From Sphyrna mokarran (Eukaryota), in assembly GCA_024679065.1 (NCBI GenBank), contig JAGIQG010000002.1, positions 121,024,001 through 121,088,000 of the forward strand: DNA of 64,000 nucleotides, in the 5' to 3' direction. Below the pieces are notes generated by a model that had not been told where the DNA came from, searched no databases, and was given only the letters and a program-made list of their open reading frames with translations. The translations under genes and the position numbers were made by a program. Below, piece after piece: positions 1 through 64,000 of this stretch. Position 1 is the first letter of the stretch, and each line of letters begins with the position of its first letter.

Positions 1-959
1 TATTTGTGTCACTGTAATAAAGTACTTGCCCTTCTGCTGTGGGAAGACAAGGCATTCAAATGTAAAACATAATTCTATATTATTGTGGTTTGGAGCCACA
101 CTGAATTTGCTTTGTTTAACCATGGATAGCAAGATGTGTAAGATTCTACAACAGAACAACCTTTCTTTGGTATATATTACAGCCTTAAAAGATAGCTGTT
201 CAATTCTGCATTAGATACAATGCAAGTACTTTAAAAATTGATGTTAGTGAATTGGTTAAAAACACTAAATTCTTCTTTCCCTATCTCTGGTCGAAGTCGA
301 GACTTTTTGAACTCAGTAACTCGGTCACCTTGTATTAAATGTCAGTGCAAGAAGTAGAATTAAAAACAACTTTATATTAGGGATATTTACTTACCATTTA
401 CTGATAAAAGAAATTATCCTACTGTCTTGTTATTAAGTTTTACATTTTCAATGCTTTTAGGGCTTTTATGTCGATAAACCTCACTCCATCAGCTTTTCAG
501 GTAGATGTTAATATTCCTTTTAAGTAATGATTCACTTGGTAAAAATGACTAGCTCTGAAAGATTCTAGAAGGTTGGAAAATGGGAAAATATTCTGCAGAT
601 GATGAGTTGCTGCTGCTGCCATCACATTATTCATCCTCTACGCATATAGGTGGGATTTCAGGAGAACAATGGAACTCAGCAGTGCCAGCCTGCGCTGAGT
701 GTTTAAGTGACTGCTGTGCGGCACTATGGTGCCTTGGTCATTAAAGGATCTTTTTCTCTTGGCTCTGTATCATTTGTCGGGCTAACGTAGTCCTGTTAAA
801 TTGCGTGACTCTGTGCATCTGAAGGTACTGACCCAGCATATCAGGAAAAAGGGTTACATGGTCTAGAAGATAAAAGAGCAAATCCTTCTGCAACAACACA
901 TTTGAGAGACAAAAACAGTTTCTAAATTCTGTAGCATCCCAACTCAGTACTGCAAAACA

Positions 960-3060
960 AACAAAAAAAAGAGATGCCACCGGAATTATGCATTGGCTTT
1001 TATCACTGGTAATGTAATGCTGCCTCGAGATAGCAATAAATTCCTTGCAGCCTTATTGTCATGGGATCGGAAAATATCTTTTCACATGAAGCATCCAGCT
1101 TTTGACAGATCGTCAAATTCAAATTGATATTTTACGTGCAAGAATTTTTATGTATGTATAATCTATATATATATATATTCAAAATTCCAATCATACCATC
1201 CTATCCGAAAGGTGAGTCCGGGATGATTTAATCCATGAATTATTCAGTTTTGAGCAGCTGGTGGAATTGCTATCTGCGAAGGGTTTCTGTGGCATTCTGC
1301 GCTGCAGACTCTCTCCATTACTCCTGTCATTTTTTTATTCCTTCAACTGCGATTCGCTTTCCCCCGTTTTGGACCCTGTCCCTTAGGGCCCTGGCTCACA
1401 TACTACATACATCAAATTGGCAAAAGCCTACACCGTGCTACTGCCTCCTCTCGCAGTTTCCACCGGCTGTCATTTTATTTGTTGGCTCATTAGATACCCA
1501 CATCCTAGCAATGCCTGCAGCTCCTGAACTTGATGTAGAAAAATGTAAAAACACATCAAGGCTGGAAGAGTGATGCAAATATTGCAATCCAGGTGGTGAC
1601 ACAGTGCTTCCTTTGTTTTCACAAATACTTTTGATATCTGGATGCTATTTCTTTGCCACCCCCCCATCCCTCCCCACCCAGCTGCGTTGCATTTATTGAG
1701 CGTAATCCATTAGATAGAACAAGCAGGTTGATGCATTAATTCCAGAGGTTGAAGCTCAGATAAAGGCTGGCATTAAAAGACAATTTTAATCCACACGCGA
1801 CGACAAAAGGATGGTGGAGCTGTTTGACGGTCGGATTTTATAGCTGCTTAAAACTGCAACTGGAAACATGAATGTGTACAACTCCATTTTTCCTCAGTCT
1901 CCAGCGTGACATACACTGCAATCCCCGGTATTCTCCACACGATGGCTAGGGATGTTGGTACTAGACAGCTGCTGCCCTGCATCCAAGAATGATTTGAAGT
2001 GAAGTAGGTCAGCAAGTCTGGCTTCTAATTTGAGTTCTGTGCTAAAGCCAGGGACAGATACTGTTGTCAATCCGTGTTATTACTGTCATCCCTGATCTGT
2101 GCTAAGACTGGAACGTCAAACTGCATGGTTGCAAAAAAAAATAGAAAGGCCTTGATCAAATGGTTGATGAAAAGTACCGTATCCTTTGTCTCGACCTTGC
2201 AGGTATGTCAGCGTGGCACACGAAACTATTAATAAAAAGGCAGGGGAACACAAGACGTCCTTCATCATAGGTTCTCATCTCAGCATTATGGGCACAGACC
2301 TGTTTTACGGTCCTGTTACTAAACTGAAAGCACTGTAATACCAAGAAAATTAACCTGTAAAACTAGTCGGCAGTTTCTGTTGCTATTTCGCTCCTGATAA
2401 TCTTGCTCTCCCACAAGGCTGACAGCGCAGGTGAAAGAATCCTATTGCTGCCCTGAGCCTGCTGCAGCGTCTGCTTTGCCGCACTGCGACTGGAAAACTG
2501 CAGCAGTAAGAGCTAGCTTTCTGGCAGTTGCGATCGTGAAGAAACCAGCAGCACTGTGACACTGCAGTCAGCTGACGCTGCAGTGTTATCATTTTAGTGG
2601 TGCTCCGTAGACTTAGACTGGTTCGCGGGGCGGTGCAAGAGAAGTGACCTCTTGGTGAAGAAGCGGACTCCGCTGAGTGCGCACGCAAAACAACTGGCTC
2701 GCTTCTGCTGCTTCTTGCCTCAAAACCATCAGTTTAAATAACTTTTGGCAGGGGAGCAAAGGAAGTGAGTTCTACTTCCTGTTGATACAATACGTGGATG
2801 AAAACCGCAGTACAGTTTCCCCTCTCCATCAGTGAAATGTCTACATTAATTGCAGCATTAATTGCAACTGTGAAGAAAATATTTATCCTCCTATTTGCTA
2901 TAGTGCAGTCCCTGACTGCATCTTTCCTTAGTTACAGTAACCCTTTAACAGGCATTGTGGTGCAAAATTTCCATTGCAGCAGCTGCCTGTAATTGGTTCA
3001 GTTTAAAATAGCTGATCCCCAATGAGGGTTAATTCTCAAAGGTTTACTGTAAGATGTTTA
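960..3060. promoter_or_regulatory. Repeat-free block with candidate conserved non-coding elements/enhancers
   Basis: No recognisable TE. Dense TAAT/TGACAG/CATTGT motifs and retained CpGs (e.g. 980-1140, 1690-1860, 2840-3050). Lies in a SOX gene desert. Conservation not tested. Confidence 0.4.
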
Positions 3061-3823
3061 ACTATGCAGAAAATAAACAATGATTCAATTGCTCAGGACT
3101 GTATATTTATGTAGGAAACGCTCTGTATATTGGGCTCCTCATTTTAAACTTGTGGGGAATAGATTCCGTGAATCTACGTTCTCCTGACTGTAAGTTTCTA
3201 CTCTCATACATACCGATACAAAGCTAAGAAAGAGCCCAGTGAAATACTTTTGTGACAGATAGCTCTATTAAACAGGACGAGGTGAGATTGGATTGAAGTA
3301 CCAACTTCAAAATCAATCACAAAATAATGACTGGACAAGCATAAAGTTTACGTCTGAGCCATTTCAAGAGATGTGGCTTTTGAAATGTCTTTCCAGAATG
3401 TTGGTGCTTCAAGTAAGATAAACTATGCAGTTATTGAAGAGGGTTGACATAGTGCCATCAACGGAAGCCGAGCTACACTATTTATTGAAATCACAACTCA
3501 CCAATATTTAAAGTGCAAAGTATTGACTTCTTCTGTTGCTCTTGAGGGTTCGAGTCTCATTCTCCCTTCCACATTGTTTCTGTCATCAACAACATAGCAG
3601 TGATTGAATTCCAGACCTCCCAAAAATGCAGATGTGGTTCAGTTACCAAGAAACTTGCAAGAATGACTCAGGGGTGAAAAGCAGCTCAATTTCCCTCTCT
3701 CTCCATAAAATTTGGCATCCATTTGGAACAAATTGGATAGCTTTTTCACAGGACACAATAGGCCTCATGTCTTACTTCTGCTTGATGAGATGTATTGGAT
3801 GTAATCAATGATAACATTGGATC

Positions 3824-3960
3824 TGTTATAATGTGGCCAATGGTAACGTGCTGACTAGCTCACCTGGTAGACTATGTAACCAATGACAAAATGATGTGAT
3901 GGTCAGCTGACCATCTGACTCAGTATAAATAAGAAGCAGTTGAGAATTATGGTGAGCTTC
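3824..3960 (+). mobile_element. Possible LTR (U3-like) remnant
   Basis: Starts TGTTATA. Two CCAAT boxes (3837, 3880), an 18-bp palindrome (3898-3915), AP-1 TGACTCA (3916-3922) and TATAAAT (3924-3930). Confidence 0.3.
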
Positions 3961-4004
3961 AATGGTTTAAGTGTTGCAGTATTGAAATGCTTTGATTTAC
4001 TTAG

Positions 4005-4295
4005 AATTCTGACAGTGCAGAAGGAGGCCATTTGGCCCATCAAGCCTGCATTGGCAACAATCCCATCCCAATCCTATTTCTACCTTAAAAGAGGCCCAAC
4101 ATATTTACCCTACTAATCCCCCTAATATTAGGAGTCAATTTAGCATAACCTATGAACATAACCCACCTATCTTTGGACTATGGAAGTAAACTGGAGCACC
4201 TGGAAGAAACTCACATAAATGTGAGGAGAATATGCAAACTTCACACAGTCACCCGAGGTTGAGTCCAGGTTTCTAGAACTGTGAGGCAACTGTGT
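4005..4295 (-). mobile_element. HE1/V-SINE, CR1-type tail
   Basis: Reverse complement has the tRNA-like head, V-domain (GTGAAGTTTGCATATTCTCC...GGTGCTCCAGTTT) and CR1 tail (GGGCCAAATGGCCTCCTTCTGCACTG). Confidence 0.85.
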
Positions 4296-4779
4296 TCCTT
4301 TTTACTTTGTCCTAATTTAATTTGAGTTTGTCTATTTGTTTTGACCTTAAAAGAAGACCACTGTGCCACAGTGCCATCCTTGTTGGAGTAAGTGTTTATT
4401 TTATTTTATTGCTTGCAATTCAAGAGTTCCTTCTGCTGGATGAACACGATGCTTTGATTCCAAATAGCTTCAGCCAACTAGGAGACCAAGGATTTTTAGT
4501 AAAACTGGACAGTTGGATTGGTTGTCAAAGGGAAAGCAAGAGTAATTGAAGCAAAAGAAGATGGTTTTTGATTGTCAGTGGCCAATCTTTACAACCACAA
4601 AATGTTACTAATTACTGTCAGTTGCTTTGTCAACAAACATCCTTCAATTGTAAGATCACATTCACTGACTAGTTCCATCTTCAGCTCCATTTATAACTCA
4701 TCCAATGATAAGAGGGCCCATGCTGATGTATTGCAGTTGAGAAATGGTGGCAAGTAATAAATTGAAACTCAAACCAGCA

Positions 4780-5170
4780 AAAGCCCCACATTTCCCTTAA
4801 ATTTTAATGACACTACCATCATTGATATCCTGGGTCATCACTAGTCAGAACAATTTCTAAATGAGCCGCACCATCACTAAAATTAGGGCAAAGACTGGAT
4901 AATTTGTGATGATTGCCTTCTATCCTTCTAAAATCTTTCTCTGTGTCATCTGCATGCCTCAGGTTCAAATTAGTAGCAGAATACTCAGAACTTGCCTGAA
5001 TATGCACAACTGTGACAACAATCAAGAAGCCCAACACCATCCAGGAAAGAATATTTCACATAATCACTGCCCTTGCCGCTTCATTCGATATGGATCCTTA
5101 AACTATCAACACACAGGATGCAGTGCATGCTAACTACATGATGAAGAACCATGAGCAAAATGCTGCAAGA
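4780..5170 (+). mobile_element. Old CR1-clade LINE fragment (second family)
   Basis: Similar to the longer copy at 21590-22300 (ATATCCTGGG, GAAGCCCAACACCATCCAGG). Confidence 0.5.
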
Positions 5171-6534
5171 ACTGTGGGTGTGCTACGGTCAACGAAACAG
5201 TTGCCAAAAATGCAACTAAAAAAATACATCAGTTCTATGAAGGGTCTCGGTCTGCGCAGACATGGGAGAGTATAAATAGCACCAGTCACAGAATGTTTGT
5301 CTAAACTTCAGTTCTGCAGAATCTCCTCCTGATGGAATTGGTACTTTGCCCACATAAACAAAGCTAGAGGAGAGAGATGACATGAAATGCTTACCATCCA
5401 TAACTGGACTGTGCTCCATACTTGGAAAGACATCTAGCAATTCATTTTCTAAGGTGGAAAATACTTTATTTTGATTTTATGCTCTTCTGGTATTAATGAA
5501 AAACATTTTAATTAAACATGAATCTCAAAGTAATTTTTTTTTTCGTGACTGCACCACAGATAAATGTAAATCAGATATAAATGTGCCATTTGCTGCCCTC
5601 AAAAGTTTCTTGATGGCTATGGTGTTTGTCAACCCAGCCTTTTTTTCACAGTTGCTTCTGGCTACAACTGTGGGTCCAAGATGGGAGGGTAATGCAGTAA
5701 ATTAGCTTTTTTTCTAAGCATTAAAAATGTGTAAATTTGTTACTGTAAAATCGTAAGATTTGTAAATTTGAAATCTTGCGGCAATAGACAACTGCAGTTT
5801 AAGTCCTTTGCTTCAGGTGTTGAATTTTAATTTTAGGTGTTTAATTTTAGGGAAGTGATTCTTGAGTCAAGCAATCATTCTGTCACTGCTCTGTCCCATT
5901 CCATACTCTATTCTGCAACTATTTCCTTTCTTGCTAGCCACTCATCTACTATTGTGCATATCCTCTTCCTCCAGATCTTAATTTTCCCACAGTTCAGTCT
6001 CTGTTGCAGACTGTTCCTCAGTTGTTTTCTTTTTTCAGCGTTGTTCCAGTCACTGTTTTTCATAGTTGTTCTTGCACCCTGCATTTCCCAGCCTGGAAAA
6101 ATCAATGCAGGGCGCAAGAACAATTCCTATTCCAATTTTCCAAGATGTGGACCATTCTTGTTTTGATTTACCAGGCAATTCCTGCTGTTCTTTTTGTAAA
6201 CACTCCTGATTTCTCTCCTTTGCTGAATATCAGTGATCCATTAAGAGCTTTGGATTGCTGAGAGATTGCCAAGCCTTTATCAATAATTTTTAAAGCAGAA
6301 TAGGACTTCTTGTTATATCAATCCTGGAATCAAATATTTTAAGTATTAATTATTTAAGTATTAATAAAATGCTCAAAAGTAGTAAACATTCAAAACAGAG
6401 AGAATGAAGAAGAAAAATCACATTGCATAATAACTGAGGACGCATCAATTGTGTTGGTATAGTCAATTAGAAAGCCTTTGGTCATATTTATTGTCAAGGA
6501 TGATATGTTGCATGAGTGAACTGCAAGTTTTTAT

Positions 6535-6900
6535 ATTTATTCTTGATGGTGGGCGTTACTGGGAAGGCCATCATATGTTGCCCATCCCTAATTACCTTTG
6601 AGAAGGTGGTGAGGGTGATTTGTCTAAGCAAGCCAGTTTGCAGTTCATGTGGTGTAGGTGCACCCACAGTGCTGTCAGAGAGGGAGTTCCAGGATTTTGA
6701 TCTAGTGACAGTGAATGAATGATGATATAGTTGCAAGTCAAGATGGTGAGAGGCTTGGAAGGGAACTTCCAGATCGTGATGGTCCCATTGCATTTGTTGC
6801 CCTTATCCTTCCTTGCAGGTTTGTAAGGTGCTGTTGAAGGAGATTTGACAAGCTGCATCTCGTAGCTGGCACATACTGTGCTGCTGGTGGAGATTGGAAA
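6535..6900 (-). mobile_element. CR1-clade LINE 3' end (second family)
   Basis: TTGCCCATCCCTAATTACCTTTGAGAAGGTGGTG tail followed by GAGGGAGTTCCAGGATTTTGA; antiparallel to 22100-22300. Confidence 0.75.
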
Positions 6901-7699
6901 TGCATTTGTGCATTGCAGGGAAGATTTCATGTCTGGAAATGAAAGACATGACTTTCAATCTGCTGCTCTTTAATTGTCATCATTCTTTTTGATTTTCATA
7001 ACACCAGCAATTCCAGCTGATTACAAAAATATATCTACTTGATAAGTAAAAGTAAAGCAAATTGGATCTATTCTAAGTGGTTGGAATAAGGTTAATCTGC
7101 AATTTTCTACATTTCAATTGTTTGTGACAGGAGGCTTCAAAGCTCAAGACTTTTACCACCTCTTCATAGATTTCCAGAATAGAAATTCACTATAAACTCA
7201 ACTGCAACTTCTTTAATTCCTTGGAAACAAGCAAAAGGTCATAAGTTTAAGAGCTAGAGTGTGTGAACCGACAAAAAAATGTTTTCCTTATTTTGCCCTG
7301 GTTGTATCAAGATCCCTTAGAGTCCTTTGGTCCAAATAGTAGGAATTAGACAGCAAATTAAAAAATCTATTGAGGGGACAATTGTGGGAAAGTTAAAAGT
7401 TGCAGCTGTTGGCACGGAGTCATAATACTTTTTTAAAAAGTGCCCTTGATTCCATGAAATAAGTGTTATCACAAAAAACAGAACTCTAAATAAACCAGTA
7501 GACTAATGTACTAATTATATGGGCCTCAAGAGAATCTAAAAGCTTATCGACTCTCTTGCCTGCAGTATCCCAGCCAATCAGGATTTAGTTTACATTTGTC
7601 TTCTCTTGCCCTCCAAAAATGTTCACCAAAGAGGGCCAACAACGAAAAGAAAGAAAGTCCCCTATTAAACCTGCAGAGGCTAGGTGAGTTAAATGCTTG

Positions 7700-8150
7700 A
7701 AGCATGAGGGGTATTTGAGAACTCTGAGTCTATATTTGATAGAATTTAAAATGATGGGGGTGGTGGGAGGGGGGGAATAATCATTGAAATTTACAGTATA
7801 TGGAAAGGTCTGGATACAGTAGATGTAGTGAAGATGTTTACACTGGTAGGAGAGACTAGGATCCAGGGCACAGCTTCAGAGTAAAGGGATGACCCTTTAG
7901 AATCAAATTGAGAAGGAATTTCTTTAGCCGGAGGGTGGTAAATCTATGGAACTCATTGCCATAGAACGTGTGAGGCCAGGTCATCGTGTGTATTTTAAGA
8001 CAGAGATAGATAGGTTCTTGATTGGTGAGGGGATCAAAGATTAAAGGGAAGAGAATAGAGTTGAGAAACATCAGCTATAATTGAATGTGAAACAATTCAA
8101 TGGGCCGAATGGCCTTATTCTGCTCTTCTGTCTTATGGCTTATGATTTAA
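7700..8150 (+). mobile_element. CR1/HER1 LINE 3' fragment
   Basis: Decayed ORF2 C-terminus (AGGAATTTCTTTAGCCGGAGGGTGGTAAATCTATGGAACTC) and tail GGGCCGAATGGCCTTATTCTGCTC...TCTTATGG. Confidence 0.85.
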
Positions 8151-8184
8151 CAAGATGCCTTCATTTTATTGTAAATTGAGCACT

Positions 8185-8570
8185 GTTTTTATTCATTCAC
8201 AGGATGTAGGTGTCGCTGGTAAGGCTTATTGCCTATCCTTACTTGCTCTTGAGAATGAAGTGGTGAATCAACTTCTTGAATACAGCTGAGTGGTTTGCTA
8301 CATCTTTTCAGAAGGCAGTTTGCAGTCAAGCAAGTTGCTCTGGGCCTGGCATCACATAGCAGTCAGATCTAAAGAATGTACTGAAATAGTTGGGTTTCTA
8401 TACCAATTTGGTGGTTACATGGCAACCATTACTGATACTAGCTTCTTTTTTTTTACAAGAAATCCAGGTTTTTGTGCAATTAACTGAATTAAAATTCATC
8501 AGCTAGTATGATGGGATTTGAACTGATGAGTCTGGATCATTACGAGTCCAGTAACATAACTATCATTCTA
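8185..8570 (-). mobile_element. tRNA-derived SINE (non-V family) with second-family CR1 tail
   Basis: B-box-like GGGATTTGAAC on the + strand. Body shared with 14300-14960 and 45630-45860. Confidence 0.65.
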
Positions 8571-9339
8571 CCATACCATATTGTTATCTTTCTTTTTCTC
8601 AGTTCCCAACCTGAGGAAACAGATTAAACAATATAATAACTTGGACTTGAAATCAGTTAAGCTGTGAAGAAAATAAAAGAAATAACCAGAAATATAAAAG
8701 CTTAAGAGGAACAGAAAGAGAGAGAGAGAGAAAGAAAAAGGAAAAGAAGACACAAATATATAGTTGAATATATCCTGCACTGGAGGATGCACAATTACAC
8801 TTTCACAGTGAAGTACACAGCAGCCATGTTTTCATTCAGCTTCTGCTACCAGTTTCCTGTAGGTCCAATAGTCTCTTCTCATTCTTGATCTTTCTTGTGT
8901 TCTGACCCAAACAAGTTGCAGTTTTTAAATGTTCTTAGAAATCATTCAGTTGGCAAAAGTATGACTATTCCCAATTTAGATCCTTAGTTTGTGAGGTTAG
9001 CTGACCTCAATCAGGGAAACATAAAAGTTGTTGCAATGAAATAGTCCCCTAGGCCTAAGGGGTGAAAATATCAGCCAGTGTTTTATTGTCATCTATTCAC
9101 TGCCAGAAAATGCACATTTATGGATGTGAGCACAAGTATTATCGCCATTTTTCACTCTCTCAAGGTTGGCTAGGTTCCTGACAGGCATTATCCAGACAAG
9201 TGCATGTAGAATGGTCACTTGGCGGAGGAATTGGAGAGTGACATATGACCCCTGGACCCATAGTATAGAACAAATCAACATCTTCAAATAGAGGGGGAGG
9301 TTATTGGAAGAGGGAGAAAAAGAAATTCTGATGGATATA

Positions 9340-9675
9340 GAAACATAGAATCCTGAGGGGGCAGTATGACACTATTCGGCCCATCAAGTCTGCACTGACT
9401 CTCCAACAGCGCATCTCACTCAGAACCAATCCCTAGTGACCCAGTGTATTTATTCTGCTAATCTGCCTAACCTACACATCTTGGGACAGTAAGAGGCAAC
9501 TTAGCATAGCCAATCCATCTAACCTGCACATCTTTCGACTTTGGGAACAAAGCAGATCACCCAGAGGAAACCCGTGCAGACACAGGAAGAACGTGCAAAC
9601 TCCACACAGACAAAGCTTTATTTGAACCCTGATCTCTGGCATTGTGAGACATCAGTGTTCATCACTGTGCCACCC
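9340..9675 (-). mobile_element. HE1/V-SINE
   Basis: CACCCAGAGGAAACCCGTGCAGACACAGGAAGAACGTGCAAACTCCACACAGAC V-domain, ending CACTGTGCCACC. Confidence 0.85.
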
Positions 9676-10235
9676 CATACATTTGGAGAGGAACCAGAAA
9701 CTTGAAAAGAACAGATTAACTTAATCATTTCTCTCACGCTGTCTTGCACTCATGACTCAACTTGCTCACCACTTTATTCCTTTTCTGTCCTCGCTCCTAC
9801 AGCACACACATACACGCACACACTGATCCATTCTCTTTCTCCATACATCCAGTTGCTCATCCCTGTCATGATACTAAGCAGCAGAGTTTAGGTGCGCTTG
9901 AGGTTATGGAGAGATGGTGAATAGGAGGGTGACCAGGAGAGCATTGTCGAGTCTGGAAATAACAAAGACAAACATAAGGGTTTCAGCAGCAGATGGGCTG
10001 GTGCAGACATGCAGAGGTACGCTGGGGAATGCAAGTGTATTTTTACCGTCTAAAACTGCAGCTGACAGCATACGTTTAGATCCTTTTATGCTGGCGGCAT
10101 TCAGAAACATGACCTGTCTTAGTTACTTTCTTGTGGCCACAGCAGCAATCTACTTTATTGTGAGCTGCCCAGGTGGAACTTTAAATAGTACCAGAAGGCC
10201 AGTATAGCACCTGCTCTCCAGAAATGGTGCTGCAG

Positions 10236-10261
10236 TATATATATATATATATATATATATT
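10236..10261. repeat. (TA)n microsatellite
   Basis: About 13 TA units. Confidence 0.95.
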
Positions 10262-11130
10262 TAAGAAATACAACTTGAAAGTGTTGCGGGCAGTCACACA
10301 CAAGTCTCAGTAGAAGAAGCACTGCAGTTGACAGGAGGCTCTGACCTTAATGCACAGGGGGAGCTAGTGAGATGGGCCCCAGCGGAAAAGCTTCATATCA
10401 CAGGGAACTTCATGCTGTGATTGATTTGATTTGTGTGATTTATGTATAGATGCATGAGAACAGTGGGAACTAGGAATGTCTGTAATGGGATGTAATTAAG
10501 TCTGCCTGGAATCACTGCTTGTTCCCTCTCTCTCCCTAACCAATTTTGGCAAAGCAGTCAAAAAGGGGTGACTCATGTCCCAAGGAAACAGGGTGCTCTT
10601 CTTAGGGTGGGGGCTGTGAGGAGGAGCCATCCTCAAAAATATCTTAACGGTCAAATTTAAATGAAATTGGCACATATCAGTTGCTTTCTTGTCTTTTTCA
10701 GATGTGGTGTGGGGCCACGTGGGGGAGGGCAGAGAAGACGGAAGGGAGTCTGGTCAGTTTTCAGCTGACCAATTCTGTGAAACATCTGTCCTTGCTACTG
10801 TTGCTTCCAGCTGCACGCTGCCACCAGGATAAATAGACAGGAAGAGAAAATAACATTTAGAATGCCGTGTAATTAAATGCAAACGGCGTGGTTGTGTAAT
10901 ACAGACCATTTTAGATATTTAAAAACAATAAGTGGAAGTGGTGTAACCTATCCTTTTTTAAACATGTGGAGCCCAATAACTCCTTCTCTGCATGTTAGCG
11001 AAAAGTTAAAACTCAGCTCTAATTATAGAGGAAACAGCATCTGCTGTTATAACTTCTCTGTGTCACATCATGACAGACATCAGCAATGAGCTGAAAACCA
11101 AGGTGGGTGAATCATTACTGCAATACATTA

Positions 11131-12730
11131 AAACAAAGAACAAAGAACAACACTGCACAGGAAACAGGCCCTTTGGCCCAACGAGCCCATGTCGCCATTT
11201 TAACATTATGAGTGCCCTCTTCTATCTATCACCTTTGTCTATGCCTATTGGGGAAGATTGAGGAAAGACTAATTTAGGGACAATTTGTTAACACCAATCA
11301 GTCTAAGAGTATGTTTTTGGGGTGTGGGAAGAAACCAGAACACCCGGAGAAAACCCACGCCAGCACGGGAAGAATGTGCAAACTCCCACAGACACTGGCC
11401 TAAATCCATGTATCTGCACATCAAACAGTGATAGTCACTGAGCTGTCCTGTTGCCCATCAGCTGGTCCAGTTTAAATGTACATTAACGACATGAAGCACT
11501 AGGCAATTCTCGAAGCAACATTTAAGAGCAGCCCTCGCATGACCCACTGCGTGTATGCCCCTTGCTGGACAACAAGGCAGACCAAATTACCTGTGGATTA
11601 AAAGAAAAGACATCAATAAACAGACATTCACGGAATCCCCAGAAGCTCAGAAGTAAGACAAGTGAGCCATAAAATATGTTGGAAGATCCATAGGAATCAA
11701 TTGATTCCCAATGATGTCCCAAGGCTCTTGAAGTTTATTTAGAACAATCTCCTGTATCCCTCCATCTCTAATCCGTTAAGTAAACCTTAAACAACTCTAG
11801 CGTGCCTGCCTCCACCATCTACTTGGCAGTACATTCCAGGCCCCCATAACCCTCTGCATGAAAAACCTCCCTCTAACATCTGAATTATATCTCGCCCCTC
11901 TCACCCTAAGCCCGTGGCCCCTCATAATTTTCGTATCCAAACTGGGATAAGCTTACCACTGTTCATTCTATCTTTACCCTTCATAATCTTGTACACCTCT
12001 ATTAGATCTCCCCTCATTCTCTGTCTTTCTAAGGAGAACAGCCCCAATTTGCCCAATCTCTCCTCATAGCTCAGTCCCTCCATAGCAGGCAGCATCCTGG
12101 TAAACCTCCTCTGCACTCTCTCCAGGGTCTCCACGTCCTTCTGGTAGTAAGGCAACCAGAATTGGATGCAATACTCCAAAGGTGGTCGAACCAACGTTCT
12201 ATATAACTGCAACATTAGATGCCAGCTTTTATACCCTATACCCCTTCGTATAAAGGCAAACATACCATAAGCCTTCTTCGCTGCCTTCTCCATCTGTACT
12301 GCCACCTTCAAGGACTTGTGTACTTGCACCCCCAGGTCTCTCTGCATTTCTATACTCTTAATAGGCCTACCATTTATTGTATAACTTCCCCCTACATTCT
12401 TTCTTCCAAAATGCATCACCTCACATTTTTCTGGATTAAATTCCATCCGCTATTTCTCCGCCCAATATACCAGCCTATGTATATCCTGCTGTATTGTCTG
12501 ACACTGCCCCTCACTATCAGCAGATCCAGTCATCTTTGTGTCCTCTGCAAACTTGCTGATCACATCACTTACTCCTTCTTCCAAGTCATTTATGTATATT
12601 ACAAATAACAAAGATCCCGGTACTGAGTCCTGTGGCACACCAGTAGTTACAGGCCTCTAGCTAGAAAAAGACCCTTCCATTATTACTCTCTGTCTCCTAT
12701 TACCAAGCCAGTTCTCAATCCATCTAGACA
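11131..12730 (-). mobile_element. 5'-truncated CR1 LINE with a SINE-containing 3' UTR (chimeric family, copy 1)
   Basis: RT pieces 12450-12638 (PQDSVPGSLLFVIYINDL, KFAEDTK) and 11922-12446 (FNPEKC, LYRTLVRPPLEY, LERVQRRFTRM). Then a unique spacer, a V-SINE-derived block 11280-11460 and a (TTCTTTG)n tail. Confidence 0.9.
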
Positions 12731-13037
12731 CCTGTCCTTGTAGGTTCCCACGTCTTCAAAAAGATTTATAAAGAACCATGAGAATGTTTAATTCTCTTTA
12801 GCTCCACTCATTTTTAGTGGCATTTATTGGAAAAGGTTGCTTAGATGAGACTGTTCTTGGAATAATGAAATAATCTACTTCCCTCATACCAGTGGGGTCC
12901 TTCTCACTATTCAACAAGGCAAAATTTCTTTGGGACAGTCCATTGTCCATTGCAAGGGGGATCCTTTTTTTTAATTTTGATCATTTTTAGATCGGGCTGC
13001 ACTCTAAAAATGTTGCCCCAGTTTCCTGAAAGCCAAT

Positions 13038-13164
13038 TGGTGGAATTTTGCATTCCTACCCACCATGAGAATCATAGTGAGCGGGACATAGACCACACAA
13101 AGATCCCTCGACCTTGGATGGGATTTTCTGGCTTTGGGCAAAGCGTGGCTAGAAAATCCTGCCC
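13038..13164. mobile_element. Short Harbinger-like MITE
   Basis: Termini TGGTGGAATTTT / AAAATCCTGCCC; similar to 20065-20172. Confidence 0.55.
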
Positions 13165-13629
13165 AAAGTTACTGGAGGGGTGGGGTCATTCCGATCCTGA
13201 ACTGCATCAACGTAATATCATGGGATCCACCTCCAGGATCAAAAAATCAGATGGGAAAAGTCATCAGTGGAGCCAATGAGTTATACACCCTTCTTCTCGC
13301 CTGAGTTGACAATTGGTCAAAAATGATGAAGTTCCACCCCAAGGCTCACTCGTTTAAAAAGGGATGCTGAACCGGACATAGAAAACACCCATAGAAGATA
13401 CAATACTCCTTGTGACTTCTAGTCCAGGTCTCATAAAGGTGGAGTCTGGAGATCAGTTCGGCATGTTCAGCATTGTTTCATTTTAAGCAAGGGACAGCAT
13501 ATTGAGAATGGCTGGGACAAGGGCACAGAGTCAGAAAGCTGCTGGAGAGAAAATAGAAGGTTTGGAGGGCTTAGGAGGTTGATGAAAAGAGAGAATGGAA
13601 GCTTTTCAGCTGATATTGCCATAGGTTCA

Positions 13630-14270
13630 TAGGCGTTACGGTAGCACAGTAGTCAGCACTGCTGCCTCACAATGCCAGGGATCATAGAAATGTGGATTGT
13701 AGAATCCCTAAGTACAGAAAGAGACCATTTGGCCCACTGAGTCTATACTGACCATAATACCACCCAGGGTCTACCCCCATATCCCTACATATTTTACCCA
13801 CTAATCCCTCCATCCTATGCATCTCAGGACACCAAAGAGCAATTTTAGATGGCCAATCAACCTAACCCGCACATCTTTGGGAGGAAACTGGAGCACCTGG
13901 AAGAAACCCACACAGGCATGAGGAGAATGTGCAAACTCCAAACAGTGACCCAAGCTGGGAATCAAACCCAGGCCCCTGAAGCTGTGAAGTAGCAGCACTA
14001 ACCACTGTGCTATTGTGCTGCCCATGGTCTGGGTTCGATTCCAGCCTTGGGTCACTGTCAGTGTGGAGTTTGCACATTCTGCCCATGTGTGCGTGTGTTT
14101 CCTCCGTGTGATCTGGTTTCCTCTTACAGTCCAAAGGTATGCAGGTTACAGGGGTTAGTGGGATTATAGGGATGGGGTGGCCTGGGGTAAGATGGTCTAT
14201 CAGAGAGTTGGTGCAGACTTGATGAGCTGAATGACCTCCTTCAGCACTGCAGGATTCTATGATTCTATGA
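13630..14270. mobile_element. HE1/V-SINE (+) with a second HE1/V-SINE (-) nested in its tRNA head
   Basis: Host head 13630-13681 (GGTAGCACAGTAGTCAGCACTGCTGCCTCACAATGCCAGGG) resumes at ~14024 (GGGTTCGATTCCAGCC). A full antisense copy occupies ~13690-14023. Confidence 0.85.
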
Positions 14271-14299
14271 AAATTGGGAATAGAATAGATAAGTGTTTC

Positions 14300-14960
14300 T
14301 TCTTATTCTTTTGTGGGATGTGGATGTCACTGACAAGACCGACGTTTGTTGTCAATCCTAATTGCCGTTGAACTGAATTTTTCATTTTCAGAGGGCATTT
14401 AAGAGTCAATCACATTACTGTAGGTCTAGAGTCAGATGTAGCAAAATAGAGAAGGACGCCACTTGGCCCATCAAATATCCAAAAGAGCATGCCACCCAGG
14501 CCTACCCTACCCTACTCCCATAACCCCAAGCATTTACAAGAGTTAACCTGCACATCTTTAGACACTAAGGGGAAATTTAGCTTGGCTAAGCCACCATAGA
14601 GGCACATCTTTAGGCTGCGGGAGGAAACTGGAGCACCTGTAGGAAATCCACGCAGACATAGAAAGAATGTGCAAACTCCACATAGTCAATTACCCAAGGC
14701 CAAAATCAAACCAGGGCAACTTGTACTATGAAGCAGCAGTGCTAACCACTGTGCCACCATGCTGCCCTAGACATTAAGATTTCCTTCTCTAAAGGACATT
14801 AGTGAACCAAATGGCTTTTACAACAATCGATAATGGTTTCATGACCGTCATTAGACTTTTCTTTCCAAATTTTTGTTGAATTCAAATTCCACCACCTGCC
14901 TGGTGAGATTTGAACCTGGATCCCCAAAGTATTATCCTGGGCCTACTACTAGTTCAGTGA
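14300..14960 (-). mobile_element. tRNA-derived SINE interrupted by an HE1/V-SINE (~14445-14768, -)
   Basis: Host body AGAGTCAATCACATTACTGTAGGTCTAGAGTC continues after the insert with AGATTTCCTTCTCTAAAGGACATTAGTGAACC. Confidence 0.75.
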
Positions 14961-15559
14961 CAATTCTGATGGCTGGCACAGACAAAATGGGCCGAAGTGC
15001 CTCCTGCTGTGCTGTAAAACTCTATGACTATGACTCTAGTCAGAGACAAACTGCAAAGAATAGAAAGAGAAAGAGAATCTGAAGAGAGTGGAAGAAAACC
15101 AGCACACAGATATGACAGGCATGAGGTAATTTAATACATTTTATATCTTGCTGTGAGTTATTACATTGAAGATCCACTACCATATTAAACTCTTGCGAAT
15201 GGCTTATGCTATCCCACACTTTCTGCAAATGTGTCACTACTATTTATCTGACCCACATTTGATTGGATCATTTTTCCCACATAATTCAGTGCCAATCTTG
15301 GCTCAAGACCTGAAACAGACTACAGACATTTAAAAATTATAACCATAATTTATTTAAGACCTTTAATGTAGAAAAATGCTGGAGCATGGGTTCTATATGT
15401 GATTCAAAGTGTAGTCACCAAAGGCAGAACAAAAGCACAAAAAGCTGGAGTCAGAGAAAGAGAGACTGGCTAGTATTGGAGTAGAGTCGGGGACTTGATG
15501 GATATAAATATAGGGGTGATAAGTAAGTATAACTAAGGAATGTTTAACTTTAAAGTTCA

Positions 15560-15720
15560 AAAGTTTAAAATTTATTTATTAGTGTCGCAAGTAATTTACA
15601 TTCACACTGCAATTAAGCTATTGTGAAAATCCCCTAGTTGCCACATTCCAGCACATGTTTGGGTACATTGAGGGACAATTTAGCATGGCCAATGCATTTA
15701 ACCATCATGTCTTTAGACAA
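15560..15720 (-). mobile_element. 3' part of V-SINE with alternative (non-HER1) tail
   Basis: TTTATTTATTAGTGTCGCAAG...GTGAAAATCCCCTAGTTGCCAC; reverse of the tail at 42830-42918. Confidence 0.8.
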
Positions 15721-16199
15721 TGATTTGCACTTTCAGTTCTTTCTCACGTGTGCTGTTTGGTTCAGTTCCACCTCTCCAAGAATGTAGAGGTTTTCACAAA
15801 AATAAATAAAGTCTAATCTGTAACTGATCTAATGATTATTTCCAGAATTGACAAAACAAAAATATCATTGTGCTTTGATGGGACACACATTCTAGTTGAC
15901 ATTGTAAAATGTTCTATCTGACAAAATGGTAGTCACTGGGTTATTGTTAGTAGAGTGTATTGTACATTATATTTTACTAATAATCTAAAAAGATTGGAAG
16001 GTTCAGATTTACATTGAGAATTGTGATATTAAATAAAATGAAGTGAGTTTAATCCTGTCAGAAAGTAGCCTAAAATATATTGTACAGCATAGAAATAATT
16101 TCAAAAAACTATTTTAATAACACTGACCGATGAATTTGTCTAAAAAAAGACTGATATTTTCCCTGGACTGTTTCCTGTACTTCAGCTGAATGGAAGACG

Positions 16200-16760
16200 T
16201 ACTTTGGTAGCAGGTTTTTTTTAAAGCTGTGTTTGATTTATTTTCAATTTTGAAAACAGCCAAGTTTAATCCCATGAGTTAATCTCTAGTTAAGTGACGG
16301 GACAGGAGCAAGTCAACATCTCAATTTATTACACGTGTTATACCAAAGGGCATTTGGATTGCAATCTGTTCTACAGAAATGAAAAATGACACTATTGGTC
16401 TGTACTGGACTGACAGGCCCCTTCTTCTGAGACTGCTTAACATTTCTGGTGCATGTCTTGCTTGGAAAGCAAAGCAAAATTGGGTTCTTTGCTCAATTTA
16501 GAATTTTCCAGAGTCGAGCAAGCTAAGGGAGATGAATGCAGCATATCATTTTCAAATATATTTCTAATTTGATTTGAAAGCTCCTATTAAATCTGTTTCC
16601 GTCATCTTTGCAGGCAATGCATTCTCATCGCTGTGATGATCACCTGTAGGTGCTGACTCATGCCGATAACTGTTCCAAAAATACTGGGGGCCTCTAGTAC
16701 TTCATACAAGAGGGTCATTCTTTGTTTGCAAGCCTGTGCTGCGAGTGTTGACAAACTGTT
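16200..16760. promoter_or_regulatory. Candidate CNE/enhancer
   Basis: Unique sequence with TGATTTAT, TAATCC, TGACAG and CACGTG motifs. Conservation untested. Confidence 0.35.
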
Positions 16761-17329
16761 TCAAGAGGTGGGGGAGTGGTTGTTGGGAGTGGTGGGGGGG
16801 CAGTAGGCAGAGATTAGAGATGCTTTAGACCTCAACCTTATTCTGTTTTCATTTTCCAGCAAGTCACTGGATAGGGAAATATTAATCCTTGCTGATTTGC
16901 CCACTCCAGTCTCACACCTGACTTCCTGGCCTGAATTGAATCAAAACACCCTACTGATGTTCCAAATGAAGGTAGCGAAGACACCCTAGTTTAAATGGCT
17001 CAGTATGTATGTTGAATATATATTTGCTTTGTATGAAAAATAGCTCACTACAAAAGTATAACTTCTCCTTCATACACTTGCAAATATAAAATAATGGGGC
17101 CTGCAAGGAACATTGAAAAGACATATCTAAGGTGCGTGCAAGACACTTTACTTGTTATGAACAAGTAAACTTGTGAGTCAATCCTGTTCACTTAACTCTG
17201 AATGTCATCGTAATACAACAAAACTCAACGTGAAAAGGTAGGTTATTCTCATACAGAAAAGAGAAAACGTAGTAATAAGGAAGTGTCTGAAATAGTACAT
17301 CTATGTGCTGAAATGTTGGGAAATACTTT

Positions 17330-17464
17330 GGGTGCGATTTTACTGTTCATTCGCACACACTCCCGCTGCAGCAAAAATGGAAAATTTGGTGACAAGCCAA
17401 ATCTCTGTTCACTGCAGCGGGATGAGAATATCCTGTTGGTGCGACCTGTCAGAAAATTCTGGCC
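17330..17464. mobile_element. Harbinger-like MITE
   Basis: Imperfect TIRs GGGTGCGATTTT / AAAATTCTGGCC with TTT on both sides (3-bp TSD). Confidence 0.65.
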
Positions 17465-17957
17465 TTTGTGTTTTCTTTCAATGATGTGTACAACATAAAT
17501 ATGGGTTCAAGTGAGTTCTCTGAGAAGGAGTGAAATAGTTAAGGGACACACATGTTTTCATTATCATTCTGCATATTCAAAAAAGCCTTTATAAATCAAT
17601 GTATTAAAAGTTTTGGCAAAGCTATTACATTCAGCACTTTTATGCAAAATTTATCAGAGCACAGAATGGCTGGTACTGTCAGAGGTCCTGATTTGCATCT
17701 GTGATGTTGAATCCAGGACTTGTCTGCTCCTTGCAGTGCATGTAAAAGTTCCCAGGGCACCTTGTGAAGATCAACTGAATTCTCACGGGTGCTTAGGCAA
17801 TATTCATTTTTCACCAAACATGACTAACTTGTCATTGTCACCTTGTGGTTTGCTGAATCTAGCTGTGCAGAAGCTGGGGGGAAGCAACTGGAATGGGAGG
17901 AAGGGAGCGAGGGAATTCAGCAGAAGGCGGTCGATTCTCCTGTACTGCATGAGGCTA

Positions 17958-18890
17958 TGGGCATGATCTTAGCAGCTCACCATGCCAATTGTGCTGAGCT
18001 AATAAGATAGGGCAAGAGGTGAAAAATTGTTTGCCCCTCACAATCTTACCTGCCCTGCTTTCCTGGTGAAATCAGCCTCACACCCTTCAATACTGATGAC
18101 ATGACTTACATGTCATTAATGAATCCCATATCTATCATCCAGGTTCACTTACCTTAACCCCCCTCAACAGTCAATGTCTTCACCAGTGAGAATCACAGAT
18201 GGTCCCCATTCATAGGGACCAGACATGAAAGTCTCTTGGTGGAACTGGAGGCCATTGAAGCCTCCTGGTGGCTTGGGGAAGGGCCAGTCAGTGACCATGA
18301 ACAGTGTAAGCCTGACAGTGCCTGCCTGGCACCCTGGCACTGTCTTCCTGGCACCCTGGCAATGCCTCAGAGAGTGGGGCAGAGCGTGATGAGGTGGAAT
18401 ATGACAGGGTTGGCAGGTGGGAGCTCCGTAGTGGGCAAGAGAAAGTCGGGTTTGATGATGGGGCAATGATCAGACGTCTAATTGGTGGGAGTGGCGATTG
18501 GTAGGGAGTTGATCGGTGGGGGTCACGATCAGGGGTGTTGTTGATCAGTGGGGTTGATGATCAGTGGGGGTGGTGGGATGATGTTTGGGGTGGTGATTGG
18601 GGAACATGGGGGGTGATGTCTGTCAGAAGGCTGTGAAGGAGTGACAGAAGTGTACACTGAGGGTGGCTTCTATTCAGGGTAACAATATCTGCCCTGGCTG
18701 TTCTGGACAAATTGTGCTGATCTTTGGGCACATGAGCAGTATATCCGACTAAGCAGTAGGATCTGGAGTGTAGGATTGGCTTCCTTTTCTTTCCTTCTTT
18801 GCCACCATCCTGCCTCATCGTCAAGGTGTTTTGCACTCGAAGCATGATGCAGCTTGATGGGCAAGCAAAAATCAGGTAAATCAGCTTGTC
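17958..18890. mobile_element. Larger non-autonomous Harbinger-like element remnant with internal G-rich repeats
   Basis: GGGCATGATCTTA-type end and GATCGGTGGGG-like internal repeats at 18460-18620, comparable to 34472-35531. Far end uncertain. Confidence 0.4.
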
Positions 18891-18989
18891 CAATCATGTG
18901 AACAGCCAGGCAGAGTATAGGCAGTCCTTGAATTGCAGGACAAGCGATGACAAAAATGGTTGCAAGGCACTTGGCAACATCTTGAGGTT

Positions 18990-19120
18990 GGGCTGCAAAA
19001 TGGCACAGTGGGTCATGGAGATGGAATGGGTCTGGGTGAGATGCTCTTTCAGAAACTTGTTGCAGACTAAAGTAGCCTGTAACTGTTGGGATTCTATGCC
19101 TCTGTTATATGATTCTAGAG
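18990..19120 (+). mobile_element. Internally deleted HE1 SINE
   Basis: Head GGGCTGCAAAATGGCACAGTGG joined directly to the tail GGGTGAGATGCTCTTTCAG...GGATTCTATG. Confidence 0.55.
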
Positions 19121-20064
19121 TGTGCAAAGTGCTATTTTAATGCAAGCCTTTTGTTCCTTAATGTTATTCATAAATACAATTCTCCCTAAATTAGATGGTC
19201 ACATTCTCCCTTACAATGCCAATTTGCACTGAAATAATTTTCAGGTGTATGTACGAAGCTTGGTAGTCTGACCTGATTGTACTCAAGCTGAATAAGACTG
19301 ACAATTGGCCGTCCTTTCATAAGCTGCTGTGCATGCCAGTAAAGGGTAGGGATTTGCCAAATCTCCCAATGACGACTTTCTCTTTTTGGATTTTTGCATA
19401 GAATAAAAATCTTGCCATGCTTGTTTACATTTATTCATCTGAATTTCTGTACTACAACTACTTAGTACCTTAATGACATTTTGTTTTTAATAACTGTCCC
19501 TCTCTGCATTATTATCCAGTTAACAAAATCTTGCCCAGGCCACAGTGCTGATATGATTGTTTGAAAAGAGACCACTCCATTATTCAGTGGACTATGAACA
19601 AAATATTTGAATAAGTATCTTGTAATACTGGTAAATTATTAATTGAAACAGATGTCCACAGCTGTCATGTATTATATTACAGATAAGATAAGCACAGTAC
19701 ACCTGCTATGTGTAAATAAATCAGGCTATCTATTCCACAACACTTGAAGTCATACTTTTGAGTAAAGGTGTTACATTTTTAACGAACTAAGATTAATCTT
19801 GAAAAACTTTAATGTGGGCATTCTATGTAAAGTATTTGTTATGCTCGCATCTGGTTCAAAGTCAGCAGCAGCTGAACACACAAAGCGTATGACTATATGT
19901 AATTAGCCTTGCTTTTTATAGCATAATAAAGAGTTAGTTTTTAAAACACTTTTCCTGCAGGCATTGTTTATTGGATACTAACTTTTATGCTTGCCCGTTT
20001 TGAAGGCTGCACTGTGATTAAGATTAGAATTTAGATGGTGTTTTATCAATTAGGTTGAAACTAT

Positions 20065-20172
20065 GGCCGGAATTTTACTGCTCTGCCCACCATGGGAATT
20101 GGAGCAGGTGAGGGACAGACCTCGGGTGGGATTTTACAGTTTTGGGATGAGCATGGCTGGAAACTTCTGCCC
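20065..20172. mobile_element. Harbinger-like MITE
   Basis: Ends GGCCGGAATTTT / AAACTTCTGCCC flanked by TAT on both sides. Confidence 0.6.
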
Positions 20173-21009
20173 TATGAGTGGTTGGACTGGTTTTATAATC
20201 TGGCTTTTCTTCTTATTTCTTCATAGAACTTCAAAACATTTTAGAAGACAATGTATGCGTGTGTGCACACAAATATGGAAGTGTGTTGCTGGATAGTTGA
20301 TTCAGTTTGATTTCTCATTTGCTTAGACATTATGGAAAGCAATAAATAGATAATAGGCTTTGAATACATAGCTGATGTCTTCAAACCATAATAACCCTCC
20401 TCCCAATTGTTAATGATTGCTTATCCCACAAAACTTGTGATTGGTTGTTTGTGTGATTAGACAGCCAAAAACACATTTTAAACCCTCGTTTAAATATTGC
20501 TGCCATTTCTCAATAATTCTTCCTTCCATTTGGAGGCTGGATCAGCCAGTGCATTGATGTCTGTGCAATCAATTCAACTCTGCTTTGTACCAGCAGATAT
20601 AAGTTTCTATGAAGTAAATCCTTAATTTATAAAAAGCCTTAGTGAGTCCCTGCAATGTATTTTGTAGATGGCACACACTGCTGGTGGGGTTGTGACCTTT
20701 AGCTTTGGGAACTCCTGGATTAGGCAATCAATTTATCACTTATTTTGAGTAAATACAAAAGAAAAAGCCCAGGGAAATATAGATAAAAGGGCTGTAGAAA
20801 AGATAAATGCCATGGCCCATGTAATGGATATCAATGATATATACATTCTTTCAAATATTGCATGTCAGGTGGAGAAATTCTCCTTCTGAAAAGGCCTAGT
20901 TCAGTTTAAAGACAATTAGGGATGGGCAATAAATGCTGACCAAGCCACTGATACCTACATCCCAAGTAGTAATTTAAAAAAAGAAAAAAAATCACTCCAT
21001 GCATAATGT

Positions 21010-21310
21010 ACCATAGAATAGAATTATAGATTCACTTCAATGCAGAAAGAGGCTATTTGGCCTACACCAACAACAATCTCCCCGTGGCCTTATCTCTGAA
21101 TGCCATGTATTTACCCTGCTAATCTCTCTGACACTAAGGGGCAATTTTGCATGCCCAGCCCACCTAATCTGCACAAATTTGGACTGTGGGAGGAAACTGG
21201 AACATCTGGAGGAAACCCATGCAGATATGGGGAGAATGTGCAAACAGTGATCCAAAGCCAGAATTGAACTTGGGTCCCTGGCGTTGTGAGGCAGCAGTGC
21301 TAATCACTTG
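21010..21310 (-). mobile_element. HE1/V-SINE
   Basis: GGACTGTGGGAGGAAACTGG...GGGTCCCTGGCGTTGTGAGGCAGCAGTGCTAA. Confidence 0.85.
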
Positions 21311-21519
21311 GATTTGAGTAAATCAGAAAATATTGATGTTATTGTGGCTACAATATGAGAATCAGATACAGAACAATCTAGCAGTGATTTGTAATACTAA
21401 AACTGGTTCAGAGGGTGACACAGTATCTCATAGCAGTTTACAAGTATTTTTTAAGCCCTAAGATTCAGTCATAGACTTGAATTTATTATTGATCTTTCCT
21501 CGTAAAGGTCGGAAGTGGG

Positions 21520-22300
21520 GATATTCACTGATGATTAGACAATGTAAACACCATTCACAACTTCTCAGCTTTGTAAGACCACGTGCAGTAAGACCTGGAC
21601 AACATGCACATAAATAGCAAATAACATTCACACCACATAAATGCCAAGCAATGATCATCTGTGCAAGAGAGAACGCAACCATCTCCCCCTGATTCTCAAT
21701 GGCATTTCCGTCACTGAACTCCCCCAGTTAACATCCTAGGGACATTCATTGATCAGAAACTGAACTGGACCAGCCATACAAACAGTGTGGTTACAATTAA
21801 GAGCAGATCAGAAGCTGGGAATTCTGCAGTGAGTAACTCACTTTCTGATTATCCAAAGCCTGTCCACCATCTGCAAGGCACAAATCAGGAGGGTAATGAA
21901 GCACTCTTTATTTACTTCAATTGAGAGTTCAACAACTCTCAGGAAGTTCGGCACACTCCATGACAAAGCAGCCTGCTTGATTGGTACCCATCTGCAATCT
22001 TCAACATTTACTCCCTTCATCACCAATGCATAGTGGTAGTACTGTCATTAACAAGATGCACTGTAGCAACTTGCTAAGGCTCTTTCCACAGCAGATGCAT
22101 AAGAATACTACCTGCAAATTCTCCACAATACAGATGTGGAACTCTATCACCATTCCTTCACTGTCACTGAGTCAAAGTCCTGGAACTTCCTTCCTAACAG
22201 CACAATGAACTGCAGCGTTTCAAGAAAGAAGCTCACCACCATCTTCTTAAATACAATTAGGAATGGGCAATCAATCCAGGAATGTACATAGCCCATAACA
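21520..22300 (+). mobile_element. CR1-clade LINE 3' fragment (second family)
   Basis: Decayed RT C-terminal coding sequence ending CACCACCATCTTCTTAAATACAATTAGGAATGGGCAA. Confidence 0.75.
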
Positions 22301-23014
22301 GAATTTTTAAAATACTTCCTTCTGTACTCTTGTCCCCTGCTGTATCAACCCTCACCATATACAAGTCTTCTTCCTGCAATTTCACAACTCATACTTCCTC
22401 TCAACTTCCCATTTCACCAACTGCTCCCAAAATTTCCCGATATCACAACTGGTCCTCATTACTGTTTTAGTGAATACCACTGATAGAAAAAATGATACTT
22501 AGTCAATTTCCACACAAATTTAACTTTGAGGGTTGAATGTTATGCTCCCCCATCAGTTTTCAGGTGTGGAGGGCTTATAAAATTCCCCAGATGTCTTCCT
22601 ACACACCCCAACCTATCTGTAATCTTATGAAGAGATGGGTGAGATCTTGGCCAGCCTTTTTGTCTTTTTCCCAGTTGATGCTTTTAACTAGGCAAGTAAT
22701 GATATGTAAAGGCTGACTTCCACCTGGCCTCAATTTTCAGGCTTGCAGGAGCAGATCAGCAGCAGGGTATAATCCCTGCAGCAAGGTCGAGGTATCTCTT
22801 TGCATACCAAGAACTTCCTCCCTGCCACCCACATGTGCACCTTACCCTACATGGCTTCTCTAAAAAGACTCCCATCACCTTCACTTTGCTGCCTCTTAGT
22901 CTCAGCTCCACTCCACCAGCACTTAAGTGATCCTGGACTCAGCACTTAGAATCTGAGATTGCTTCTGATGCCAGTCCTGGCCACTGCATATCTGGCACTG
23001 AACATTTTTCTTAT

Positions 23015-23630
23015 CCATTTTGCCACTGAAGTGGATAGAGTAATGAAGAAGACCTATAGTGTGTTAGCATTTATTAACTGGGGGTTAGAGTTGAAGAGTC
23101 ATGGTGTTATGCTGCAACTGTACGGGACCTTGGTGAGACTGCATTTGGAAAACTGTGTGCAGTTCTGGTCATCTCACTCTGAGAAGCATGTGGAAGCATT
23201 GGAGAGAGTGCAGAGGAGGTTTTCCAGGATGGTTTCTGGTTTGGATGGTAGGTCTTATGAGGAAAGGTTAAGGCACTAGGGCTTTTCTCTTTAGAGTGGA
23301 TGAGGATGAGAGGTGACTTAATAGAGGTTTATAAGATGATGAGGAGGATAGATAGTTTGGACTTTCAGCGCCTATTTCCTCAGGTGGATGTAGCTGTTAC
23401 AAGGGGTCATAACTATAAGTTTCATGGTGGGAGATATAGGAGGGGTGTCTGATGTAGATTTTTTACTCAGGGAGTGGTTGGGGTGTGGAATGGACTGCCT
23501 GCTGTGGTAATGGAGTCGCATACTTTAGGAACTTTCAAGTGGTTATTGATAGGCACATGGAGCATACGAGAATGATTGAGAGTGGGATAGCTTGATCTTG
23601 GTTTCGGACAAAGCTTGGCACAACATAGAA
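23015..23630 (+). mobile_element. CR1 LINE 3' fragment
   Basis: ORF 22959-23279 contains LQLYGTLVRLHLENCVQFWS...LERVQRRFSRM...YEERL. Confidence 0.9.
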
Positions 23631-23925
23631 GCTATTTGGCCTTTTGAGTCTGCACTGACTCTTTGATAGAGTATTTTACCCAAACTTTCTCCCTAAACCT
23701 ATCCCTGTAACCCTGCACAATTACCATGGCTAATCCAGCTAACCTACATATCTTGGGACATTAAGGGCCAATTTTACTATGGCCAATCCATCTCTGAAGT
23801 TGGAGAGGAATCCAATGCACCCAAAGTAACCCACGTGGATATGGGGAGAACATGCAAACTCCACACAATCACCAGAGGCCAGAATTGAACCCATGCCCCT
23901 GGCACTGTGAGGCAGTGATGCTGTT
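23630..23925 (-). mobile_element. HE1/V-SINE
   Basis: V-domain GGGGAGAACATGCAAACTCCACAC and head GGCACTGTGAGGCAG. Confidence 0.8.
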
Positions 23926-23929
23926 GAGT

Positions 23930-24200
23930 ATGGAAAGTGCTGCCTAATGTGAGTTCTTTTAGTGCATCTTGTAGATGGTATATTCTGCTTCCACTGTGCA
24001 TAGGTGGTGGAGGGAGTGAATGTTTGTAGATGGGGTGCCAATTAAGCAAATTGTATTATCCAGAAAGGTGTTGAGCTTCTTGAGAGTTGTTGACACTTTA
24101 CTCATCCAGGCAGGTGGAGGTATTCTGTTACACCCCTAACATGTACCTTGTGGATGGTGGACAGGACTTAGCAAGTCATCAGGTTACTCACCGTTTCAGA
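23930..24200 (-). mobile_element. CR1-clade LINE fragment (second family)
   Basis: Antiparallel to 21850-22070. Confidence 0.65.
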
Positions 24201-25089
24201 TTGGCAGACAGCACTTGGATATGGGACTTCCTCAAGAATGAGGGTTGGAAATTCCATCTCCAGTCAATTAATGCTCCTTGGGGTGTTAAATGGCTGCAGT
24301 ATCCATGTGTTCCCTGTGGAAGGGCAGGAAACCCTATCCTCTGAAAATCACTGCCCTGAATTAACTGGTTAGTAGTTATGTCTCACTGCCTTTTAATAAA
24401 CAACTCACTCGGTCACTGATCATTGTAAGGTGAGAAAGTGAACCTCTCTTTATAGATGAATCAAAAAATATCCTTAAATAGGCTGCCAAAAGCTCAGTGA
24501 TCTTTAGATCTTTATGTAAATGAGTAGGAATAGGTAATAAAGAAATGGTGTAATATCCATTCATGGAGTGTTCACAGAAGCTTTTCATTGCACGCAAATT
24601 CTTTCAGAATAATTGTTTTGGCTTTTTTTTAATGTCCTGTTTGTCCTACTGCAAAAGCCCACCGTGTTCTGGCTAGCAAAGTTGATTTGTGCAGCAACAA
24701 AAAATCCAGTGCTATACTTTGGCTGCTTTTATAGTTTTTTTTCCTTGGGGAGATGTTGATTAAGAATCACAGAGGTAGTGATCCTCTAGACGCAGGTAAC
24801 CTTCACAAAAATGACATGCTTTCACTTCAAGATCTCAGCTTGGCTGTGGGAACTTGTCATAATTTGGAAAAGATGAGAAATTAGTAAATTTGATTTGATT
24901 TATTATTGTCACATGTATTGGGATACAGTAAAAAGTATAAATATTGGTATTCAGAGGAATTTGGCTATCCTGTACATGAATTACAGTATTTGGCATGTAG
25001 GTGCAATGGCAAGCTCTGAAAACAAGTGGCATGATAGCTTTTATTGCAAGTGGTTTGAAGTGTAAGAGTAGGGAAATCTTACTCACCAA

Positions 25090-25270
25090 CATCAGGCTGA
25101 CTAGCTATTCATTCAGTTGCTGCTTTAAGATCTTGCTGTACATAAATTGACTGCAGTGTTTGCTGACATAACAGTCATTTCAGATTAAGTAATCCATTAT
25201 GTAGTAAGTATCTAAGATGTTTCTGAGAGAACTGATAAGGTGCCATATAAATGCAAATTTTTTCTTTTTT
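25090..25270 (+). mobile_element. Deu-domain (SacSINE1/AmnSINE1-like) SINE 3' part
   Basis: GATCTTGCTGTACATAAATTGACTGC...AAGGTGCCATATAAATGCAA, as at 48130-48270. Confidence 0.6.
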
Positions 25271-25504
25271 TCTTCCTCTGTTAACGGACTTATTTTCATA
25301 TTCCTGACACATTTCAATTGAATAAGGCTTCATTGTACAGCAGATGTAATTATGGCTAGAATGGTTTTATTATTCTTATGAAAGTTCTACAATCCTTGAC
25401 TTTAAAGGTTAGTCACAAATAAGCTCTGCATAACATTAGGCAAAACTTTATCAAAAAAAAATCTTGCAATCATTCACAGTGAAATTTTACACAACATTTT
25501 GTTT

Positions 25505-25880
25505 TAGAATTATATTTACATAGTGTCTTTCAACTCCTCAGGACATCTCAAATCACCTTGGAACCAACTAATTATTTTTGAAGTAAATTAACTTGTTAGG
25601 AAAAGTTTGAAATATTATCCCACATACAGCAATTAGGATGAATAATCAGATAACCTCTTTTGATACTCATAGTTGAGAGATGAATGCTGGAAAAGACATT
25701 TGGAGAACTTGCTGCTCTTATTTGACAAATGCCACACAATTTTTTACATTCGTCTGAACAGGAAAGAGCAGCCTAATATGAAAAACTGCATGCTTGGCAA
25801 TGCAGCACATCTTCATTTCCTGCACTGGAGTGCCAAATTGGAGTGTGGCCTGAATGCAAAACTTTCTAACTCAGAGGCAT
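25505..25880 (-). mobile_element. Deu-domain SINE
   Basis: GCAATGCAGCACATCTTCATTTCCTGCACTGGAGTG and TTTACATAGTGTCTTTCAACTCCTCAGGACATCTCAAA. Confidence 0.6.
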
Positions 25881-26019
25881 TAAATTCTCCAATGAGGCAA
25901 GTATAACAAAGATTAAGATCTCTGCACTATTATTCCAAAATAGTGCTTGGATGAATGATACAGTTGGTTGGCCTCTCACCTTGCATCCCCTGTTGCCTTG
26001 AAAACTCTTGCCACTTCTT

Positions 26020-26435
26020 TTCCAGCTCTCCACTGCATTCACTGACTTATGTTGGCTTCAGGTCTGCCAAAGACTTGATTTTAATATTTTCATCCTTGTT
26101 TTCAAACCTCTCCATGGTCTTGCGGCTCTCTATCTTTGCAACCTCCAACAGGACAGCCTTACAACCCTTCTAAATATCTATGGCCCTCCGCTTCAGTCAC
26201 CTTACGTATTCTTGATTTTCTTCACTCCACAGTTGTGTCTGCAGCCTTCCTGGCCCTAAGATCTTGAATTCCTTCTATAAAACGCTCCTCAGATGCTCTG
26301 TAAAATCCACTTCAGTGACCAAGCTTTCACTCATGTGTAATTTTTCCTTTTGTGTCCCATCAGGTTATGTTTGATAAGCCTCTTGTGAAGTGACTTAATT
26401 ATGAGGTTAAAGGTGCTGTATAAATGGAAGCTGTT
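26020..26435 (+). mobile_element. L2 LINE 3' fragment
   Basis: Translates as LCWLQVCQRLDFNIFILVFKPLHGLAALYL (L2 LHWLP...KILLL..K.L.GLAP.YL motif). Tail TTAAAGGTGCTGTATAAATG. Confidence 0.75.
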
Positions 26436-26629
26436 GTGATTATGCCTGTGACAATGCAAACTATTTTATTGGTTAACTTATTAAATATTTTTAGAGCAGA
26501 TGATTTTTTGCTTTCCTGGAGTTGACAATAATGCCTCTTTAACAAATTAGTTTCAATAAATGTGTGTACTTATTCAAGAATATGAATACAGCATACCAAT
26601 TATTGTCTCTAGCATTATTCCTGATGATA

Positions 26630-27130
26630 AATATATGGGTTGATTTAGAAGGGTGCTATTTAATACAGCCATGGCGGTGAAGCCCAGGCAGCTTTAAAAG
26701 CGTCATCTGAATTCCAAGATTATGTTACAACCCTTAACTCAGTTCACTTTATAACAAGTTTGATTTGTTTGTTCGCTATTATTCTATTTTTAAGCTTTAT
26801 ACTGGGCACTGACAATTGATGCATGCATTATACCCTTAATGTGTGGCCATGCGCATCTGAATATTAATGCTATTTCACCTCAAAGGGTATTAACAAATTT
26901 TTAATCCATGGTTGATTATCTGAAGTTACCATTAGTCTATGCATATTATTGTGATAATCCTTTTTCAAGCAATATTTCAGTATTCCACTTCACCAAGTCG
27001 ACAAGATTAAACTACGTAAATCATTGTGGCAGTGATTTTTTTGTTGCATTTGAAGTGAATACTGCTTAAAAATATGTTGATGTGATTCTCCAGTTATATC
27101 TATAATGTGTCTCATTGCTGAATCAAACAT
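26630..27130. promoter_or_regulatory. Candidate CNE/enhancer
   Basis: Unique AT-rich block with clustered TAAT/ATTA, ACAAT and TCAAAG motifs plus retained CpGs. Conservation untested. Confidence 0.35.
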
Positions 27131-27689
27131 AATGAAATAAACCACCCACAATCCCTCACTCCCCTCTCCAAACTGCCCAAATCCTCCCTGCCCAAGACCC
27201 CAGACTTAACTTGCTCCAAGATTCATGTGTCTTGTTCTTGAGCGTGACTGCAGCCCCTGGCACTTTCTCACTAACGCACTCTGATATTGTGGGGAGCTCC
27301 AGCGGGTGGGACTCCGCTCCACCCCCCCCCTCCCTCGCCCAATGAAGAGTGGGTGTCCCACATTGCACAAACTTAGAGAACTTTCAGCCTGTTATGGCTG
27401 CAGGGCTGGCATGGAGTGAGTTGGCCTCTGTATGACTATTTTCAGGGGAGAGTGAGTTGTCTGCTTTCCCACAATATGCTGTCCATTGTATTAACGTTAA
27501 TATTAATATCAGGTTGGGTTCAAAATACAAAGAGGTGGTGTTCTGAATTTGCCCTCAGAAGTCCCCAGAATTCAGTGGGTTAGTGGCCAATGGATGAAAT
27601 GTCATTTCCATACATGGAAGAGATAGTGTTTGTGGAGAACTGCTTCTCCAATCATAGATTCTGTCTCTCCATGGATGCCACTCCCAGTT

Positions 27690-27915
27690 CCTCCATCACA
27701 GATTCCTTCTCTTCAGGGCCCCTGTGCAGCCAATCACCATTCAGGTGTCTCAGTACAAATCTCCTTACGTGCTTGTGGAAAAACACAAACAATGCTGCAC
27801 ATGACTGAGGAGTGTCCACTCTACAGGCTAAGAGACGGACTAATCGCCTTAAACTCAGTGAATGAGGAGGCTTTGCTAAGTAAATTTTCTATGAACTCTA
27901 ATAAAAACTATGAAA
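27690..27915 (+). mobile_element. Vingi/Ingi-like LINE C-terminal fragment
   Basis: Translation QGPCAAN...ACGKTQTMLHMTEECPLYRL.DGL.AL resembles the C-terminal CCHC zinc knuckle of I-group (Vingi/Ingi) ORFs. Confidence 0.55.
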
Positions 27916-27959
27916 ATTGAAAGCGATCAGGCAGTTTATGAGTGGTATTTGAGAGAATG

Positions 27960-28635
27960 ACTGGGACCTCCCCAGCCAAATGGAGAATTAGTGAGAGCTA
28001 ATGTCGCCACTTTTTGCGAAAGACTGCCACATTAAATGCCACTCGGACTCTTAACTGAACAGCAGTGACCCTTTTCATGGATGAAGGACCATGGAGGTGG
28101 ATGTCCTGCCCGCCAAGAGCTGACAGCCAATCGGAAGCTAGTAACTTCATTGATCAGCAGTGCTATAAGGGAGACAGTGACTTATGCCAGTCGTACAGAC
28201 AACCAAAGTCTAGGATTGTTGCTGGATCCTAGGCCACAGATGAGAGATGGTGAGAGGAGGGGTGTAGGATGGATGGCACTGAGGCGAGAAGGAAGGGATT
28301 AAACACCTTTCACAGGCAAGTGGCTTCAGTTCCCCCAGCATCACATCCCCTGATGCCAGATCCCTTGATCAGGTATGGAATGCTTTTTAAGGAAAGCCAT
28401 TCAGAGCTCACAAGTAACCTTACATGGATTTGCTTGTCATGTTCCCCATGTAGTGAGCCCTCTGCCCAACACTAGTCTACCAGTAGCAGTGGGATAGAGC
28501 CTTAAGTGGGCATTAACTGTCATTTATGTGCCTTCCCAGCATGGATTTAATCAGGATTGGTAGAGGGCAGGGAGTGGAGTTCCCATCTGTTTAACTGAAA
28601 TCTGACCACAGGGGAAGGGCAGTAAGCTCTACCCT
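27960..28635. mobile_element. Degraded Harbinger-like non-autonomous element
   Basis: GCCAATCGGAAGC and GTGGGCATTAACTG internal motifs and an end GTAAGCTCTACCC, similar in style to other elements at 22530, 31003 and 33930. Confidence 0.35.
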
Positions 28636-30249
28636 ATGTATTTGGATGGTGTCATTTTTAACAACGTACGATTGACTCGAAGCTTCCTATTGTGCAACTG
28701 CTAGCAATTAATATTATAACTAAAATATATTATAATATTGTAACACTTCTTTGCAAATTGTACAGCATAAAAGAGAGGAAGGGAAGGCTCATCTGAAAGC
28801 ATAACTTTGCAGCAATACTTTTTTAAAAAATCAATTCAGGTGAGTTTTCAATCCAAATCAATGTGAAGGCAATCATCATGAAATATTTGATACAGCTGAG
28901 TTAAATAAAAGCAGTTAATTCTGTGACTCATTTAATTATATTTGTTCAAGCAATAAATAATTATATAGAACAAGCAATGTACAATAATCACCATCTATAT
29001 TTTCTCAAGGTTATTATACACAAGGTCTTAGCCTATATGGTTTTGTTTGTCTAACTGCTTATTGGGGTTGATTTACACATAACATTGAATGGCTCTCAAA
29101 ATGTAACACATTTTCAGTGTAATGGCTGTACTGTAATTGGATGTCTGTCACATGAAATCTTATTTTTTTGTCTTATTTTACAGTGAAATTTGGAACTATA
29201 ATTTAGATGTATGGTCCTGGAGTCAATTCCAGTAGGTGAAGTGTATCTGCATAACTCATACTGGGCAGTTTTTATCTGTCATTGTGTTTTTTTACATGCT
29301 GCACTCCAGAGTGTTGTATGTGTATTTGTGAGGCTTGCTTTGAGTGTGATAATGTTCACATGTGGTGGTTAAAACACAACGCAAAGAGAACAGCAAGATG
29401 TTAGTGAGGGAAAAAGGGCAAATGCAGCCCAGAAACCTCATGAAGATTTTTATATAATTCTTGAATTGTATCTGACATGAAAATAACTCCAAGAACTCAT
29501 ATTCATAATGCTGGGATAACTTCATTCTGGCTGTGCTTGCCCCAAGACAATGGAACTTTGCATGGTGTTGTGTCCTGCCCACTACAGTTCCCATGGTGGA
29601 TGGGACAGTAAAATTCTGCATGACAAATTTGATCTTGATTTGTTAGAACAAACCAGTGTAGTGATTAAATTCAAAATATCCAATTAAAAATGAATTTTAT
29701 GATGACACTTTAAGTAAACATGGAAATCTAAAACACTCAATTGAATTGTGGGTATTCATTCACAAAGCTGATGCCAGAAAACGTCCTTCTGAGACATAAG
29801 TACAATTAGATTCAAGCCGCTTCTAGTTCTTGAGGGATTTTGCTGCTGTGAACTGTTTAACTTAGTTTCTATTCTAATAAATATTTATTACAGGTCACCA
29901 AAATGAGCAGATGACAATAGATAGAATTGAAATTGATATGTATGCTGCACTTTATGTAGGTGTAAATTCAGTATTTATGATGCTATAAATTTATATGCTT
30001 TGTGATTTGTACAATTAGTCACCATTGTCTTGACAAGCTCAGCAAAGGAAACAACTCTGGATAATTATTATATTCAAGAGTCTATATTCACGGTGCTTTT
30101 TGATTAAGCATTGTTTGCAAGAGCAAATTGTTATGTTTTCTCCAGCATTGAATCAATTTGTTTTTCCTTGGCTTCTGGGTATTAACTAGGCAAGAAGGTG
30201 CAGGGAATAGGGTTTGGAGCTCCATGTCTGCTACTTTTGGTTGTGCACA

Positions 30250-30740
30250 CAAGGCTAAGGATATCTTAGCCTTGGTAGAGACAGGTACAAAGTATTAATT
30301 TAACATCTTTGCCATTTGTCATCAAGTATATATCACCTTTTTAGTCTGTAATTAGCCCCACCCTTCTTCGTACTACCTTTTTACTACTTACATGCCTATA
30401 AAAAAAGTTTGGATTCCCTTTTATGTTGGATGCCAATTTCTTATACTCATGCTTTGCCTCTCTTATTTCCTTTTTTCACTGGTTCTCACTTGAATTATCA
30501 CACTGACATTTATTAATTCACATCCTTTTTCTGCTCCATCTTGTCTTGTTATCCAAAGAATTCTGGGTTTGGGTGACCGACCTTTCACCCTCATGGGAAT
30601 GAACCTCAGCCGTTCCTGAACAATGTCCCCATCAAATGCAGCAAATTGTTTCTTTACAGTTTTGCCTGTTAATCCTTGATTTCAGTTTACCTGCAAGAGA
30701 TCTGTACTCATCCTACCTCCTCCAATTAAATATTTTTACT
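30250..30740 (-). mobile_element. Old CR1 fragment
   Basis: Pyrimidine-rich antisense ORF2-like sequence comparable to 36950-37400. Confidence 0.5.
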
Positions 30741-31204
30741 TCAGGTTGCCTTTATATTTGTTGCATTGCGTTAGCCTCAGCAACATGTTTGACAAATAAT
30801 CCATCTGATTAAAAGAAAAATGTATTTGCCTTGTCACATCATTGAAAAGTCTCAAAGTAGTTCACGTGCGCACCATTTGGACCTCAGCAATCCAAGAAAA
30901 CAACTCACCACCCACTTCCTAAAGGGCAGTTAGGGATGGGCTGACTTTGACAGTCATGCTCACATCCTCCAAACAAAAAAGAGTAATTTTTAAATACAGA
31001 CATTGGGCTGAATTTTATGTGTCCCAATGGGTGTATTTTCCATGGTGGAAAAGGGTGGAGCATATAAAATGAGATGGGTGCCCATCCCACACAGCCTCTA
31101 GCTCACCCCTACAATATGGAGGAATGAGCAGGCACCAAAATCAGTAGTCCACCTACCATATTAAAATGACCAATTGTTATTCAACCTCTTGACTCTCACC
31201 ATGG

Positions 31205-31820
31205 TTTCGTCGGACAAAACATTGAATACAGGAGTTGGGACGTCTTGTTGAAGTTGTACAAGACATTGTTAAGGCCATGCTTGTGTGCAATTCTGCTCAC
31301 CCTATTATAGAAAGGATATTATTAAACTAGAAAGAGTGCAGAAAAGATTTACTAGAATGTTACTGGGTTTTGATGGATTGAGTTATAAGGAGAGGCTGAA
31401 TAGTATGGGACTTTTTCCCTTGGAGTGTAGGAGGCTGAGGGGTGACCTTATAAAGGTCTATAAAATAATGAGGGGAGATAGTCAATATATTTTTTCAAAG
31501 GTAGGGGAATGTAAAACTAAAGGGTATAAGTTTAAGGTGAGAGGAGAGAGATACCAAAGTGTCCAGAGGGGCAATTTTTTCACATGGGGGTGGTGAGCAT
31601 CTGGAACAAGCTGCCAGAGGTAGTAGTAAAAGCGTGGACAATTTCATCTTTTAAAAAGCATTTAGATAATTATATGGGTACGTATGATGGGTACAGAAGG
31701 AGACTGGCCAAATGCGGGCAATTGGGATTAGTTTAGGGGTTTAAAAAAAAAGGGTGTCATGGACAAGTTGGGCCAAAGGGCCTGTTTCCATGTTGTAAAG
31801 CTCTATGATTCTAACTCTAT
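31205..31820 (+). mobile_element. CR1 LINE 3' fragment
   Basis: ORF 31285-31596 (QFCSPYYRKDIIKLERVQKRFTRM...LRGDLIKVYKIM). Tail GGGCCAAAGGGCCTGTTTCC...CTCTATGATTCTA. Confidence 0.9.
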
Positions 31821-32089
31821 CTGTTGCCCATGTCATAATTTGTTTTGCATTGGTATCAGGATGTAAGTGTGAAGCCCAATTTTTAACATCAAATGGTTAC
31901 AGGACAGGAAGAAAGGGTAGCTTTTGGAGCTGATCGAACAGTGGCCTCTCTTGGACTGAGCCTCCTCCTTCCTTCCTATCTCCTTCTTCCCTTCAACTCA
32001 TGCTCTCCCCTTCACTGTCCCTCTCTCCAACGCTCAACAAACTCTCCTGGCTCATAATCCTGGACTAAGTTGCTCCAGGGCCTTGGGCT

Positions 32090-32395
32090 GCTCAATGATT
32101 GGTACTGCTGCCTCACAGCGCCAGGGACCTGGATTCAGTTCCAACCAGGGATTCAATGTCTGTTTGGAGTTTGCCCGTCCTTCCTATGTCTGCACCCTTT
32201 GGGTGCTGTGGTTTTCTCCCACAACCCAGAGATGTGCAGCTTAGGTGGATCAATCATGTCAAATGACTCCTTAGTGTCAGGGGGACTAGCAGGGTAAATA
32301 AGTGGGGTTAGGGGATAGCGTTTGGATGGGAATGTGGTTGGTGCAGATTCAAGGGGCTGAATGGCCTCTTTCTGCACTGTAGTGTTTCAATGTAT
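32090..32395 (+). mobile_element. HE1/V-SINE
   Basis: ACTGCTGCCTCACAGCGCCAGGGACC head, V-domain, and GGGCTGAATGGCCTCTTTCTGCACTGTAG tail. Confidence 0.85.
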
Positions 32396-32759
32396 TATGT
32401 AAACTCAAGTTCAATTGATATAATCAGAGCCAATGAATGAAAATTTAATAATATTTTACATTTTAATTTTAAATTTTGATAATGTATTGCAATCAAATAC
32501 TTTTTTAAAAATATCTTAAATATAAACAAAAATGATTCAAATGCAAAGGAGCTCAACAGCAACTAAAAAAGTTAGAATGCTAAGCTGCAACATAAAGTTT
32601 GATGGATTTTTTTTAATTTGATGTTTGATTTTTATTTCAGATCTTTTAGCATTTGGTATTTTCATTCACCTCTCCACAATTGTAAAAAAATTAATTCTAC
32701 ATTTCATAGCATTTGACTCTCCCGTACTTAGAGATTTGATTGGTTTTGATTATAATGAT

Positions 32760-33720
32760 TCTGGTAACAATTAATGAGAATTAAGTGCAGAGGACTAGCT
32801 TTCAATGGTATTAAATAGGCAGTCAATTCTTCAGACACCTGCATGCCTAAATTACTCATTTTTCATGCTGTTGATTTCAAAATATGCTTTTATGTAATTA
32901 AAAGCCAAGATAAAATCACAAGAAGACAATTTACACTGATAGTTACAACAATATGTGGCATTGTCATTGTGCCGTAGATGCAGCTAGTGACGGTTCACAA
33001 TTATATTTTGAAACAGCAGTTTCTGTTTTATAAAAGAAAAGACACAATTGTGCCAAGATATGAAGGCAAGCTGCAGTGTGCATATAAAGAGCTCAAGATC
33101 AAACTCCTTGTGCAATTATGATCAGCTCAGAGCTTAGGAGTAATGAACTTGAACATTAACGGACACCCTCTTGCATCTGCCAGTCCTGGCAACAGAAGAA
33201 AACACAAATTACAAGTTAAAATCAGATTGCCAGTCTATTAGACCTGAGGCTGAGACACACACGCATGCAGCCTATTCATCTGATTGCAGATGGAGTACTT
33301 TTCGTGACAAGGAGTTCTTTTCAGTGTGATTCCAGCCTGACTTCCCTAACACAATAAGACGTTTTGTTCCTATTCAGTAACATCAAGCCCGCCTTCACCC
33401 TCTGCAAAACAGAAATTTAAACATAAACACCCTTTCTGTCTCCCAGATGAAAAATAATTAACATATTAGCTCATTGTAATTATGCTTACTGTCAAATGTT
33501 TTTATTCCAATGTTAAGGGACTGCTACAGTGAAACTGACAGAACATCAATGCACTTTTAGATCTGGCTTGTCAACTTATTTTGAATGCCTGAGTTAGTGA
33601 TCCGTGAAAAAGCTGAATAACTGCAGAAGTTTTTAATGTTTAATTGTCCCAATAGGGATTGATAGCTCAGCTTTAAGAAAAGACAATTGTGATAAACTGA
33701 TAAGAAATTGTACTTCCCAT
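32760..33720. promoter_or_regulatory. Candidate CNE/enhancer cluster
   Basis: Repeat-free. Several SOX (ACAAT/CATTGT), homeobox and TGACAG motifs. Conservation untested. Confidence 0.35.
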
Positions 33721-34239
33721 CTCTAGATCCTGAACAGAACTGTCCAGTGATTGGCTTTGGGTAAGAAGAAGTCTGTAAAGCCTGGAAATCTAAAATAAGG
33801 AGAGAAGTACAGCCAGTAAGTCAATTTGCACCTGAAAATTCTGGATGTAACCTTTCATTGGAAATCTGATTAAATCTTCTTGAGGCTTGTTCATTCATCA
33901 CATATACAATAACCCTCTATCATTACTGAACAAAATTTAGTGCCCTTGCCGACAGCAGGTTTGGAGGCTGTGGAAGGTATTTGATTGGGGAGAAGATGAA
34001 GAGTGGGGATCCTGCCACCTCCCCACCTCTGCCCAATCAAATTCAGGGCAGGATGGTTGGAGGGAAGCCTTCCAGTGCAGAAACCAATTGAGGCCCCTAA
34101 ATAGCCAGTTAAGGGCCATTCAACAACCTCATCCCATCATCACATTCAACAAGCAGTGAGTGGGGAACTCCCCATATAGGGAGACCACCCAGCAAACTTT
34201 TCACTCGTGACCTTGTTGGGTGGTAGGGTCCCTCCTTCA

Positions 34240-37200
34240 TAGAAGCATAGAGAATCAGTGCAGGAATAGGCCATTCAGCCCTTCAAACCTGCATACCATT
34301 CAATATGATCAATGCTGATCATGCACTTTCAATGTCCCACTCTCGCTTTCTCCCCATATCCCTTGATCCCTTTTGCTGCATGGGCCATGTCCAGCTTCCT
34401 CTTGAATGTATCTAATAAACTGGCCCCAACAGCTTTCCATGGAAGAGAATTCCACAGGTTCACAACTCTCTGGGCTCTATTTTACCATTTTTATTCTAAG
34501 TGCTGGGCTGCTTGAAACTGGGAGTGTTTCAGATCCAATTTTTAAGCCCATTCTCAAGTGCCCCATATGTAGTCTATCTGCAAAAATAACATGATTCTGA
34601 AATAAACTGCAGAAGCCTGTGGGGAGGGGCTTAACATGCCCGAAATCCTGCAGCTCCGATTGGCGCCTCCAACTGCACATGCGCAGAAAAGAGATAGAAA
34701 AACACTCACCTGCTGTATCACTCCTGGGCCGGATAAAGCCTCCCCCCAGACTCCACAAACATTACCCCACCCCAAACATTACTGACCCTCTTATGCCTCA
34801 CTCTCCCACCACCCAGAGTGATTGTAGGTCTCTCCCTCCCTCCTGATTTCAGGCAGAGTGGCAATGAACACCCCCTCCCCATTACATGCACAGTGGTAGC
34901 AGAACCACCATTCCACCTCACCCCCGATCAAACACAGAATGGCAGCAGACCCCTCCTCTTCCCCACTGATCACAAGTAGAATGGCAGTGGACGCATCATG
35001 CCCTTCCATCCCTGACCTGGCTGGTAACCACCCCCCCCCGTAATCTCACGCCCCCCAATCTGAGTCAGAGAACTCTTGGACCCACCTTCCCCTCCTGATC
35101 CGAGTCAGAGAATCAGCTGACCACTCCCTCCCCCAACAGATCTAAGTCAGAGAGCCATGTGACCCACCTCCCTCTATCCTCCTCCCATCTTTGATCTGAA
35201 GCAGAGAGCCACCGGATGCTCAGAACTTATCTCCTCAGAAGCTGAAGCATGTCTGTTTCACACTGAATCTCGATGGGCGAACACAGTGGTAAAGGGGGGA
35301 GTGCCAGTAAGTTTGGACAAGCAGCCCATTAAGTCAATTTAAATGCATACAAGTTCATTTAAATCAATACTGCACCTTTTTCAGGCATAGACCTGACAGT
35401 GGCCATTTTCGGCCCTTGGTAAAGGGGGAACCGGCGCAGAGGTGGGTGCGAATCACGCTACTTGCCTCACACCGACTTTATCAAGTTTTTGCACTCAAAA
35501 GCAGGTGCAATGTGATGGTAAAATCAGGCCATCTGAGTGAAAAGATTCTTCCTTTGCTCAGTCCTGAATGGCTTACCCCTTATTCTGAGAGTGTGACCCC
35601 TGGTTCTGCACTTCCCCAACATCAGGAACACTCTTCCCGCATCTAGGCTGTCAAGTCCCCTCAGGATTTTATATGTTTCTATGAAATCCTCTTTCATTCT
35701 TCTAAATTCCAGTGAGTATAAGCCCAATCAATCCAGTATCTCTTCATTTGTCAGCCCTGCCAATCTGGCAATCAATCTTGTGAACCTTTGCTGAATTGCC
35801 TCAATGGCAAGAATGTCCTACTTCAAACTAGGAGACCAAAACTGCGCACAATACTCAAGATGTGGCCTCACCAAGGCCCTTTATAACTGTAGCAAGACAT
35901 CCTTACTCCTATACTCAGATCCTTTTGCTATGAAGGCCAGCATGCCAATAGCTTTCGTCGTATCCTGCAGTACATATATGCCAACTTTCAGCTCTGTTCC
36001 ACCATGACACCTAGATCACGTTGCACTCCCCCTTTTCTGAAACTGGATCCATTCAGATAATAATCTTCCTTCCTGTTTTTGTCACCAAAGTTGTTAACCT
36101 CACATTTACTCACATTATATTGCAAGTATTTTTGCACTCGGTTAGCCTGTCCCTGTCACCCTACAGCTTCACAACATACTCCTCACAGCACACACTGCCA
36201 CCCAGGTTAGTTTTGTCTGCAAATGTGGAAATTTTACATTCGATTCCTTTGTTCAAATCATTAACATATATTGTGGAAAGCTGGGACCCCAGCACCTTAC
36301 GATACCCTACCAGTCACTGCTTGCCACCCAGAAAAGGACCTGTTTATTCCCATTCTCCTTTTTCCTGTCTGCCAACCATCTCTATCCATGTCAACACATT
36401 ACCCCAAATACCATGAGCTTTAATTTTGCTAATCTCATGTGTAGGGCTTGGTCAAAAATCTTTTGAAAGATCAGATACACAACATCCCGTTGGTTCATCA
36501 TTGTCAATTCTGATGGTCACACCCTTAAAAAATTCCAGATTGTCAAGCACAATTTCCCATTATTGACTTAGGCTGAGGGGACTGATCCTGTCACCACTTT
36601 CCAAATGCTTAGTTATTACATTCTTAATAATTAACTCCAGCATTTTCCTCACCACTGATGTTAGGTTAACCTGTCTATAATTCCCTGTTTTATTTCTCCC
36701 TCCTTTTTTAAAAAAATGGGGTTACATTTAATTACCACCAATCAATGGGATTCTTCCAGAGTCTATAGAATGTGTGAAAATGATCACCAATGCGACCGTT
36801 ATTTCTAAGACCATTTCCTAAAATACTCTGGGATGCCAAGCACTAGGCCCTGGAGACTTATCAGGTTTTAATCCTAGCTATTTTCCCAATCCTTGTTCAT
36901 CCTAAACCCTCTGACCCCTAGTATTTTTGGGAGGTTATTTGTGTCCTCCTTAGTGAAGACAGTTCCAAAGTATTTATTCAACTAGTCTGCCATTTCTTTG
37001 TTGCTCATTATGAATTCACCTGATTCTAACTGTAAGGGACCTACATTTGCCTTTGTCAATTCATAGAAACATTTGCAGTCAGTTTTTATGTTTTCTGCAG
37101 CTTACTCTTGTATTCTATCTTTCTCTTCTGAATTAAACACTTTGTCCTCCTCTGTTGGATTTTAAATTTCTCCCAGTCCTCAGTTTTGCTGCTCTTTCTG

Positions 37201-37575
37201 GCTGATTTATATGCATCCTCTTTGGTTTTAACACTATCCATGATTTTCCTTGTTAGCCATGGTTGAGCCACCTTCCCTATTTTACTCTTATGCCAGATAG
37301 GAACGTACAGTTATTAAAGTTCATCCATGTGTTCTTTAAGTGTCTGCCATTGGCTATCTACTATCAACCCCTTAAGTATCCTTTGCCAGCTTATCCTACC
37401 CAATGCACATCTCTTACCATCAAAGTTAGCTTTCTTTAAGTTCAGGATTCTAGTCTCATCTTAGCAGTGTCACTCTCTGTCTTAATGAAGAATTCTATCA
37501 TATTATGGTCACTTTTCCCAAAGGATATTGCAGCATAAAGTTGCTAATTAATCCTCTCTCGTTACACAATTACTG
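34240..37575 (-). mobile_element. CR1 LINE (~2.3 kb, 5'-truncated) interrupted by a DNA transposon
   Basis: Antisense ORF2 remnants GLYSLEFRRMKEDFIETYKIL (35524-35727) and QPWLTRKI (37086-37271). Tail at 34240-34300. Sequence continues across 34472-35531. Confidence 0.9.
34472..35531. mobile_element. Non-autonomous PIF/Harbinger-like DNA transposon
   Basis: TIRs GGGCTCTATTTTACCAT / ATGGTAAAATCAGGCCA, 3-bp TSD TCT (34469-34471, 35532-35534), internal C-rich tandem units. Confidence 0.75.
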
Positions 37576-38589
37576 GGCCCAATTGAGGCACAAAGAAAAG
37601 TGTCCCATGCCCTTGCTTCTGACTCCTTCCCTCCCACTTGCTGGTGACCCCACCCCTGCAAAGTCCTTCCATCCATGCACTTCTCCCCAGGAATCCAGCG
37701 ACGATCCCTGGTGAAAACTGAGTACAATACTGTCTGTGGCCATTGCTCCCAGTTGTGTTACTGGTACTAAAAAGCTGCCAGTCATGCTCACGTCTTAACT
37801 GTCTCCAGTCTCCTGGAGAGAAGTGACATAGTATTCCCACTGGTTCTCCAACCCAGTCTCCAACACTAACTTCCACCCTCTATCTGTACTCATTTAGTCA
37901 TCACTGACACTGAAATAAACTCAGCACTTATTTATTTTCAATAATGATATAACCAGCACTCTATTAGTGCTATCAGTTATGTTAATTTAAATAATGGAAA
38001 GAAAACTACTGCTTAAAGTGTTGTCATATGTCACTGTTGATCATATATTGAGAATTATTGCGGATTTAATTTACCTGGTTAAAGAGTACAATAATCAAAC
38101 CTTTAGATTTAATTGACTTCCGGTGTATTTCCAGCATTAATAGCTTCTGTTTTAATTTTAGGTTTCCTACATTCATATTTTCCAGGGATGGGGACTGACC
38201 GAGACTGCTATCACTTTGATGCTGTTGAACTGACAAATACCTTCAGGCTTTGCTAATCTATCTTTTGATACACAACAGAACTTTCCAGCAAAGCAAACAC
38301 CAACACAATTAATAGCAATGACTAAATCTGGAACAAATTGAGACTTGGTTGGGGTTTGTTTAAATTGATATAGCTGCATATAGGTGGATTTGACTGTACC
38401 CATAATTATGCACTTAGTTCAAAAAAATCGTGCAGAGCTAAATCAAACATAGTCAATATAACTGGTCAAAATGTATCTTTGTACACAGTATAAATGCATT
38501 AAGCTTTTTTAGATTGTGCTTTAGTGGTACAAATGCACAATTGACAGTTCTATAGTTCAAGTTGAATTATAAAATTTTATATTTCCTAG

Positions 38590-39810
38590 AGACTAAAATT
38601 AAGAAAGATATCTGAAATAATATTGGACTAGAGTGGATAGAGGTGAACCAGTGGATGTGTTGAATTTGGACTTTCAGAAAACATTTGATAAGATATCTCA
38701 AAAAAGTTTAAGTCATTAGATAAAAGCCCACAGTGTTAGAGGTAGAATATTGACATGGATAGAGAATTGGCTAATGGCAGGAAACAGGATTTTCAGGTTG
38801 GCAAACTATAACCAGTAGGGATTCCCAGCAGGGTTCCACAGGCATCAGTTCTGGGACCTCAACTAATTACAATATATATTAATGACCTGGAGGAAGGAAG
38901 TGAATTTACTGCAGCCAAATTTTTAGATGACACAAAAATAGGTGGAAAGGCAAACTGCAAGAGGGATACAAACAGTTCGCAAAGAGATATTGATAGGTTA
39001 TGTAAGTAGGAAAAAAATTGGCAAATGGAGTATAATGTAGGAAAATGTGAAGTTGTTCATTTTGGAAGGGAGAACAAAAGAACAGAGTATTATTTAAATA
39101 TTCTGCTGCAATAAAAATGGACTTGGGGATACTTTACTGGAAACCCAGAAACAGGTACACACAAGTGCATCAGGTAGTCAGAAAGGCTAATGGAATGTTT
39201 ACCTTTCTTTCAAGGGGGCTGGAGTGTAAGAGTAAGAAATGTCTTACTGCAATTGTACAAGGTACTGGTGAGACCACATCTAGAGTATTATGAACAGTTT
39301 TGATCCCTTTACTGAAAGAAATATATTATTTCTTTGGAGGCAGTTCAGAGAAGGTTTACTAGGATGATCCTTGGTTTGATAAGATTATCTTATAAGGAAA
39401 GGTTAACCAGGTTGGACTTCATTGGAATTTAGAAGAATGAGTGGTGATCTCATTGAAACATACAGGATTGAAAGGGTAAATGCTGGGAGGCTGGGAAAAA
39501 TTAGGACCAGAGAGAATAGTTTCAGAATTAAGGGGCACTAATTTAGGACTGCGATAAGGAGGAATTCTTTTTTCCTCAAAGAGTTGATCTTTGAAACTTC
39601 TTGCCACAGAGAGTATGGAGGCAGAATCCTTCAGGATATTGAAGCTTGAAATAGACAGTTTTTTTTATCAATAAGGGAATCAAGAGATATAGGGGAAGAG
39701 CTGGAAAGTGAACTAGGAATGTTGAAACAGCCATGATCCTATTGAATGGTGGAGCAGGCTTGAGGAGCCTAATGCCTACTCATGTTTCTATTTTTTATGG
39801 TCTTATTAAT
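38590..39810 (+). mobile_element. CR1 LINE 3' fragment
   Basis: Decayed RT motifs (GACTTTCAGAAAACATTTGATAAG = DFQKTFDK; ATTAATGACCTG; GATGACACAAAA) through to the tail TTTTATGGTCTTAT. Confidence 0.9.
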
Positions 39811-40879
39811 GACACTAGATTATATAACTCTGGAATGCATGATATAACCTGCAGGCACTTCCTTTAACTGTATCTCTTGTGCTTTATTATCATTCATCAA
39901 ATAGAAATTAGGATGCCAACAGTAGCAGAATGTGATCACCTGACACTGGACCTGTCTACTTACGGCAACCCATAAGCAAAATAGTTAACTTTCTAATGTT
40001 ATGAAAGCAACTGTACAAATGGAGTAATCTTGCCCAGTTATCAAATACAGCCACATTTGACTTCCAACTATAATAATATTGGCCATGCCCTCAACTGACT
40101 CAATGTGGTGTAAGTCATGCAAATCTTCCATGTTGACTATCCATTTCAGAACTGCCTATTCACCTAAAATTTTTGTAATCATGAATAACATAGAAAAGGA
40201 AGGTTAAAAAGGCATTTTGAAGGTTTGTTTGACTTTGGTTTGGAGGTAGCAAGAAACTTTGCTCAGAAGTTTAAATATTGTAAGTGGCATTTGCAATAGT
40301 GGGGGACTTTATACTGTCTATGGAAAAAGTACACTTAATGGGAATGAGGCAGTTTCTTGTTTTATGCCCTATGTTGTCGCTACTTATCAATTAAATGACC
40401 ACAAACTATCAGGAAAACTGCTTTGTGATGAAGATGATTTTTTATGAGTGTGGAACAAAATTTGAGGTTTTAAAAATATGATCTGAAAAATAAAGCATAC
40501 TCTATAGACAAATTTAGCACCAAACCACATTGAGAGATGATAGAACAGCTGTCCAGTATCCTTCTTCCACAGACAAAGTACAATGATCCACTATTGGGGA
40601 TTACACTTCTGATATTTAAGCTTCTGAGCAAAGTTTCTTACCACCTCCAAACGAAAAACAACTAAAAGTTCAGAATACCTTTTTAACTCTACCGAATGTT
40701 CAGTCAAAAAGTTTTTTTTAAAGGAGTGACTTAAAGGAAGCGAGTAAGTGGAAGGTTTAGGAATAGAATTCCAGAGCATGGAGTTCAGACAAATGTTGGT
40801 ACAAACGGTAAGGGCAATGAAAACTGGAGATGTACTAAAGACTAGAATTGTAGGAATGCAGAGATCTTGGAGGGTTGAT

Positions 40880-42110
40880 CCCACATATGGAGGGCTTTTC
40901 CTAGAAGGAGAGGTTGAGCAGGTTGGGCCTATACTTATTGGAGTTTAGAAGAATAAGAGGTGACCTTATTGAGACATATCGGATTCTCAAGGGGCTTGAC
41001 AAGATAGATGCTGAGAGATTGTTTCCCTTGTAGCAGACTCTAGAACCAGATGACATAATCTCTCAGAATAAGGGGTCATTCTATTTAAGACAGTGATGAA
41101 GAGGAATTTCTTCGGTCAGAAGATGATGAATCTGTGGAATTCTTTCCCCCAAAGGGATGTTGAAGTTGATTTATTAAGTATGTTCAAGGCTGAGATAGAC
41201 AGATTTTTAATCAGTAAAGAAATCAGGAGTTATGGGGATAAGGCAAGAAAGTGGAGTTTAGGATTATCATATCAGATCAGTTATGAGCTTGCTGAATGGT
41301 GGGACAAACTCAGTGGGCTGAATGAATTACTTTTGAACAAAGAACAAAGAACAAAGAACAACACAGCACCCAACGAGCCCGCGCCACCGTCCTAACGTCT
41401 TAATGACATATAGGGACCAATTTGTTACCCAATCAGCCTAAGAGCACATTTTTGGGATGTGGGAGGAAACCGGAGCACCCGGAGAAAACCCACGCAACCA
41501 CGGGGAGAACGCGCAAACTCCCGCAGACACAGGCCCAAATCCATGTGTCTGCACAGCAACAGCGACAGTCCCTGAGCTGTCATGGTGCCCATCAGATGGT
41601 CCAGTATAAGCATACACTAACGACGTGAAGCACTAGGCCACTCCTGAAGCAACACCCAAGAGCAGCTCTCGCACGACCTGCCGCATGCATGCCCTTGTTG
41701 GTCAACAAGGTGGACCAAACATCCTGTGGAAACAAATAGGATATTTAAACAGTCCTACTATATCCCTCTATCTGCAGACCACTCATGTGGCTGTCCAAGA
41801 GACCCTTAAACAACCCTAGCGTGCCTGCTCCCACCATCTTACTCGGTAGTGCATTCCACACCCCCACTACCCTTTGTGTGAAAAACTGCCCTCTAATATT
41901 CGTCTTATACATAGCCCCCCTCACCCTAAGGCCGTGACCCCTTGTTCTATCCTTTTCTAATGGTGGAAAAAGCTTACCACTATTTACTCTATCTATACCC
42001 CTCATAATCTTATATACTTCTAATAGATCCCCTCTCAGCTGACGTCTTTCAAGGGAAAACAACCCCAGTGTGTTCAATCTTTCTTTTGCTGTTACATCTT
42101 ATGGTCTTAG
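40880..42110 (+). mobile_element. CR1 3' fragment hosting the chimeric element
   Basis: RNFFGQKMMNLWNSFP ORF2 end. The tail is split at 41335/42083 (GGGCTGAATGAATTACTTTTG | CTTTTGCTGTTACATCTTATGGTCTTAG). Confidence 0.85.
41336..42082 (-). mobile_element. Chimeric CR1/V-SINE element, copy 2
   Basis: ORF2 C-terminus 41745-42077 (LGLFSLERRQLRGDL...FFTQRVVGVWNALP), spacer, V-SINE block and (TTCTTTG)n tail, all between CTTTTG direct repeats (41330-41335, 42083-42088). Confidence 0.9.
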
Positions 42111-42616
42111 AGTTTAACACTTAGCGTTTTGGGTTTTTGAAAGTTAAAGAGTTAAAAAACAATGAAACTAGGGGTATCTGAAGACAGAGCCAGCTAAAGG
42201 AGCTGAAAGGCCTCCTCCTAGTCCTGTTTCTTAAGCTCTAACAGAAGGATAAAAATTCTAAATTTTTATCCTGCCAGACAGGGAGTATAGAGGTAAAGAG
42301 CAAAGAGACTACAGAGTGAAGATTACACTTAGGTTTATGGAGGTTGATGGGGAGGCAATTAAGTGAGTTTTATTTTTAGTCAAACGCAGAGACAACAGAA
42401 GCTTGCGTCTCAGCAGCAGATAGACTGAGGCAGGAATAAAGATAAAGGTGGGCAAAGAAATTCATAATCCACAACTTTCTCTTTTACAAAAAATACACAA
42501 CAGAATATCAGTAAATGACAGAGTAAAAAAGCAACATTTAAAAGTAACCATATTATTAGAGTTTGATGAGCTGGGTAATCACCTTTCGCCAACTTAATTA
42601 AAGTATCAAAATACTA

Positions 42617-42918
42617 AAGTGGCACAGTAGTTAGTACTGCCGCTTCACAGCGCCAGGGACCCAAGTTCAATTCCCGATTCAGGTCACTGACTGTGTGGAG
42701 TCTGCATGTTTTCACTGTATCTGCGTGGGTTTCCTTTGGGTGCTTCCGGTTTTCTCCCACAGCTTGAAAGACACACTGATTAGGTGCATTGGCCACGTTA
42801 AATTCTCTCCCAGTAAACTCGAACAGGCGCTGGAATGTGGCAACTAGGGGATTTTCACAGTAACTTCATTGCAGTGTTAATGTAAATCTACTTGTGACAC
42901 TAATAAATAAATTTAAAA
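42617..42918 (+). mobile_element. V-SINE with alternative tail
   Basis: A/B-box head GTGGCACAGTAGTTAG...GTTCAATTCCC, V-domain, and tail CACAGTAACTTCATTGCAGTGTTAATGTAAATCTACTTGTGACACTAATAAATAAA. Confidence 0.85.
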
Positions 42919-43199
42919 ACCTTTGTAAAGTTGTAAATCAGGAATTCGGGGAGATTGAGACCTTTCTAAATTACAGTCCTTGGATAATATGGGGACAAGT
43001 ACCCTCACTTAAACTGACCTATAGCCCAGAAATGGACTGGGTGACAGACTGAAATTGCGTTATTGTTTTTTAAATGCTGTTTTCAGCCTGGCAGTGTCTT
43101 AAAGTGGGAGATGCTCCTATGGAGACAGGTTTGGTGTTTGTCTGTGGGGGGAGGAGGGGGGAGGGAAATAAAAAGAAACACGAGTCAATTAAAAGAAAG

Positions 43200-43530
43200 G
43201 GAGAGAATACGCCGCCAGGAACAGATGGGCTCTGCTCACCTGAGCTGGCAGCCCGCCGCCGACTGCCTTCCCCCAGGTGAACTGGCACGTGCCGCGCCTT
43301 ACCTGCTCGCCCCGCCCCGCCCCGCCCCGCCCCGCGCGCTCCGCACCTGTCGCCCTCTCTCGCACTGCACGCGCCCCTTTGATGGGCAGGCCCTCGCGTC
43401 AGCTGCTGCTGGGCGGCTTGTGCCTCTCTCACTCACTCCTCACACACGCACACACACAGCGAGCAACAGTTCAACACCAGAGCAGCCAGCAACGCCCATC
43501 AAAGGCTGGCATTGTCTGTCAACCTTCCCT
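43200..43530. promoter_or_regulatory. Small CpG island / candidate Wnt-responsive enhancer or lncRNA promoter
   Basis: GGCACGTGCC 43284-43293, tandem CCCGCC GC boxes 43307-43335, inverted TCF/LEF pair 43376-43387 and 43494-43505. Confidence 0.6.
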
Positions 43531-43544
43531 ATTTCACTGGGCTC

Positions 43545-43612
43545 TTTTCACAGTAACTCCATTACCGTGTTAATGTAAACCTACTGGTGACACCAATAAA
43601 TAAACTTTAAAT
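43545..43612 (+). mobile_element. Isolated alternative SINE tail
   Basis: TTTCACAGTAACTCCATTACCGTGTTAATGTAAACCTACTGGTGACACCAATAAATAAAC, near-identical to 42853-42912. Confidence 0.8.
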
Positions 43613-45629
43613 TTAATTTGAGCAAATGATCTTTAATTTGTTTAGGGGTTGAATTAGAACAACAACCCAGGAGACATTTGTTTCCTGAATAGAGAAATAG
43701 ACTCGGTTTATGAAACTGCTGCTTAGATTCTACCCCCGATTACTAAGTGTTTTTTTTGCGTGGCTACATCTTATTTCGGAATGATACAACTTTTTCTCAA
43801 GAGGTTATCTACGACAGCCAGAGGTCACTCAAAATAAAAACGTCTGCAGCGAATTACTGAACGACAGCATCTGACCATGCTCTCTGGTCTGCATTTACCT
43901 GCTTGCCAGGATTAATGTGTAAACTGCCCCGAGCTGGCCCTGTCTTCATACCCTAAACTGCTTCAGTGCAACCCGATTTACTGGAGTTTCTGGCAGCTTG
44001 ACATTTCTTTAAAATTATGCTATTTTATTATGGTGATGTAGGGGCGGGGGGGGCATGTGTTGCAAACAGGTGTTGTGAATGTTTTCTTTTAAAGTTAGCC
44101 CCCGAACTATGGTTCAATTCCACCCCTCCCCTTGACATTTTGTTTTTTTGTTTAAATTCAATATTCCAGAATTTACATTTCTACGTGTAACGTGAGTGCA
44201 TTTTGCAATCACACTACCCCAATTTGCCGGAGCCAGCATTAGGTTACTTGGCATGGAAGAGATCTGAGTTTCAGGGTTGAATCAATTTGTTCCTGGGTCC
44301 CTGGGGCTCGGTGGGGTCGGGAGGTGGTGAGGAAGTGTGGGGGAGGAGGTGGTTGGTGTGCAGGGAGAGGCTGTTCCTTGCTTGCTAATTGCTAGATTGG
44401 TTGGAGGTCATTGCCCTGTCTGTCTGTGGATATGTCACTGTTAACTGATCAGCAGAGGAGGGCGGTGCTGATGGAGTTTTCGGGAAAATAGACTATTCTC
44501 CTTAAAGGTCTTTCGTTATTCTGGCGCTCGCAATGCCCTCCTTTAACGCTTTTGCCAGCGGAATCCGTTCCTCTTTGTGGATGCCAAGTCCTGCCTGGGG
44601 CAAATTCTACTGATCTTTCAGACGTTTTAACGACAGCTACAATACTTCATGCAGGCACTTTCATGAACCATTGAGCAGGTTTTATCCCTGCAACACAGAT
44701 CTCCCTGATGTAAAAATATATACTTAAAAAAATTGGTAGAGTTCAGTAATCGAATATAGATGTTTACTTGCTTCTAGAAACCCCCTAAACAGGGTTTCCG
44801 GTTTGTTTTAATCCACTGGGTATGCAGTTACACGTGTGTGTGTGGTCCAAAATAGTGTTGTTGCTCCAGACTTTAGAAAGAGATCACCTGCTTCAATTTG
44901 GCCGGCTACAGCTGGGGTAGCTTGTTGGAAGTGGGGGAGGATTGGGTGGGAAGAAGTTGGCATGCGACAACTTGGCGAACTGCGAAATTCTGAAATGTGC
45001 TACATCTGCAATAAGAATCGTCCTCTGATTAAATGAGAGGTTTTAAAATCTTCACACGAATGCGATTTTTTGACAATTTTTTATTGAAGAGGGAGTGCTT
45101 TTTGTAAGTGATTTGATTTGCTTTGATTTACTATTGTCACATGAATCAGTATGCCGTGAAAAATATTGTTTCTTGCATGCTATACAGACAAAGCTTACCA
45201 TTCATTGAGAAGGAAAGGAGAGGGTGCAAAATGTAAAAGCATATAACAGGAGTAAACGATAGACTTAGAGGATATGCTGGGCACAGCTTGCAAGAAATTG
45301 CCATGCTCTGGTGCCATCTTGAGCAGCTATTTGCAGAATATTATTAAGAGAAATAGAGTGTAAGCAGGAAATTAGATTGCACTTGATTGAAAGTTGGTAA
45401 TAAGGAACAGATTCCCAGAATCTTACAGCATCAAATAGGTCATTCAGTCCATTTTCCTTGTTCCAGCTTTTTGAAAGAGCTGTCCAATTTAGTCTCACAC
45501 CACAGTTCCCATGCACTCCCCACCCCCCGCCCCACCACAACCCTACAAATTATTTATTTTCAGGCCTAAATCTTGACATTTGATAGCTCCTGCTTCCACC
45601 ACTCTTACAGGTAATGGATTCTAAGGTTT

Positions 45630-45860
45630 TTTGTGCACTAATGGGATGTGGCTTCATTGGTAAGGCAAAAATTTATTGCCCATCCCTAATTGCCTTTGGG
45701 AAGAAGGTGGTGTTTTGATATAACTGAGTGGCTTGCTAGGCCATTTCGGAGGGCATTTAGGTGTCAGCCACATTGTTGTTGATTGGGAGTCACATGTAGG
45801 CCAGACCAGAGAAGGATGGCAGATTTGCTTCCCTGAAGGGCATTAGTGAACCTACAGCGG
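45630..45860 (-). mobile_element. tRNA-SINE 3' part (non-V family)
   Basis: GAGTGGCTTGCTAGGCCATTTCGGAGGGC...CATTAGTGAACC, shared with 8185-8570 and 14300-14960. Confidence 0.7.
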
Positions 45861-46960
45861 CATGAAAAAAAGTCTCTTAAATTTCTGTTCTATCGCCAAT
45901 TATGTTACACAAATCGCCAGTTTGTGACCTTTGGCTACAACCCTTTTGACAGAGGAAACTGTTACTACTCATTTGAACAAAATCACTCATAATTTTGATT
46001 ACTTCTTTTAGGGGTTTCCTTATTCTTTTCTTTTCTGAACAAGACAATTCCAGATTCTCCATACTCTTTGCATAACGAATATCTATGTTACTATTCTGAT
46101 AGAACTCATCTGTATCCTCTCCAAGGCCTTGACATCCATCCTAAAGTGTGGTACCCAGAATTGTACGTAATATTTCAACTTAGGTCCAGCCAGTAATTTG
46201 TAAAATTTTAACATAAGATACTTGTTTTTGTATTCAATGCTCCTTCCCACTTTCACAAAATCAAGGACCCCGAACACTTACCAATGTTGCCTTACCAATG
46301 TGCCCTGCAACCTTCTAAACATTGTGATTCAGTATTGGCAGGTCACTGTTCTTTCACCCAGTTTGTGACCTTTGGCTACAACCCTTTTGACAGAGGAAAC
46401 TGTTACTACTCATTTGAACAAAATCACTCATAATTTTGATTACTTCTTTTAGGGGTTTCCTTATTCTTTTCTTTTCTGAACAAGACAATTCCAGATTCTC
46501 CATACTCTTTGCATAACGAATATCTATGTTACTATTCTGATAGAACTCATCTGTATCCTCTCCAAGGCCTTGACATCCATCCTAAAGTGTGGTACCCAGA
46601 ATTGTACGTAATATTTCAACTTAGGTCCAGCCAGTAATTTGTAAAATTTTAACATAAGATACTTGTTTTTGTATTCAATGCTCCTTCCCACTTTCACAAA
46701 ATCAAGGACCCCGAACACTTACCAATGTTGCCTTACCAATGTGCCCTGCAACCTTCTAAACATTGTGATTCAGTATTGGCAGGTCACTGTTCTTTCACCC
46801 TCCATTAAAATAGTACCACTTAGATTAGAATACCTCTACATGGTGTTCCTCCTAGGCATCTTGATCAGCACAGATTTGGAAGGCTGAAGGGCCTGTTCCT
46901 GTGCTGTACTTTTCTTTGTTCCTAAAGTGATCACTTCATACTTTTTTTAATTGCCTCTGC
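45860..46960 (-). mobile_element. Decayed CR1 fragment containing a tandem duplication
   Basis: Antisense ORFs IEYKNKYLMLKFYKLLAGPKLKYYVQFWVPHFRMDVKALERIQ at 46083-46277 and 46524-46718. Confidence 0.85.
45917..46800. repeat. Exact 441-bp tandem duplication
   Basis: 45917-46359 equals 46358-46800 by eye, with 2-bp CC microhomology at the junction. The two predicted ORFs are identical and offset by 441. Confidence 0.95.
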
Positions 46961-46964
46961 CAGA

Positions 46965-47430
46965 TGTATGACAGCTTGGTATAATTCCTGATCTGACCAA
47001 GACTGTGAGAAACTATACAGCATTGTGAACATAGCCCAGTCCATCACGCAAACCAGCCTCACATCAACTGAACCTGTCCATACTTCACCTGCCTTGGAAA
47101 AGCAGCTAGCATGAACCAGGACTCACGTACCTTGGACATACTCTCTTCCACCTTCTAATGTCGGGAAAAGGACACAAACATCTGAAAACACATACCAACT
47201 GACTCAAGAACAGCTTCTTCCCTGTCACCATCAGACTTTTGAATGGACCTACCATATATTAGCTGATCTTTCTCTATACTCTATGTATGACTAGAATGCC
47301 ATACTCTGCACTGTCTCCTTTCTTTCTCCTGTATGTACTTTATGAACGCAATCTTTTGGTCTATATAGTGTACAAGAAAGAATACTTTTCACTGAATCCC
47401 AATACATATGACAATAATAAATCAAATCAC
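46965..47430 (+). mobile_element. Rex1/Babar LINE 3' fragment
   Basis: Degenerate LPSG.R...T.RLKNSFFP..IRLLN coding (CTCAAGAACAGCTTCTTCCCTGTCACCATCAGACTTTTGAAT) and AATAAATCAAATC tail. Reverse tails at ~24885-24940 and ~45110-45260. Confidence 0.75.
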
Positions 47431-47544
47431 AATTGCCAATATCAGAAGTATGCTACTACTCTGTTATTTAGCACATTTGCCAAGTTTTGTATTGTCTGCA
47501 AATTGTGAAGTTGTACTCCCTGTAGCGAAGCTCAGGTTATTTAT

Positions 47545-47810
47545 ACAGGAACGTTGTAAAAAAGGAACCGGAGTTGGCCCTTTGGCCCATTGGGCCTGCT
47601 CCATTGTTCAATACTTGAATGGCACTTTCCTGCACTAGACCTATATCTTTTAATGTCATTAGTCTCCTCTATATCAGGGAATTTCAAAGATTCACCACTC
47701 TCTGAGTGAAAAAGGACTCTGCATCTCAGACTTAAATGGCCTACTCCTGATATTGCTAGTTTTAGACTCACTAACTAGAGGAAACATCTATATCCACCCT
47801 GTCACACCCA
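47545..47810 (-). mobile_element. CR1 3' end remnant
   Basis: GGCCCTTTGGCCC tail and AAAGATTCACCACTCTCTGAGTGAAAAA. Confidence 0.65.
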
Positions 47811-47979
47811 AAAAGAATATGATAGCACATTTATGTGCTGCAATGCTCTACAATTACCAAGGCAAGGTTTCTAATTTTGATGAAGATTCTTACTAGTTCT
47901 TGATGATACCATAGGGTGTTACTCTGGTGGGACTTTGTACCGTTTGTCCCATTGCAGAATTCATCTAGACTGATAGGAC

Positions 47980-48275
47980 CTGTGCAGCACTGAGAGAGTA
48001 CTGCATTGTCAGAGGCATGTTGATATTATATATCAACTCCAGACAAAACATTCCATGGTGCTATTTTGAAGAACAATAACATCTGGGCAATACTTTTCAG
48101 GTTATTTGCCCATTATCGTATTGCTGATTGTGTGAACTTGCAGTGCGCAAATCGGCTGCCTTGCTTCGTACGTTACAACAGTGAATGTGCCTCAAAGAGT
48201 ATTCCATCAGTGGTAAAGCGCTTTGGAATATCCTAAGGTTGTGAAAAGCTCGCCATAAATGCAAATTGTTGCAAT
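47980..48275 (+). mobile_element. Deu-domain (SacSINE1/AmnSINE1-like) SINE
   Basis: GCACTGAGAGAGTACTGCATTGTCAGAGG...CTTGCAGTGCGCAAATCGGCTGCC...GTAAAGCGCTTTGG...ATAAATGCAA. Confidence 0.7.
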
Positions 48276-50699
48276 CCTCTTTAACCAACATCTCGAAAAA
48301 ACAGATTATATTGTGATCGCAATGTTGTTTGTGTGGTCAAATTGGCTGTCACCTTTCCTCCTTTAAACCAGCGTGCATGCTTCTTTGGCTGTGGAGTGCT
48401 TTGCGATAGTCCGAGGATTTAAAAGGTAACTCTTTCATTACGACTCGTTTTAATCCCAGTTTTGATGAGAGTATCCTATTTTTACACTCCTCCGCTACCA
48501 TATTCTCCACCGTGACATTTAAATCACGGTGATTTAAATCGTGAAGTCGAGTGACTTCACGATTATGAACTGAATCGACGATGAACTGAAATCGAAGTTG
48601 AATCGAATAAAGACTGGTCAGACGCCGAATGCGCTCCATTTCTAACAAATAACTTCCAACAATCGCATTGTTTTTTTCTCTCGGTGTCGGTTTCATACAG
48701 TCTTCATCGCCCTGTTTGATCTATGCATCTCTGATTAATGTTGCCAACCACATTTCCCACAATGAGATGGCATTTAACAAAGGCCTTTGAAGAAATTCGG
48801 CTCCTCTTTGCGACCTGTGAGCTCCTCTGACAATGGGCCGAAGACCTAAGACCCTAACCCTGAGTACATCCAGCACATTCTGATCGATTTTAGATTCTGT
48901 TCGACGTGTTGCTAACCACATTTTTAGTGAGATTATATGAACTAGACAAGCTATGCGATAAATAAAGCCTGGATATATTGGTTCACACACTGTGTAAACC
49001 TATGAACGTGAGTCAATTCAAATCAGAGCATGTATTTCTCACACCCTGCCCACCATTTGAGATTGTACACTAAACCCTGGAGGACCTGTCGTAGTTCAGG
49101 AGCGTTGTATTTTGTGCGGATCATTGGACCCACTTGATTCTAATATTAACAAATGTCTCCCCTTACGGCCTTTGTATTAAGGTTGGCAGAGAAGGCCACT
49201 TTCGGTTTACAGATAGGATTGGAAGCGGCAGGGTGCAAAATCTTGTTTGTGGGGCTAGGTTTGGGTAAATAGATCTGTTTTTTCCCGCACCATTGGGAAA
49301 ATGTAACCTCTTCCATGAGGTAGAATCTTCGAATGTGTCTAAATCCTCGTACCTGCTCCACCGAGCTGCACACACACACACGCGCCCCTTTTGAAGCGAG
49401 ACTGTGCACATCAAACAAAGCAAACGGGCGAAACGTTGACTGTAACACAGCGATACAGCATAAATTACAACTCATCGTGTATGTGGAAGGAATAGCAGAC
49501 AAACATAGGAAAATATGGAACTGGCAAAATCCAGTGGAAGCTGCTTTTCTGTTTCGTCGGGAGCACAAGGGATCGCTCGCTCACCTTATTTGCCCCCTTG
49601 CCCGAACCAGGACCCACAGCCGCCTGAGAATATACAGGCGCAGTGCCCCCACCTAGCGTCCTGTATTGGAAGCAACGCATGAAGCATTGAAAGACATGTG
49701 TTCAGCCTCTCCAAAATGTCACATTTTGTTGTGCTTTGCGCATATATACAGTACCGTGCGTAATTTAGTTAGCAAATAGCCTGATTTTTAGCTATGGGAA
49801 ATCAAGTATGTGCACAGTGGATGGACGTTTGTTTGTTAGAATTGTAATACTGGGTGATTGTTTTAACGGGGTACCATACATACTAATCTAAAACTGCCAA
49901 TAACATGACATATTATGCATATTTTCGACGACAGGGAGAAAATCATTATTTTATTATTCATTATTTTAGATGTTGCGATAAAAAAGTATTCAGCTTGTTG
50001 TCACCACTGTGCTGCTCCCATAACACTTCCAACAGCTTTCGTTTTAGCCGAACCTATTCTTACACATCCAGTACCTTGTTTTTTTCATCCTACAACTGTC
50101 AATACGGTAGAAGGTGGTCGCCACCCGAATGTGTTTGACGCGCCTCTTTCACCATGCCCAGCCCACATGATGTGCTTCTTATGTCGCGGCCAGCGTTCAT
50201 CCATTTCTCCAGTGGGGTGGAAATGAATAAACCCACAAATGTCGAAGGCAAAGAAGCCTTCATTATTTTTCATTTGATTCATGTAACATAGCACTGTGCT
50301 GCCGAAATGAATCCTGTGCGCGGAAGGGGAGACGTGCGCGGATAAAAAGGCGCACACACCCACACATGTACACATAGAGAGAAAAAAAACTCTCAGTAAT
50401 ATTTTGTGAATTAGCTTCATTCACAGTAGTCTGGCATTCTCGCCGGCGTGAAACTGCAGCGAATCAATCCATCCATACAGTTTCGTGTCAATTGCCCGAA
50501 ACTTACAGCATCAGTCGACTAGCTGCTGGGGTGCGAATGTGTGTGCGAGACACACAGACAGAGAACACTGTGCGTGTGAGTGAGATATAGCACCAGTAAA
50601 GGATTCAGCTGGGTGCTTGATGGGTGTCTGAGTCAGTGGAAATGCCAGTATGGGGAGAAAACGGAAAGGCAGAGTACGGCTTCAACTGAATGCTAACGC

Positions 50700-52335
50700 G
50701 GAGGGAAGGGAGGTGGGGTAGGGAAGGAGAGAGGAGAGGAGCGCTAGTGAAGGATGGAGGGGAGGAAAGGGAGGGGGGGAAGGTCACGAAGGGAAAGGTG
50801 GAGTGGATGGATGGTGCAAAGTGCTCTTGCAGCCACTTAACTTAACCACTTTAAGTTGGTGGGGAGGGAGGGGACGAGGGGTAGTGGATTGGGGGATGGG
50901 CAGGGGTGGTGGATAGAAGGTAATGGCTGGGTAAGTGCATTTGCACTTGATAGGGAGGAAGTGAAAGTTAGGGAGGGAGGAGAGGAGGGATATTGGAGGA
51001 TGGAGTGAAGGGTAGGGAGGTGAGGATAGTGAATGGGGATAGCAGTACTCTACAGCATGGACCCCTTTAAATTGGTAGGTGGATAGTGGATGAGGGAGTA
51101 TCAGATTGAGGTTAGTGCCCGGAGGGGTGGGGGTAGCAGTGCTCTTGCAGACATTCTCCCTTTAAGCTGGTAGATGGATAGGGGGTAAGAGAGAGGGAGT
51201 AGTGGATTGGGGTTAGTACCGGGGGGAGGGGAGTAGTAGTGCTCTGGGATAGTGCCTGGGAGATGGAGGGATAGCAGTGCTCTGGGGTAGTACGGGGGGT
51301 TTGGGGGTAGCAGTGTTCTGCGTAGTGCCTGGAGGCGGGGGGGGGGGGGAGGATAGGAGTGCTTTGGGATAGTGCCGGGGTTGGGGAGGGGGAGTTGGGA
51401 GGTGGGGGGATAGCGATGCTCTAGGGTAGTGCGGCGGGGTTGGGGGTAGCAGCGTTCTGGGGTAGTACCCCTAGGAGGAGGGGATAGCAGTCCTCTGGGT
51501 ACTGCCCGGGGGTGTGTGGGTAACAGTCCTCTGGGTTACTGCCGGGGGGAGGGGGTGTTGGGAGTAGCAGTGCTCTGGAGTAGTGCCGGGAGGGGGAATA
51601 GCAGCCTTCTGGGTACTGCCGGGTGTGTGGGTAACAGTCCTCTGGGTTACTGCCGGGGGGAGGGGGTGTTGGGAGTAGCAGTGCTCTGGAGTAGTGCCGG
51701 GAGGGTTGGAGGGAGCAGCGTTCTGGGGTAGTACCGGGTCGAGAGGATAGCAGTCCTCTGGGTTACTGCCGGGGGTGTGGGGATGTGGGAGTAGCAGCGC
51801 TCTAGAGCAGTACTGGGGAGGGGGGGACAACAGTCTCTGGTTAGTGCCAGGGCGAGTGGGGATGTGGGGTAGCAGCGCTCTGAAGTAGAACTGAGGGAGG
51901 GGGGACAACAGTCCTCTGGGTTAGTGCCAGGGCGAGTGGGGATGTGGGGGTAGCAGCGTTCTGAAGTAGAAGTAGGGGGGGGGGACAGCAGTCCTTTGGG
52001 TTAGTGCCGGGGGGTTGGGGATGTGGGGGTAGCAGCGCTCGGCTAGTGCAGGGGAGGGGGATAGCAGTCCTCTGGGTTAGTGCCTTTGAGGGGGTAGGGG
52101 TAGCAGCGCTCTGGGCTAGTGCAGGGGAGGGGGGATAGCAGTCCTCTGGGTTACTGCCGGCGGGAGTGAGGATGTGGGGGTAGCAGCGCTCTGGGGTAGT
52201 GCAGGGGAGGGGGGGGGGATTGCAGTCCTCTGGGTTACTGCCGGGGGGAGTGGGGATAGCAGCGCTCTGGAGTAGTACTGGGGGATAGCAGTCCTCTGGG
52301 TTAGTGCCTTTGAGGGGGTGGGGTGGTAGCGGCGC
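50700..52335. repeat. G-rich minisatellite upstream of the SOX4 promoter
   Basis: Roughly 30 units of GGG(A/G)TAGCAG(TC/CG/TG)CTCTGGG(T/G)TA(G/C)T(G/A)C separated by G tracts, with higher-order duplications (e.g. 51481-51594 vs 51595-51705). Confidence 0.9.
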
Positions 52336-62300: not shown

Positions 62301-62860
62301 AGTCTGATATGTGGCACTTTATCAAAAACTTCTTTGAAAGTTCGGGTACCACAACCAACCACATTATCCTCATAAGCCTTTACTGTGACTTCATCAAATA
62401 ACTCAAAATGGTAAAACACGATTTGCCCTTCACAAATCCATGTAACACTCCTTAATTAATCCACTTTTGTCCGAGTAAGATAATTTTGTTCCAGATTATC
62501 ATTTCTAAAAGCTTTGCCACACAGTTGTTAAACTGTGACCTGTAATTGTTCAGATTATCTTTACTCCCTTGTTTGAAGAAGGTTGTGATATTTGCAATTT
62601 TCCAGTCCTCTGCAGTCCCTTTATGTGAGGAAGATGGGAAGATCAAGGTTAGTAACATCAATTTCTGATTGGGTCTGATTTGGGTACTTAAAACAAACTT
62701 TTAAGTACAGCCAGTCTTTCTAATATCTTTCGTTTATTGTATTGGCTGCTCTACTGTCTCCTGTTTCACTATAACTTGAGTAGCAGACTTGTTTTCCTTG
62801 GTAGAGAAAGTACATAGTCGGTCGTCTCCCTTCCTTCAGATGCATAGCATCTGGTTCCTA
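62300..62860 (-). mobile_element. CR1 RT fragment
   Basis: ORF 62452-62661 EDWKIANITTFFKQGSKDNLNNYR...KLLEMII. Confidence 0.8.
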
Positions 62861-62879
62861 ATCGCAATCTTTTTTTACA

Positions 62880-63230
62880 CCCAAATTCTGCTCAACCAAT
62901 AACCCTGTGCTCTTCTAAAAAAACAGTCGCTCCATGTCTTTGCCCTCCGTGTTTTTGTAATCTACCCCAGCTCTACAAACCCCTGGGGTGTGCCTGCAGT
63001 TTCCTGCGGCTCAAATCTGGATCTCCCTTCTTAAATTCCCCACCTCCCAAAGCCTTTCTTCTCCCCGGGAGACTCCTTTAAAACTCATATTTCTGGCCAA
63101 GCAGCTGGCAATCTGCCTCCATATCTCTTTATGTGGTAGGCTGTCAAATATTCTTTGCTCATTGCTCCCATGAAGCATCTTAGATCATTGTACTATTTTA
63201 AAAGTGCTATATAAATGCAATTTTTTGCCG
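62880..63230 (+). mobile_element. L2 LINE 3' remnant
   Basis: Tail TGAAGCATCTTAGATCATTGTACTATTTTAAAAGTGCTATATAAATGCAA; parallels 26020-26435. Confidence 0.6.
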
Positions 63231-64000
63231 TTACGGAACGTAATCGTATATAAATGAGCAGGAGAGTTGGGGTGTTTAATCCGATTTGTTTCCAGACTAA
63301 TATTCTAACTAAGCTTCCCATTTAAAATTAAAATATAAATACAGTGCAGTATATTTGTCCAAATGCTGCCCAACGCTATGTGGTTTAAATTGCTGTATTG
63401 CGTTTGAATGCAGCGCGAAAATATGTTTTTCTTCTAAAATCTGATAAATTTTGACGCATATTTCACCATCTGTTTTTTGTTACGTGTGTATTTTGGTGGG
63501 GAGGGGGAGGGGAAGGGGAAGACAAGTCTATTCTGGAACTGTCTGGAGGACTTATGGTCTTCCTGCTTCTGATCTCCTCCCCCGACAAAGGTCAAAGTGG
63601 GTTGGGGGTAGGGGAGAGGGGGCAGCCAGCCCACTCAGACTTGGGGAGTGAGCAGCACAAAGCTCGGATGTCCCAGACACCCTTCTCCCACGTTACCAAC
63701 TGGATGAGATTCCGAGACGTGTCAATCCCTGTGAATCGTTTCCAAAGGGCGGCCAGGCACGCCCATATTCCACCGTTGCCAGAAACAACACCATCTCAGA
63801 ATCTGAAGCTCCCGGTATCATAATTTTAACATAACGTTTTAACATTATCATAATAGTATTCTATCAAAGATAGCCTGCAGGTTCAAGGCGATGTGGAGGT
63901 GAGGGCTAGGGGGAAATTACAATATTAAGCAGAACTGGAGAAAGATACAGCCACCGGGATTGCTTCTAAACGCATTATTGCGCATAGCCAGTGGAACATC

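Follow-up and report, generated by a model that had tools for sequence, protein, structure and literature searches.

In Sphyrna mokarran, one clade of CR1-type LINEs carries the front half of a V-SINE within its 3' untranslated region (UTR), where a tRNA-derived head remnant and a well-preserved V domain lie between the end of ORF2 and the LINE's own tail. Our reading of this block, to which we assign a probability of about 0.6 on the strength of sequence comparisons, is that it may act in cis as an RNA element which source elements are selected to retain, for the sake of transcript stability or ORF2p loading, with the LINE's own stem-loop and repeat still serving for priming. The window is the whole stretch of 64,000 nucleotides that was analyzed, and positions are counted from its first letter. 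The CR1 label of the LINE is our assumption from its architecture, the names HE1, V domain and shark follow the literature, and the central core, which we take to be the published V domain, was compared only with the genome's own free SINE consensus. The two copies of the element in the window have the following parts.

41336-42082, minus strand: V-carrying CR1-type LINE of subfamily A, 5'-truncated copy; 12 substitutions and one 19-nt deletion relative to the subfamily consensus
42083-42088, plus strand: right target-site duplication CTTTTG; the host CR1 tail continues past it
41745-42082, minus strand: C-terminal remnant of ORF2; stop TAA at 41747-41745, frame open for 111 codons
41724-41744, minus strand: pyrimidine tract with terminal CAG (21 nt), 3' splice site-like; present in every subfamily
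41591-41723, minus strand: spacer, 133 nt, without SINE homology; fold prediction gives a long hairpin at ~41693-41609
41530-41590, minus strand: V-SINE tRNA-derived head remnant, 61 nt; B box deleted, A box degenerate
41458-41529, minus strand: V domain core, 72 nt; 64/72 identical to the free SINE consensus
41411-41457, minus strand: additional SINE body, 47 nt; ~68% identical to the free SINE
41387-41410, minus strand: variable linker, 24 nt here (24-82 nt overall); SINE homology undetectable
41336-41386, minus strand: tail belonging to the LINE itself, with (GTTCTTT)n; this copy has lost the inner stem-loop
41330-41335, plus strand: left target-site duplication CTTTTG, seen in the sequence
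11132-12758, minus strand: older of the two window copies, subfamily B; an ORF2 remnant and a pre-spacer segment of 163 nt are followed by the same block and an intact tail

On the minus strand the spacer (41723-41591) is followed by the head, which begins GGGCACCATGAC... (41590-41530), and then by the V domain (41529-41458), and the CTTTTG-flanked unit interrupts the tail of a plus-strand CR1. The original prediction had placed the element at exactly these coordinates and in the order ORF2 end, spacer, head, V domain and tail, and had taken it for one mobile unit of an amplifying LINE lineage; the sequence, the target-site duplications and the copy numbers given below agree with it on each of these points. 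The two window copies are 76-82% alike. The window also contains an exact, 100% identical 441-bp tandem duplication (45917-46800), which is either very recent or an assembly artefact, a G-rich satellite with periods of 36-45 and 80 bp (50691-52323), and degenerate tandem repeats of 51 bp and ~23 bp with many TTTAGG/TTAGGG-like words (58677-59486). On the minus strand at 43230-43420, 1.2 kb from the insertion, a GC-rich segment with GGGGC repeats and a donor-like GCAG/GTAAGG may be a promoter or first exon.

A search of the 2.77-Gb genome with the spacer gave 2176 candidates, 40 of which were scored. ORF2, spacer, head, V domain and tail were continuous in all 30 spacer loci fetched, the window copy among them. 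When the query was instead taken from ORF2, 1.2 kb upstream, all five parts were present at 35 of 40 loci (one with a nested insertion), and the other five comprised two internal deletions and three loci interrupted at other repeats. A spacer-only query, whose 30 loci overlap the first set, gave 28 that extend into ORF2, one with an internal deletion and one 5'-truncated. The spacer is therefore linked to both ORF2 and the V domain, which the original prediction had named as a check. The V domain was likewise present in 30/30 loci of subfamily B (ORF2 end in 28, tail in 28) and in 30/30 of subfamily C (complete set of parts in 23). Target-site duplications of at least 5 nt surround the whole unit in 23/35 copies vs 49/205 mismatched controls, and the combination of 5' truncation with short duplications around the entire unit is that of CR1 LINEs. 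The spacer-head-V block occurs solely in LINE copies or 5'-truncated LINE remnants, with no independent movement marked by duplications of its own.

An identical 5' start in three copies defines an element of ~4.6 kb. ORF2 of a long copy matches PF03372 (Exo_endo_phos), PF14529 and PF00078 (RVT_1) above cut-off, corresponding to an APE endonuclease and a reverse transcriptase, and ORF1 is a 303-codon frame with a weak GDSL-esterase match (PF13472, E 4.6e-5, 24.4 bits, below the cut-off of 32.9). A second proposed check was for full-length copies with both ORFs; a whole open ORF2 was found in none of 40 copies (longest frame, 770 codons). The CR1-type 3' stem-loop and short repeat are present in the element. 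The inner stem-loop (19-20 nt) is absent from three subfamily A copies at unrelated sites, namely the window copy (41336-41386, 19 nt short of the subfamily A consensus), L238 (the same locus as L002) and L236. Two of the three share a substitution found in 6/81 A copies and the third is too short to tell; the pattern could be explained by a source copy without the stem, or by repeated loss of the segment between two GG pairs peculiar to A.

Free V-SINEs with a tRNA-like head, a V domain and a CR1-type stem-loop tail are abundant in the genome and provide the reference for the block. A second abundant V-SINE family has the head and V domain in common with the first and a different tail ending AATAAATAAA; it is found at 42620-42920 of the window and at many random loci, and accounts for 24/79 V matches. 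The V domain of the window copy aligns to the free SINE consensus with a score that 0/200 shuffles reach, and across subfamilies the identity is 64-67/72. The head is more eroded. In the window copy it is collinear with the free V-SINE consensus and identical at 37/61 positions, and across subfamilies the identity to the free SINE head is 60-69%. An 18-nt deletion has removed the B box, the A box is also off consensus and a tRNA-like fold is not called; the free SINE retains both boxes. The head alignment score was reached by 10 (A), 2 (B), 47 (C) and 241 (D) of 1000 shuffles, and a head-only profile placed B above all 300 shuffles and A near the 99th percentile, with C and the window copy unmatched. 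Taken by itself, the head match is therefore modest, being significant for B, marginal for A and not significant for C, D or the window copy. We assign the head because it adjoins the V domain and because it is 92-95% identical among A, B and C. The original prediction had described an eroded tRNA head without a B box, a lost Pol III promoter and a retained V domain, and all three descriptions hold, both boxes failing in the head remnant.

The position of the block is clearest by comparison with the V-less sister family, whose UTR of ~65 nt consists of the stop, GAAGCATGAG-CGGCGCAGGC, a stem-loop and the GTTCTTT repeat; the V-carrying UTR measures ~410-610 nt. Subfamily C reads GATCATGAG-C(insert)CGGCGCGGGC...GTTCTTT, with GATCATGAGC after the stop, CGGCGCGGGC ahead of the sister-type stem-loop, and the block in between. 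The original prediction held that the LINE had captured a whole V-SINE, by read-through or a switch of template, and had adopted the SINE tail as its own 3' end. "Whole" is an overstatement, as SINE homology stops ~47 nt past the V domain. The claim about the terminus did not survive comparison of the tails. The final 26 nt match the sister LINE at 24/26 positions and the free SINE at 16-17 (17/23), and a LINE-type tail was found in 0/109 free V-SINE copies with a head. A genome-wide pattern of SINE-type stem with LINE-type continuation gave three matches, two SINEs ending SINE-like and one B-type LINE copy, and hence no free SINE with a GTTCTTT end, although this pattern was ungapped and could pass over rare donors. 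It could also be that a donor SINE bearing a tail of sister type has died out, and the tail's 5' half (28 nt) resembles the SINE (22/28) nearly as much as it does the sister LINE (23/28), so that a crossover perhaps took place within the shared stem. Upstream, a search past the stop codon for traces of an earlier tail gave no significant match (194 and 421 of 1000 shuffles were as good), and alignment detected no SINE homology in the linker or spacer. Because of the sister-type last 26 nt, the absence of such tails among the 109 SINEs and the pattern result, a SINE-derived terminus is not supported; we consider this route largely contradicted and improbable. Judged from these junctions, a better fit appears to be an event inside the UTR, either an insertion or a switch of template.

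The V block marks one clade with at least four subfamilies (A, B, C and D). Copies lie 2.0% from the consensus in A (34 best matches, hence biased low), and 7.7% and 2.8% in B and C (30 best matches each); D is represented by 4 copies only. An exact subfamily A 21-mer occurs 530 times in the genome. Forty evenly spaced 10-kb stretches (400 kb) contained 7 spacer copies, 6 with upstream ORF2 and 1 truncated inside the spacer, and extrapolation from these 7 gives a genome-wide estimate of ~48,000 copies (Poisson range ~20,000-100,000). Five equal-scoring subfamily C copies (L221, L222, L223, L224 and L227), located on four other contigs at low coordinates and two of them 2.9 kb apart, may belong to a tandem array or duplicated segment. 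The subfamily D copies L029, L069, L140 and L149 end in GCTGTGTTGCTCT and an A run, with no microsatellite; poly-A tails within the CR1 group are called unique to Zenon in PMC13343379.

A tree was built from 225 nt of the ORF2 end, with 93 rows. Fifteen V-carrying rows came from 14 chosen loci, and the V-less rows were those of 88 with full length and a recognizable tail. The V-carrying rows form a single clade (support 100/99) that sits inside the V-less CR1s, and the rows closest to it are three V-less ones (89/89). This indicates one gain of the block; the sister family has the V domain in 0/30 copies. A and D are sisters by ORF2 and have derived letters in the block in common. Three subfamily A copies (L053, L070 and L130) contain younger, nested V-less CR1 fragments, which places activity of V-less families later than that of A or at the same time. 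The nesting of the clade also contradicts the reverse direction of transfer, in which the V domain arose in the LINE UTR and was borrowed by the SINE. Kojima does propose that a LINE origin is possible for SINE bodies (PMC5786205), but the LINE carries a tRNA-head remnant, and V-SINEs range from vertebrates to cnidarians according to PMC4824008. We give the reverse direction next to no credence, and the SINE-to-LINE direction of the original prediction stands.

A possible function of the block is suggested by its conservation. Identities were calculated between the consensus sequences of A, B and C, with 45-47 fourfold ORF2 sites as reference (36-50 over all comparisons). The V domain is 94-99% identical among the three, the head 92-95%, the post-V segment 83-93%, the tail 96-98% and the spacer 81-87%, against 67-77% at fourfold sites and 58-71% in the linker. 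When one D copy is added, the values are 90-96% (V), 84-89% (head), 66-78% (spacer) and 64-82% (fourfold sites), and with that single copy included the spacer is no better conserved than fourfold sites. Slow decay of the V domain after insertion explains only little of this excess: non-CpG decay was 0.008/0.063/0.017 in V vs 0.012/0.075/0.028 in ORF2, i.e. 16-39% slower, which is too small a difference, and CpG decay was alike. Since the rates are of similar order, the V domain is no strong cold spot. The identity of head and V above that of fourfold sites points to selection on an RNA element.

The same conservation could be apparent rather than real if the block were a neutral passenger, a nested insertion hitch-hiking in a successful source and kept uniform by 3' module exchange or conversion against SINE copies. 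Possible donors are plentiful (~68 SINE-borne V matches per 400 kb), LINE and SINE V domains are 89-93% alike, and MER6 offers a case of a headless V-SINE riding passively in another element (PMC6887750). We regard this as unlikely, for the head remnant is strongly conserved among subfamilies though merely 60-69% SINE-like, the linker and the pre-spacer segment on either side of the block vary freely, and the ORF2 sisters A and D share derived letters within it.

Folding predictions give the spacer hairpin z-scores of -4.05 (A), -1.54 (B), -4.2 (C) and -3.34 (D), and short hairpins in the head and V domain. All four subfamilies are predicted to form a 9-bp helix between the head and the start of the V domain, a fold other than the one predicted for the free SINE. 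Covariation is weak: the consensus fold of the four subfamilies has 28 variable pairs, of which 14 are disrupted in one subfamily or more, and in most of the remaining variable pairs the change is confined to one side. An Rfam search, the spacer included, gave nothing at threshold and one chance-level match (mir-3569, 17.4 bits vs 50).

In A, B, C and D alike the conserved block starts with the pyrimidine-CAG/G motif (41724-41744 and 11591-11615 in the window), which is retained despite an upstream length that ranges between 21 and 163 nt (60-140 nt lost or replaced). If it were a working splice acceptor, the block would be a terminal exon and the structure would serve a spliced, ORF2-less RNA. 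The retention of the motif and three copies that start at the junction or one base earlier would suit such an exon. Spliced retrocopies, with a 5' UTR donor joined to the acceptor, gave 0 matches, however, and foreign sequence at the junction pattern was present in 2/530 A copies, both with an unrelated repeat upstream, which is about as expected from 5' truncation. Among the 15 joints listed of 26 in four public contig sets, none had splice-type ends at the motif. We therefore think a terminal exon very improbable. The public runs gave six rows with small shares (0.07-0.20), all contigs; on the ORF2-to-head stretch the four contig sets covered all 30 bins, and one contig bridges the ORF2 end and the spacer. 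These contigs show relatives under other organism labels, and expression, strand and splicing are outside their scope.

Under the preferred reading of a cis-acting RNA element, a single insertion or a reverse-transcriptase template switch would have put a SINE-containing transcript piece at CATGAG^CGGCGC in a sister-type source element. The Pol III boxes would subsequently have been lost, and this loss was likely favoured because an internal promoter placed before the tail of the LINE would give rise to a short parasite RNA and thus to a competitor for ORF2p. Selection on source elements would then have preserved the head remnant and V domain, with RNA stability or ORF2p/RNP loading as the most likely benefit. 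Priming would have stayed with the LINE's own stem-loop and repeat; such tail stem-loops are described as essential in zebrafish L2 elements in PMC4176376. The block is not a requirement, given that CR1 families lacking V do well in this genome. A bolder version, which we put forward tentatively, is that the LINE took over its parasite's V domain for use as a cis RNA element and turned the defunct tRNA head into a helix partner for it. The V domain would thus serve retrotransposition, not the host or Pol III, and the block may even replace the tail stem-loop, as the three stem-less copies hint.

The pair of elements closest in build is HE1 and HER1: Ogiwara (1999 and 2002) reportedly described the HE1 V-SINE and the HER1 LINE, with the SINE borrowing the LINE tail. 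This V-SINE and CR1-type LINE pair of sharks and rays is tabulated in PMC3747384. The tRNA-like head, V domain and CR1-type stem-loop tail are as in HE1/HER1, a likeness of build, but here the front half of the SINE, promoter-less, resides inside the UTR of an autonomous LINE. The nearest precedent is the MER6/MER6A MITE, in which a nested, headless Ac1-like V-SINE without a working head had its V domain spread by the carrier. As described in PMC6887750, that carrier is a non-autonomous DNA transposon, long inactive and moving without an RNA step, whereas the present carrier is a recently active autonomous LINE with the V domain in the copied RNA and conserved across subfamilies. The LINE resembles canonical vertebrate CR1s (PMC13343379) in its esterase-like ORF1 (the match here being weak), APE and RT domains of ORF2, 5' truncation, short target-site duplications and repeat tail, and differs in its long UTR with a SINE-derived block and in the A run of subfamily D. 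Exchange of modules between LINEs and SINEs is mentioned in passing in PMC5786205, which notes SINE-like pieces in LINEs: RTE-1_DAn carries a tRNA-like sequence, and the 5' UTR of Ingi-3_AC has a possible Ceph-SINE sequence. The main text of this comparison, which spans Repbase, mentions no CR1 with a V domain in its 3' UTR and says that the source of conserved bodies was not found. Our literature search, with subscription papers and repeat libraries outside its scope, turned up no CR1 UTR described as holding a V-SINE block. A family so abundant probably has an entry in de novo libraries already, even if its chimeric nature is not annotated there.

The reasons proposed for the conservation of SINE cores such as V, which spans hundreds of millions of years, are interaction with the LINE, a recombination hot spot and benefit to the host, and PMC5499810 treats the question as open. 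In the LINE described here the V domain is freed from Pol III transcription and placed within an autonomous element, and the V-less sister with the same tail is a natural control with which the effect of the domain in cis could be tested cleanly in a conventional retrotransposition reporter. For annotation, about 7/75 V-domain matches in the 400-kb random sample are LINE UTRs rather than SINEs.
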